From Klebsormidium nitens (lineage: Eukaryota > Plantae > Klebsormidiophyceae): 64,000 nt of DNA. Positions 1-64,000 of the stretch are shown in pieces. Both the position numbers and the translations under genes were made by a program. Each line of letters begins with the position of its first letter. Within the stretch, counting starts at the first letter, position 1. Location of the stretch: NCBI GenBank assembly GCA_000708835.1, contig DF237055.1:62001-126000 (forward strand), in the 5' to 3' direction. The notes beneath the pieces are model-generated. The model made no database searches. It was not told the origin of the DNA and saw only the letters and a program-made list of their open reading frames with translations.

Positions 1-131
1 CACGTCAGCCCTTGCACAGTCTACACCGCAGCACAACGGAATAAACCCCGGGCCCAGTCAGATCAGCAGTCTTGTTTCAAAGATCAAACTTTCTTCCGTA
101 GAGACGGCTGAAGTCACAAGAAGTGTTGGAG

Positions 132-896
132 TCAATTGACCGAGTCAGCGAAATTGTTTTCCTTGTCAAGGCGTATTTTACTGTAGGGTAAACAAGATAC
201 GTTGAGATGACCGTTGTTTACTTGAACAAGCTATCTGCTCTCCTAGAAACAAAATTGAGCCGCAGATGCTCAAAGAGCGCTTAATCACCCTTTGAGCAGA
301 GAAAGCAGACTAGCAGATTGCGAGCAGCTTCCGAGTTCAAGTTGCCAGTCTATGATCTTGTGGTCCAAAACTCCTGAATGTCAGGCTACGAACCCATGCT
401 TTGCACAAAGTCTTGAAAGGCTTGAACAGAAGGTAAAAGCAGTTTTGCGATGCACTTATAGATTCATGCGCATACGAAATTGTTTCCTGAAGAACAAAGC
501 TGAGAAACTTCACTTGCATCTTTTGATGAATGCTCGTGACGTGAGCTTTTCGAGCTTACCCGTATGCTCTTGCTCGGCTTCAAGTTGTCCACACTTTCTG
601 CAATCGTCAAGTGGCAGCTCGGACTCCCGTCCTACTTGCTGACACTCACAGTTGCCCTTCTGACCATGTTCACCAGAGTCCTTATCCGCAGCACCATCTT
701 GTGAGGTCGGGACACGGTTTGACTTAGCGTCCGGACAAGGACCCCTCTTCTCATGACCACTTTCTGAACATACACGTCCCTCAGCGCCTTCCTTTATTCC
801 TCTCACAGAACTTTCGCCTTTCGACCGCTTCTCTAGTGCTGTCTGCGCTGGGTTGGAACCCTCCGCAGGTCGCTTCTGTCCACTTTCGGCCGCCAT
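132..896 (-). CDS. Hypothetical small protein (~143 aa, 2 exons: 896-514, 180-132)
   Basis: ATG at 896 (MAAESGQKRP...) lies in ORF 510..932. GTGAAG donor at 513, polypyrimidine/CAG acceptor at 181-183, in-frame second exon (NKIRLDKENNFADSVN*). No family recognised. Confidence 0.35.
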
Positions 897-2339
897 TGTT
901 CCTAACGCCGACTTCTCGATTTGAAGGATCATACTGATGCAGCCGCGGCCTCGCGGCCGGATCCGATCGCGTGCCAGGCCGCTCGCGGCCGCGCGGAGTC
1001 AGAGGTTTCAAGTTTCAATACACTTCCGAAGCTTTCAGGTTTACAGCAAGCGCGGCCGCGCGGTCATGGCGCCGCTTCTGAGGATGCAACTGAGGTGGCT
1101 AGCTAAGCGTGTATTAGAAGAAGTGACCATGCAAAACCCGCGGGGCAGAGTTTGATCACCACAGCTAATTCGATGCTTCAACTAATCGCTCTGGCATTGA
1201 TATGTCGGTTCAGTTTGATTGCGCTCGCCCCCGCGACGTACGCCCCTCATCAATACTAGCCTAATGGTCACTATACGGAGCTGACGTTATGAATTCAGCA
1301 CGACGGCCAGCCCCAATTCGATAGCTATATAAGAATCGTCTTTGAAAGCGGCATTTTTCGATTGCCGTATATAACTCTTGGCTTTTGAGTCCTCGGAGCC
1401 ACTCAAATTCCCATTTTCTTCACAATTCTGGCACATTTCGATCCTCCTCCGATCATCACTGAGTTGCTCGGGCTGGCCCAACGTAGTTTGTAACCAAGCT
1501 GCTTTCAATCTGCTACTTGACTATAAGCCTACATACGATCGAGAGGAGGACCGCTTGCGATTCCCGCGAATGCTAAGTAAGCAGTGACTGCATGAGCTGA
1601 TATTGTTCAATATGAATAATACTTCAACTAAAAGGTTCGGTAATGACAGCACAGTGACACTGCGCCGGCCGCCCGACTCACTTAAATGCACGCTGCCATA
1701 TGCAGCTAGCGCAGATCATCAAATGATTCCTTGCCGCAACTCACCTATAGGTAATCCAGTGAGCAGCCTGCCAGCGCGGCGCGCCGCAATCATCCTAACA
1801 TGATCGAAACGTACCGCGCGCGAAGTTGACTGCAGATTAGAGCTAGAGGGGCGCGCTAACTTAATTCTGTATGTATGCAGTCCAACCAGCACATTGCCCA
1901 CTGAACTTTCCGTGCACCATGCAAACTTGTACTCAGGCTCAGGCGGGGACGCGCAATTTCAAATTTGCCCACGCAAAGTCTCATTCAGAAGACAAGTACG
2001 GCATTACCTCGCGAGGCGGCGGCAGCCCGGCTCAGCGGCTTCCACAATTCCACCATCCGTCACGTGCATATGCATGGTACTATAGCAGCTGAGATTGGAT
2101 CCAAGCGAGAAAGATCTGAGCTGCTCGTACGGTGAAATTTGGGATTGGCTCTCGGGCTTCAAGTTGTTCTAATCCGTCACCTTATAGAGGTCAGAGCGTT
2201 TGACCACAAGCGGAACACCGAGATAAGGCACAACCTGAGTTGTACGTCTCACTTAACATGCTATTTACTCACGTATTCTCCTCAAGCCGTTTCAAGCCCA
2301 AACACAACGCAACACGATCAGAAGCGATGCTGAGAACCA

Positions 2340-5300
2340 TCATTGCTGCTGCCACAAGTTTGCACCTGAAAAGTACAGATCCCTTACTTTCATACTAGGC
2401 TGTATGCGGTACTCTTCTGACATGACCAGCTTGCTATACCTAGAGTACAACTTGGCAGAAACCGCAACCGGTTCTCCTTCTGTGGAAAGAGGGAAAGCTT
2501 CTCGCCCGCTTTGGAACCGCTCGGTTAGGGCCACCCAGCTAACCCAAAACTCGCGCAAGTCAATGAGCTTGTTAGTCTTAACGGCTTCCTTCAGGCGGTC
2601 GACCAGAAGGGCCATGCGGGGCAGATAGTAACCGCCGACTAAACCGCTCCATTCCTTGTTAGCTGCGACAATGACGACAAGTACGTGTCAGAGGATGGTA
2701 CGCGCCAAGAGTAGGACCGAAAGTAAGCGGCCAACGGACCATGATGTGCAAGCACGGGTACACAAAAGCCGCCATTTTGTTTTAATCGAAGCCGAATGAG
2801 TCACTGCGGCACGCCTTTCCGGGGAGGCGTACTCAAAAGGCGTGCATCCGTTCGGTTGCTGTGTCAGAGAAAGCGACAACGGCACGGAATACTGACATCG
2901 TGATTAAGCCTATGCACTCTAAGCATGCCGAAGCTTCTCGCTCGCAGCACTACAACCAGGGTAACAACACCATTCATAATGCCAGGCTTGCGCCTCTGCA
3001 AGAAGACGTGATCGGCGTCCGATTCGCAGTCTATATCACTACCATGGCGGAAGATTATGGAGGAGACTATGAACCGAAAGGCTTGAACTCAGAGGGAAAC
3101 AGCTCGGAACCTGATTGAAGAGCAACGCTTCACGTACCGTAATCGTGCAGGGTGCTCGGCAAGCTGGCTGTCGCGTCGAACCACATTGTCAGCTGCGTGC
3201 GGGCGTTCCATTCCAACTGCGAGGTCGAGCGCAGCTTTTCAATGGTGCAGGTCAAACAGGCGAAGGAAAATAGCAACTGCGAAACCGGAGACTTCTTCCT
3301 TTTAGCTAAAGTGGAACCCTGTTAAAAGTGTGGTGTTGTGACCTTCACTACCGTTGACGTAAAGCTATTTACAGGTCCACTGTAGACGCAAGGTTGGGTT
3401 CCAAGATCCTACGGATACATCGGGGCATACGAAAGTTCGAACTGGCCTCCCATGAGATCTGACGTTTCAGATGAGTAAAAGCCATTTATTCGAGACAGGG
3501 ATCCGCATCGCTTCGGAAACCCTCCCGGGTATCTTTCAGCAGACCTTCATCTTCGAACGTCAGGTCAGCATTCGCTGTGCTCAGTTCCATAAAACACCTC
3601 CCCATCCGCAGCACTTCCCTTATTCTGGAGACTGTCCAAAAGTAGCGTCTAGATGGAGTGCTTCCTCCCCGAGGATCAATGAGGTTGTAGCAGAATTTCC
3701 CGGCAGCTTCTCAAACACTGACAATCGTTCTCGGGTTCCGTGTTCCCTTAATGACATCCCAACCTTGACCACGCTTCAAAGTCGATAACTTCAATACATT
3801 TTGAAGTCATTGACAGGAACGGTCCACTTGGGACGCCAAATCTGTTCCCACTTTGACAGTGCACGTCAAAGTAACGGGTTATATAGTTTTGGAAGCTGAG
3901 ACTCACCAGCTGTTTCTCTTCGTCAGTTTGCCCCCACGCTTTCGCCGCCTCGAGCCACGGGCCCAAGAGAAACTCCTCCCGCGTCCGTAGTACTTCCTCC
4001 ATGTCCGAAATCGTCCGCAGCAGAACTTCGCCCTGTTTGGACACGCCGGCGGCGTCCGAATCCGCGTACGCGTCCAAGAGGCGCTCGAAGACGGCGTTCG
4101 CGAACTTGGACAGGACCTGGCGGGTGACGTCAACCAGGTCGTACCTGACGTCAGCAAAGGGCAATGTTGGATTTCGTAAGGGAGTCTATGGAAGGAGCTT
4201 ATTCGGACGCTTTCAAGAAGGGGCTTCGGAATATTTTCAAAAAGGAGCGCCGGATGCGTTGAACCGCGATCGTTGCATGGCTGCAAATGGTTGGTGACGT
4301 AAGCGGAATGGTGCAGAATACGACGTCGTCAGCAAAAGACAGGTCGTGGCGTGCTCACGGAAAGACTTTGTCCTCGGTAGCGGACAGCAGGCAAGTCAAC
4401 GCTGCGTGCACAGACGTACAACAACAGTAAACCAGAAAGGATCGGACCGAAACAAGGAATGCGTGAAAGCAAAGAGCGCATGGCCACGACTCCTCCATTT
4501 CTGATGAGGGACGTCATGGGGAGCTCACAGGAAAGGCCGGCTACGGTTCAGGTCCTGGACTGCGGGAGCACGATTCGCGGCAATACAACCGTTGCGGAAG
4601 AGAACGAATCAAACCGGAACAAACCTTCTGAAAATACAGACAACGCAAAAACGATTGGAAAAGATCACATCAAGGCGAGCTCACAGGAACGGCCGGCTAC
4701 GGTGCAGGTCCTCGGCTGCGGACAGCAGGCGGTTCAAGGACTTTCGATTGCAGAACAAACCAGACCAAACCGGGTCAAGAAAAAACCCAGCGAACAAAGC
4801 TTGGGTAACGAGAGCTCAAACAAGATTCGTCACGAAGAGCTGACAGGAAGAGCATGACGTCATGGCGAGCTCACAGGAAGGGCCGGCTGAGGTGTAGGTC
4901 CTCAGCTGCGGACAACAGGTGCTTCCAGGCAGCCAGGACGTCCGCGGCGGGGTACCAGAGGTGCGGCGCAGGGGCGTGCAGCAGGCGGCGCGGGTTGGTG
5001 GGCGAGACGGCTAGGTGGGGAAACCATGTAACCACGTCCAGGTTGTGGTCCTGCGCAAAAGAAAATGGCTCATGAGTTGACAATGTTTATTGTCTCTTTT
5101 CAGTGTTTGAAATAAGAGTGTAGGCGGCACGGGTTGTGGGCAAGACGGCAGGTAAAACATACGTGAAAAGGTTGTTGGTAAGTTGATGTCGTCCCTTTTG
5201 AGATCTTTGCTCCTTGTCCGTTACTGAACGCTTTTGTTGATGCCAGTTGAACTTAACCTGCCGAAGCTGCAACTTGGGATGCCTATCCGCGAGTGTTCAA

Positions 5301-8300
5301 AACCCCTCCCGAGTCGGACAAATAGGGTAAAAGGTGGCCGGCTTTTCCAAACTGAGCCCGGCCTTCAATCTTTAAAACACTGCTCAGTATTCGACTGACT
5401 TCAGACTGAAACTTCAGCGGCCACGTGCATTTTGTCATATCCCCTCGAGTGAGTTGCACGCATCAAACTTCAGTCGTCAGTTAGCAAGATTAGGCTTGGG
5501 CGCATGGTGTGGCCACCGAACGCGAGGAGACAATTCGAACTCGCCAAAGTGCTCTCCAATTGGAAAGGCAAGGGCTTGCACGTCCTCACCGCATGCCCGT
5601 CGGTGCTGTTGTACACCGTCCGGCGAAGCAGGTCCCAGGCGGCGCGGGCGTCCGGATGGTCGCGTCCGTACCGCCGGACGGCGTACGAACCCACCCACTC
5701 CTGTACGGACGGCAAAGTCTTTCAAGGTTTCGCTTCTGAGAACCCGCCAGGATAGTCAAGGAGCGAAAGAAATAAAGGGGAAAGGAGCTCAAAAGCCAGG
5801 ATGCTGTGGTTGTACGCCCTTGTGTTCCACAATCACTGTAGGAAAGACAGAGAGCGTGGAGAATCAAGGAGCGGGGTAAAGGATGCCAAAACGAGCGAGA
5901 AAGCGAGGCTGCTTCGGCCGTACTTTTTTGCTGGATGCGTGTTGCCCGACAAAATGATGTTTTCTCTCATGAGGAGAGTCTGGGGGACTTTTCGAGCAGA
6001 CGAGAATAGGGGGTTGTTGTTCAGAGGAGACGAGGTTGGGGGGAAGTTCCTTAGAGGAGTATCTACGGTTCCACCCCCACACAGGCTGCTGTTGGCGTCC
6101 AAAAATAAATCGGGATACTCGATGAAGGATTTTCGGTCCTGGTGGGAAGCGGATTGTACATACAAACCAGTCAAGCTAGAGAAAGCAGAACGCACCGCAT
6201 TAGATGGAACAGACGCCGTTTACACAGTCAAAACCCTCCACGTACATCAACTCAGCAGCAAGCAAAAGAGCAGAAATTTTGGAATGGATAGATGTCTTCG
6301 ACAAGTACTGAAACCAATTAAGAAAGAGACTAGGAATGAATATGGAGCAGAGATGCATCCCAACCTCCACGTGCACCGGCTCATGCCGATACGTTATCTC
6401 TGACATCAGCTCGTAAGCCACCGGGTTGTGCTCGATGCCCTCCATGCAGAGGCCCACGCCCACCATGGTGCTGTTGGGCGCGTTTCGGGCGACCACGGGC
6501 CCGTGAACGACGGCCTCGAGGTCGCCGTACATTTCTAAGTTGCCCCCGAAGTTGTGAAGCATGCACCTGGAAAGAGAATGGTTTGATGCAGATACCTGAA
6601 ATGCGCTCTGGATTGCAGCACGTAAGAGTGTATGTGGCTCTTGCGATGGCAACGTGCACGTTCCGCGGTGATCGAAACGAAGAGAGTTGGGGCCACAGAT
6701 TTCCAGATTTAAACGGCGCCCTTCAAAATCATATGTGGATGCTCAATACTAGCACGAGAGCCTCTGTCTTGGATAGGTACAGGAAGCATCTTGCACACAA
6801 GCACTGCCTGAATGATGATTTTTGGACTTCAACGGTTCCAACAAGAAATCATAGAATCTACGAAAGAACAGCCCCGGATCTCGTGAGCAGATCCCGTCGG
6901 ATATCCGACCTGGAGAAACCCGACTAGACACTTTACCAACTTCTACCTCGTGTGTCCAGTCAAAGTGAACGTTTTCCTCACCAAATGAACGGGACCCCGT
7001 AAAACGACTCGCTCCGCTGCCAGACCGGATGCACGTCCGCAAACAGGTCCAGGACGATCATTCGGTCCCTTGGGACAGCGTTAAGAAGGGCCTTCATCTG
7101 AGGGGGCCGCCAGTAGGCCGCGTCGTTGAAGAAGAGCCACCCCTGCATCAGCCAAATTGCCTGCGTGCCACGTGGCAATGTATGAGCCGTTGGATTAAAA
7201 AAGAGAGAGCAGCTTACTACTCGGTTTGGCCGCGTCGCTGAAAGAAGAGCCGCCCCTGTATCAGCCAGATTGCCTGCAGTGCCACGTGGCGGTTTTCAGC
7301 CGTTGAATGAAGAAAGAAAAGAAGGGACCGCCAGTAGGCCGCGTCGTTGAAGAATAGCCAGCGATAAGGCCTGCAGTGCCACGTGGCAATGTGTAACCCG
7401 TTAGATGGGAGAAAGAAGAGAATAGCTGACGACTAATTTGTGCTGTAGCTTTGGAGAACAAGCCAGCCCTGCGTCAACCGCACAGCCTGCCAAACTACCG
7501 GACAAAGTGTGAACGATTCGACCCAATTAGAACTGGGTTCGAAGATTGTAGGTCAGCCAACATCCGGCCGGTGGTTGACATATTACCTCAATGCGGACGT
7601 GGTCAATCCTCAACGGTGACTCTTGTGATTACTCAAATGCCCTGGATTGTAAGCTGGCCCGCCTTGAGTAGCTCGGTGTCATTCAGAAAACGAGCATATG
7701 AAGAGTTAAGGGGATTAATAAAGAGTATCGAGACAAGGCTTGTACTTTCGTCTCGAGAAGCTCGCGCTTCGCGGTACAATCGTGCCTTAGACCCTTTGAA
7801 CAGGTTAAACCTTCTTTAACGACATTTGTACTTGCTTTTATCCTAGACCATAAACAGACCCCGCACGCCTTCGCCTTCGTGACAGCACAGTAAGCCGTTA
7901 GGAATCAATCTTTTCACGTCCTTCGAGATACGATCAACGGTTTGAATATCAATTGTCTAGAAATCCGTTCTCCCTCCAGACGTCAAAACCTATTGAAAGT
8001 AGTAGCAATCATGCTTACGGTAGGATCTGCCGCCCGCATGCCTTCGAAGGTCGACTCCGCTATCGCAGCAATGTAAGCCGGTTCATCCGTCGGGGGCGCA
8101 TTCTCGTTGAACGTGTCGCAATTGTACACGTGATCCGTCCCGTACTCTGCGACTTGCGCCTCAATGAACGCCCGGCCGATGCGCGCAAAAAGCGGGTCGG
8201 AGCCGTCGAGAATGAAGTCGCAGCAGTATTTTGGGTCCGCCGTGACGCTGCCCCTGCAGACGAATGGAAATGTGCCCCGTGTCAAAGAGGTTCGACGCTC

Positions 8301-9240
8301 AGTAGGTGTTGTCACATGTTTACTGGGTCGCAGATAGACGACCAGATGACGTCTATGGAGTGCCAGGGTGACAAGTTTCGAACGTAGGGGTCAAGGAAAA
8401 AAAGCATCATGAAACGAGGAGGTTGGGGCTAGTATGATGAAAACAGAGTCTCATGGGATAAGGGCTTTAGAGCTCGTCCAATAATTCTACGGGGTATAAG
8501 TTCATGATCGACGAGGTTCGACGCCGATTTTCTGACCGTCAAATATATGGTGTCACGCCACAGGACAGCAGCTTGTTGCAACGAAGCCGCTGAGTTTGAT
8601 GCTTCATTAAAGCAGTACTTATTGAGTCAGCAGGTGGAACTGCTGCGTAAGCAATATCAACGGTGTCGTAACCCTGTCGTCGTCCACAACTTAGCAACAC
8701 CTCAAGACGACTCCAACTGCTTATGAAGATGCAAATGCGGGCCGTTTTCTTGAAAGACCAGAGACTTTGTCTTCGGACCTTTTCGTTAAAAAGGAGCGTG
8801 CAAGCAGAAACTCGAAAGTGCTTATCATCATCGTGAAATCTCACCAGTCTCCCAGTCGGCGGATCTTGGCGTCTGGGAAGTGCTTCTGCAGGGCGCCCGG
8901 TACTCCGCCGGCAAAGGCTGGAAGAACTGCGACGAAAACAAGATGGAACCTCTGGGAATAGGCTCTTTGTTTGACATTTATGCGTGACTGGAAGAAGCAC
9001 TGATGAACTTCCGTCGCGTGATGCCCCATAGGGGTAGCAAAAGCGGACGGTCCGAGAAGGCTGTCAGGTTTGGCTCGTCCTAGAGAGCTCTTTAATGAGT
9101 GGACTTTTCTGCCAAAAGGTGCGGATAAAGCATGCCTCAGAAAAGTCTACCGTTGATGTTGCAAGAAGTCACCTAGCTTAACGAGGATCGACATGAAGCC
9201 ACGTGAAGCGGCCAAGCCCTTTGCGTAAGCGAAGACATAA

Positions 9241-9272
<32 letters not shown>

Positions 9273-11289
9273 ATTCCTGTCCCTGTTCTTTGGCGAACAA
9301 GTCCAATCCAAGGCAACAGCTTCGACGAGTATGTGGACAGCCTACTTCCAAAGCTTCAAATACTAAGGCGGAAAGAAAGAGCCTATCACTGTGTGAAGCT
9401 CGCCGAAAATCAGATGTTGTACGACAAGTGCTCTGCTCCTCTCAGCATGTGCTTTCTCGACTTCACTTCAACTTGCAATCAACGAAAAGTTGACCTTGTA
9501 TGATGTTTCAGAGAAACCCACAATAAATGTTGCATTGACCTTTCTTCCAGAATTTGAAGTCCCTACTGTCGAAGCTTACCTGGCGTCATCCCGAGCTCCC
9601 TCATCCGTTGAAGTATTTTCTTTTGCAGTGCCAGCTGTCCATCCAGCCAGCTTTGAGGAAGTGGCCCGCCCCACGCTTGTAAGTTGGCCATGCGCGCCCA
9701 TGCCAGAAAAGCAGGGCCGCCAAAGAAATTGCTGAGGTCAGCGTCTGTGAGGCCAAACTCCGGACTCTGCAATGCGACACGTGGGCAGCATCAGCGCTTG
9801 GAATGTCTGAGGAGATGCAGACCTGTAATATGCAACGTCAGAACCTCACTCAAATCTATCCAAACCAACAAACAGCGGTCTTTTTGCAATGGACGGTCGA
9901 ATGAAATACTTTTCCAGTTGTCAGTATGCTCACGTTTTTGATCCTTCAGGTGTGTCAGGTGCTGTATCACTCTTAAAGATAATAAATGACTTGTCCATCA
10001 CTCAGCTATCGTTGGTAGCTCAGAGACTTCGAACTTACGGTATAGACTTTCTGCCAGATGGTCTCCTGCCCCGTAAACGCCAGCGGCAAGTTGATGCCTT
10101 GTAGGGCCATCCAATCTGAATCAAGAAGAGGGAAAGAGTTCGTTTAAGACAAAGTCCACAGAAAAACGCAGTCAATGACAAGACACCACTCTGTGGGAAG
10201 TTGAAGGGATTAACTTATCATGTTTTGTGAGGGCCAAGGGTCAGTCCAGGTGATGTCAACTTCTTCAAAAGGCAAAGATGTAGAGGACCTGTCTGCTATT
10301 CAAGGGTGTTTCTGAAGTTCCCGTTACTCGTGCCCTTTGAATCCTTGTATGATTTCGCCACACCTTTCACAAGACAAAGAAAAAGACAGTGTGAATGTCA
10401 CTCTGGCTAAAGCATCTGCCCCCCAATATAGTACAGTATATAAGAGTTTTTTTTCTCTTCAATCAAGAAAGAAACATTCTGTTGACCAAGACTTTCTCAA
10501 CGCTTTCAAGACATCAGTGGTCGACAGCATCAAATTTAAAGTTTGCGGAAGCGACCAATACGTGAATTGCCCTTTGCAAGATTGATGGCAGGGTGGTGGC
10601 ACCTCATCACAAGGGAAGAAGTAGGAACAATTGAGAATCTGTCTGACCTTTTGTGTCTTTTGCACATTCTCACCTATTTCCTTCTCCCACCGCGCCCAAT
10701 CCCACCAGACCATGGAGTAGCTTACTGTGCATACGTTCTGGTAGTAGCTCCACTTGACAGGGCGGACGACTCTGACTGACTGCCCAACCTTTGGCAGGTT
10801 CCCGCTCAAAGTATGCTGCTTAATGCTCTCCAGTTGAGACCCCCCAGTTTTTTCCCAAGACACGTGCGCTCCACAATTGTTCTTCAGGTAGTAGTGCAAT
10901 CCTGCTGCAATATCCACTCCTGATGACCCCCTGATTCTCACCTGGCTGGTCGTGTTTGTCAGACTGTATGACTGTGTATTCAAGCCCTGTTGAGCAGCTA
11001 CATTGCTGATGTCAAAACACGCAGCGCCGCCACACTCTTCTTCTGAAAGAAACTCCAAATGAAACAATGCAGCCAAGTCAGGAAGCAGTCGTTTGACCAG
11101 AGCCTCTGCCGCTGCTAGCTGGACCTTCTCATTCTTCAATGGATGCAGAATGATGGCATCGCTCATGCTAGACAATCCAATAGCATGCCCTTCTGATCCT
11201 CCCTCAGATTGTGTCGCGCTGGGCAAAACCGCTGAATGGAACACGACCACAAGAAAGACTCCCAGCAGCCAAAATTGTTTGCCCGCCAT
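2340..11289 (-). CDS. NAGLU: Alpha-N-acetylglucosaminidase (GH89), secreted/vacuolar; ~11 exons
   Basis: Signal-peptide-like start [16 protein letters not shown] at 11289. Exons give [24 protein letters not shown]|[95 protein letters not shown] and [12 protein letters not shown], ending at TGA 2342-2340. Both expected catalytic Glu motifs are present. Confidence 0.95.
4521..4730 (-). repeat. Two degenerate copies of a NAGLU exon 3' end plus its 5' splice site, inside the downstream intron
   Basis: gagctcacaggaa.ggccggct..ggt.caggtcct at 4521 and 4677 match the real junction at 4867-4915. Confidence 0.85.
7227..7400 (-). repeat. Two degenerate copies of a NAGLU 3' splice site plus exon start ([13 protein letters not shown]), in the upstream intron
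   Basis: gccacgtggcactgcag|GC... copies at ~7230-7290 and ~7325-7395 match the real acceptor at 7161-7163. Confidence 0.85.
9241..9276 (+). repeat. (GTGTTC)5 microsatellite in a NAGLU intron
   Basis: Five perfect hexamers followed by GTATTC. Confidence 0.95.
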
Positions 11290-11508
11290 GGCCGCGACTT
11301 TACTCAATCCACAAGGCCAGCTACGTGAGACTTGTCTTGCACGAATCTGATTGAGCTGCAGAACCATGCAGGCACACGTGAATTCTCACAAACTTAACAT
11401 ACGGTACTGCAGATCACACAGGGCGTTGCACAATGCATGCCTAGCTCTCGAAAAGGTTTTCTGAAGAAGCTTGCAAGGGTGGCGGCCCCCCTGCAGCGCT
11501 GCTTCATA

Positions 11509-11542
11509 TTAGGGTTTCGAGGGTCTAGTAAAATTAGGGTTT
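11509..11542. promoter_or_regulatory. Two telo-box-like motifs (TTAGGGTTT) in the NAGLU/MinC divergent promoter
   Basis: ttagggttt at 11509-11517 and 11534-11542, between two head-to-head ATGs (11289 and 11706). Confidence 0.5.
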
Positions 11543-11705
11543 ATGCATCTGAACGCCACAACTTGGCACAAGTTTTGCAAGCTGCCTTGAAGAAACCAGC
11601 TTTCCTTTGAATGCACATTGCTTTTGATATCAGCAGCTTTGCAAGGGTCGACTTAGGGGCGCTTAACTAAGCTGAGGGTGTCAGTTACTGCAACCAAAAT
11701 CCACA

Positions 11706-14700
11706 ATGCAGGTGGTCGCACAGGACTCTGCTCTGATGGGGAGCGGCGGCATTGCCTTTCGAAAAGGCGTGTCCGCTTTTTCATTGCAGGCTTCTCAGGA
11801 GGTCAGATGCCCCATATTAACACCCGCATCATGCTCCCTCCATTCCCAAAAATACATGACGTCAGCATGGCTTGGAAACCCTCAAGGGCATAGGAACAAC
11901 TCGGTATTTGACCTCAACCCTTCATCGGTCTGCGACTTGAACCAAAGTTGGCCAGCTCTGCTTAGGCGGTCCAAATGCAGACGGCGGCCTGGACCAATCA
12001 AAGCATCTGCTTATCCGAACTCCGACCCTGACTCTTCTCCCAACGGTGCCTCATCTCCATTCAGCTCTGCCTCCAATCCAAACCCAAACTCTGAATCCAG
12101 CCTACGAGAAGCAGTGCTCCAATTGAAAACCGAGCAGCAAAACCTGCGGTTAGTTTCAGAACAGCCGTCCACAAGACCAGCTTGGGAGGTCGGGGTGAGG
12201 TCAGCGAAGAGTGGGCCATCAAATGGGATCACGCTCATACGGAGGACAGTGCGGGGGGGGCAGACGGAGGATCATCCAGGGACGGTGGTGGTGAGAAATT
12301 CCGGGCCTTCCAGCTTGCATTCATTGGCTGTGACCCGTAACACAGGTTTCCCCATGATACACAAGGATGCTGCCACCGAGCGTGTTGCAGCACCAAGCAA
12401 GTTGTCATTCCTCAAAGAGACTCAAAATGAGCTTCGGGTCCAGTCCTCTCCCAAGCACTTCATTGAGTGTCGCCCTCCCTTGCTTCAACATTCTTCTGCA
12501 CACGTGCTGAGTAACCCCATCCCTACGGATTGCCCCTTCCTTGTATGTCCGGCTGGCCTTGATTGGTTGTAAGGTACAGTGAAGGTTCGCAGAACGGTTA
12601 CAGGCGCTGCCATTGAGCATATCACAGCAACAGACTGTCGACGCTCTGATAGATTCAGCTTCCATGCATCCATCTCCCAACCTACTTAAGTTCCACCCTC
12701 TCACTTCAAGCAGCTCCTGTATCTTCGCTCCCATTGGCTGGGTGACCCCACCCTCAAAACCTCCCCTTCTGATACCACAACGCGCATGTCTTGCACCCAA
12801 ACATACCACATGTCTTTTGTCGCCCCACTTTGCATTGGCCCCTCAATACTGACGCAGGTCTTTGGCGACGTCAACCGGCAGAGCGTCATCTCAGCCGGCG
12901 GTGACATCATTGTTTGGGGACGCCTGCGGGGAGAGGCCCATGCTGGCAAGTTTGGGGATCGGAAAAGCGTCATCTGCGCACTTGATATGGCCCCCACAAA
13001 ACTGAACATAGCCGACAAAGTTGCGTACGGACCAGAGGGGAAGGGGTCGCACTATCCGGAGGTTGCGAGCATTGATGCGGGGGGAAACATACAGTGAGGC
13101 TCTAGCTCGCTTTGGCATTTGTTCCTGGGTCTCTGATGTAAGAAAGAAGAATTATTTTCTTCTCGCATCTAATCGTGAAATGTTTGTTGTTGGAGTTGCT
13201 TCCGGAAGAAATGAAAGGATATTCGACATCAGTCAGGCAAATTTTGAGATAGCATCTGCCTGATTGATGAACATCAGGTTTTGATCTGCTTGCTGTGGTA
13301 TGTCAGAGCTTCAGTCTTCAGGACCTGTATGAGAGGCTCTCCGTTTCTGCCCCTCCTCTTTATCAGGATAATTTCGCAGCCGCCCTCAGGATGGTTGCAG
13401 ATTTGCAGTCACACTGTACTTATCACTGAAGAACACAAATCTTTCATCGAGAAGCTGACTGAGAGAAATTTTTGGAAGTTGCATTTATTCCACGCTTCTT
13501 TCGCCCCTTATCCACCATTCTCGTCTTCACATTATGTTTGACTCCTTATAGTTCACGGGACTCTGACAAGCCGCATCTCTTTCTCACCTTGCAGGATCGA
13601 GCCATCCCTCTTCTACCAGAATCCTGCCGGCCAAAGTGGCGCCAACCGCTCTAAAGACGGCCACACACCTCTGACCAAGCCCGCTTGGGCCGCACTGTTT
13701 ACTGGGGCGTACATCTCGGTCGTCGGTTTGGCCGTGTTACTATGGCCTGTCAAGCTCTTCGGGCTTCTGTTCAACGTGAAGTCAATTAGCCCGGGGTGGA
13801 TTCGAGTCGGGGGCGTGCTGGCCATGGTAAGAAGCGATCACACCTGACTCTTTGATTTCCAAGTCAGTACTCAGGTCGATGGGTTCTGAGATCGCTAAAT
13901 CTCCTGCAGACTTGCCTGGTAGAAGCCATGACCTACAGAAACTCGAGAAGCCTCCAAAAGGATGATCCACCGAACCTTTCAATGAGTCACGACGAGTCAA
14001 TTTTCGAGCCCGAACATCTTTCTCTCTTTGTAGGTGGAAGTTCGATGATACAAACAGGCCTCTTGTCAGTCCTTCCCGTCGACCCTTGGTATTGAAGAAT
14101 ATTTCTGCGTCTCTGAGTGTCGAATGCGTCCCAACGTAAAGCTAGGAATCGGGGCAGGTTGGTCTACAAACTGCACTACCGCTCCTGTTCAGAATGTGGA
14201 AGGTTCCATTCCGTAAGACGGTGATTTTTCGCAATTGAGAAGTAAGAATTGCGTCCTCTCTCAAGTTTTTAGTGCCTACTATTTGTGGACCCCCCTGCTG
14301 GCTCTACTAGGACTCCGCGAGGGGGCTTTTTCTGGTGCTTGTAATGATACGATCCCTCACCAAACTATTCAAGTTTGCGGCTTGTATCAGATTCTGGTGC
14401 CTACTATTAATCACCCCCCTGCTGGTCCACCCAGGACGCGCGGACGCTCTGATTGATCTTTGCTCAATCTAGTTGAGTTCGTCCAGCAAACCAAGCAAAG
14501 TTGCGTCTTCTTGCAGGTATTCGGTGCCTACTATTTGGGGACCCCCCTGCTGGCCCAACAAGGCCTAGGCGCAGAGGCGTTCTACTGGTCCACCGTCGTT
14601 GGCCGCGTGTTTCTCTTCACCGCTTTCTGCTTACTGGTCGCCCTTCGGCTTGCGCAACCGGGGCTGCTTGTGGTCAGTCCACTTTCCGTATCGTTTCCGA

Positions 14701-15466
14701 GATCCGTTTGATATTCAAAGCGATGGATGGAAGCGAGCATCGATCGTTGCGTTTGTCAACTTGAAAAGTTAACAGCTTTTCGACCGGGAGCTTGCTTGGA
14801 CGCTTCTTGTGTTCTGCAACGAAATAAGGAGCAGCAAACTAAGATCGGCGTTTTCTGACAAGAAGGCAATCGTTACAGTTTGTAAATATCTTGCCTTTTA
14901 AACTTCTTGATGGCGACAATGCCTCACACACCGAAGGGATTCGAACCAGAAGGGACTCTCACGTCTGTCGCTGAAGTGACCGAGCCACTTCACAACGTTG
15001 GGGCCAATCTTTGAGGCGCTGTCCGTACGTCGGATGAGGCGTTTCGTGACTCTCTTACAAAGACCTGCCTGCTTTTTCTGGGTTCTTACACGCCTACGTC
15101 CAAAACTTCTATGAATGACTTGGTTGAGAAAGTAGTGAAGGAACTACGAAAGAAGGTTGGCTCGGAAACTGTCGCGCTTTTCCGACCTCCTACTGGTATC
15201 TGATCCGCAACATTAGCCTGGAGACCTCTGACCAGAGTCTTACGGGTTTATGGTTGAAGTTGAAACTTCATTTGATGTATCCGCTTTTTGACATGGAAAG
15301 ACAAACGGAAGCGATCGCGGTGCAGGCCGTTCGTGTACTTTTAATCCCTCTGCGGTCCTTTTCTCATATTTGTTTTACTCTACAGCTCGGAGCGGTCAAC
15401 CTGGCGGGGGCCTTTGCAATGTATCAGGCGCTCAACTTTGAAGATAAGAGCGAACGGGACTCGTGA
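11706..15466 (+). CDS. minC: Plastid-targeted MinC-like protein (MinC C-terminal beta-helix domain) fused to a C-terminal ~4-TM domain; exons 11706-12290, 12858-13093, 13595-13826, 14517-14672, 15386-15466
   Basis: The spliced frame gives a Ser-rich transit-peptide-like N-terminus, then RRTVRGGQ...GTVV|VFGDVNRQSVISAGGDIIVWGRLRGEAHAG...ICALDMAPTKLNIA (MinC_C signature), then hydrophobic segments (WAALFTGAYISVVGLAVLLW; GWIRVGGVLAMVFGAYYLG; FYWSTVVGRVFLFTAFCLLV; GLLVLGAVNLAGAFAM). All GT-AG junctions are phase-compatible. Confidence 0.85.
14245..14430 (+). repeat. Two degenerate copies of the MinC-like exon 4 acceptor and exon start
   Basis: gtgcctactatt...cccccctgctgg at ~14270 and ~14397 match the exon starting at 14517. 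Confidence 0.8.
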
Positions 15467-16200
15467 TCTGGAGCCACAAAATCTTGAACGGCCAAGGTCC
15501 AAAGCCCCGCAGTGTATTCGACCTTACTAACACGTACAGTCTGGAATTTGTAAGCTCTCCCCTCAATGTCAGCATCCACTGGATGCCCTTGTATCAACGA
15601 CAAAGCCTTTCTGTCGGGAGAAGCATGGCAACAGTGACTTCGCAAGCTTGAACGGGTGCGTGGAGACGCGCTTATACGGACCATATATGGACGAGAAACA
15701 CGTACGCGAGATGAGTTAAACATGTAAGATCTTTCACAGCTTGTAACTGTACAGATTGCCATGCAATCTGCATTGAAATATGGCCAAACAGTGACAAAGA
15801 GAAAAAGAACTTCATGGTCATTGAATGACGTAATCATTCCTGCACTGTGCGATACTGATTGCCACGTACATAGTCCGAAACTTCTTAATGATACTATCAC
15901 CAAAAGCGGACGGTGCATCCGCTAAGTTCACTTAGCGCTGCGTCAAAGTCGTATTTTGTGATGCCACAGTAGCTCACTAAGATGTCGGTCAGCGCATATC
16001 AGTGACCAGAACTTGCATGAGGCCCCTAGGCCGAAGCATGCAGCAGCCTACAGCTCTTAAGACACATGCAGCTAGATCACCACGGCCCGATCCCCCAGAA
16101 TTGGCCGCGCAGCCACGCCGACTACAATCTTAACATGACAAACTTTGAAAGCTCATACGCCCGGCCGGGCCTGTCCGGTAGGCCGGGCGCGTAGCTAACG

Positions 16201-16690
16201 GTGACGGTACCATCTCTGAAGAACGGTCCATGTACTCGGATCACTCGCCCGACGACACCCTCATTCCGGCGGCGATCGAGACCTTTGGTTGCCTTGGTGG
16301 CCAGTTCGATGGCCTTCTCCGCATGTGCACACAGCGTGCTGCAGCTCTTAGAGTTAGTGATGACTCAGAGTCAGATTGGCGAGGAGGCATCTCGATTGCT
16401 GCGCTATTACAGGCAGCGCATCTCAGTCAGTTTGCAGCGCAGTCAGGCCAGAGCTATTCATCATAGGGCAGCTCGTGCAGCACAGAGCATGTTAGGTGCG
16501 AGGCCGTTAGCGATGTCAGGGTTCGTAGGCCGTGGAGATCTCATTACGGCTGCTGCTTCCGGTCGCATCATTGACATTTTCGAGGTGCTGTGGCACTCAC
16601 TGCTTGACATTGAGTTGGCTTCAATGGCCAACGTTCTATTGTTGATAACGATATTGTTATTGTTATTGTTATTGTTATTGTTATTGTTAC
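16201..16690 (+). mobile_element. Decayed, 5'-truncated 3' end of a non-LTR retrotransposon (RLE/CRE-like) ending in an (ATTGTT)6 tail
   Basis: Overlapping frameshifted peptides LIPAAIETFGCLGGQFDGLLR and RYYRQRISVSLQRSQARAI resemble the F.P.A.ET.G...QR(L/I)S(V)ALQR C-terminus of RLE-type LINE proteins. Six ATTGTT units at 16653-16688. Confidence 0.55.
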
Positions 16691-17077
16691 CATGTTCAAT
16701 GGGCTCACATGTGGTTGATAGGTACTCGCGTGCAAATCGGATGATGAATGGCCCTTGCACGCCAATTGCATATGAAATTTGCCGGATGCGCTGTCTAGTC
16801 CTGACAAGCCCGGCGGCCCCATGCTAGCCGCCAGCCTGTCCGCCTCAGCAACAGAGCTGAGCTCCTGTTCCGTCGATGTTATATTCGCGGAACCCGAGCT
16901 GAGCAGAACGTCGTCCGGTGACCGGACTCCATGAAGGCTAGCGCCATCCTGAGGCCGGCCGACGGCCGCCGCTCCCGCAGCCCGGCGGCCGGGCCCAGGG
17001 CGGCCGCCGGGGGCCGCCGGCGCGCCGCCCCCTCGCGATGTCCGAGCTGACTTCTGAGTTCTCGCCATTCGATAGGC

Positions 17078-17200
17078 ATTGGTTCTTATCGGACGGTACA
17101 GTTGCTGTGTCCAGGCGGTTTTCATTTCAAACGTTTGATTGGTCAGCTGTTCTTGCAAAACCTATCGGCCAATGAAAGTTGAGCACTGCGGTCGTTTGAA
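17078..17200 (+). promoter_or_regulatory. Histone H4 promoter: three CCAAT/ATTGG boxes and CHR-like TTTGAA motifs
   Basis: ATTGG at 17078 and 17138, CCAAT at 17169; TTCAAA at 17126-17131 and GCGG-TCG-TTTGAA at 17188-17200. Confidence 0.45.
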
Positions 17201-17273
17201 TTTGAGACTGTGCCCCTGAAATATCGGTGCTGAAACTTTGATACCTAGCACAGCAGCTTTGCCGCTCGCTTGA

Positions 17274-18083
<810 letters not shown>

Positions 18084-18147
18084 GCAGCATCCTCAACCTG
18101 GATCGGAAGGACCTACCTCAGGTCCTGCCGCCCACAGCAACCAAACT

Positions 18148-18163
18148 GGTGTTTTCTAACACC
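18148..18163 (+). promoter_or_regulatory. Histone 3'-end stem-loop (6-bp stem, 4-nt loop)
   Basis: CCAAACT-GGTGTT-TTCT-AACACC-ACC, 65 nt after the H4 stop. Geometry and flanks match the replication-dependent histone stem-loop. Confidence 0.8.
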
Positions 18164-19662
18164 ACCTTTCTCAGAAACTTATCCAACAGTGCTGTTGCAT
18201 CCTGATACCGAAGCCTGGGATGAGCGATTGACACAGTTGTCTGGTCACCTCAGAGTTTGATGATGCATAGGTCGATCAGGCATTTCTGGAGCAAGGTCCC
18301 CTGGGGGTTATGGATGCTTCATTTTAAGCCGCAGGTCCCTCCTGGCACTTTGTGTAGTGCATTTCCTGTCTCCGGTTTAAGAGTAGATATCAGCTGTAGC
18401 TACAACATGTTTGTTGCAGCATTGTGTGCTTCCAGATGGCCTCGTTGTTTCGGATGTTGTCACCTTAGAGTATTTGGTAATTGTCAGAGTCAACGTGCCT
18501 CTGCCTGATAGAATCTAAAGGTTACTGCCCTACTGGGGTGCCGCAAATGGAGAACGGACTAATGATAGATACCTGTAGCCAAGCAGCAGATCAGACTCTC
18601 ACGTATGCAGTTGGCATACAAAGTGATCTCTTCTTTCTCAAGGCATCACAAGTGCAGGCATGCTAGCCTAAAAAGCTCCAAATGACTATGCTCTGCCCTA
18701 AGTTTTGGTTGCTAAAGCCTTTCACAATTGTAATTGGAGGTGCTCAGAAAGTGCGCACCTGTGGCTGAACTCTTGAGCAATGCAACTCAATTGATTGGGG
18801 GCTTTTAGGGCGAGTACACGTGATTGCTGTTGGTGCTGCGCTTATTGATTCGGCACCAATAAAGTCTACTTCTGGAGGTTTCCAATGATGCAATTGTCTC
18901 CTTGGATACTTTGGCGAATACGTCGGCGCTCATCTATGGATGCATGTAGGACTGACCATCCTTATCTGAGAACGATGGCGTGCAAGCTGCCCTAGGACAG
19001 CTGTCGAATATATGTCTCTCATTTCTTGCCCCTTGGCATCTTGATGCACACTAGCAGTAATTGTAGGTATGCACTCGAATATACGATGTCAATTTAGCAT
19101 GTGGCGATGATGCATACTGTTACCTGTATGGTAACATGAACTGGATCCAGGATTAGATAAAGATCTTAGATCTGGCTGATACTTGCATGCATACACTTGA
19201 TCACTAGCGCGGACTGTTTGCGCTGGAAGTACTAATCTGTGATCGACGGCGGCCTCGCAATGGATCTTGAATCGGGATTGGGTTCAAAGCTATGTAAGGT
19301 CAGACTCGCGCGGTCGACGAGTCAGTAATCAAACATTGAATGCTCATTGTCAACATGCAGATTCAAGGCTTGGCCAATGGATCGCTGCATATCAGTCTGT
19401 ACACTGAACTGTGCTGGACACCAAAAGGATGATCTCGTCCTTATGTTTGTATCGTTGGCGGCCTAATTGTGGAGTACAGATTGCCCCTCAAAAGCCTTTC
19501 GAATGCTTGGTGACTGTTACCGATAGTACGGTTCAAAGCCCTCCGTTTTTGTTTCTATGTTACTATTGTACACAGTAAGGTTACGGCCAGGTTTTAAAAT
19601 CTGCTCTTGACACTTCCGAACTCGGTTATGAAACAGAGCAGATCAAACAAATCGCGCGCGGC

Positions 19663-22600
19663 TTACAACTTCGACGTCATCGAGGCCCCCCCAGCCCACC
19701 CCAACACCGGCGCCCCCATCTCCTCCCCCCCTGAACTTTTGCTTGCCCCTCCACCCCCCGGCAGCACCAAAACCTTCCCCCGAGCCTCTCGCCGCATAAG
19801 CGCCGCAAACGCCTTATGCCCCTCTTCCAGCGAATACTTTTGCGACACCTGTACCTTAATGCTTCCGTCCCGATACCACCCCATCAGTTCCTTCATCGAC
19901 TCGAGCAGCACTTTTGGGGCATGCTGCATGTGCGAACCCCAGTACAAACCGTGCACGGTTACGTTCTTAACCATGACAATGTTCGCCGGGACCGCCGGGA
20001 TCTCCCCGCTCGCAAAACCAATAATCACGATCTGCGCCCCCCATTTCACCACTCGTAGCGCGTCCTTGAACTGCTTCCCCCCCACCGGATCATAAACGAC
20101 GTCCACCCCCTTCGCTCCTCGCTCCTTCAGATACTTTTGCACCTCTTTTCTCAGGTCCGGGGTCTGCGCGGTGTCAACGACGCAGTCTGCGCCCAGCTCG
20201 CGGAGCATTGACGCTTTCTCGCCCCCCTGAGCGACGGCAATCACCGTCGCCCCGACCTTTTTCCCGATCTGAACGGCGGCCGTTCCGACACCCCCGCCGG
20301 CGCCCAGAACTAAAAGCATCTGGCCCGGTTGGAGACGTGCCCGGTAGATGAGTCCCAGATGCGACGTGCCTGCAGGACGAGGTGGTTCATTTGAGTCAGA
20401 GGGTAGTCCATTTAGCTCATGGTTATGGGGGGCGGCGAGGGGAAGCGGAGTGTACAAGCCACTTGTCGGAATCAGTTTTGATACCCTGTTTACAAATCAG
20501 CAAAGATTGCAGAGGAAAAAACCGCTGGACGATTGACACTAACAAGACGATTGGGACCGAGAAGACAAGAGGAAACTCGCTTTGAAGATTGATTGTCCGA
20601 CCAACTACGCGATCCGAAAGATAGCGTATACAGCAGGTCAGAATTGACCTGCCAGCTTCAAACGACTAAGTGGATGTCTCCCTACAAGAGTGGGTGTGAA
20701 TATAACGTATAAGTCTTTGCTTCAAGTTGTTTTGCTTTTTTTGTTCGTTTGGAAAGAGTTGTTTCATTTGTTTCCATCTCTCTCTCTTCGTGTATTCGTC
20801 TCTGATACTCTATACACTTTTGTTTGTTGAGGCGCCAACATCCTACAAGGCAGACTGCAAATCGACAATGTATGTGGTATGCATCAACGGTTGACAATCG
20901 GTTGTCTGAAAGCTTCGTCATCTGCCGGTTCGCCCGCTCTTTCGAGAATTAGGATTGATATCTACCAGTGCGACGTTTTGTGCGCAGAGTCAACATCAGT
21001 TCCGAAACAGAAACAGCTTGTAACCTTGCACTGGCTCTCAATCTGATTGTAGGGGATGCCGCCACTCAACAACGATGTAATCAACCGAAAATTTGAGAGA
21101 AAGAAAGAGACTCGGAAAAAGTGCCGCAGAGTGTTCAACAAAAGGCCAAAATAAAGAGGGTGCAGATGCCTAATCTGAACAGAGCTTCGGCAAAAAAATG
21201 CTGGCGACTGTACTTGACAAATCGTGTTCAGAGCAAAAACCAATGAGAGCCCCTTGGGCCAATACTTCGGTAAGCAGAAAGTGAACTTTGAGTGAACTTT
21301 AATGAGCTTAGAGGCAACAGTTCGAATGGTTCAGATTGTTTCGAACTTGCAAACTACAGCAATGAGAGCGGAATCTATAGCCAGAACCGGTGGGCCCCGA
21401 ACGCTGATTCGAAGGTCGGAATTGGGGGCTCGCATTCAATCTGTTTTCACAAGCAGCCGGAACCCTTTTCAGTCTTCTAATCCTCTCAAGGACAGCAAGT
21501 CTGGCGGGAGGTCACCCGATCAGAAGCAGATTCTAGGCATACTCGAGCCGTCAGGAAACATAAGATGGACACGTTTTGAGAGGAACCATCAGGACTTGTA
21601 TCAGCCAGCTTGCACTGACACGCCATGTTCAACCGCATTATCACATGTCGATCTGAGGCACTTCACGACCAGCCACAGCAAAGACCAAAGGTCAAAGCAA
21701 AAGGAACTGAAAGTTACGCCCATCCCTGCTGTTAATATTTCACTGTCTCTGGGCAAATCGCCAGAGCTGACAACTGCATCACCCCCACTGAACACCCTGA
21801 AACCGTTGGCAACAAAGCGGACTAGATGCGGCGCACGGTCAATCAGACCGAGCGAGAAAACGCACCGAAAGCCACAGGCAACCCCGCAGCCGCCACTTCG
21901 TCGCTTCCAGGGGGTAGGGGGAACACCGCACTCTGGTTGGCCACTGCCTCCTCCGCAAAAGCGCCCCCTCCAAGGAGAACGGCGCAGACCTTGTCGCCTA
22001 CGCGAACTCGGGAAACCTTGGGTCCCACTTCGGTCACAGTTCCGGACACCTGTAAGAAGTATATGAAATGGGGGTTTGATCTGATGGGATTTGGGAGGTT
22101 CATAATGGTTCCAAAATTGGGTTTGATCGGCTTAGTCAGTTCAGGAGTTGTAAGCTTCGATAGAGACAGCGTAAAGCGCTTGAAGAAGAAAAGGAGTAGG
22201 TTTTCACTGAGAACAACCAGGCAGTGACAGCAGGCATAGTCTACGTGGCAGTCTATGTGACAAAAATAAGTGGATTTGATTGCATCTTTCCGTCTAAGGA
22301 CAGCCTTGAGGAAGCCGCCACATGTCCCGCACCAATTAGAAAGCCCCCTGAATTCTGCTCCTCTGAAGACTTAATACCACCATTGCACTGAAGCTTTGCA
22401 CAAGCTTAGATGTGTTAGATGTTTTCGTCAGGAAACCTTGAGCAAAAATGCATGCACGTATACACTTGTCAATCGGAACCATCAAGCGAGAACCCCCTAG
22501 TCTCAGGGTGACCTTCTCAATCTCTCCCTGCACTTCCGCCCACATCTCTTATCAAGAACCACAAACGTAGATTCTTTATTGGAAATTCAACCTAGAAATC

Positions 22601-22821
22601 CTTGCCTCAGAGCCTGGAATGAACGGCAGCGGCAGCTTCTCCTGATACTTCCCCTGCACTAGCAACGTGTCTGCGAAGTTGACACTAGCCGCCGCCACTT
22701 TGATGCGCACCCCATCTTTGGGCAGCTGTGGGGGCTTATGGTTGGTGTCCACCGAGAGGACAGCACCAGGAGCTGGGGGCTGAGTGGGATCCCCCAAGCG
22801 GTTGCACACGAGAGCACGCAT
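19663..22821 (-). CDS. Zeta-crystallin-like NADPH:quinone oxidoreductase (MDR family), peroxisomal PTS1 (-SKL); 3 coding exons
   Basis: MRALVC...VNFADTLLVQGKYQEKLPLPFIPGSE|VSGTVTEVG...AAAGLPVAFG|TSHLGL...LLVLGAGGGVGTAAVQIGK...DVVYDPVGG...MTSKL*. Confidence 0.93.
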
Positions 22822-23313
22822 GGTCCCTAAGTAAATCGTGTGAGCTGAGCAGAGATTCTGACACGGAAGGTCAAGACTCAGAGCTTCGCCTCTGCATGGC
22901 AACAATTTGGCAAACGAAGTTCCACTTCCAAGTACATTTGAAGCCCCAGCCATTTACAGGCTGCTCAGATATGAGATTTCTCCAGAGCAATTTGTCGGAC
23001 CAGTCCCTTTGATCCGGAGCTGTGTCGGCCAGACTTTAGTTGTTAAGGTTTGATCGAACAATTCTCCAGCCCTAATTACCTATTAGTGAAGACGTATCGA
23101 GATATAATCCTCATTTGTCAAATATAGGGATAATATATCAATGCAGCCATTTGAGCTGGGACAGTGTACGCAGAAATACTGAAGTTGGAGGAGGGCGAAG
23201 AGGAGGAGCATCCGCACGACCTGCACCATGCAGCGCTGCCAGATTCACCACCAATTGGGGCTGCTTTAGCAAGCCACATTCTTTCTGCATGTACATACTC
23301 CACTAGTTAACCA

Positions 23314-26300
23314 ATGGCAGCATTGGCCCGCGCGTCCAATGGGTGCTCCACGCTGGCCCTCGCTGCACCCCTCGAGCTCCAAATTCCACAATGCAGCGAG
23401 CGCGCTTTTGTTTCTGGTGGGCACTTCCGCAGACGAAGAAACCCCGCTCGGAATGTGCAAGCGCGCATTCACATGCAGGGCGGGTTGAGCCGAGACGCTC
23501 AAGGTGCGAACGGGCGCAAGCCAATTCTGAGCAGTGAAGAAACCCTTGAGCCGCAGCTTGAGAAGCAGCACCCTAGCAGACGAGACCTCTTGCTTTTGAC
23601 TGGCGCCCTAAGTGTTGCCATCACACAGCCCGCAAGAGCAGAGGATGATGCAGCCCCCCCTAGCGAAGCCCCGTCCGCCGCCCCCCCGGCTGAGAGCCAG
23701 AATGCGCCCCCTCCTCCAGACACGCAGGCATCAATTGAAACGCCCCCCGCAAAGCCCGCAGAGACGCCCCCCCTGGCAGAGAGCGGCGCTGCTAAGGAAA
23801 AACAGGCGCCAAAACCGCCAGGGCCGAACACAACAATCACTGCAAGGGCGTATCTGGACGTGATGGTGTGTCCGGGGGGGACGTCGCGGAGCGACAGAAC
23901 GCTCGGAGATTCGAACAACATCTGCACGGCGGAGAGTGGGGGGGAGATGCTGGGGCGCATTGTGATTGGGCTATATGGAAAGCAGGTGGGCCCCCGGTGT
24001 GACTTGACGGCTTCAGGTTGAGGCGCTAGCGATGGGCATTGCGTGAGCTCTGTGTTTGTTTGGAAGTAAAGCAGATGGGTTGTCTTCTGGTCAGTCTGCT
24101 CGGGCAACATCTCTGAAGTGGAGGGGCGCCGGTCATTGAATGTACTCGAGCGCGACTCGCAGCCATGTTAGATGGCGCCCTGGGGAGACCAAAAAACGTT
24201 TTGTTTCGCTTGTATACTAAGTATCAAATGGTGGTGTGGGGAATTTCGTGCGCCTTGAGTTCTTGAAGTCAAATTGTTTTCATACTTGGTGGTCATCGTT
24301 TCCTACTACTTGGACCGTAAGGTGTTGCCAATCAAAGATCAAGGGCTGGATAAATGCAGTGCAATACAAGGGCCGTGCAACCTGAGATTGGGGAACTCTC
24401 AGGAGAAGGGAGACAAGTCGAATCCCAGAAGTACACACCTCAGTCCCACCCGTTTAGTGGGCCCCTTTCAATGTCACGCTGTTGATAAGGTACATGAAAT
24501 TGACATGAAGTTGACAGCACATGAACTTCCAGAAATTTCTACAGGATAGTTTGACCACTCCTTCTCTGAATCCGCGGGCGTGCTTGTTGAGTTACGAATC
24601 TGTCATACTAACAGTCTTCTTCAAGAAGGACACATCAGAAAAGACAACGTTGTTCCCTTGAGTGGCGAACGAAGAAGTCCAGATAAAGTCCAGATGAAAG
24701 TCAAGATGAAGTATGAGTTCTCCAACTGAGTGATACTCGTTTGACCTTTGTAGGTACCCCGGACGGTAGCCAACTTCATTGCAATGGTGACGGGAGCTTC
24801 TGGGTCTACCTACAAGGGCACGATCTTTCACAAGTGAGCTTGGCTACAGCGCTCTCTTTCCTGTCTACTCAAGCCTTCTGCGCCTTTACAGAGATACATG
24901 GCCCTTACAAGGGAACGATCTTTCTTAAGTGAGCTTGGCAACAGTGCGGCGATCACCAGCACCGTCTCGCTGGGGTTGATCACACTGTCGTAGAAGTATT
25001 GCTAAATCTGCTGTGTCACGAGATTCGAGACCGCGGTGTAAACCGTCAAACCTCAGCATGGCGAATAGCTATTCAAAAGATGCCTAGATGAAGAAGGACG
25101 CCCTGAGGAATCTTATAAAGACGCCCTGAGGAATCTCATACAAACATAATTCCAAATGCTGAAGAAGGCAGCAGCGCTCTCCTTCCTGTATATTCAAGCT
25201 GTTTGCGGTGGGACAGAATTACACGGCCCCCACAAGCAGCGTCTGCAAGGGACTTCTCTCTCACTTATAAAACCCAAGAGGAGCGTTTCGGACCGATAAG
25301 CGCGGTCAGTGGATGGAGAAAGCAAAGCGCTACTGTCTTGTCCTTCTTTTGGCTATCCCTTGGGCTTCTCCCTTGGCTTTGGTCCGTAACTTCTGCCCCC
25401 CTTCACCGGAACCGAACTCGTGGCAAGCAGAGCTATCGGAACTGCTTTTCCTTTCACTTGACAGCTTGCAATGCCATGCCTGCTGAAGGCTTACACATCG
25501 AGGTTGTTCAGACGTCAAGTTGTCTCCAACGAATCCGTTATTTCACGCTGTCTCTGTGCTAGTGGTTTCTTCTTTCTCAATGTCTCCAAACTCTGTCGGA
25601 GCGAGCATCGGACTGTTTGTTCGTTTGCAGTATCATCGAAGGCCAAGACGTCCAGGCGGGCTAGCAGGGTGTCACGTTTGAACTCCACTCGTCAGTTACC
25701 TCCGAAATTGAATCTGCAGGCCAAGGCTTTCAGCAAACAACAGATACATTGCAGATAGTCGACGGCTTCTGTTCGCAGGATCATAGAGGGCCAGTACACT
25801 CAGGCGGGGCGACCTGGTCTTCAGTATTACTTCTCCGTTCCGTCATCCTTCTATGCAGGCAAGGCTCTAGCAATGCAATCAATTAGTTGGATTCACTTTG
25901 ACGGCTTTTGTTCCGCAGGATCATAGAAGGCCAGTACATTCAGGCGGGCAAGCAAGGCTCCCGGTCAGAGGGCCATGTGTTAGCTCCCTCCGCCCTCGAG
26001 AAAAACGGGGAGAGCGTCAAACCGAGCGCATTCGCACTGCCGCACACACGGCCCGGTACGGTCTCGCTATGTCTCGGTGTGAATGACGACGAGGAGGACC
26101 GGAAGCTGAGCGAAGAGTATCGGAACGTGGAGTTCCTCATCACGACGGGTAAGAGCCTGTTCGCATGCAGCCAAAATCGACAGATCCTGGCGGTTCTGGC
26201 CGCAGCCCATCGCCGCATGCGACCAACACTTTGCCAAAAACTGGAAAAGTACAATTGGATCGCGCAATCGTACCCACAAAACTAACAGAATCTGCCTGCT

Positions 26301-28314
26301 GGTCGGGGGCACCTATCAGAATCCGTCGGTCCCAACATTCCATACCGAGTACTTTCATGGGCTGAATGTGCAGACTGCTAGGACCCGGTAGGGGCTTCGT
26401 CTTTTCCATCTCTTACCCTTGCGGTTTTAAATGCTTTTGTTTGGGCTCGATTATTGGGCTTGCCAACACTCTATCGAGCGCCTCGTCGAGACTCACTTCT
26501 TTCAAGCCGGTTTGTCCGTACCGAGATCGTACAGTCTCAACCAAAGTCCACCCACCACAGTCTGTTGGAAATGTGACGATCTTGGCGGCATGCGAACAGG
26601 CCTTAAGGCGTCGTTTCCTCCAATATAAAGGCGAAAGACGGGGACGTGTCGAAGGATGTAAACCCTGCGCCCGACTGGTTGTACACTTGAATCCCTCACA
26701 CTTCTCGAGCGTATTTCCATATTAATCGAAGTTATCAAAGACTACGTTGTCATTTTAGTGTCGTTGAATCTGAACCGTTGATGAGGAAAGACCGACCCAC
26801 AAGCTGTCGTCGATACCCAGACAGCGTGCGTCAGCAGGATTGTTGGTAAGTCAGTCTCGTGGTGATAGCAGATTCCGATTCTTCGGACCCCTTTCATCCA
26901 AATCACGTACAATCTTTTTGCGAGTTGTTTTATTACAGGCCAAGTCCTTTGCGAGTCTTGTGGGGACTCTGTTTGAAAAGCATGACGTCAGGTCCGACTC
27001 GACTTTCTCGTCGGTAACCCATCTAAAGTCAGTTCCTGTTTCGGCAGCTCCTATAAAGGGCGCTTCTGAAGTTCTGGGTCTCGCAATATCAGTCCAGGAA
27101 AACCCTCCATTCTGTCCCGACTTCTGCCCATTTAGCAAAACGCAATATTCTTCCAAAAATTGGCCCACTTTTCAGTGATTGTGTGTACGGTTGCAGGCCC
27201 CGGACCAGCCTCGTCTTTGGACGGGAGCAACATTGTGTTTGGAACCGTGCTCGAAGGTACGACCCTGGTTCCTTGCTGCCTTCGATAATAGCAGGCAAAT
27301 TGCATACTCTTGCAACGGTGTGTTTCGTATTAATTGGCTGGTGGCATCCTCCGAGCTAATCATTCTTGCGATGTCTTTGGTTACGTCATGCATGCTAAGA
27401 AAGTTCCCCCAGATTGTTGAGGTTTGCCTTCAGGACAACGTTTGTCCAGGAGAGAGTCTGAAATCCTAGTTAAAAGCCCCTCACCTTTTCTGTAACTTTT
27501 CCCCTGGAGACAAAATGCCCTATGACCGGCAAGAGGCCAATCTTTGCAGTCGCAAAGTGTTACAGAGATGGTGTCAACCGACCGACCTCGCTCTTGCCGT
27601 TTGACCATTATTCCAAGGATCGCCTGCCGCTCTTTTTCGAAAAGAGATGCTGAGTCGCCAATCCGGTGGGGCGCCTGATGTGGCAAATAGTGAGATGGGG
27701 TCTCGAGCCCATGTCTCTCCCTGTTTCAAATACGAGCAAGCAATCACTCGTGAATCACACGGTGAAATTTTCGTCCCGCGCGTCTTCCTTTCTCCACTTT
27801 GTGCTCCTCTCAAGCTTGCATCTTTTGCTCAAGTTCGGACAAGGGGGTTTGAAGAGGGCGTCAGATTTTAAGGAACACTCGTGCATCTGACTCCTTACGG
27901 GAAATTCCATCCGACGGACCAGATTCCATCTCAACAATTGTCCCGAGCGACCAATTTGGCTCTATGGGCACTTTGCTGGTCGCCGACGGGGGACCGGTCC
28001 CCCGACGCCCTCTTTAAGAGTTTTAGGTTTCAGCTTCAAGGTTACAGATTGAAGGTCAAAGACTAAAGGTTAAAGATAAAAGCTGTTCCCCTCATTCGCA
28101 CGCAGGAATGGACGTAGTGTCTCGGATCGCGGCCGTCCCCTCCTACCAGCCCAACATCCGGATAAAGCAGTTCAACGAGTTGGCCGAGTTCTTGGGCGAC
28201 GAGCGCGCGGAAACCGCGCGCAAATTCTGGGACCGGCCCCTGCAGAATGTCGTCATTGCGGGTTGCGGGATCATTCAACCCAAGCCCAGCCCACTACCAA
28301 ACGGCCAACCTTGA
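23314..28314 (+). CDS. CYP28: Chloroplast thylakoid-lumen cyclophilin-type PPIase, CYP28-like; exons ~23314-23984, 24754-24833, 25919-26148, 27197-27256, 28106-28314
   Basis: Bipartite transit peptide with SRRDLLLL...ARA. Motifs AYLDVMVCP...DRTLGD...LGRIVIGLYG, HTRPGTVSLCLGVNDDEEDRKLSEEYRNVEFLITT|GPGP...NIVFGTVLEG|MDVV...IKQFNELAEFLGDERA match my recollection of plant CYP28. Confidence 0.9.
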
Positions 28315-29343
28315 CCATCTGAGTTGTTAAGTTTGTGCACCGTGCAGCAGAATTTTGTCCCCGTCCGCCTGTGTACCGTACGGCTTCGCAGATCGATCCT
28401 GCACACCGCAACTACGTCAAATGTTTGTGTCTGATGACCGCATCTGGCATCGACAACGGTTGAAGACGTAGGTCTTTTCGTCACCAGAGGGTGGCGCGTT
28501 TGGATAGTCTACCTTCTCTCGCCTTCAAAGTAAAGTCGGGAAGCTTATGGCATTTCATTCATGAATGGCTTCCTGCATGCACTTGAGGCCCCATTGGTCC
28601 AATGTTTGATCGAGTATCCGGTCGCCGGGCCATTATTCGTGCTTGAGCAACCTACTCAAGGAAGATCGCAAGCTGAGTTGCGACTCAAGGCGCATGCATG
28701 CTCCGGGGCCACAGCACCAATACCATGTGATCTTGGCCGCCAGGCTCCAGCATGATTGAGTTCATTGGCTGTGACAACATGCACGCATGTGCATGGCATA
28801 CCTGATTACTATGGATTTGATAGCGAGGCGCAGCTCCTGACATATTGGCAAGGTTTGCCAATTGAGACCTTATACTTGATAGCGCAGCGGCCGTACATGG
28901 TGCGCAGGATCGCGGCCGGCCGCTGAGCCTTTTCGTCAGCTAGCTGCCATCCCGGCCTCACGCCGGTAATATTTGTTCTTCAAAACGCGCGGCCTTTTTG
29001 CCGCGCCTGCATCATTGTTGCTTGCGCGCGCCCCAATCGAAGGGCATGGGAGGAGAAGAGATGACACCATGACAGCACTATTAGTCCCATCATGCTCTAG
29101 GCTCGTCGGTATTTTGCTCAGTACAATTGAACTACCTCATGCAGAGCCACTGTTTTCGCATCATCGAAGTGTGTATCAACGTACACATCACTTTGCCTTC
29201 AAATCAAAAGGTATCTAGGGTTTCTCAGGCTGCTCTCGCGCAATACATGTGTAACTTGAAGGAATGAGCTAAAGTTCCACAAATTTTCGATCTATCGATT
29301 CTGGCCGAAATGTTATGTGGCCCTTCCCCAGATCTATTGCAGG

Positions 29344-29529
29344 TTCGGTCAAACCTGGCCGCCTGACCTGACTCTGCTTTCAGCCCATCGCAGAACTTGG
29401 CCGAAATCGAGAACCTGGGCCGTTCGATGAATTTTGTCCTAGCATCCGAGGGTCCAAGTTCTGCGCATCGGGCAAAGTTTTGCGATCGGCTCAAATCGGA
29501 CTCGGGTCAAGCGGCCAGGTTTGACCGAA
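29344..29529. repeat. ~185-bp imperfect inverted repeat (MITE-like or hairpin RNA)
   Basis: ttcggtcaaacctggccgcctgacctgactc...tttcagcccatcgcagaactt pairs with aagttttgcgatcggctcaaa...gactcgggtcaagcggccaggtttgaccgaa. The ORF track shows mirrored peptides (SGQAARFDR) on both strands. Confidence 0.85.
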
Positions 29530-30139
29530 TAAAAGACCCTTATTTATGTAGACTCAGGCTCGGCCAATCACAGTACCTACTACCAATAATTCCCTACGGT
29601 ACGGTACGGTAGGGTGACGTGTAAAGAGTCACCCTACATCATCATGTGCGAAATGGGTAATTTGAATTCTGGAGTCTGCCCGGCCAGTGGCTTCATACTA
29701 AAAGCCCACATCCACGATGCTCATTGCCGACCCCCTTCCGACGCGAGCGGAAATCATGCAGCGTGCCGCCGCGTGCGTTCGAATTAAAGCACGGTAACTA
29801 CAGTACGGTACCTAGGCTTTTCGAGGCACATCAATGATCATACATGCAAACGTGTACGGTGTAGGGCCGGGGCGCTCAAAAGCAGAAAAGCAGCCAGCTG
29901 TGGCCCGTGGGTGGTGCCCTCTACCTATATAGGTATACCGGTATATATACCTATCAGACTGCCAAGATGGCAAGAAGCTGAGCTTTTGAAAGCTTTTGAA
30001 ATGTTGAAGCACATGCTTTGTCACCATTCGACGTCTGCCCACAAGTATCAACGTTGCCCGAACTGCCCGAACTTTGACGCAGAAGACTCAAATATCGATC
30101 TTGACGATTGGCTGCTGCTCAAGACGTCGTTCACTGAAA

Positions 30140-32377
30140 ATGGCGTCCCGCATCTCGGTAAGTCGCCACAATGCAGTGCAGTAGGCAGTACCTGAAGAAA
30201 CCTCTGTATAGATGGCATGCTTTGCTTGATTATCTGTTACGGTACTTTGAGCTGTTCCAGCTTGCTGTGCCATGCTTCTGGCAGACTCAACTGAGACTCA
30301 AGAAGAAGCATTCTTGTACATTGCAATGGGGACTAGATTCTGCTTCGCAATTATCGTGATCAGACACAACTTCGTAGGTGTGTCTCCCCGACTCACTTTC
30401 TACCGAGGCAGTATTGTAAGACGCACAGAAAAGGCTTTGACAACGGAAGGGTCCTTTTCATTGCAGATACAAGAGTTTGCTATCACAGCCTTTCGCTTAT
30501 CCGCACCTCCTTGACTTGACATACGCTTGAAGAACCTGTCTGGTTTCCTTCTGCATCCGATCGTCACAGATCAAACTTGAATTTAAAGTTTAATATCAAC
30601 AATATCAATACGTGGTTGCAGGCCCTGTCACAGCTCGTTCTGGTGCTCGTATTGGGCTGCACAGCTCTCACGGCGGCCCAGAGCTACAAGGAGCTCAAGT
30701 TGCAGTTCGTGGAGCTTGGGGCGCCAAGCACCCAGGGGGACGACGGCACTGGCTTTGGAAACACGCAGTTCTTCAGGTACGTGCACTTGTCTCACTTTTG
30801 ACACAGGGTTTTCTAGTATGCAAGTACTGAGTGGGAATGCCTTGTCATCTGAAGAGAAGACCAGGGCTTCTTGCTTTACGGGAATGCTGTCCCTCCTCCA
30901 TTCCGTCTTGACCTGGAACCCCCTGCCTCTAGTTCCTGTCTCAACTTTGATCACCCCCAATTGAATCCTGCATCACTTTCAAGGGCAGCTTGGTGCCATG
31001 TTTTCCTTGCTTTCCTGAGTGTTGATTCTTGCTTTGTGGAAGGTCTCAAAACATTAGGCTTCGGAGGTGTCATAATGCAGTGTTAATTCATTAGCCTACA
31101 GACAACAATTGTGAAATTGGGCCATCAGCTGTCAGCACTGATTGCAAGGAGCTTTTGTTTAAACAGGATTTGCATCTATGATCTGGTCCGCCCAACGCTT
31201 CAGCAAAGTCCTTAACAAGGTTTGAATGTCATTTAGCACATTGGGTGCGAAAGAGATATCGCATGACATCTGTACAATCCTCTCCAACTCAATATTGGCC
31301 CAAATGAATGAAATGAGCGAACAAATTTGTTGTGCGAGCCTCCTCAGAACTTACTATATCTGCAGGAACCCGATTGCTGACTACAACACGGACGCAATCC
31401 TTGGATACAATTCGGGCTTCTGCGTCTTCACTAAGGGCTTGGAACGCCAATGGCACTTTTGAGTTCGAATGCACCATCACCTTTGTGTTCTCTGAGGGCA
31501 GCATCAATCTCTGGTACGTGCATCTTGACAAACACGTCAAGAAAATCACCTCCTGATTGTCTCAAAGATGCTTGTCTCTGACGTTCCTGCCATCTCTCTT
31601 TTCATGGTCTGTGTCCACCAAGAGTGTTGCGTCAAGCTACCAATGGTCCTGATGCTTCACTTATAATTGCAAGCAAAAGGCGAACTTAAGAGAGGAAAGA
31701 TTCGTCTTTGATTGGCGGATGTCTGGGAGGGATTCAACCAGAGACTATGAATCCGGCTACTCCATTGAAATCCCTCATATTTATGAACAAAAAAGCAAAG
31801 GAAAAGAAACGAAATACGCCAGGTGGTTGCCAATGCAATTCGACTACTCTGGTCGACTGCATCCTAGCTGATTGCTAGGCGTTCAACGCTTCCTCGTGAC
31901 TTGAGAAATCAAAGATTGATCAGTCCAACACAATGTACATTCGTTTCTCTGCCCTTTGGGCTATACTTAAAATGACCACACTGTTCGCTGCAGGGCTCGC
32001 TGAAGGACACACCAAGCGCTATCTCAGTTGTTGGTGGGAGTGGCATCTACTCCGGTGCGACCGGCGTCTGCCAATTCAGCACTTTGAGCAACGATGGGGC
32101 GAACAACAACGTTTTCGCTTACAACTGCGAGTTCTTCGTTGTTTCTACGCCTCTCAGCCCGGCAACTCTGGGCCCCAGAGTTGGAGTGGCCCCGGTCAAC
32201 GGTGTCTGCAATCCAGGCTCCAGTAACCCCAACCAGGTGAGACGAACTAGAGCGAGCCAGATTGAAAAGTTGTTGATTAGTGTGCAGGAATTGCAGGCCG
32301 ACGGACAGTTGGACACAGGGAGAGTGCGACGCAGACTAGCTGGGAAAGCTTTGCTTCGCTCTATCTCCAGTTATTGA
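30140..32377 (+). pseudogene. Secreted allene-oxide-cyclase/dirigent-fold protein gene with an apparent +1 frameshift at ~31433 (pseudogene or assembly error)
   Basis: Exons: MASRIS (30140-30157)|ALSQLVLVLVLGCTALTAA... (30622-30776)|NPIADYNTDAILGYNSGFCVFT[+1]RAWNANGTFEFECTITFVFSEGSINL (from 31366)|GSLKDTPSAISVVGGSGIYSGATG... (from 31994)|ELQADG...* (32377). The VGGSGIYSGATG motif is AOC/dirigent-like. Confidence 0.55.
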
Positions 32378-33700
32378 GCTGCGTGAACACACGAGATAAC
32401 AGGGGGAGCGCCTTTTCGACGCCCATAGTTCTGGGTGGGTTTCGAAATTCGTGGCTTGCCGAGGGAACCGAGGTTTGCATGTTGGATGATCGCACATGTG
32501 TTTCAACGTCCCTAGGACCTTCGAGAATTCGTTGACGTCATCGGACTTGAGCAGCTTATATATAAGCATTCAAGCCTTATTATGAGTGTAAGCCTTTAGC
32601 AGATTGCGGAATTCCTTTCATGATAGTAAGTAGGCCTTGCCAAGGTACTAGGACGTAGCAAGTTGTCACAAGTAAGTACTCTGACGCGTCCGTCATCTTT
32701 CTGTGTGCAGTGCTTTGCTGCTGACGGCATGTCCTCTATCTGCTGCCCTGGCAACTGCCCCGGTTCGCCCACCAATACTGCGGCCTGCGCTTAATCGTGT
32801 AGTTTTGACAGGGTGAGAACATGACTGGTCAACAGTCAGCAAATGAACAAAGGTTCGACTCAAGTTTTGATTCAATGACAATGATGACAAGGTTCGGAGC
32901 TGCCAGAGTTGAGAATTGTCAGAAGGTTTGCGGACACAGGAGTCGGGAATAAATGACAACTCTGCGTACTTTAAGCTGGTGCGGTCATGTATTCGTAGAC
33001 AGTACCTATAGACACTCAGGCGGCACTGAGTCACTTAAAGGCCCTGAATAACAAGGCCGACCACCTTTTATATACAAAGAGCTCGAAGCCGCCTTGCATG
33101 AGTTGCATATGCCATCAGACGTCATGACCCAGAGCGCCGGTCCGCATGGCAGTCTTGATCGCTGCGGGTAACTGCAACGAATCATTTTACGTATATGGGA
33201 TCCTCGATTGTTATTTGAGTAATGATTATGTTGTAGTAAGTATCCGACTTAAATCTACAGCTTGTATAATGATCGTTGATGAATTGTACAGCTGCTCAGA
33301 TCGTGCATAATCATGATCACAAACTTTTATGGCGCTGCATGAATGATAGTGAGCTATTCGAAATGGCGGCGCGGCCGCCATAATTTAATGACAACTGCAA
33401 TTCAAGCAATCATCGTGACATTACAACATTCAATGACATTCCACAAGGAATGTATGTGTATTATAGGTAGCATGTCCGGTCGGGTTTCTTTTGAGCAATC
33501 CATTGAGAGGGTTGATTCGATGACCAGTCCATTCATTGCCGTAGAACATGATTGACTGCGACTGGCTTGCGCAACGAGCTCGGACGGAGTGTCTTCTTCT
33601 TACAGAAATGCTTTGTGATAGATGTAGCCGTTGCAAGATGCGATCGGATCGTTTGCCGATATTTGCGCCAGCCTTCCTGCCCAACCAAGCAAATCGATTT

Positions 33701-36700
33701 CTACTCGTAAGTAGACGGCGTAATAACGTCGTCAATCTTGAGGATCATCTTGACGACTTGAGTAGCCAACAGAATCTGCTCCTTCTTGCCGATAAGCGTT
33801 TCAAAGACGTTTTGCTTCTTCATGTCGTTGGTGCCCACGTCGTTGCAGTCGATACCCAGGTGCGGAATGCCCTCCTGCAAAAAGGAGGCAAATCTCAGCA
33901 GTCAAGTTGTGCCTTTGAGCACTCTTATTGGTACTCGCCATAACGCTCTTCCCGAAATGCAATGATTCCTGTGCGATCGCATTCTATGATCGGGCTCTGT
34001 TTACGGGCCCTCATTCTGGGTTATACGAGCCGTCAAAATGAGTTTCCTACTGGTCAAACGGTGTGCCTTCAAGGATCAGATTGTCGTTCTGCCCAGTGAG
34101 CGATGTCCGTCCAGCCATCAGAAGTACAACAACTAAAGATCGGAGAGCGGGATGTGCAGACTGCTCAAGTCATGAGATTCTTTCACCTGGTTACAAAGAC
34201 CACAATCCACGCTTATGCTCAGCATCTACGGCTTTTGATCGAAATCCGTCCAAAGCTTTGACACAACACAACTCAGATCATGACAAGTAGACCCACAGAC
34301 CACATACATCTTGAAATCTAAAATACGATCTCATCAGTGATGCTAGCATACACTGAGCAAAGAATGGGACCCCGGCGGTGGCATGAAGCCCCTCACCTTG
34401 ACCTGAGCGGCCTTCACAGCCGTCAGGGTGTCGATGGGCTGCAGGCCGCTGTTCTCGGCCAGCGCCAGCGGGACCGCGTCCAGAGCGTCGGCAAAAGCGC
34501 GCATAGCATACTGCAAAAGGGCAGAGAGGCTCCAACTCGGGGTCTAGCTCAGGGGAAGTGCTCGCTATGAGTGGTGAGAAAAGAACAATCGACTTTCGTT
34601 GAGTGCGTTTTCCAGAACCGGCAAGGCACGCATAGCGTACTGCAAAAGGGCAGAGAAGCTCCAACGCAGAGTCTTGCTCAGCGAATTATGCTCGCATGAC
34701 TGGTGGAAGAAGAAGACTCGGGGGAGCGGAATTTTCAGAAACGTCAGGAGCTTTGAACAGGAGGTGGACAATGACGCCGCCAGATTATAGACGTCTTGAA
34801 CGTCCACCTACGGCCAGAGGCTGACGTCGGGGCGGTTGTGCCTCGAAATGAAGTCTGCTGGATCATTAAGCAGTCTCCCTTCGCACGCCGAACGAGAACT
34901 CAGGGGGGCAGCTCGCCAAGGGCAACCATCGGACAGCAACGAACTTCGGGCGGCAAATGCCTCCTGTCAACTTCTTCAAGTGCCTCATGCAAGTCCCAGG
35001 ACCCGAAATAGTGACAAGTTTTGCCCCCCTCCACGACCCTCTCACCTGCTCCACCCCGGGAACCTTGTCCGCCGCCGCCTCCACCGCGAGCGAGCACGCG
35101 ATCTCCGCGGAACCCCCCCCGTAGACGATGCCGTTGTCGCGGATAAGGTTGCGGGCGACGCACAGTGCATCGTGGATCGAGCGCTTGGTCTCCTCGATGA
35201 CCATCTTGTTGCCTCCCCGCACGAAGATGGTGACGGCGCGCGAGTTGGCGCACTTCTCGATGGACAGCATGCGGTCCTTGGTCGTGCCAAACGCGCGCTC
35301 GCGCACGAGGCCGGCCTGCAGATAACGTTTTGAGTTTTCAAGGATTTTGGAAATTGGAGTTCCGAAGACGATCACGGGGGGTGAGTTGGCGCAATTCTCC
35401 GTAGACAGCATGCGTCGTTGTCATGCCGAACGCCCGTTCGCGCACGAGGCCGGCCTCCGGGCGAAAAGTAACAATTTCAGAGGCTCCACGACTTTTGAAA
35501 CTTGGGATTCACAAAAAGCACATTATGTAGAATTGCACCCGTCGGCGCACCTTTATTGAAAAGTATGCGGGGCCCAATCATGCCGAAACGCTCGCTCGCT
35601 TACGAAGCTACCCTGTCCTGCCAGGTGGGCAATTTGGGTCATCAAGGTTACAGGTCGTTCTTGCTCAAGGCGGTTTGGTGGAAGAGTAGGACGTAAGCAA
35701 CTAGTACGGGAAGAGAGGCAGCAAATTGTCGTCACATGGGCGTGATTAGCGGCACGCCGCAAAAAGCCCGAAAAGAAAGAAGCGCCCTGAAGCAGGGAAT
35801 TCTATAGGAGTTGCAGAGAAACGAGCACATCTGTCTGCACGATGTACGGATAGAAGCGGAGACACCATTGAAGGAGCACGAAACCGGACGCGCAGCGGTT
35901 TCAAGTATCAGAAAGCTCAAATGCACGAGAAGGAAGAGTAAAAAGGTGCAAGTAAGGGCGTCTGAATGTGGTACACACCTTTCCCAGTTTGTCGGGCGTC
36001 AGGTCTTGGAAGCGCGGCACGATGCGGCCTCCTGTGAACACAAACGCAGGATGTTTTCAAAACTCCACAAGGAAAACATTCCACAGACCAGCGCTAGAAA
36101 AAGACAGGGGGACCTGACAAGAAGGCACCACCTGGAACGAAAACCGAGTTGTAGTCGCATTCGCTCCTCCTAAGACATCTTTCCGTGGAGACCTCGAAGA
36201 AGGACCTATTTTCGCTTTACACCAGCCAACTTCGTTTTAGCCTTGCCAGGTTCTGAACGTAAGGAGCAGCATCAAATTTTGGTGTCCGTTTTGCTTAAAA
36301 GCAAACCGGGCCTGACAAGCAAACACAGGGACTTCGGTCGCAAACATACGGCACCATTTGCTATCACCTCCAAACGACGCGGGCAAGTAATTGTCAAAAA
36401 CGGGATTGTCCTGGACCACATACCTGTAGCGATGGCGATCAGCTCCAGTTCCACGCCCCCCACCCACCGCACTGCGGGCAGGTTCCTGTGCATGAGCAGG
36501 TGATTCGCCTCGTCATCGAAGCCCCACTGGCAGATCACGAGCGTCGCGCCCGCGTCCTGCAGAACGAATCCAAAGCATGAGATCTTTCGTTTTCAAAAGG
36601 CCGATAAGCAGCTAGCATATGAAGAGCGGTCCAGCAGACGCTTGTGCTTTGTGTCATTCGGAAACGAGATCTAGATTTGGAACATGAACCTGGGGCTGAA

Positions 36701-39322
36701 ACTTGAGCGACCAACGGGAAGTGAATGCCTTTGATGCCTTTGCTAGATGAGCTCGTTGTGCTTGTGAAATCAGAGCAGCGCTAGCATGTGCAGGCAACCC
36801 CAGAGTTAAAAGCTTGGCTTCGATCACGGACCCCTTGTCACCCCTTCAAGTAGCCAAAACAGCCTCCCTTGCATCCAAAATTCTTTGCCTGCTCACAAAG
36901 AAACAGAACCCTTCCTTGACCTCCAAACGCAGTCAAGCCAGCCTCACCTTGCACTTCTGCACCATGTCGTCGAAGTACTGCTTCTCCGCCTGCCGCAGCG
37001 TCTCGAACTTCTCCACCGAGTCGATGTCCACCTTATGCTTTGTCTTCGGCTTTGGGGGCTCGAACGGACATGTCAGAATGGCGATCTTCACGTCCTCCAG
37101 TTGCTTCGGCATCTGCAAAACCGAAGCAGACTCTGTCAATACATGCTTGGACAGGAACGTCCCCAACAATCAAGTTGCAATTTCTTATTAGGGACGTTGC
37201 AATGGTAGCCACTCTGCCTTGCACAAAAGCAGAAGCCTTGAGACATGCGAGGCAGACACTCTACCCTGACCCAACAGAAACTTGCACAGTATAAGCATTG
37301 CAACGTGTCTGACCTCCAATCTCAGGAAAGCGATTGATATCCTCCTAGTACTTGAGCCAAACGAAGGGGAGCATGAGCGTGAGCAAGGAACATAGACGCT
37401 CAATCAAGACCAAGAAGAGACGTGATTCCAGCCATGGCAAGGCTCCTGACTTACTTGCGGATGGCTGAAGTCCTTATCCACAATAATCCCGTCAATCAGC
37501 TCAGTGTCCTCTAGCCGTCCCCCGACCTTGCCCTCCAGCTTGATGAGGTCAAGATTGACATCACGGCGCTCCAGGTCAGCCACCGCGACAACCGCCTTGA
37601 CGGCAATCTCCGCTAGCGTGCGCTTGCACCGGCCGACGCTGGCAAGAGTAAAGCCAGCCTGATGTCAGCATGGTTGAAAGCTTGCATAAGAGGTAGATTT
37701 GAAGGCTTGCCGTTGCTCGCACAGACCTTTGTTGCTAAAACTTGATTGGTTCAACGAAGCGGAAGCTTCAACGTGCAGTAGTTGGTTTGATGAGGAAAGA
37801 TACAAAGCACAAGGATCATCTGCAATAAGGACCAAGGGTGATGAGCTGCCCTAATGCTTCAAATAATCTGACTCCCTAAACAAGGCTCAGAGAACTGTGA
37901 AGAGTCATTGGTCTCAAATTCCAAGTCGACCACTGCTAGTCAAGACCCCTGGTTGTAGACAACTGCTGGTCGAAGATGTAAGCTTCAAGTACATTACTGG
38001 CATGGTGCTCCTTTCCTAGCATGCTGTTACAGAGGAAAGACTGAACAGGGCACCTTAAGAGACTAAGCTACTCCCTCCCAAAGCTCGCGGTTGTAATCAA
38101 CCTCTAATACAGGCAGAAAAGAGCAAGCAGCCAAAAGTGGTGCATGGCACTCACATCTTTGATGACAGGGTGGTCATGCACGTCTGGATCAGTGGCTCTA
38201 GGTTGTCCTTGTCCAGAGGGAACTTTGTCGAAATCTTCTCTAGTTGCTCGACCGCAATCTTTGATGCCAGCTCATACCCGTCTGCCACTCTGATTGGGTG
38301 GATTCCACGATCCAGGAGAGATTCCGCCTGTTCTAACAGAGCCCCGGCAGTAACAACCACCCCCGTTGTGCCATCCCCAATTTCAAAGTCCTGACTCCTG
38401 GAAAGGTCCACCATCAGCTTGCCAATCTGGTTCTCAACCTCCATTTGCTCCAGTATGGTCGCACCATCGTTTGCTGCAGAAACGAGGAGCGGTTGTGTTG
38501 ATCAATCTGATGAACACAACCAGACCTGCATCCAAGACTTTTGCTGGGAAAAGCGGGTGACAATCAAAACAATTGAGGGTTGCTTGTTTGCACCACCACA
38601 TTCAAGTCCACTGCTAAATAGCACATCTGTCGAAGCAGATGAGGCTGCAAGTCTTTAGTAGCTGCTGAATAGCAAAAGCCAGGAAGATTTACTGAACCTG
38701 AGGTCAAGCTCTGCATATGATCAGACGGCCAAAGCAGCAATTGAGAACGTTCTTTCATAAGCAGGCCGCCACGTTAGCTTTGACGTTAGGTAATAGCAGG
38801 ATCACAGAAGAGAAGCACAAAAGAGAGAAATGGTCAAAGATATAAGCTGGAAACAGACTGTCTTTGGAGCAGGATCCAATGAAATACAAGAATCTTTCCT
38901 GAACTACCAATTGTTGTTGTTCTGTTATGCACCACTCCGATATGTCTGTTGCAGACGAAGAGAGCGTTGCCAAATCGCTTCTCAATTGGCTTCCTCAGGC
39001 ACCACCCAAGCTACAGTTGCAGATTGCAAGGAGCTCAATTGGCGCCATGGGGATGACAACGCCAAGAAATCTACATGTTGTCAAGAATGGTTTAACTTTT
39101 GAGAGACAGGCTGGGAAGCTCACTGATTGTCACATCCCCGTCTGGACTCTGCAGCATCTTATCCATCCCTTTTGGCCCTAAGGACGTCCTCAGGATTCTG
39201 GCCACCGACTTTCCAGCCATAATGTTTGCTTTCTGCGCCTCCAGGCCCTTAACACGCTTTTTCTGCTCCTGCTCCTTGATGATGATGAAGGGCCGGCCAT
39301 ACTCATCGAAGGCGAGAGACAT
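33701..39322 (-). CDS. CCT5: T-complex protein 1 subunit epsilon (cytosolic chaperonin CCT5)
   Basis: [18 protein letters not shown]...[81 protein letters not shown], ending [19 protein letters not shown] (TAG 33703-33701). Confidence 0.98.
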
Positions 39323-40408
39323 CGCTGCCCACTCCGGCAACGATGCAAACGAGCAGGCAAATGGATGTCAATCAAGGCGCACTCCCGAACTCCCTCTGCA
39401 ATTTTTTCCTCCCAGAGTTGTACACTGCCTTGCGCGGCGGAGGGTTCTCAAAAGGCAATCCTACAAAACCTCCCAATCGATTTGCAAAATGGAAAGCTTT
39501 TCTGTTCTGTGTTTCTCAAGCACGGTCGCTGTGGCGCATTTCGGGTTCTGGAGGGCGACATGGAGAGGCGGCTGTCTACAGACTCTGGCCCTGCGCAGAA
39601 AATTGCGAGCTCGATCCATTTCAGATTTCTCAACTGCTTCCTCCCCAACTAGAATGGCGGGCTGTATTCAACAAACCCCAAGCGAAAAATGGATACAAAT
39701 CGCATCAAATCTAGGAGTATTTGAAAGCTGCTGTGGGAACCGGATAATTGTACAGTAGATTTGCACGAAATCGCCTGTCGGATTCCGATTCCTTCGCAAA
39801 GCTGTACGGCACAATTGGCCGTCCTCTTTAAATCAAAAGGGCAAACCAACTTCGCAAATTTCCTTAGACGTAACCCGTCAGCCAAATTGCCAGTACAAGG
39901 CGTAACAGCAGGGTACAACCCCTTTTTGGCGAGTAATGCGCGTCATACACTGGGTTCTAATCAAGCCAAGTTTGACGTGACCCGGCCCCATGCATTGTCA
40001 TGAGTATGATTCGTTGATTAATTCCACCTTTATTAAATGGGAACATAAATCGTTCGCGCCGTTGTAACCGAGCCTTGCCCGGGGCTTCTGTTTGCCCTCC
40101 CACCCACCCATGGAGATGAATCCGGGCCGCCCTCCCACCCACCCTCATCGATGCCATATTTCTTATATATTGCCCTCTAAAATGAGGCGAGCTTCAGAAT
40201 CCGCTTGCGGATTCTTTTCGTCCTAGTTTAAGAATATTGTAATTCGTTGTACGCAATCCCGCTCTGTTTTAACCGTCACAAAGCGACCGCGTCATACAGC
40301 GAACTTTTTTCCCAGAAGACCCCACATCCGGATGTGAACGCTATAGCTCGCCCCTAGATAAATCTAGGCGAGCTAAAAACCTTAATAGGGTTTGCATACT
40401 ATCTCCAC

Positions 40409-40417
40409 AAACCCTAA
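40409..40417 (+). promoter_or_regulatory. Telo-box AAACCCTAA in the CCT5/TPK divergent promoter
   Basis: Exact plant telo-box upstream of a translation/folding housekeeping gene. Confidence 0.55.
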
Positions 40418-40975
40418 ATTTATCCCGTCATTTATTGCTTGGGATCCTCCAAGCCATAGCTTATGCTGATCAAGAACTGGGTTACAGTCTACGGTACTAT
40501 ACAAACCCGCACGATCTACCGGTGTGCATGCTGCTTGCAGCGTGCTCGTTCGCATCGGGCCCTCGATGGGTGCTTTTATCTCGGTTACGGTTACATCAAT
40601 TAGGTGCGAAAAATGGCCGTAAGAAATAGCGTATCCTAGCCGGTATTCCTGAGCGGGTTTGCAAGCATTTCGATACGCAGCTCAAGTTTCAACTCTCCAT
40701 GAGGTTCTGAGAGCGCCGCCATGTACGGTACTTCGAGTCCAATTTCAAGCAAGGGCCTCTTCACCGGCATGCAAGGGCTGTCTTATGCCAGGCTATGGCT
40801 CATGACATTCCTTCAACGCCGACGAAGTGTAAAGAGAGCTTCAAAAAGCAAGGAGGACGATAGCTAGCTAACTCTCTTGTCGAGGCTGGTGAGGGACGCG
40901 GAGTCAGAATTGCGGGCTACTGGAACGAGGTGAATTGGGAGGGCTGTCTTCAAAGGCAATTGGGCTTGTGACACA

Positions 40976-43900
40976 ATGGCCAAAAAAGTCAGCGCAAAGG
41001 CGGGCAAGCATGTGACTATAAACGTGGACCCACCTGATGACATAAGACGAAGCGGCGCCGGCCGAGATAGTCTCGCGAGCACAAAAGCCGCCCTGCGCCA
41101 GCCGCTTATCGCCCCAAAACCCCTCCGGCAGTCGAGCAGCTGTCAAATGCTCGGGGACGCTCTAGCGCAATATGTTCATTCCGACGAGGAAGACAAGGCG
41201 ACGGACTCTTCTAATTCTGATTTTGAATCCGATTTTCCTCATCCTAGTTCTAGAAAGAAATCCAATGGAGTAGACCCAGAAGCAAGCCAAAAGAGGCGCC
41301 TTCTCAGGGCCCGCACTGCGCCCATTCTAGCGAGGGGCACGTCGATCCACAAAGTGAAGCAGAAGAAAGTAACTAGAGCGAGGGTGATGATGCTGCAAGC
41401 GGCAGTGGCGTTGCTCGTGTATCTCTTTCTTGGGATGCTGACGTATGCGCTCCAGCGGGATGAGTTTCGGGGCGTTACGACCCACCCAGTGATTGACTCA
41501 ATGTACTTTTCAATGGTCACCATGACTACCACAGGTGGGTGTACATTATTTTTTCCCTTGGGCAGAGGAAGGAACTGAAACAAGGTGAAAGTTGTCTGAG
41601 GCCTGCGCTTGTGCTAAGTGATGACTAGCCACTGGCGAAATAAAAGAGAGAGGGGATGCCACCACCTCAGTTTGCTAAGTGAGGGTGAGGTGGCTCGCTG
41701 GGAGAGGGAGGGAGGTTATATGTAGGACCTGAATATGTAATGTTTAAGGTCTCGTTGTTTAGACATACAACAAAGCCTTCTAACGTGCTTTACAAGCCAC
41801 TATTGCATGGAGCTTGCTTGGGTGTGCCTAGAAGTGACGGTCACAACCTTCATGGTGTCGCCCAGTCCGTGTTGCATCTTTGAAACCCACGGGGGTGGTA
41901 TCCACAATCCTGTAATCCTGCCTGCAAGAAATTCCAGAAGGTGGAAATCTGCACATGCATTCCTTTAAGTCAAAAGGCCGAAATGTCGAATCTCAACCTT
42001 GTTTATTCCTTCCAGGCTATGGCGACCTTGTCCCCTTCACAAAGAAAGCCAAGCTCTTCGCGTCCCTCTTCGCCTTCGCCGGTCTCGTCCTATTTGGAGT
42101 CCTCATCTCCGGCGCCGGTCACTACCTCATAGACAAACAAGAACGGCTTTTACTAGAAGCGGCCCGTAGGCGCCTCGACAGGGGCAATGAGTTTTCTGGG
42201 GGGGAGTTTACACCTGCCGATCAGGCCCCCACGGGGGAGAACAAGTACTGGAAGCTTCTGCGTGCGGGGACGTATATTGGGGGGGCTTTGGCAACAGGGA
42301 TGATAGTGTTGATGAAAGTGGAGGGCATGGACTGGGTTGACGCACTTTACTGCGCGTGCGTGTCGGTGTCATCAATTGGGTAAGAGTTCCTTAAGTGAAA
42401 CGTTTTTCAGATGTTAGCAGTTGGAGCTTGGCACTTGCATACTCGAGAGCAACCTGCACTTCGAGGAAAAGTTGAGGTTTTTTTCCCACTTGCGGACAGC
42501 TTTCTTGTTGGTAAGTGTCCAATGTCCTCTGCTTGCAAACAGTGACTCAGGTGCCTGAGCAACCTGTGAGCCTTGTCAAACATAGCTGAACCTTTCACGA
42601 AGCTCGTGACCTTCGTTTCTGCTCCCGCTGGAGTTACTCCGGCAGCTCGTGTGGAGTTTTCAGATCAAGATTTACACGGTCGATGCTTGTGATGCAAAGC
42701 TTGCGACGTCCTCCGTTTAAAATCGATCAACATACACCTTCCAACCTCGTACTTTGCCCAGCATGTGTGCCGCTCTGGGACGCCAACCGGGCTTTCAAAG
42801 CTTTCCGGACAGTTTCTGATGCACATGCCGACACTCTGCAAATCGTTCTCCCCAAGCGACGAGACAACATGTGAACTTCGTGGTTATTGGGTGCGCCGAA
42901 GCTTTGCTTGAGTCGGCTGTTTTGATGTTGAAAGCAGTTGTCCATTTGTCCGTTCCTTTTGACATCCGCAAACGTGGAGCTTTCACTCGAGATTCGGACT
43001 GATCAAAACCGATACGAGTCCCTTGAGGACTACTTGCTTGGTTTCCCCTCGGTCCTTTGTCCGCGGGTCGGTGATCAGAGGCCTTCGGACGCCGTTGAAA
43101 TGTTCCTTCAGACGTCTCCGCTACTTCTCAAAATGTGGTCGGACACCCGTCACTTTTCGGACACCTTGTACCTTCGCTGAGGACTCCAGCGCTTTGTGCC
43201 GTTTCCACTTTTGCATGGGTGTCCGCAGCTGCGGCGATTAGAAGTTCTGGACGTCATTTGGGCGCTTCTTTGTTCGTTCTGGCTGCCGCTGAGAATCTTT
43301 CGGAACACGGTCTGACACTGCATTGCAATCTGTTGCATGGTGTCCGCAGGTACGGCGACCGGAGCTTTTGGACGTCGTTCGGACGCCTGTTTGCGACGTT
43401 TTGGTTGCTGCTGAGCGACTTTGGGTACGCGATTGGACACTTCGTCTCCAATTAATGGATTTACCTTGTTGTCAAGTCTTCCCTTCGGTGTCCACAGGTA
43501 CGGCGACCGGAGCTTTCGGACGCCGTTCGGACGCCTCTTTGCGACGTTCTGGCTGCTGCTGAGCGTTCTGACGGTGGCCAAGTCGATCACGCTGATCGCG
43601 GAGGCGCGTCTTGAGTCCCGCCAGAAAAAGTTCGTCAAGGAAGTGCTCTGCAAGGGGCTCACGAGCACCGACTTCCAGGCGGCCGACATTGACAACGACG
43701 GGACTGTTGGGTGAGCGAGATCCTGATTCGTAAACCCTGGAAGACTTCAATACAGGTTTACTGGGCCTTTATGAAGTTCTTCCAATTTCAGGGCTTCAAA
43801 AATCTGTTCGATTCAAGTGATTTTGGAAGCAGGAAGTTCGGCTCTCAAGCAGCGGAAGTCAAATGCTCGGATGATGTAGTGGACGAACCTGGATCGAAAA

Positions 43901-44453
43901 ATGATTTAGCCTCGGGGTTGGTCTGCGCTCATTGCTCAATTCTGCGTAACGATGGTGGGCTGATACTCTGGTACCCAAATGGGTCTGCGCCCCGGCATTT
44001 CACACCGTACGTTGCTGGAGTGCGGACCTTTGAGTTGCAATCGGTTGCTGACGCCCATGACGCTTGACCGCCGCACAGAGCAATTGCTTCTTGAATGCCA
44101 ACTCTCCGACTGGCTTCGCTCTTTTGTCTTATGTTCTGCCGTCGCCGACCGCTCGCCGGTACATGTTTTGTTTGCAGTCATATGTTCCTCCATCTGCTTC
44201 AAGTTTTGAGGTTCAATCTCTGGCGATACGGCAGTCGACATCCTTTCGTAGAAGGGCTTGGAGCCATCCACTAACCAAACTTTGACGTTGAATCCCTTGT
44301 GATTGCAGGCTGGCGGAGTTTGCAATTTTCAAGCTGCGGGAGATGGGCAAGATCGAACCCGACGACTTGAACCAGATCCGAGCGCAGTATCAGAAACTGG
44401 ACATAGACGACCGTGGGCGTTTGCACATACAGTCGTTGCCGGACTACTACTAA
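40976..44453 (+). CDS. TPK: Two-pore (tandem-pore) K+ channel, TPK family, with 14-3-3 site and two EF-hand-like loops; exons ~40976-41534, 42015-42379, 43498-43711, 44309-44453
   Basis: RLLRARTAP (14-3-3-type motif); pore 1 MTTTG|YGDLVP; pore 2 VSSIG|YGDRSF; EF-like DIDNDGTVG and DIDDRGRL; TAA at 44451-44453. Confidence 0.93.
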
Positions 44454-46275
44454 TTCACGAGTAGAGACTGTACAGAGCACAAGTTTTCCAAGGTAGATTC
44501 TTCTTGGGTTGCTTTTGGTAGAAGACCTCCGGCGATCTCCGTAGGTTTGACCAGATGTTGAGGAGTTGACAGAAAAAGTTCGCCTCGAGTGCATTGGGAG
44601 AACCATTGTTTCCCGAGGCATTTGAGTTCTGAAAAGACTCGCGTATTTATGACCAGGTTTGTAAATTTAGGTTAAAGGAAGGTCACCTAGGTGCAGGTTC
44701 TTGAGTTCTAATCCAAAAGAAGCCAGGTAAAACTTGTAGAGAGCACGAGACGCGCTTGTTGGCAATCAAGTCGATCTGTCAAGTGAACTGCCGTGGACCC
44801 TGAATCTGCTGATTTTGAAACGGGTATACCATATCGGCAGCACGGAAATTTTGTCGGGCAGCACGGAAATTTTGTCGTTGAGACGAAACCCGATCTGAAA
44901 CGCTTCCTTTAACCAACCAGAGTTCTGCTAGACGCAAATCTCTGACCGAGTTGGTGGCAGCAATCAGCGGCATTCAATTGAGACGGCCCAAGCACGTGTG
45001 ATGCGCGTGCAGACCTAGCTTTTCTTGGAAGTTGTCCGCGACTTGTCCGAACAGTGCCTCTGCATGTGGTAAACTTAACATGCTCCGGCGCCGTTGGCGG
45101 CCGCCGCCGTTCGATATGTTGCATGCACGAGAATTTGAATGCGAGAGCTAGCGACTCGGACAATTAACATTGAACACCGTCACACGTACATGACTCCATT
45201 GTTGAATCGGAATGATCCGGGCGGCACGGATCTGCGGTCGATCAGTTGCAGGTATATACGTGACTTGCCGGCCATGATTCATTATACTGCGATGGCGGGC
45301 CATGACTCATGATGCATGATATCGATCGACTCGATGCCGGCCAAAGCTAGTCTATGGTTTGACTGCAAAGTCCGACTACATTGCAAATCCTGTCGATCGA
45401 TCATGCATCAAACGAGAACGCGCGATGTTTGATGGTCTCTTTTCACACGCCGACGTAGCCAGTGCGGCCATGAGCTTCTCATGGCATACAATATTTGTGA
45501 TTGTTGTGTTGCCCATGCAACACATTTGATTGCAAACCGTACGCGTTTCAGACTGCTCGCGGCCGCCGCCGGCCTTCCTCATGCAAGTTATTGCTGCCTG
45601 CGGGTTTCTTGATCTTGACAACCGAATTGTGAATGTTGAACCGATTATATAGACTCAGCTAACATCGCTTCTGAAGTCAATTGTACATTTTGAGCTAGTA
45701 CGTACGATTCCAAAGCGGCCGCCTGCATGGTACTCACAAGATCGATTTGCATGGTTACGTACGGATACCTCATGCAATCATTTCATTAGTACACCAAATG
45801 ATCGACGACCGTCGTGTATCTAGAAAGGATATAATGGTAATATGACGAAAGTGTCAGCACGACAGAACTTTAAATCTAGCGGCCTGCGTCGCTCATCTTT
45901 GAATCGGCTCCAGATGCGTATGCAAGTGAGACAGGTTTACAAGCAAGCGTAAGCCGGGGGCGCCAATGCGGGGGCCCCTTGCGAAAGCGCCTCCACGAGA
46001 GCATGCTTGTCCCATTAAGTAGTTCCATGAAACACCCAACATGGCGGTGCACTGGATGATCATCCTCTTGTCTTAAGAGAAACGAGGCCGGGTATCCGGC
46101 TTCGGTTCACTCTAAGATAGGTTCCTTTCAGCGATCACGTTCAAGGACATTCGGTTGATTCCCTTATAACGAACAGAGTATAAGTACCGTCAGTATCCGA
46201 TCGGCGAGAGACCACCTTGAATGGACTGCTTCAAGCAGAGCTACTGCAAACGCGGGTCAGTTTTGTCTGGAGCTC

Positions 46276-46280
46276 AAAAA
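46276..46280 (-). terminator. Pol III oligo-T terminator (TTTTT) of the tRNA-like RNA gene
   Basis: The minus strand reads ...CAGCTCCA-CACGTGGCCC-TTTTT, so T5 begins after a 10-nt trailer following the discriminator. Confidence 0.75.
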
Positions 46281-46290
46281 GGGCCACGTG

Positions 46291-46627
46291 TGGAGCTGGC
46301 GGGAATCGAACCCGCGTCTCTCACTCGAAAGGCAACCCTGGTTGAGGTGCCGCGCAGCACGGTCGCAGGTCAGTTATCCGGTCGCCCTCCAAGCAGCGGA
46401 AGCCAGAGCGGATTCGAGGGACCGGAAAGGTCCCCCCCGGTGTGTCAGAAGTGCGCATCTTCCTAGCTCCCCGCGCTGGGTGGGGGTTTCCGGGTTAGTC
46501 CTGGGTTAACATCGGTTAGTGGTTAGTGGTTAGTAATAACTGCCTGCGACACTGCAACGGCCCTGCCTTTGAGTAAGCTCCCCGGCGAGGCCCCCGAGTT
46601 GGCACTCTGCCACTGAGTTACAGCCCC
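46291..46627 (-). ncRNA. 337-nt tRNA(Ala)-like / tmRNA-architecture Pol III RNA with no anticodon and a ~250-nt structured insertion
   Basis: Acceptor stem GGGGCTG/CAGCTCC with G3-U70 and discriminator A; D arm ACTC-AGTGGCA-GAGT; T arm GCGGG-TTCGATT-CCCGC. Long-range helices CTTACTC-AAAGGCAG/TTGCCTTT-C-GAGTGAG and GTCGCAGG-CAGTTAT/ATAACTG-A-CCTGCGAC. Flanked by TATA/USE-like elements upstream and T5 downstream. Confidence 0.85.
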
Positions 46628-46657
46628 GAAACAACCAGATTTGCTTACCGATACTAC

Positions 46658-46697
46658 TTATAAAAGGTCATAGAAAGGCGGAAGAAAGTTGTGGGTC
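46658..46697 (-). promoter_or_regulatory. Upstream Pol III promoter elements: TATA (TTTTATAA, 46665-46658) and USE-like GACCCACAAC (46697-46688)
   Basis: TATA lies ~31-38 nt upstream of G1. The USE-like motif (plant USE RTCCCACATCG) lies 22 nt further upstream, close to the plant Pol III spacing. Confidence 0.6.
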
Positions 46698-49600
46698 ACC
46701 CAAGATGCGATTCGACCCGTCGATCGAGCATGTAGCAATGGCATGCACGAAGGGAGCGGTAGATCAACCCACAAGCCGAGATGCGTGCGCGATAATCGAG
46801 CCGAGCTGCGAAAGAAGCTGCAGAATGTTCAAGCGGCTCGGCCCAAAATTGCGGTAGTTCTGCACTTTCTCTCCCTTTGACGGCACTCGTTTCGGATTCG
46901 GTTCTGGATGTCCCCGAAGACCCTACAACGTAAGGTTAGGTGCACTGGCGAAAGAGTTCAGTAAAACTTCCTTGCATTCTCGAAGCAGATCTCAGCACGT
47001 AGATCAAACCCAGCTTCTACGAACTGGGACTCCAGATAATTAAGGACCTCAGGAAGGATCTTCACCTGCTCTGTTGATTGGGGCAGGCGCGCAGATTTGG
47101 TTGCGATGTTGCAGCTGCCAATCAATTCTCAAAGTCCAGCATGCCAGTAGTGCAAGATTATGATGGTAATATGTTGGTTGCATCTTCTACTCTCATCGAA
47201 TCATCGAATCGGTCCACCCTAATTAGGGCATGCATTGATTCGAGACAATACCTAATGACCCGTCAAGTCGAGCGACAGGCCCCCTGACATCGAGATGACA
47301 GATGTAAATTAGACGAGGGCTGCCTAGCAAGTTGTATAAGTTAGCTTAGCAGTTTCAGAACTGGAGTTTAAAAGATGCATCGAGGGCGCATCAACTGACA
47401 AGTCGAATTTCGAATTTCGAATTTCGAGCTTAGAAATAGCTTCTGAGAAAAAGAGCTTATCATGATGCTTTCTTATATACAAACGGTAAATATATGCTCG
47501 AAGGTGATAGTAGCTCGATCCAGCAGTCTAGTGGTACTGAAGCATTGGCAGTCTTTGCTCAAGCGGCAACATGATCCACCAATCTCCGTAGAATGTCTCA
47601 GATGTCTCCGCCCTTGATCACCACGAAAAATTGAAAAAGTTCCATTCTACTTCTAAGAGTCATGGAAATCTGAAGGCCTGCTTTTGCTGGATTGAAGACG
47701 AAGAATGCTGACCAGCGATGCTTTAAGGAAGACGATTACCCACAGCAATCGAAGCTGAAGCGAGCGCAAGCCAAAGCATTTTGATCTCCATCCTAGTTGG
47801 CCGACGCTCGGCACCTTCAGCAATTCGCGAGCGCCGATCACGAGCAACCAGACCACGTCCCTTCTTGCAAAGCAAAATAGTTGAATGAAGGAAGTCTGAT
47901 TTCCCTCACCCAGACAGCGTCCTTTCGCTGAACCAAATAGGATGGCTTCAACGACGAGAGTCTCATGCAACCACATGGTTGCAGCTTTGTTCTTCGGAGC
48001 GCTTTGCTTGATCTTTGTAACGCAGAGCGTCGAGACCAACAGCAGAGGCTTCCGCATTTTCAATACCGGCTATACAAGAAGACTCCGGTTATCTGTGATC
48101 GATTACAGTAAGTAAGCTGAGTGCTTTTTAACCAAGAAGCAGCAACTATCTGTCAGAAACGATAATCAACCTAGAGCTTGGTCGACCTTCTGTTTCTTCC
48201 GCGTCATTGGCAGCTGTTATCCGCAGCTCTTTGTGCTGAACCTCAATTCACTACGGTGCCGAGTCAGAGGATTGTACGTTCTGGAGCAGCAATCAAAAAT
48301 TATCTGGCTTGTATGTCACAAATATCCGTGCATCTCACCTCACAGTAATCTAATGCAGATCCGAGCAACGTCGTTGACAATGGAACCGACATCTCAATCA
48401 AAATGGTAGGCGAATACCTCTTACTCTGCCGGTTGTCATCAAACTGATCCATTCAGCTCCGATAAGTGGCAAATGCCTACGACCTCAATGGTGCAGCTGG
48501 CTTTTGATCCCTTGAACTTGAATGAGATGGCACTGGATTCGAGAGGTTGTTTGAAAGAATTTCCCGCAATATCTCAAATCTACTGTTTCCTGCATTGCAG
48601 GATGTTGGGGGCTATGCAGCTCGCATCCACACACCAGTAAGGCGAAGGTACGGCGCGTACAGCGCCTGGCTCAAATGTCCAGGAGGTGAGGCGGTAGCAT
48701 CCGGTTGCATCGCGGAAGCAAGTATCGCTGTCACGAGACAGACAAGTAATAGTATGAAATTGTGCCGAAATTCTTTCGAAGCGTTGAAGCTGATTGTTCT
48801 AGTAATCTGCATGTAAGGAGCAGGGGTCAAGAAACGCGGCTTGACAATTTCAGACTTTGAACGTTTGTTCACCAATTGCAGGAGATACAGATGGAATAAT
48901 CTCGTGTATCTACACAAGCTCGCTGGAGGGTAGCGTTGACCAAGACGAGGCAAAGCCCCATACATCCTTACAAAATTAATTGCCACTTCGTCTGCATTAA
49001 TTGAACTGCTTTTTGGATTGACCATCAGCGCCATATTCAATGCGATTCAGAAACATGCGAAATCCTAAGGACGGACGCTATCACGGCTCGAGATTCACCG
49101 CTAGCTCTGCGCATTGGTCTTGAGCAAGCAGTGATACTGATATGATCTTACTGATCTGTGCATGCGCAACGTCCCCGATGCAATAAAGCCACGCTAGAGA
49201 AGCACACGAGTGTACGCTTGATTTGCTTCATCATCCCACTCTTCTTTCCTCGTCGCACTTCCTCAACTTCTGAGTCTGAGATGCCTTTGCAAACTGACTG
49301 TCTTCCTACTTGCAGATTGACTTTGAATTTAGGGGAATGGACAAAACCAATGTCCAAACAAACTACTTTGCCGATGGTAAGAGCCATCTTGTCAATTTTC
49401 ACTCTCTCCCGATCAGAAGACGCTCTTCGAGAAGTCTACAGCAGGTGCAGGATCCTCATTTCACATTCTCGTAACCCGATGTTCACATCTCTCGGTTTTG
49501 AATATGACTGTGATTGCTGGGACACGATCATCAGCTGATGTTACAGGATTCCTGGCTTGTTCAAAGAATTGAAATCCTTCACAATGTGGCACGCAGGTCA

Positions 49601-51987
49601 GGGAGGACACGAGCACCAGATACCACTCGAGTATGACTGCTCTGAGACTTCCACCATTACCAGATTGAGTGGAGTCGACATAACATCAAGTAAGCAGTGA
49701 GAGCGCTGGACACGCATTCGTCATCAGGTCTGGTTTTCTCTGTTCAACATACTTTGAATGCGAAGACGATCAGGAGCGCTTTTGGGGAACTGCGGTTGAG
49801 TGATCTTAGGGGACCAATCGTGCCCCCCCAGGTCTGGAAGGGTGCTTGAACATATGCATTCCTGACAGTGAACTCCCAGTCTCTGACGTCTTTCGCTTAA
49901 ACGCCTTGCTGACTGTACAGGTGGCTGATTGACGGCCGTTTAGTGCGTAACGTGACTCGTGAGCGGGGCTCTCCGTACCCTAGCAAGCCTTCCTACCTGT
50001 AAGGAACGAGTATACTTGACTCTCTCACTCTTGCAACTGACTACTGTCCTGCAATGCACTCATATCAGCCCTTCGTCCGCTGTCAAGCTCTAATTCCATA
50101 CAATCTCACCGGCATCTCATCTCTCCAGACGGGAGTCCGATGCCTTCGCTCCTCAGCGCAAAACAACGTTCCAACACTCAAACCTCCGCAAACGCGTCAC
50201 ATTTATCCGGACTGTGGTAGACAGTATCTTTCTTTTCGCAATCCAGGTACGCCAGTGTTTGGGATGGCACACCAATCAACAACGGGACGTGGTCTGGCAC
50301 GGCGAATTACAAGGATGCACCTTACTTCTTCCATCTGCGTAACGTGTCCTTTACTCCGTTGCGGGTGGCAATTTCACGTCAGAACTGATAGAAAGTTCTG
50401 AAATTTGGTAGCCTCGTCCATTGTGGACTCGACCAACTTAAATAAGATGTCCGAATTGGACGACAAATTGTGGACTGCCAACCAATCACACAGCAATTGT
50501 AGCATACTAAAGTCCAATCCTTCTAGACGCAAGATCACTGAGACTTCGTAACACGGATGAAGAACGGGGCTCTATGATGCTCAACCAGACGGTCAAGTAC
50601 ACGAGCACGTCTGGATATAGCACATCTGCCATTATGAATCTGGTGTCATCATAAAACGGATAGCGGGCTTCCATCTGATTTGAATTCCTCTTCTTGACAG
50701 CGTGGATTGATGCCGCATGCTTTCGGAGGCAAGTCTGCTTATTTCTTTGAGGTACTATATTTTCAGTAGATCCAGGTTTTGGGCTGATTAATAGAGGTGG
50801 CTTGCTGTAAGCTCATCACACAGCAGACACAAATCTCCCTTTGTCATGACCAGAGCTCAATCAGATGCTTTGAGCGCGATCTGTAAGCGCCAACCCAGGT
50901 AAGGGTCAGATCGAGAGTCGGGCCAAGCAAACTGCTTGAAACCAGAATTACGCATGCGTGCAGTTGATTGGTATGGTACTCCGCAACATGTAAAGGTTGG
51001 ACCTGGTTCATCTACCATTTTGATTAGTGTTTGAGCGTTCGCCGGTCAATGAACGGTGCAACGGTATAACTATTGGAAACACTATTTGAGAGCCAAAGGA
51101 TGGACGATCGTGATTCATTCTGTCAAGAAAGCTCCACCATGATTGTAAGGCTGGCCGTTCCTCGAACGGCCCATGCGGCCTCGGCTTACTAAGTATTCAA
51201 GAACGTATGATCTTGTCGATCGTGCTCGATCTCTGCCGAAAGTCGGAAGCCGACGCCAGCGACCTCGCCGCGCGGCCCTGCTTTTCGCTAAGCTTAGTGC
51301 TTTCCTGATCATCGCATGTGGGCGCATCGTTCTGACATTGTAACTGACTCAGCCCAGTTGCAATGCATAATTAACCGCGTAATTCGACCCTCAGATGCGC
51401 ACGACCGTCGTACAGTAACACGAAACTGCGTCGACTGAAAAACCATGAACAGCAGGCTAGCGAATCGTATAATCTATCCCAGTCCACCTTATGCATGCCG
51501 CTCGGTGGGCAGTATGTACCAGAGCTGCGTACGGTAAGAACAAACCAATTGGACTCAATCTCAATCCGAATCAGCATGAGAGCGGCGCCTTCAAAGTCGG
51601 CGCTTCGGCGGTTCCTGAACAGAATCCTTGTGGACGTTGAGGACCACATCAACTAACAACCGATTGGACTCAATACACCATGCCGCTCGCTTCGCCGAAG
51701 TCGAGTCGAGTAATGCATAAGGCTCACTGAGCAATCTACTAAGTCATTCACATGGGCCCTCCAGTCAGCCACTCAGTCGCAAGAGCCATTGAGTAGGTCA
51801 ATTGAACAAAGGTGCATTGAAGTTTAAATGCGTGCAATAGCTTTCGCTTAGTACGTAAGCTGATCGTCTAATCCTGAACTTAGTCAGCTCAATTTGCCGT
51901 ACCAGCAGAACCGCCTCAGCATACTACCAGCAGCACGCCTCAGCGTCTCACAGAAAACTTGCCACGTGTCCACCACTTGAAACTCCT

Positions 51988-54900
51988 TCAGGCATGTGCC
52001 TTGATCACGCGCCGCACCCACCGCCCGCTCTCGGGGTCAAGCTTGAGCTCCCATGTGGGCCAGTAATGCAGGTCCTGCTTAAGAGACAACACTTTCGGCT
52101 TTCCGTTCAAGTGCACCGTTTTCAAGCGGACGAACGCCCCGTGTTTGACTTTGTTCACGGCCGCAAGGAACGCGTCCAAATTGGGCGTCGGACGTCCGTT
52201 GACTTCGAGGATCCATTGGAGGGCGTACAGAGCGTACCGGTGGACGGGGCTGCCGTGGCACCACCTGCCACGTGGAAGAATAATGATTGAATGTGACGCC
52301 ATGTGACGTCTTCAAATAAAGATCCATCGAAGGGCGCACAGAGCGTACTGGTGAACAGGGACTCCGTGGCACCACCCGAAACATGGAAGGAGTGAAATAG
52401 GAGGTCACGTCACGTGAAGTCAAAAGCACAGACGACAGAGGGCGTCACAGGAGAGGTGACTTGCTTTGGCGCCCGGCTTTCACAAGCGTGGTCACGATGT
52501 TCGCAGAACGGGTGCAAAAAGCAGGTAACATCGTATAAGGAAACGATGATGATTGCAAAGATGGGAGAGGGACTTTACTTCCACGCAGGGACGCTGCAAT
52601 CGACAGAGCGGTGTGCCAATGTCTCAAAGTCGGCGCGGCGGGCTTCCGTGGCCATCTGGGACTCAGCAATTCGGAGATTCTTATGTGCTCAGGAACTTTG
52701 GCTGGGGGCCGCATTAGGAACTGCTTTCTCAACGATGCTTGTCGCAACCTTCCAATCGAATCGACGTACCGAAAAGGTGCCCACACTGATCAACGACTCG
52801 CACCCAACAATTCAAACGCCCACCACCAAAGCACGGCCGTCGGAGCTTACGAGCAACGAACTCTGCTCACCTTAAAACAATGTCCAACCGCAAACCTCAA
52901 CGCTCACCTGGAGATATAGACGCCATTCCCTTCCTTGGGCATGAAGTTGAGCGACTTGACGGCCCGATGCGGTTCTTGCAACGCGGCCCCCGCCCAATGC
53001 ACCATGCGCGTGGTCCCCAGACCGTTCTCCAGCTCCGTGCCTACCGTCACCTGGAGCTCCGCCCCCTGCAGAATAGTGCGAACTCTATTCAGACCTGCGC
53101 CTGTCCGTTTCCCTCGCTTGGACGCCAGAAAGTGGGAAAGTGAGAACGTCGGAAACTCGGAAACTCGGACAGTCATCGAGATCAGCCGCGGTACTGCTTT
53201 TCCAACTTTTCTTGTGACTGAGGTATGCCATCTGTTCCTCTCTTCCGCTTCTGGGAACCGTAATTCATTAGCAGGAAGCCGTCAACAAAGCCCGATAACA
53301 GTTTTACGACCGCTGCTGTCTTAGAACGGCGAAAGTCTGAGGACCTTGGATCCGAAACACGTGTATCGAGCGGCCTCTGATGACGGTTTTAGTCTGGGCT
53401 TTTGTGTGGATCATCTCGACAGTTGCCTCTTTCTCTGATGAGTAACTCTTTCTGACAAAAACCCTACTGGAAAACGTGGTGATCCAGTGGCTTGGTCTTC
53501 TTGAAACAAAACCATGACTGGAAGACGTGGTAATCCAGTGGCTCGAATTCCTGAAAACCCGATAGATCTTCGAACGGAAGAGACGAACGACTCAAGCGGC
53601 CGAAGCCGCTCAACTTCCTCCGAGAGCTTCTTCCCACTCTGAAAACCTCACGTTCCATTGTCCATCCAAAGCAGGCACCTTCTTTGCACGTGCCCACGAA
53701 AAACCCCTGGCTGCCACGTGTCAGATCGTCCACACACCCACCTGGCGGAGCACCGTGAGCGGGAGCGTTTCGCCGCCGCTCCCCTCGAGACCGCTGCAGG
53801 CGACTTCGACGTCCCGGTAGCACGTGACCGGTTCCCCGTTGATCGCCAGGATCATGTCGCCTTGCTGAAGGGCCTTCTCGGCCGCAGAACCCGCTAGACA
53901 TCCCTTGACACGGAGCACCTGCCAGGAGAAAGGTAAGTTTTTAACAGTCTGGTTAAAGGAGTCATTACTCTTCTGTCGAAATAAACCGTTCTTCAGAAAA
54001 AGCGCCTTGCTGAGGCCCCAGAACCCGCTAGACATCCCTTCACCCTAAGCACCTGTCAGGGAGGAAATCGAGAAGCTGTTCAGAGAAAGAATCATTGATT
54101 CAAATTCCGATTGGGAGACGATGGCGGTTTATGGCCATTATTATCTCGCCCTGCTGCAAACACCTTCGTGCGAGCAGGATCGCTAGACAACCTGCTATGG
54201 GCGCACCTGCCAGAAACGAAATGAGGGGAGGTTTGCGAAGCGGAGAGGGTGTTTTGGAGCCGCTTCGAGTCTCCAAGGATGAGGGTTCGATTTTGTCTAT
54301 GGCTTTTTCTTATAGTACGAAGGGAAAATACCAGAAGCAATCGAAGCACCTGCCAGACATCGAACAACTCCGAATGAACGTGCTGGATTGAAAGAACCAC
54401 AAAGAAGGGGTTCGTTGTGCTCTAAGGTGGTAAACCTTCAGCTGCAGAACTGTTGTCAGCTTCCTTTTATTGCGAGGAGCTGCTAGAATTTTAAACCCTT
54501 CCAGTCTAAGCCGCATTAACCAGATTGTAACGGCCAGCTTTTTTCCCAATGTAAACGTACATTAACCCGCTAGTAACCTGCGTCCAACAATACATTTGTC
54601 CGGCATACCTCACCCCACCTTTTGCCGGAAGACGACATCACACCGGCGTCCCAATCCGCTATCACTAACCAGACCTCAAAGCTTGGTTATCCCACCATAA
54701 TCAGCCACTAACCTGGCTCTGGAGTGAGTCCTTTTCCAACGAATTTCAGACCCACTGTTCGGACACACCAAACTGCATTCCCGGAACATCACTCGCTGTT
54801 ACCAATGAATTAACGGTTCAGTACCTCTCCGTAACCCGCCACTGACCTGTCTCCGGAGGGGGTCTTTCTCCAGCAGTTCCTTGACCCACTGTTCGGACAA

Positions 54901-57900
54901 ACCGGACAGGGAGCGCCGTTACTGATCAGAACCTTAACCACACCGTAACCAGCCACTAACCTGTCTCCGGAGGGAGTCTTTCTCCAGCAGTTTCTTGACC
55001 CACTGTCAGTTAACCACACCGTAACCAGCGACTAACCTGTCTCCGGAGGGAGTCTTTCTCCAGCAGTTTTTTGACCCACTGCTCGGACAGTCCGAAGCTG
55101 CGCGCCTGCGACAGCAGCGTCCGAGACATTTCCACTCCGAGCGTCCGTAAGAGGGGCACTCCGCAGCCGTGGATCCGGGACGGAAGTGATGACGTGGCAG
55201 GCCCTGGGCCGTTGATGAGGGCGGGCAGGACTTCCGCTACCGGGTAGATGGGCATGCCACGGACGAACTGCTGGTCCTCGTTGGAGTCGCTGTACTTGAC
55301 CTGGAAAAAAGAAAGCATCTGGAATGAAGAACAGTTGTCGAATCTGCATCATCTGGCACCTCGCTTCGACTCTATGGTTTATTTCATGATAAACAACAGA
55401 ATAGATACAGAATACTACAGAATAAAATGGAAGGAACAGTCCATCTTCATGTGCTTTGATGGGCGCCAAAGCCGTACAGTTTTCCGTCAACGACTAAGTG
55501 CAAGAAAGAACGATTGGAAAAGATTCTAGGCGGACGGGCTGGTCGATTTCAGAAACTCCGCCATGCTTGTGCAAGCTCCCGCGATTACTTTTACACAAGA
55601 CTTTCCATGGCTCTTAAGACGGTTTTCGAAGGCAAGACTTTCCTGAGTGGCGCATTCGAAGGAAACCAAAAGCGCTCACCAAAAGCCGGTTTCTCATAGC
55701 TTACTCTCAACGGCAGCCCTACTCTCCCCTCAACCCCACAGTCTAGGCGTTCCACCTCACCTCTATCGAGAAGCTAGCACGAGCACGCCTCTACTGAGCG
55801 TTTCTCAACACCCCAGTTTCCATCTTGATTCCTAAACCCTTTGATATCCAACACCCTACACCCTGAAGCTTTGAAGCTTTGAAACTTTGAAACTCTGAAA
55901 TCTCTCACCTGCATTGAGAAGCTGGACCAAAGCGCAAGAACGCCCCCCCGGTCGTCCGCCAAAACCCCCGCGAACGACGCGCCAAAGTCCGTATCCAGCT
56001 CGATAAGCTCCATGTTCATTGCCCGGTACCGAGGGGCGTCCGCTGAGCTGACGTTCGCCGCGAGGTTCGGGTTAGTGACAACGGACTTCCGGGAGGTTGG
56101 GAGTAACCCGTCCGTTAACCCGGTGAGGTTAACCTTGTCCCCTCGGCGGAGGGTGACGTCAGGCCGGAGGGTTGCGGCGCGGAAGTGGGGGGCGCCCGCG
56201 CCGAGGTCGCGGGGGTTGTATGCGACGATGGCGAAGTTGTGGACTGGGTGGAGGAATACCACCTGGAGAGGCGAGTGGAACTCAGTACGACTTGTGATCA
56301 TCAATTCAAGGGCACTTCGGGTTCTCCGAACTTGCGAGATGCTTGAGAATAACCACTGTTTGAACAATGCGATACAAACATGAAACGTGCATAGTATGCA
56401 TGACGGATGCAGAAGAGGATGAACAGGATCAAAAAGAAGGAGGAGCACGAAGAGGAGACTTGTGACGTCCGAAACGCGGGAGCAAGCAGGATCATGACAC
56501 GGCGTTGGCAGGAAACGGAACAACATCTGAGCCTCTGGTCGATTAGCCCGTTTCGCTACAATTACTTTGCAAACTTCGAGGCATTACAATTTCTTGACCA
56601 CCTCAAGCAGACATACAAGCACAGCGAACAATTCAGGTCTACAGAAGGCAACACGAACTTGTTCTCACAAGCTCAAGCCCCACGCCATTCTTTAAATTTT
56701 GCCAATGCTTCGCACAGAACTCCAGCAAGGGCTATCTCTCCAAAACGTGCGCACCTCTGCGGGAATCTCGACGGGGTAGGCCACGAACGACAGCATGACG
56801 TCACCCACGCTGATGGGCACGGTATTGCGGTCCACGGCCACGAGGCCCAGCGTCGGCGAGTGGTGCACGATGAGGCCCGTGCCGATGAAATGCTGCGCAT
56901 GCACGCCATCCAGCAACGCCTGCGGTTAAAAAGGCAGTGATCAGATGGTGGATCAAGGATTGCATCAAAAGTGACGAACTTTGGGGCCGTCTAAGTGTTG
57001 GAGGAGATCAGAGGTAAGTGGCGGTGCTAAGCGATGGACGAATAGGCCCGTGCCGCTGTAAGTGCTGTGCGTGCACGCCGTCAAGCAACGCCTGCGATTG
57101 CAAAGTAACATCTATTTTGTGCATCAAGGAGCTAATCAGAATGACAAAGTTCTTCCAGAGGCGGTCAAGTATTGAGGCAAATACGAAGTAAGTGGCGAGA
57201 CGAAGCGGTGGACCATCAGGCCCGTGCCGAGAAAGTGCTGCGCATGCACGCCATCCAGCAGCGCCTGCGGTTAAAAAGTGATGGAACAGGTTGTGAATCA
57301 AGGAGTCAATCAGAGGTGACAAAGTCCTTTGGGTTATTTCAGAGGCCGTTTTAAGTGTCGACAGAAATAGAGTCAAGTGGCAGTACTAAGCGGAGGACAA
57401 TCAGGCCCGTGCCGATAAAATGCTGCACATGAACGCCGTCCAGCAACGCCTGCGGTTAGAAAGTAACGCTTATGTTGTGGATCAAACGATTGCATCAGTA
57501 GTGTAAACGTTTTTCAGGTTGTTTCAGAGGCCGGCAAGTGTTGAAGAGGGAATAGAGTCGAGTGGCAGTACTAAATGGTGAACAAACAGGCCCGTGCCGA
57601 TAAAGTGCTGCGAATGCACGACGTTGAGCAACGCCTACAAAATAAGAATGTCACTATATCTGATTTCGACTTGAGCAGATTGTAGCAGACTTATCCAGAT
57701 TCACCGTGCAGTAGACGATAACGCCCGCCCCAATGAGAGGCTATGCATAGACTGCCTGCAGTTGAAAAGTTTGATTTGAAAGAGCGGATCGAAAGGTGAC
57801 GTACTCTTAACGTTCTTTGCTTCAGTCAATTTTGGATCGAAAGATTGGGTCAAGACTTCTTAAACGGCTTTAGGGGTCCATCAAGCGCTTCTTGGCAGTA

Positions 57901-60900
57901 AATAAAGTGCCAATGAAGTGCCCCCTGCCAAGGCAGTGCTGCAAGTGGACGCAGTTTAGCAACGGCTGCGTTCAAAGAGCTAAAAAAGAAGTTTAGATCG
58001 AAGGGTTGAACCAAAGGTGAACGAGAAGCCCTCAAGCATTCAAGGTGATCAGCATCGGAGAGCGGTGAATTATGCGGGCCGTTTCCAATGAAGTGTTGTG
58101 CATGTGCTCCGAATCGCAATGCTGCCTTCAAAGTTCGAAACGATTTACGATAGGTTCGTGTGATTACCAATTTGAGATCGACTCAGGTGTAGCAAGGGAA
58201 TGGCATTGTCTCTGCCAGAGGCAACGAGAACGAGAGGACGAAATAACAGAGTAAAAGAAACGACACGAGGTTATGGTGATGTCAGGAGCATACCATGGGC
58301 GGTATGTGCACGTCCATCATCACAAATGACGGCTCCAAGATCTGCTCCACCGCATGGGCCGTCACCTCCTGGGGGTCTGCGTCGCCAGCCGTTTCTACCC
58401 CCCCGCCAGCGCCCTCTCTCCGACTTTCCCCATCGGCGTCCGGCCTTCCGTTCGCTTCCGGAACGGAACCCTCCGGCCCCTCTAGCCGCCTCCGTTTGTT
58501 GGGGCTCGCCCTATCCCCATCAGATTCCGCTCTCAGCCCGGCGGACTCCGCCGCCGGCCCCGGACCAGATCCGTTTCCTTTCGCAACACTCGGTTTCGCG
58601 TCTCCACTACCCCCCTCACTCTTCGCTAAACCGTTCTCCTCCTTCCCGGACAAAAGCTTCCTCGCCTCTAATGCGGGTAGATTGCTGATTCGATCTAAAT
58701 CTGACGACGGGGTTAACTTTGGGGTTTTGGCGAAGGCGGGACGCGGCTGCCAGAGCCCAGTGGTGTCGTCCCGGGTGTAAATTTGCGGGGGGCCGTACCA
58801 GTTGTGACGGTCCAGCGTCACTAGGACGGTCTGAGGAGCGAAAAGCAGATTGTCAAAAATGAGAGGTCGGTGATGAGGGTCGGTGAAAATTTCCGGGCTA
58901 CCGGTTGCTTCTGTGATTCGAAAGGAAGGCAGTCGGGCAACTTTTCTCGCAGCTTTGCAGTTATCTGTTTTGGCTAAACCCAAGAAAGCCAGATGATTCC
59001 TTAAAACTCATAAGCAATTCCGTGTTGGAAATATACGTCCATCTTCGGTGTGCAGCACCATAAGTCGGATCGGGATCGCCTCTTCTCGTAGACGGCCACT
59101 ACGCTTTCCTGCGCCGCACTCTCGAAGCCCACACCCAATCGAATGAACGCGCCAAGCACCTGCCACTGTACACGATACTCAGATTCAAAACTCCGCCACA
59201 AATCAAAACCCCGGAAAGATGGAGGCCAGAGCCCCTCCAGACTCCGCCAAAACTTCCGGGGCCTTACCTTGCCCCGGTGTCGGTCCGAGTTGGTCACAAA
59301 CTCGAGGGGCACTTTGGCGCCCGGTTGGAGCCCCCCGAGCACCTCGATGAAGGCGGCCATGTCGGGCGTCTCGCGGCTGTTGAACTTTTTGATGACGGCG
59401 TGCTTCGGGACCGCGGCGCGCGCAAGCGTGTACCCGGGCTCGGCGACGTAGACCAGCCCGCACGGGAAACGGAAGTTGCGCGCCTGGGAAGGAAACATCA
59501 ATGCTGATTCGTAAAATCAGGAAAAGTCAAAAGAACGGGTATAGGCTATGGACCGTGGTATGCGCGAAAGTGTATCCCTGCTCCGCAACATAGATCAGCC
59601 CGTGCGAGAAGCGGAAATTGCGTGTCTGATAGTACCAAGAAAATATTGGTCTCAGTCTTTCAAGGCCTCGAGATTCCTCTGTAAGACGATTTTGAACGGC
59701 GAACAGAGGATCCACAGAGATACACCATGCCTCAAAACAGCGGCGCGCAGTCGTCAAACCGTAGTCCAGCCTACAGGGGAAGCAAAATCTCCGAGAAGAA
59801 AGCAGAGTAAGGAGTTGGTACCTTTTCTACAGACTGGAAGAAACTGACCGCACCCTCGATTCCCTTCAAAGACAAGCTTCCATATGCTTTCCCATCGAGT
59901 TTCAGAGAGTGGGTGAACGAGTAATTGCGCAACCAAAACGAAGCGGAGACTACCCACCTCTGCATCCAAGAAATGCTGTCATGACAGCAAATGGAGTAAA
60001 GTTAAAATTCCTCGAATTGGGGGGCTCACCTGCTGGTAGGACAGCGGGTGTACGACCCCCCCGCTAAGCTCCAGGAACCAGTCGGGAGTGATGGAGTGCA
60101 AATTTTGGACCAGTAGCTGTGTCGTGATGGCTTGACCCCCCCGCACCACTTCGACGGAAATTCTCTTGCCCACCGAGTCGTCCAGGAGGGCCTCCAAAGC
60201 GTAGAATTGGGTTACGATCTGCAAAGGCGGAAGCGTTGCTTCAGCGAAACGGTATGCAGAAGGTTGGGAGCTTTGTGTTGTTTGACAAAAGGTATTGTTA
60301 TGTCCAACGAAAGCAGCGACTTCGGAGCGTCTTTGGAGGGCAGCATAGCTGTCCCAGAGATATTGCACTCTTTGTTACGTCATCTCCGAATCCTCGTCCC
60401 TCAACCTTTCCTACCACTGACTTTCATGGGACAAGAGTCCTTTCAGCTCAATCTCTTTTAGGTTTGAGCGGTTCTGACTATCCGGCAATGTCCAAAAAGT
60501 AGCGGCCCAGTCTTCGGCCCGCTCCAAATCCATCTCGGTGCCTCTTCACACATCTTTGAATAGCGAGGCCACACAACAAGCAAGCGGTAGAGCAAGCGAA
60601 GCCGACGGAGTAGAAGCGCACGACAAGCGACGAACTTACAAGCGCGGGCACACAACAAGTCTTCCGAAAGCCCTCTTTACCTGCCCCTCGACCCGCACGA
60701 GAACATCCCCCGTCTCTAGTTGTCCGTGAGCGGGCCCCGCTGGCACCACCGAATCGACCACCAGCATTCCTGTCTCCTGCTTCGCGGACGCCCGGACCAG
60801 GCCCTCCGTCTCGCGTCCGAGGCCCAGGCGCCGGACCTCGTCGAAACCCTTGTGGACCAGGGTGGTCTGCAGAGGCGACACGTGTCTTGGTGTGAGGGGC

Positions 60901-63900
60901 GCAGACATTTGTTTAGACAGTACTACCAACAGCAGAAAGTTTCTAAGCATTGATTGCGTGGCATTTGCATCGAAAATTCAGCGGACTGCTCAAGATGAAG
61001 CACGATCAGAAGGATTTTTCGAGGATCAGCCAAGCGTCACTTTTGACGCCTAGGTTGCAACGTCGAACTTTGTATATCACGAAATTGGACAGCGTATGAC
61101 GAAATGAGGCGAAAAGACGATATGAAGCGCAAAGATGTTTAAGCCTGATCTGTGAAATGAAGTCGGAGCAATTTCGAGGTCTTCGTATCAAACTCAGAAC
61201 ACTATCACAAAGGGAAAGAGGCAAAAACGAGAACGTCGGAGAAAGTAAAGGTCACGAGCACGATATCATGCAAGCATTGTCATATTCAGATCTGACAACG
61301 ATTGGAATTTTGAAACAACATGCCACAATCCGCTGAATCTCGGATGTATAGTTTCTACAAGCTTCCAATTAGTGGTGAGCTCTTGACCTGAAAGACTATT
61401 ATCCAACCTGCAACGTTCCCCTGGGAATCTGCGGCGCAGGCCACCCCGGCAGGGCCGTGTCCGGTCTGCTCGTTTGTAGAAACCGCAGCGCTCGGACAAC
61501 GCGTCCGAGGGGCAGAAAGAACGCCGACGCGGAAGTCGACTTGCTGCCCGCGTTCAGCGCGACCGCCTGGCCGTGGCAGTCGATGACGGGGGACCCGCTG
61601 CTCCCGCCCTTAGTGCCAGACGCGGCCTGGGGGGTTAATGCGAGGGCAGGTGAAGGCTCGGGTCAAGCAAGGGTGAATTGGAGCACGAGATTCGGAGTTA
61701 GGTGGAATGAATGTTGGTTTGGCAGCGAGGGCAGGTTAAGGCTCGAGGTAAACAAGGGTAGGTTGGAGCACGAAATCGGGGTTAGGTGGAGTAGATATAA
61801 AGTGGGCATTCAAACGAAGGTATAGCCCGAAGCTTCAAACCCGAGAATCGAGGCAAAGTGTGAAGATTGCAGGAGCCACAGCGAATGAACTCCAGAGTAG
61901 GGGAAAAACTTTGAAACATAGGGACTTATCGCTACACTCTCGAGCTCCATACGATGACCACTGTAGATTGTCAGTACCCAACCGTTCATTAAACCACCCC
62001 ACGTTCTGCGTCCAATCGAACGTGCAATCCGCAGATCGATCGTGCTCCCATTACAAAAGACTGGGAATCACGGACGTCAAGTGATGACTTGCGTTGGCAA
62101 AAGAATATGTCCATACCTGGATGTAGAAGGTGTTGAAGTCGTTGAAGCCCTCCTTCTTGTAGTGTGGGGCGTCCCGGTCCAGGCGGGCCAGCGTGCCAGC
62201 GAGAATGGACACCTGGCAGAGAGAGGGGGTTTCGGAATTTGAGGTTGTTGGAGACAGAACGAAGTAAAGATCATGTCCTTCCGCCGACTCGCCGGTTTCC
62301 AAGATTCGGATCAGAAAAATATATGCACTATCAAGTGAGTACGTCTCAATTGCTCATCTCGTTTTGGTCGTTACTTTTCTTTGTCCACTGTACGGGTGCT
62401 GTACCTGGTTGCTTGTCGCTTCTCCCCACTTGATTTGAATTTGGTGTCCTCTATCGACTGTTGAAATTTGCGTAATCTGTTTAGAGTTCAAGACAGGTGT
62501 GACCCTGACGGAGTGATTGGCTCTGGTCGGGGCGTTCCATCAAGGTGGAACGCGGCATGGAAGATCCATCAGATTCTCCTCTGCAATCGAGGAGCCATTG
62601 ATTGCAGAGGAGAAAGGGAGCACGGCATGAAGGAGATCAGCAGGGCCGCACCTTTTCTCCTGAGTCGTTCCCAACGACCCTAATTTCCAGTCCAACAGTG
62701 GCAGCTTCCGGCACGAGCGGTACCTCTTCCAGGTCCATGAACTGCACTGCTGCCGGGTCGAAGTGCATGAAGCCGAAGTCGTGAACCGGGTCCCGGTACA
62801 GCGGGTGCACCGGGATCTCTTCACGATCCAGGAAGACAGCCTCTGCCACGACGGGGCCTGGGAAAATCCAAGAAATGGCATAAGGATATAATTTTTAAAA
62901 AAGAGTGAGTATTGATAGAAATAAGTACGGAGGGACTTTGATAGAGGGACTTTCATGGTCCACCGGGTGCGCTGGGATCTCCTCGCGATCCTAGAAGTAG
63001 GCCTCTGCTATGGCGGGGCCTGGGGCGGGGCCTGGAAAGAGGACAACTAGCATGGGTTTCTCTCCTGGTGGAAGGGGAGGTGAGAAGGGGTCACTGAATC
63101 GGAGAATGTCCAGTACAGGGGTGCACCGGCGTCCCCATACGGTTGAGAAAGACACCCTCTGCCACGAACCCCCGGGGGAAAACAAGAACTAGCATCAAGA
63201 TAGTACCGGTTGACAACTGGAGATTTGAGAGGAAAACGTTTGAAGAGACTTAATGAAGGGGGACGCGGGATCTCGTTGCGGGCCAAGAAGACGGCCTCTG
63301 CAACGACGGGACTGGGGAAGTATACTGCAGCACTGGTTGAGAAGTGGTCTTTGAGAGGGAAGGTTTCAGGGGACTTTTAGGGTCCAGCGGGTGCGCCGTA
63401 CTCTTCTTACAACAGGACACAACTCCAGATCAACAGAACAGAAGCAAGACTTTCTTTGATTCCAGCAAAGAACTTAGCCAACTGCCACGACAGTGGCTGC
63501 TGTGACATCAAGGGTTGTCTGGCAGTGAGGGTTCAGTGACCTCGAATACCCCTGATTGCTACATCTGGATTTGCAGATCTGCAGGTCGTTCTTGGCTGTA
63601 ACTTTTAGCCTCTCCTCCATCAAATCATATGTTTTCAAAGTTATTGGCTGCCAGCCAGCACCTCCAAGTCCCGTTTAGTAGGCATCCATGATCCTGGATC
63701 TTCCAGCGGCGGAAGTGTTTCGTTGGCAAGTCAAGTACTTAAAAGTGCCTGGAGTATAATCACATCCTTGTCCATCAGCTACTATGTGTTCTTCGCATCG
63801 ATTGCCAGTATATCGGGCAAGCCATATTCTCCATTTCGCAGCCGGTGTGGCTCCAAACGGTGTATCAGTGCCTCTTTGCTGCACTCTTGATGACCGACCT

Positions 63901-64000
63901 GGTTTGACGACATGCCGGTTGGTGAGAATAAGCCCAAGCTTCTTGTCCACTATAAACCCCGTCGCGTAGCTAGAGGAGGCTGATTCTGTGTCAAACGCAC
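51988..64000 (-). CDS. DEG7: Protease Do-like 7 / Nma111-like tandem protease-PDZ protein (5' end outside window)
   Basis: [25 protein letters not shown] (His), DPVHDFGF (Asp), [11 protein letters not shown] (Ser); later exons [32 protein letters not shown], ending [15 protein letters not shown]...IKAHA* (TGA 51990-51988). Confidence 0.95.
54838..55085 (-). repeat. Triplicated DEG7 exon end plus 5' splice site
   Basis: CAGTGGGTCAA.AAACTGCTGGAGAAAGAC.CCCTCCGGAGACAG|GTYAGT occurs three times, with exon-side G at 55037 (real), 54961 and 54847. Confidence 0.9.
57030..57640 (-). repeat. Tandem array of four ~171-185-bp units, each a copy of a DEG7 3' splice site and exon start
   Basis: ggcccgtgccg at 56874 (real exon), 57045, 57219, 57404 and 57589; each unit encodes [10 protein letters not shown]-like sequence after a ...cag acceptor. 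Confidence 0.9.

What the first reader, a model, noticed from the sequence alone, without database searches (positions are those of the whole stretch)
46291..46627. Candidate new RNA class: nuclear Pol III alanine-tRNA-mimic RNA with tmRNA-like architecture
Seen in sequence: the 5' and 3' ends form a complete tRNA elbow. The acceptor stem is GGGGCUG/CAGCUCC with G3-U70 and A73, the D stem uses an A10-U25 pair where tRNAs usually have G-C, and the T arm is canonical. No CCA is encoded. The anticodon-stem position is taken by UUACU/AGUGA, followed by a GAGAC variable loop. Instead of closing a 7-nt loop it extends as an irregular ~40-bp rod (46577-46563 with 46335-46320; 46550-46536 with 46377-46362) into a ~160-nt domain. 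There is no U33 and no NGC anticodon, and there is an extra 26-nt segment after the D arm. Established knowledge: AlaRS recognises G3-U70 without reading the anticodon, and bacterial tmRNA has this TLD-plus-long-helix layout. From memory, E. coli ssrA starts GGGGCUG and ends GACGCGGGUUCAACUCCCGCCAGCUCCA, nearly identical to this end. Inference: an aminoacylatable, non-decoding nuclear RNA, possibly a eukaryotic ribosome-rescue or regulatory tRNA mimic. It is not a SINE, because the B box is at the far 3' end and the acceptor stem is intact. It does not look bacterial, given the D arm/A box, TATA and T5.
Basis: partly seen in the sequence, partly recalled or inferred. Interest (0 to 1): 0.95.

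Follow-up and report, generated by a model that had tools for sequence, protein, structure and literature searches.

The report
Anticodon-less alanine-tRNA-bodied Pol III RNA
This is a real, conserved, probably expressed 337-base RNA gene in a streptophyte alga. A complete alanine-tRNA body carries a 260-base structured domain in place of the anticodon loop. It is an undescribed kind of tRNA-derived RNA, not a eukaryotic tmRNA.

Summary
On the minus strand, 46627-46291 encodes a 337-nt RNA. Its ends form a full tRNA-Ala body: a 7-bp acceptor stem with G3-U70 and A73, a D arm with A10-U25, and a canonical T arm. Every universal tertiary-contact base is in place. No CCA and no anticodon loop are encoded. 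A long rod and a roughly 160-nt domain sit where the anticodon arm should be.

New here:
- An snRNA-type Pol III promoter lies upstream (USE ACCCACAA, about 22 nt, TATA), and a T5 terminator lies downstream.
- Four other organisms carry the orthologous locus. The tRNA parts are invariant, while the upstream spacer differs at 26% of sites.
- A probable RNA library of one relative holds a contig made of the gene's interior only.
- The interior is single copy, but the tRNA ends are shared by about 5-25 loci. This is a small gene family, not a SINE.

It fails tmRNA membership. Only the last 28-33 nt match, there is a true D stem, and there is no tag frame. Klebsormidiophyceae are also reported to lack SmpB.

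Best reading: the tRNA-Ala body is a chassis for transcription, processing and perhaps charging. Its cargo domain shows four CURAC (branch-point/STAR-site-like) motifs in an open loop. The function is inferred, not shown.

This scan has already met the same family on other DNA of this genome (s1-277596).

The parts
46291..46627 (-). Whole predicted mature RNA, 337 nt, from G1 at 46627 to discriminator A73 at 46291
   Evidence: Sequence. ARAGORN with introns allowed recognises the tRNA frame over 46290-46627. The fold has z -3.2. The orthologous locus is present in organisms B, C, D and E.
46621..46627 (-). Acceptor stem, 5' strand GGGGCUG (G3 of the G3-U70 pair)
   Evidence: It pairs 7/7 with 46292-46298. 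There are no changes in any of the five sequences.
46604..46618 (-). D arm ACUC-AGUGGCA-GAGU (A10-U25, G18 G19). It contains the A box TAACTCAGTGG, a 10/11 match to the consensus
   Evidence: The first 27 nt are identical to an ordinary phage tRNA-Ala(UGC) in L124.
46578..46603 (-). G26 plus a 25-nt extra segment. It either forms a small hairpin (gene 30-47) or is the 5' strand GCCAACUC of an alternative anticodon-stem-like helix
   Evidence: Constrained folds. Paralogue ends in relatives carry GUUGGC or GAGUUGG, which are complementary to this segment.
46536..46577 (-). 5' strand of the long irregular rod (gene 51-92)
   Evidence: Minimum-free-energy and constrained folds. The distal part, gene 64-92 with 251-283, is predicted in all five orthologous sequences.
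46494..46535 (-). Open loop with three tandem ACUAACC heptads and a fourth ACUAAC, i.e. four CURAC motifs. UAA stop codons fall in all three frames
   Evidence: This is the most variable segment (16 of 42 columns), yet all five sequences keep four CURAC motifs. In a simulation, 10 neutral substitutions all spare the motifs with probability about 0.005, but the motif was defined post hoc.
46378..46493 (-). Structured core of the insert (gene 135-250), including the hairpin GGGACC-UUUCC-GGUCCC
   Evidence: Folds. 14 of 116 columns vary. Several changes keep pairs through G-U.
46320..46377 (-). 3' strand of the rod (gene 251-308), ending in AGUGA(G)
46316..46320 (-). Variable loop GAGAC (G46, C48)
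   Evidence: Sequence. G15-C48 and C13-G22-G46 are possible, as in canonical tRNAs.
46299..46315 (-). T arm GCGGG-UUCGAUU-CCCGC. It contains the B box GGTTCGATTCC, an exact match
   Evidence: Invariant in the orthologues.
46291..46298 (-). Acceptor stem 3' strand CAGCUCC (U70) plus discriminator A73. No CCA is encoded
   Evidence: Together with the T arm and GAC it forms the 28-mer identical to bacterial tmRNA 3' ends.
46276..46280 (-). T5 Pol III terminator, 11 nt past A73
   Evidence: Sequence. Unchanged in organisms B and D. Paralogues in relatives also run into T tracts directly after their 3' ends.
46658..46665 (-). TATA element TTTTATAA, about -31 to -38
   Evidence: TTTATAA is kept in organism D even though the adjacent bases changed.
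46689..46696 (-). USE-like element ACCCACAA, about -62 to -69, 21-24 nt upstream of the TATA
   Evidence: It matches the algal USE consensus ACCCAYAW listed in PMC8287931. The USE-spacer-TATA pattern occurs once in the 64 kb, here, against 0.06 expected. A USE-TATA spacing of 23-24 bp marks Pol III in Arabidopsis.

Best explanation
This is a functional, non-decoding RNA gene derived from a nuclear-type tRNA-Ala gene. It is one member of a small Klebsormidium family that shares the tRNA ends but carries different inserts.

Inferred from sequence signals: RNA polymerase III transcribes it from a hybrid promoter. The promoter combines an upstream snRNA-type USE and TATA with the internal A and B boxes, and transcription stops at the T5 run.

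Inferred from established tRNA biology: the intact acceptor/T-arm/D-arm elbow lets RNase P and RNase Z trim the ends and lets the CCA-adding enzyme finish the RNA. The elbow also gives a stable L-shaped handle. AlaRS reads G3-U70 and not the anticodon, so the RNA could still be alanylated. It could therefore pass the checkpoints that recognise charged tRNAs.

The working part is the cargo. A rod of about 40 bp holds out a single-stranded loop of about 42 nt with four CURAC motifs, next to a structured core of about 115 nt. CURAC is the branch-point / SF1-STAR binding-site consensus.

My preferred, weakly supported mechanism is that this loop acts as a binding platform or decoy for a branch-point-binding (KH/STAR) protein or for U2 snRNA.

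The RNA is not a tmRNA homologue and does not work by trans-translation.
For: tRNA body:
- The tRNA body is complete, with all universal tertiary-contact positions.
- ARAGORN recognises the frame once a long insert is allowed.
- The first 27 nt and the acceptor 3' strand equal those of an ordinary tRNA-Ala(UGC).

Promoter and terminator:
- The USE-(15-30 nt)-TATA pattern occurs only once in the 64 kb, directly upstream of the gene, against 0.06 expected.
- The spacing fits the Pol III rule. The T5 terminator follows.

Conservation:
- The orthologous locus is present in four other organisms at about 93-96% identity.
- No column varies in the 54 tRNA-body nt. The upstream spacer has 11 changes in 42 nt in organism D (Fisher p = 5e-5 against the tRNA parts, 7e-6 against the whole gene).
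- The TATA and T5 are kept.

Expression:
- A probable RNA library of organism C holds a 215-nt contig at depth 7.35 that lies wholly inside the gene. The flanks have depth 0, although the downstream flank is well conserved in organisms B and D.

Family:
- The interior has about 1x depth. The 3' module has about 7-25x and the 5' module about 4x.
- Paralogue contigs diverge into unrelated inserts and end in T tracts.

Structure and motifs:
- Eight substitutions in predicted helices keep pairing through G-U.
- All five sequences keep four CURAC motifs in the fastest-evolving segment.
Against: - No RNA contig of the window's own organism holds the gene (share 0.00 in all listed runs). Most are probably poly(A) libraries.
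- Expression rests on one contig from a relative, in a library whose RNA label is itself a guess.
- There are no double compensatory changes, and 5-6 substitutions break predicted pairs. The species are too close for a covariation test.
- The body-rod junction has at least three competing pairings.
- Depletion of substitutions inside the CURAC cores is not significant on its own (p = 0.09). The motif was widened post hoc from CUAAC to CURAC. The same changes equally preserve UAA/UGA stop codons.
- Invariant tRNA ends could reflect gene conversion within the family rather than selection on this copy.
- Downstream DNA is as conserved as the gene, so conservation is not unique to the gene.
Confidence: 0.6

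Rival explanations
1. A eukaryotic tmRNA analogue or a transferred ssrA. The alanylated RNA would enter stalled ribosomes, in the cytosol or after import into the plastid, and supply stop codons in all three frames to end non-stop translation.
For: - G3-U70 and A73 are present.
- The 5' 7 nt and the 3' 28 nt are identical to many bacterial tmRNAs, and in prokaryotes that 28-mer is found only in tmRNA genes.
- The architecture of tRNA-like domain plus long helix is the same.
- The open loop keeps UAA/UGA in three frames in all five sequences.
- Plastid ssrA was ancestral in streptophytes, and Klebsormidium plastids are inferred to import tRNAs.
Against: - The Rfam tmRNA model scores 34.8 bits against a 47-bit cut-off and aligns only the 3' end.
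- ARAGORN in tmRNA mode finds nothing even at lowered thresholds.
- BLAST against 120 tmRNA loci matches only gene positions 305-337.
- It has a true 4-bp D stem with an A box where tmRNAs have an unpaired D-loop analogue.
- The only Ala-start frame, GCA GGC AGU UAU UAC UAA, lies inside the rod helix.
- Klebsormidiophyceae are reported to lack SmpB as well as ssrA.
- The 5' half equals an ordinary tRNA-Ala.
Confidence: 0.05
2. A dead or neutral tRNA-Ala pseudogene whose anticodon arm was destroyed by an insertion. It looks conserved only because the compared species are close and the family homogenises its ends by gene conversion.
For: - There is no anticodon, and the junction is ambiguous.
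- There are no compensatory double changes.
- No RNA contig was found in the window's own organism.
- Plant and algal genomes hold many tRNA-like sequences of unknown status.
Against: - It has a dedicated USE+TATA promoter at the right spacing and a kept terminator.
- All tertiary-contact bases are intact.
- The interior diverges 3-4%, against 16-26% in the upstream spacer.
- An RNA-library contig is confined to the gene in a relative.
- Several paralogues with different inserts keep the same ends and T-run terminators in at least two species.
Confidence: 0.12
3. A tRNA gene with a giant intron. The roughly 256-nt insert would be cut out by the tRNA splicing endonuclease. That would yield either a decoding tRNA or, more plausibly, a stable linear or circular intron RNA (tricRNA-like) that is the real product.
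For: - ARAGORN with introns allowed reports a tRNA with a 256-nt intron at the 37/38 position.
- About 34% of K. nitens tRNA genes are reported to contain introns.
- Two bulge-helix-bulge-like arrangements can be drawn.
Against: - The forced model has a Pro anticodon (CGG) on an alanine acceptor, no position 26, a C-C mismatch in the stem and a class-II-like variable arm. It is not a credible decoder.
- The BHB-like hits are G-U-rich or compete with the rod, and are expected by chance in such a self-complementary RNA.
- The RNA-library contig runs uninterrupted through the proposed 5' junctions.
- Published algal tRNA introns are far shorter; about 64 nt is already called unusually long.
Confidence: 0.08
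4. A mobile element: either a tRNA-derived SINE, or a MITE that landed in a tRNA gene, with the rod being its terminal inverted repeats.
For: - The rod arms read as imperfect inverted repeats.
- First-reader notes describe hairpin elements with telomere-like G-rich cores elsewhere in this genome. The plus strand of the loop is GGTTAGT-rich.
Against: - The interior has single-copy depth in organisms B and D, and there is no second copy in the window.
- The B box and acceptor sit at the 3' end rather than a SINE tail.
- No target-site duplication is evident.
- The locus is orthologous, with the same flanks, in other species.
Confidence: 0.03

Closest known systems
Bacterial and plastid tmRNA (ssrA, Rfam RF00023)
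   Same: - Alanine-type acceptor stem with G3-U70.
- Identical GGGGCUG start and identical last 28 nt.
- A tRNA-like domain closed by the two ends, with a long helix replacing the anticodon arm.
- Similar size (337 nt).
   Different: - It has a real D stem with an A box.
- It has no PK1, no resume codon or tag frame, and no pseudoknot ring.
- The score is below the Rfam cut-off.
- The context is a eukaryotic Pol III promoter and terminator.
- No CCA is encoded.
- The lineage is reported to lack SmpB.
Canonical cytosolic tRNA-Ala, and ordinary tRNA-Ala(UGC) such as the one in L124
   Same: - The first 27 nt, the acceptor pairing, A73, the D and T arms and the tertiary positions are those of a normal tRNA-Ala.
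- It has internal A and B boxes and a T-run terminator.
   Different: - There is no 7-nt anticodon loop, no U33 and no NGC anticodon.
- About 260 nt replace the loop.
- There is extra sequence at position 26 or in the variable region.
- An snRNA-type upstream promoter is present.
Pol III genes with hybrid or type-3 promoters (plant U6, 7SL, MRP, telomerase RNA; tRNA-Sec; vault RNA)
   Same: USE, then about 22 nt, then TATA, then about 30 nt, then the start site, with a T-run terminator. tRNA-Sec, 7SL and vault RNA genes also combine upstream and internal elements.
   Different: No sequence or structure match to any of these families (Rfam). There is no telomere template for the CCCTAAAA repeat.
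Other tRNA-like or tRNA-scaffolded RNAs (MALAT1 mascRNA, bacterial YrlA, gammaherpesvirus tRNA-miRNA chimeras, rodent BC1 RNA from tRNA-Ala, engineered tRNA scaffolds)
   Same: A tRNA fold is used as a processing, stability or transcription module for a non-decoding RNA.
   Different: Here the cargo sits inside the anticodon arm of an otherwise complete, potentially chargeable tRNA-Ala. The gene belongs to a nuclear family with variable inserts. The weak Rfam matches to mascRNA (15.4 bits) and YrlA (13.8 bits) cover only the T arm.
MIAT/Gomafu lncRNA with UACUAAC repeats that bind SF1
   Same: Clustered (U)ACUAAC branch-point-like motifs in an accessible region. cmscan aligned the loop to MIAT_exon5_2 through these motifs.
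   Different: The match is not significant (16.2 bits, E 0.35). MIAT is an animal Pol II lncRNA. Binding was not tested here.

Membership tests
tmRNA (RF00023) | Alanine-type acceptor stem with G3-U70, plus a T arm | tested here: met
   The acceptor and the last 28 nt are identical to ARAGORN-verified tmRNAs.
tmRNA (RF00023) | Full-length match to the family covariance model at or above its gathering score | tested here: not met
   34.8 bits against 47. Only 46288-46339 aligns, with 324 model positions skipped.
tmRNA (RF00023) | Degenerate D-loop analogue without a D stem (the SmpB-binding face) | tested here: not met
   The RNA has a 4-bp D stem and a 7-nt D loop with G18 G19. Six bacterial tmRNAs with the same ends have unrelated sequence there.
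tmRNA (RF00023) | Resume codon and tag-peptide reading frame after pseudoknot 1 | tested here: not met
   ARAGORN -m finds no tmRNA even at lowered thresholds. The only Ala-start mini-frame is buried in the rod helix.
tmRNA (RF00023) | SmpB partner encoded by the organism | not testable with these tools
   The genome could not be searched here. A preprint states that ssrA and SmpB are both absent from Klebsormidiophyceae (10.1101/2024.03.08.584070).
Decoding tRNA, with or without an intron | Cloverleaf with a 5-bp anticodon stem, a 7-nt loop, U33 and an anticodon matching the acceptor identity | tested here: not met
   ARAGORN default finds no gene. With introns allowed it gives a forced Pro(CGG) model with a 256-nt intron, a C-C mismatch and an Ala acceptor.
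Decoding tRNA, with or without an intron | Acceptor, D and T arms with the universal tertiary-contact nucleotides | tested here: met
   U8, A14, G15, G18, G19, C13-G22, G46, C48, G53-C61 and a UUCGAUU T loop are all present.
tRNA-derived SINE | Many dispersed copies sharing the tRNA-unrelated body, with a 3' tail instead of a T arm and acceptor | tested here: not met
   The interior has single-copy depth in two other species and there is no second copy in the window. The 3' end is an intact T arm and acceptor.
Type-3 / hybrid Pol III promoter genes | USE, TATA at Pol III spacing, T-run terminator | tested here: met
   ACCCACAA, 21-24 nt, TATA: the only such pattern in 64 kb. The consensus and spacing rule come from PMC8287931. 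T5 lies at 46280-46276.
Type-3 / hybrid Pol III promoter genes | Actual transcription by Pol III | not testable with these tools
   Only indirect evidence: an RNA-library contig confined to the gene in organism C.
Telomerase RNA (plant/algal, Pol III) | Template complementary to about 1.5 telomere repeats | tested here: not met
   Klebsormidium telomeres are CCCTAAAA/CCTAAAA. No such template exists in the gene. The ACUAACC heptads would specify GGTTAGT.

The most novel reading that the evidence does not exclude
The alanine identity is the point of the design. AlaRS ignores the anticodon, so a tRNA-Ala body can carry any cargo and still be charged. Klebsormidium would then have a family of aminoacylated, non-decoding RNAs.

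Their charging or AlaRS binding could be used in one of two ways:
- To deliver RNA cargo into the chloroplast. Its plastome lacks several tRNA genes, so it must import tRNAs. It has also lost ssrA.
- To act on ribosomes as an SmpB-independent rescue factor that offers stop codons in all three frames.
Probability: 0.08. Interest if true: 0.92.

Novelty: new variant of a known kind. Interest (0 to 1): 0.62.

Why it matters
tRNA-shaped modules are known to be reused by tmRNA, viral tRNA-like ends, mascRNA and engineered tRNA scaffolds. I found no report of a eukaryotic nuclear gene family that keeps a complete, potentially chargeable tRNA-Ala body while replacing the anticodon arm with large, copy-specific domains, and that has its own snRNA-type Pol III promoter.

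If the RNAs are stable and charged, three things follow:
- They would be a natural counterpart of the laboratory tRNA scaffold.
- They would be a new substrate class for AlaRS, RNase P/Z and the CCA enzyme.
- They would be a test case for how new Pol III non-coding RNAs are born from tRNA genes.

The lineage matters too. Klebsormidium sits near the base of the land-plant line. It has lost plastid ssrA/SmpB and apparently imports tRNAs into its plastid.

Tried and rejected
- ARAGORN default and Rfam at gathering thresholds found nothing.
- Rfam at E<=10 gave only the T-arm part of tmRNA plus chance hits: Plastid-ycf2, MIAT, mascRNA, YrlA.
- Telomerase RNA was considered because of the Pol III promoter and the heptad repeat. 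I rejected it because there is no CCCTAAAA-type template.
- RNase P/MRP, 7SL, U3 and snoRNAs gave no Rfam signal in 44600-47700.
- Exact-pattern scans of the family-specific 33-nt 3' end in metagenome contigs and of the 30-nt end in viral contigs found nothing.
- The 24-nt 5' end found nothing in prokaryotic genomes.
- The 21-nt 5' end found only ordinary or fragmentary tRNAs: L121/L125 Pro, L122 fragment, L123 odd tRNA-Ala, L124 tRNA-Ala.
- A second ARAGORN intron-mode hit at 60679-61516 is spurious.
- A search for the 'telomere-like core MITE' family of earlier notes in this window found no relative of the insert. The lookup of earlier findings by sequence was blank.
- The BHB splice-motif scan gave two weak hits, which I judge to be chance.
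- The attempt to confirm the organism from a window ORF failed because the ORF is not a recorded gene product.
- Covariation tools could not be applied. The orthologue sequences exist only as variant tables from read laying and were rebuilt in a script.
- Paper searches found no description of such RNAs.
Full report
**What is there.**
Read on the minus strand, 46627-46291 is a 337-nt unit.
- The first 7 nt (GGGGCUG) pair with 46298-46292 (CAGCUCC). This gives a 7-bp acceptor stem with G3-U70, followed by A73 at 46291 and then CAC. No CCA is encoded.
- U8 and A9 are followed by a 4-bp D stem (A10-U25, C-G, U-A, C-G) and a 7-nt D loop, AGUGGCA.
- The 3' side has GAGAC, then the T arm GCGGG-UUCGAUU-CCCGC.
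- Every position used for tRNA tertiary contacts is occupied as in a normal tRNA: U8, A14, G15/C48, G18, G19, C13-G22 with G46, G53-C61, and U54-U55-C56...A58.
- The 25-nt T-arm/acceptor string is unique in the window, against 0.00 expected.
- The whole RNA folds better than all 100 shuffles: -148.8 kcal/mol, z -3.2.

**What standard detectors say.**
- ARAGORN (tRNA and tmRNA modes) and Rfam at curated thresholds report nothing in the 64 kb.
- At relaxed thresholds the only meaningful Rfam hit is tmRNA. It scores 34.8 bits against a 47-bit cut-off and aligns just 46288-46339, the T arm and acceptor.
- ARAGORN with introns allowed does recognise the tRNA frame. To do so it invents a tRNA-Pro(CGG) with a 256-nt intron, a C-C mismatch, no position 26 and a long variable arm, all on an alanine acceptor. 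That is not a credible decoder.
- This result does show independently that the acceptor, D and T arms have tRNA geometry.

**The tmRNA resemblance, tested.**
- The last 28 nt occur exactly in more than 120 prokaryotic genomes of many phyla.
- Of those 120 sites, 105 lie in ARAGORN-called tmRNA genes and none lie in tRNA genes.
- Most of those tmRNAs also start GGGGCUG.
- The likeness stops there. BLAST against these loci matches only gene positions 305-337.
- Directly after the acceptor the tmRNAs have their unpaired D-loop analogue, whereas this RNA has a true D arm.
- ARAGORN's tmRNA mode finds no tag frame even at lowered thresholds.
- The one Ala-start mini-frame (GCA GGC AGU UAU UAC UAA) sits inside the rod helix.
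- By contrast, an ordinary tRNA-Ala(UGC) on a phage contig shares the first 27 nt, including A10-U25, and the acceptor 3' strand.
- The 5' half is therefore plain tRNA-Ala.
- Žárský & Eliáš (bioRxiv 10.1101/2024.03.08.584070) state that plastid ssrA is absent from Klebsormidiophyceae and that SmpB follows the same distribution.

I conclude that this RNA is tRNA-Ala-derived. I read its tmRNA-like ends as convergence on the same AlaRS and T-arm constraints, not as membership of the family.

**Genome and context.**
- An earlier follow-up note of this scan names the genome as Klebsormidium nitens (s1-273829). I could not verify this directly.
- The window is eukaryotic in character: about 50% G+C with fragmented ORFs, for example two-pore K+ channel exons at 41955-43714.
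- The RNA gene lies in a stretch of about 3 kb without long ORFs.

**Promoter and terminator (new).**
- Upstream on the gene's strand lie ACCCACAA (46696-46689) and TTTTATAA (46665-46658), 21-24 nt apart. The TATA is about 31-38 nt before G1.
- ACCCACAA fits the algal upstream sequence element consensus ACCCAYAW listed by Fajkus et al. 2021 (PMC8287931).
- From my own knowledge it also matches 8 of 11 positions of the plant USE, RTCCCACATCG.
- The same paper gives 23-24 bp USE-TATA spacing as the Pol III signature in Arabidopsis.
- The pattern USE-N(15-30)-TATAA occurs once in the whole window on either strand, here, against 0.06 expected.
- Internally, the A box matches 10 of 11 positions and the B box is exact. 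They are about 290 bp apart, which an upstream promoter would compensate for.
- A T5 run lies 11 nt past A73.

This is the layout of a hybrid type-2/type-3 Pol III gene.

**Relatives, from public runs.**
I laid Logan contigs of four runs from four other coded organisms on 46200-46700.
- Organism B has one contig spanning 46236-46664, with 23 substitutions and 8 gap letters.
- Organism D has the locus in two haplotypes.
- Organism E has two short pieces.
- Organism C's run, labelled as probable RNA, has a single 215-nt contig at depth 7.35. It covers gene positions 39-267 and nothing else. Both flanks have depth 0.
- The downstream flank is highly conserved in B and D, so its absence from the RNA library argues for a discrete transcript rather than contaminating DNA.
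- The contig probably stops where the multi-copy tRNA ends begin.
- No RNA run of the window's own organism holds the gene in its contigs. Most of those are likely poly(A) libraries, so this is weak negative evidence.

**Conservation.**
I rebuilt the five sequences from the variant table.
- The 54 nt of tRNA body show no variable column.
- The rod shows 5-10% variable columns, the core 12% and the open loop 38%.
- In organism D the upstream spacer, 46628-46669, has 11 changes in 42 nt. TTTATAA, the stretch 46670-46690 and the T5 run are unchanged.
- Gene against spacer gives Fisher p = 7e-6.
- The downstream 90 nt are as conserved as the gene (1 substitution, 3 indels). I cannot explain this.
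- In predicted helices, eight substitutions keep pairing through G-U. Five or six break pairs, and none is a double compensatory change.
- The species are too close for a real covariation test.

**Structure.**
It has a small extra hairpin after the D arm and then the rod starting at CUUACUC/GAGUGAG.
- An alternative scores -135.7 kcal/mol. It pairs GCCAACUC (right after the D arm) with GGGUUGCC and leaves a class-II-like variable hairpin.
- In the orthologues, two substitutions weaken the proximal rod. A289C extends the alternative helix, and the preferred junction changes from species to species.
- Paralogue ends in relatives carry GUUGGC or GAGUUGG just before UGAGAGAC. These are complementary to the 5' GCCAAC(UC), which suggests that the alternative helix is the ancestral closing stem of the family.
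- The distal rod (gene 64-92 with 251-283) and the hairpins of the core are predicted in all five sequences.
- The junction is therefore unresolved, but the overall architecture of elbow, long rod and domain is robust.

**A family, not a repeat.**
- In organism D the interior has single-copy depth, about 100 summed over two haplotypes against 64-71 in the flanks.
- The T-arm/acceptor region reaches 1110-1780, the stretch to 46327 about 520, and the 5' module about 270.
- Organism B shows at least five separate contigs sharing 46291-46323/46327.
- These contigs run on into unrelated sequences on the insert side and into T tracts on the 3' side.
- So about 5-7 loci share the body including UGAGAGAC, and perhaps 25 share the T arm and acceptor. 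Some of the latter may be ordinary tRNA-Ala genes.
- Each locus has its own insert and its own terminator.
- There is no other copy in this window.
- This matches first-reader notes on other pieces of the genome (s1-299318, s1-305612, s1-305453, s1-305451, s1-277694, s1-277669).
- It also matches an earlier follow-up report (s1-277596), which reached the same family-level reading for two genes with 107- and 170-nt inserts.
- That report is not independent evidence. My own support is the depth and loose-end pattern.

**The cargo.**
- The rod opens into a single-stranded loop of about 42 nt: UU-ACUAACC-ACUAACC-ACUAACC, a spacer, then GACUAAC.
- This is the fastest-changing part, with 10 substitution events and a 10-nt deletion across the four relatives.
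- Even so, every sequence keeps four CURAC motifs.
- The two hits inside motif cores are both A-to-G at the R position.
- Ten random single substitutions would all spare the motifs with probability about 0.005. However, I widened the motif from CUAAC to CURAC after seeing the data.
- The simple depletion of core hits is not significant (p = 0.09).
- (U)ACUAAC is the branch-point sequence, which pairs with U2 snRNA GUAGUA. It is also the binding site of SF1 and STAR/KH proteins (established knowledge).
- cmscan even aligned the loop to the SF1-binding repeats of MIAT, though not significantly.
- The same changes also preserve UAA/UGA in all three frames, so the data cannot separate a protein- or snRNA-binding platform from the stop-codon reading.

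**Most likely mechanism.**
Shown by sequence and comparison:
- A conserved tRNA-Ala body.
- Pol III signals.
- A single-copy conserved insert.
- A family of such genes.
- A likely transcript in a relative.

Inferred from tRNA biology:
- Pol III transcription.
- RNase P and RNase Z trimming, and CCA addition.
- An L-shaped handle.
- Possible alanylation, because AlaRS needs only G3-U70.

Speculative:
- The loop is a decoy or platform for branch-point-binding factors.

**Rivals.**
- Neutral pseudogene: 0.12.
- Giant-intron or excised (circular) RNA: 0.08.
- tmRNA analogue: 0.05.
- Mobile element: 0.03.

The most novel reading still open is that charging itself is functional. One version is import of cargo into the chloroplast, which Lemieux et al. 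2016 (PMC4877394) infer must import cytosolic tRNAs in Klebsormidium.

**Novelty.**
I found no paper describing such RNAs. I rate it a new variant of a known kind: a tRNA-derived, tRNA-scaffolded Pol III non-coding RNA. It is not a new member of the tmRNA family.

Noticed in passing
L123:1315-1370 (metagenome contig Ga0114994_10128719): CAGCTCCA, 7 nt, then a tRNA-Ala(UGC) 5' half (first 25 nt identical to the window RNA), ending in the anticodon loop and followed by a T run. A T-arm-like GGGGTTCGAT lies about 80 nt upstream. It looks like a permuted and/or multi-intron tRNA-Ala gene of an AT-rich eukaryote. ARAGORN calls nothing.
   Followed up: partly
L124:2047-2119 (IMG/VR phage contig): An ordinary tRNA-Ala(UGC) in a phage tRNA cluster shares the first 27 nt and the acceptor 3' strand with the window RNA. 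This shows that A10-U25 with GGGGCUG/CAGCUCC is a normal tRNA-Ala layout.
   Followed up: yes
window 46201-46290: The 90 nt downstream of the RNA gene are as conserved between species as the gene itself: 1 substitution and 3 indels in organism D. No ORF and no Rfam match. Unexplained.
   Followed up: partly
window 41955-43714: Exons of a two-pore K+ channel-like gene (GYGD filter, EF-hand-like DIDNDGTV). A 121/148-bp tandem repeat block at 43218-43565 lies inside or next to them.
   Followed up: no
window 44836-44877: An exact 21-bp tandem duplication, GGCAGCACGGAAATTTTGTCG x2.
   Followed up: no
window 46543-46559 with 46353-46369 (gene 69-85 / 259-275): A bulge-helix-bulge-like arrangement (3-nt bulge, 4 bp, 3-nt bulge) can be drawn inside the rod. 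It competes with the minimum-free-energy pairing and is probably chance.
   Followed up: partly
window 60679-61516: ARAGORN in intron mode reports a 'tRNA-Arg with a 749-nt intron'. The drawn structure is poor and the region looks coding. Judged spurious.
   Followed up: yes
window 46494-46535, plus strand: The plus strand of the loop reads as a G-rich telomere-like tract (GGTTAGT x3, GGGTTAG). First-reader notes describe hairpin elements with a conserved telomere-like core and unrelated arms elsewhere in this genome. A link to this RNA family could not be tested.
   Followed up: partly

Follow-up and report, generated by a model that had tools for sequence, protein, structure and literature searches.

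Clustered branch-point words in a non-coding RNA have been described for Gomafu/MIAT, a long mRNA-like RNA polymerase II (Pol II) transcript of vertebrates, whose tandem UACUAAC motifs are recognised by SF1 as PMC5861421 relates with reference to Tsuiji 2011. A second point of comparison is the tRNA frame of the mascRNA of MALAT1 and of engineered tRNA scaffolds, which, like the frame of the RNA described here, likely recruits RNase P, RNase Z and the CCA-adding enzyme and likely stabilises a foreign RNA placed in the position of the anticodon arm; mascRNA differs in being Pol II-derived and without an insert, and the scaffolds are man-made, whereas here a natural gene is kept across species. 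The response element of Quaking and related STAR proteins consists of ACUAAY with a UAAY half-site within 1-20 nt, and QKI also binds the Gomafu/MIAT array. To our knowledge, the branch-point-mimic device is so far known from a vertebrate lncRNA.

The RNA gene described here lies in a 64-kb stretch of Klebsormidium nitens DNA, which as a whole is called the window, and it shares with Gomafu/MIAT the clustering of branch-point words in a non-coding RNA, with one UACUAAC and three more ACUAAC in 42 nt. It differs in that the carrier is a 337-nt, tRNA-framed, Pol III-type RNA of a green alga, that a single full UACUAAC is present and that protein binding is putative. The gene and its parts are listed below, B, C, D and E denoting related organisms, with D1 and D2 the two versions in D.

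46658-46662, minus strand: TATAA at -35 to -31 of the RNA, the same in organism D despite a varying surrounding flank
46627-46291, minus strand: whole RNA gene, 337 nt, with tRNA-Ala-like ends around a 260-nt insert
46604-46627, minus strand: 5' acceptor strand GGGGCUG and D arm ACUC/AGUGGCA/GAGU, where G3 pairs with U70 and the A box is matched (sequence read)
46536-46577, minus strand: 5' strand of the long helix, RNA nt 51-92, ending directly before the loop
46494-46535, minus strand: ACUAAC loop, RNA nt 93-134, with four ACUAAC and five UAAC (sequence and fold)
46514-46534, minus strand: perfect tandem array of 3.0 copies of a 7-nt unit, GGTTAGT on the plus strand and ACUAACC in the RNA (Tandem Repeats Finder)
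46504-46513, minus strand: 10-nt block with the word UUAAC, missing in C and E and reading UUACC in B and D1
46494-46499, minus strand: fourth ACUAAC, not within the 3-copy array but in phase with it at a distance of 35 nt from the first copy, and reading GACUAAC in all relatives
46318-46377, minus strand: 3' strand of the long helix, RNA nt 251-310
46291-46315, minus strand: T arm GCGGG-UUCGAUU-CCCGC (B box) and 3' acceptor strand CAGCUCC (sequence and Rfam in E-value mode)
46276-46280, minus strand: T5 run, 11 nt past the discriminator (sequence read)

The ends of the RNA, GGGGCUG and CAGCUCC, form an acceptor stem whose G3-U70 pair is the alanine identity pair, followed by an A as discriminator, and CCA is not encoded. 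The T5 run is likely a Pol III terminator and the RNA is probably made by RNA polymerase III, while a scan for bacterial promoters and terminators gave no match, as expected for a eukaryote. At gathering score, Rfam assigned no family anywhere in the 64-kb window, and ARAGORN, with introns allowed, reported neither a tRNA nor a tmRNA. An intron-containing tRNA-Ala was rejected because the region 3' of the D arm, CCAACUCGGGGG, leaves no 7-nt anticodon loop with U33 and an NGC anticodon, in line with the negative ARAGORN result. A tRNA-derived SINE was likewise rejected, since the RNA closes both of its ends in a single acceptor stem and carries its B box at the 3' end. A B-box scan of the window returned one further exact match, at 14937-14947, which has no T stem and was rejected as a second family member. 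Homologue searches with the spurious open reading frames over the gene (one of 81 aa and an open frame of 72 aa) gave no match, and our search of the literature on Klebsormidium found no description of such RNAs.

The gene is probably intergenic, given that the closest gene that could be recognised, at 40.9-43.7 kb on the plus strand, encodes a two-pore K+ channel; its exons (Ion_trans_2, 40976-43714, plus strand) include an EF-hand-like stretch. Open reading frames of at least 170 aa number 16 across the 64-kb window and none within 2.5 kb of the RNA gene, and this paucity of long frames fits a eukaryotic nuclear genome. Farther away, an alpha-N-acetylglucosaminidase (NAGLU) exon lies at 10459-11367 on the minus strand, with land plants as its top named matches, in keeping with a streptophyte, and a 185-nt tandem repeat of about 3-4 copies with 73-78% identity occupies 56862-57636. 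Immediately 3' of the RNA gene, the 90 nt at 46201-46290 show 1 substitution and three indels in organism D, and this conserved stretch may be a second element or part of a longer transcript.

In the RNA sense, from 46535 to 46494, the loop reads UACUAAC-CACUAAC-CACUAAC-CGAUGUUAAC-CCAGGACUAAC, with ACUAAC starting at RNA nt 94, 101, 108 and 129 and UAAC at nt 96, 103, 110, 120 and 131. The direct read thus bears out both this sequence with its five UAAC motifs, as an earlier note on this DNA had given it, and the placement of UAA at nt 96, 103 and 110, one in each frame, although the latter follows arithmetically from a period of 7 nt and carries no evidential weight. The MFE fold of the 337-nt RNA (-148.8 kcal/mol, z = -3.7) comprises the acceptor stem, the T arm and the long helix between nt 51-92 and 251-310. 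This helix terminates at the U92-A251 pair, so the loop does adjoin it directly on the 3' side, as had been claimed; among the relatives, changes at nt 57, 74 and 91 retain pairing as G-U, and the A>G change at nt 254 retains pairing with U89. The further claim that the segment is looped out holds as a prediction, since nt 93-134 have a mean unpaired probability of 0.80, compared with 0.35 for the whole RNA, and the remainder of the RNA contains no stretch of at least 6 nt complementary to the loop, except for the self-palindrome GUUAAC. This is the largest stretch of the RNA predicted to be unpaired, it is poor in G (4 in 46 nt), and the predicted folds of the orthologues leave it open as well.

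The two strands of the 64-kb window together contain 18 copies of ACTAAC, a number that equals the shuffle expectation, and 4 of these 18 fall within the loop. Tandem arrays that score like the one in the loop are found 22 times in 64 kb, about one per 3 kb, with two more of them less than 1 kb from the gene, and the chance of such an array falling inside a 337-nt gene is about 11%. This frequency favours a plain explanation, by which the loop is a weakly constrained linker without any sequence-specific role, whose 7-nt unit arose by replication slippage, whose likeness to branch points is coincidental and whose presence in relatives reflects recent common descent. Against it stand the fourth ACUAAC, which lies outside the array and has a chance expectation of about 1%, and the rarity of CTAAC elsewhere in the window (48 in 128 kb, both strands), where the loop alone forms a cluster of four CTRAC.

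The comparison of orthologues drew on contigs of four related organisms, B, C, D and E, chosen among those whose sequencing runs contain parts of this stretch, with the window as reference A; the orthologous sequences were reconstructed from the listed differences, which gave two versions for D (D1 and D2) and a single version for C and E. The same RNA is present in all four with about 95% identity, and in B, which covers the full gene and both flanks, 23 substitutions and 8 gap letters were counted in 429 nt. The loops read as follows.

Loop A (this window): UACUAAC CACUAAC CACUAAC CGAUGUUAACCCAGG ACUAAC
Loop B: UACUAAC AACUAAC CACUGAC CGAUGUUACCCCAAG ACUAAC
Loop D1: UACUAAC AACUAAC CACUAAC CGAUGUUACCCCAAG ACUAAC
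Loop D2: UACUGAC AACUAAC CCCUAAC CGAUGUUAACCCACG ACUAAC
Loop C and E: UACUAAC CACUAAC CACUAAC CCCAG ACUAAC (10 nt missing)

The earlier note had proposed orthologues as a check on the loop, and B, C, D and E all carry it in a non-random form. The D arm and 5' acceptor strand (46604-46627) show zero variation among the relatives, and the RNA body of organism D, with about 3.5% differences as opposed to 14 in the 93 nt of its upstream flank, looks to be under selection as judged from these sequences. In organism C, a run flagged as probable RNA yielded a single contig spanning RNA nt 39-267 with zero depth on the flanks, weak evidence that the orthologue there is transcribed as a discrete RNA; RNA-flagged runs of K. 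nitens contain none of the words sampled.

Within this conserved RNA the loop is the most variable part, with 7 of its 42 columns variable (plus the deletion) versus 18 of 295 in the rest (p = 0.024). Across the four haplotype groups, 8 substitution events and the 10-nt deletion have accumulated in 42 nt, and zero cores have been destroyed: two of the 8 events hit a core, both as CUAAC>CUGAC in different motifs and lineages, and the others fall in spacers, in the A preceding a core or in the UUAAC word. All four CU(A/G)AC cores are therefore retained in all copies, while the spacers, the preceding base and the spacing vary. The fourth ACUAAC is invariant in all relatives and the copy number of the array is likewise unchanged. 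The unweighted chance of zero core loss in 8 events is 0.009 for a strict CURAC and 0.047 for yUnAy, values that are suggestive only, since the CURAC rule was partly picked after inspection of the data, which makes the core tests in part post hoc, and the organisms compared are close relatives. A plain count of variable positions in cores and spacers (2/20 vs 5/22, p = 0.41) is not significant.

These results bear on the linker explanation from both sides. The loop's variability, its tolerance of a 10-nt deletion and the fact that the D2 loop, with 4 of 42 positions differing from A, does not differ significantly less than the flank (14 of 93, p = 0.58) are what a weakly constrained segment would show, and at only about 5% divergence the retention of the loop in relatives is weak evidence. 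On the other hand, no CURAC core has been destroyed by substitution (p ~0.01-0.05), and neither the fourth copy nor the number of array copies has changed in any relative. We regard a weakly constrained linker, together with a coincidental likeness to branch points, as doubtful while deserving serious weight; if true, the finding would merely mark the least constrained part of the RNA.

The unpaired, G-poor and repetitive character of the loop, with no internal partner, also has the look of a region that pairs in trans, and the loop could then be an antisense guide or decoy for nucleic acids reading GGUUAG or UGGUUAG, for example fragments from the D loop of tRNAs or a second RNA of the family to which it belongs. 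We consider such a guide, and such targets, improbable: no target was found, GTTAGT occurs in the window at chance frequency, the CUAAC>CUGAC and spacer changes would weaken a long duplex, and the variable spacing disfavours one continuous pairing register.

Our preferred reading, held tentatively and rated somewhat below even, is that the loop of this tRNA-framed RNA may serve as a multivalent docking platform made up of CURAC words, a proposal built on sequence comparison, fold prediction and analogy. In this proposal, the exposed, G-poor, single-stranded loop would display four CU(A/G)AC words at variable spacing, and the RNA would owe its promoter, end processing and stability to the tRNA-like frame. 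Among candidate partners, an RNA-binding protein of the KH/STAR type, for instance SF1 or a Quaking-like protein, seems the likeliest to us; U2 snRNA, through its region that binds the branch point, or a different RNA is less likely. The tRNA-framed RNA would act like the tandem UACUAAC array of Gomafu/MIAT or like protein sponges of the CsrB type. The holding of a splicing-related KH/STAR protein would thus be shared with Gomafu/MIAT as a proposal. Consistent with independent short binding sites, the third and fourth cores are 15 nt apart in A and 5 nt apart in C and E. The loop also gives a weak match to the Rfam model MIAT_exon5_2 in E-value mode, because that model rests on the same UACUAAC words.

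The resemblance to the Quaking/STAR element is close in A, where four ACUAAC and a UAAC half-site lie in 42 nt with a variable spacing that suits a bipartite dimer site; it is looser in the relatives, where B, D1, C and E have lost the UUAAC half-site, one core has become CCUAAC and two have become ACUGAC, and the partner here is putative. Several findings count against docking. No other part of the RNA varies as much as the loop, short tandem arrays are a common background in the window, and the base preceding ACUAAC, which belongs to the full SF1 site UACUAAC, varies, as does ACUAAC itself in D2 (CCUAAC). The suggestion that the loop mimics a branch point or STAR site fits the data as regards the CU(A/G)AC cores, which relatives keep, and not as regards the preceding base, which they do not. 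In addition, a crude positional search of the window for CURAC on the 5' side of candidate 3' splice sites gave no peak, leaving CURAC unsupported as the alga's own branch-point word.

More specific versions of the docking platform appear less probable to us. That the anticodon-side loop of a tRNA-Ala-shaped Pol III RNA would be a four-site branch-point mimic titrating SF1, a Quaking-like protein or U2 snRNP is unlikely in our estimation, and we give similarly low credence to the wider form of this titration reading, in which the RNA would be a tRNA-framed splicing-factor regulator of the green lineage and a specialised member of a wider family with different payloads. If docking is true, a branch-point mimic would be seen here for the first time on a small tRNA-framed Pol III RNA, and one member of an undescribed family of tRNA-Ala-framed RNAs in Klebsormidium would gain a testable function.

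The shape of the RNA also invites comparison with the bacterial and organellar tmRNA (SsrA), with which it shares the G3:U70 acceptor stem, a near-consensus T arm, the lack of an anticodon arm, the long helix that replaces it and a single-stranded stretch with stop codons. By this account, which had been raised as tag-less trans-translation, the RNA would be a tmRNA-like rescue factor, an alanyl-tRNA mimic with stops in every frame. The Rfam tmRNA model (RF00023) in E-value mode does match with E = 2.8e-12, the long helix is P2-like, and every relative has UAA or UGA in all three frames. The match, however, reaches only 34.8 bits against a cut-off of 47 and is confined to the 3' end, namely the T arm and the 3' acceptor strand, and ARAGORN found no tmRNA. 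As for the three-frame stops, the same UAA/UGA change also keeps CURAC, and any 7-nt repeat that contains a stop gives stops in three frames arithmetically. No accessible reading frame or resume codon is present, as stops occur in all three frames within 17 nt of the loop start and the sole in-frame GCA upstream lies inside the long helix. Whereas SsrA has a reduced D loop without a D stem, here the D arm is full, there is no tag frame, and the gene is of nuclear Pol III type, sits in a genome without long ORFs and belongs to a family with unrelated inserts. Ribosome rescue in the eukaryotic cytosol is carried out by Pelota/Hbs1, we know of no SmpB partner here, and a literature search for SmpB in Klebsormidium found no paper. 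Hence the stop codons stood up to comparison while the reading frame and the recognition as a tmRNA did not; tag-less trans-translation is unsupported, and we consider a rescue factor of this kind very improbable.

A telomerase template is the complement of about 1.5 telomere repeat copies, and the loop had also been proposed as a reverse-transcriptase or telomerase template beside a boundary helix that would specify (TTAGTGG)n. In favour, a strong helix is followed at once by some 2.9-3.0 copies of the 7-nt unit, CUAACC resembles the core of a TTAGGG-type template, and telomerase RNAs are likewise Pol III-type RNAs with a short repeat on the 3' side of a stable helix. The telomere repeat of Klebsormidium is, however, CCCTAAAA/CCTAAAA (PMC8287931), not the TTAGTGG that the loop would specify. 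The heptads also differ among A, B, D1 and D2, the last reading UACUGAC-AACUAAC-CCCUAAC, so that the relatives do not share one uniform unit. The telomerase RNA candidates of Klebsormidium are type-3 Pol III genes (PMC8287931), and a type-3 promoter is reported for telomerase RNAs of plants, whereas the gene described here has internal A and B boxes. The 64-kb window contains no (TTAGTGG)n arrays. With the mismatch to the telomere repeat and the non-uniform unit, the template proposal fails; it was rejected, and its probability is close to nil. Whichever reading of the loop holds, trans-translation in a eukaryote can be discounted, as can a new telomere template.

In B and D, the 3' shell of the RNA (46291-46327) has 10-20 times the depth of the remaining RNA, and contigs that share it run on into at least 5 different sequences, indicating that many genes share this shell around other inserts. 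A more distant relative was reached through the match P0022 to the K+ channel exon (90% identical), which led to the Logan contig L003 (SRR23617307). At 14150-14189 this contig carries an identical 3' shell and terminator context in a syntenic position, 3' of the K+ channel gene and with a diverged flank, and it ends within the shell (position 14189), before the loop; a Cpn60_TCP1 gene lies upstream of its two-pore K+ channel gene.

A metagenome scan with the 24-nt 5' shell returned only two contigs, L001 and L002, neither of which is an orthologue or matches Rfam or ARAGORN. In L001 (Ga0255052_10024182, 880-1040, minus strand), a tRNA 3' half with T arm and acceptor strand is followed by a 5' half that is identical to the first 25 nt of the 337-nt RNA and adjoins an ORF. 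This permuted order of tRNA halves is reminiscent of YrlA-type RNAs, and the contig looks bacterial on account of its high G+C content and the ORF beside the tRNA-like pieces. L002 (Ga0114994_10128719, 1330-1380) is an AT-rich marine contig with a tRNA-Ala(UGC)-like 5' half of the same first 25 nt, which then passes into T-rich sequence unlike tRNA.

Finally, a different kind of repeat in the window contains related words. At 54650-55085 on the plus strand there are four similar units, two of which form a 76-nt tandem repeat at 54934-55081, and each unit reads (A/C)CACU(A/G)ACC or GCGACUAACC. In the last three units these words are followed by a pyrimidine-rich stretch and CAGCAG, resembling stacked units of branch point and acceptor, and the 9-mer CCACTAACC is common to these units and the ACUAAC loop.
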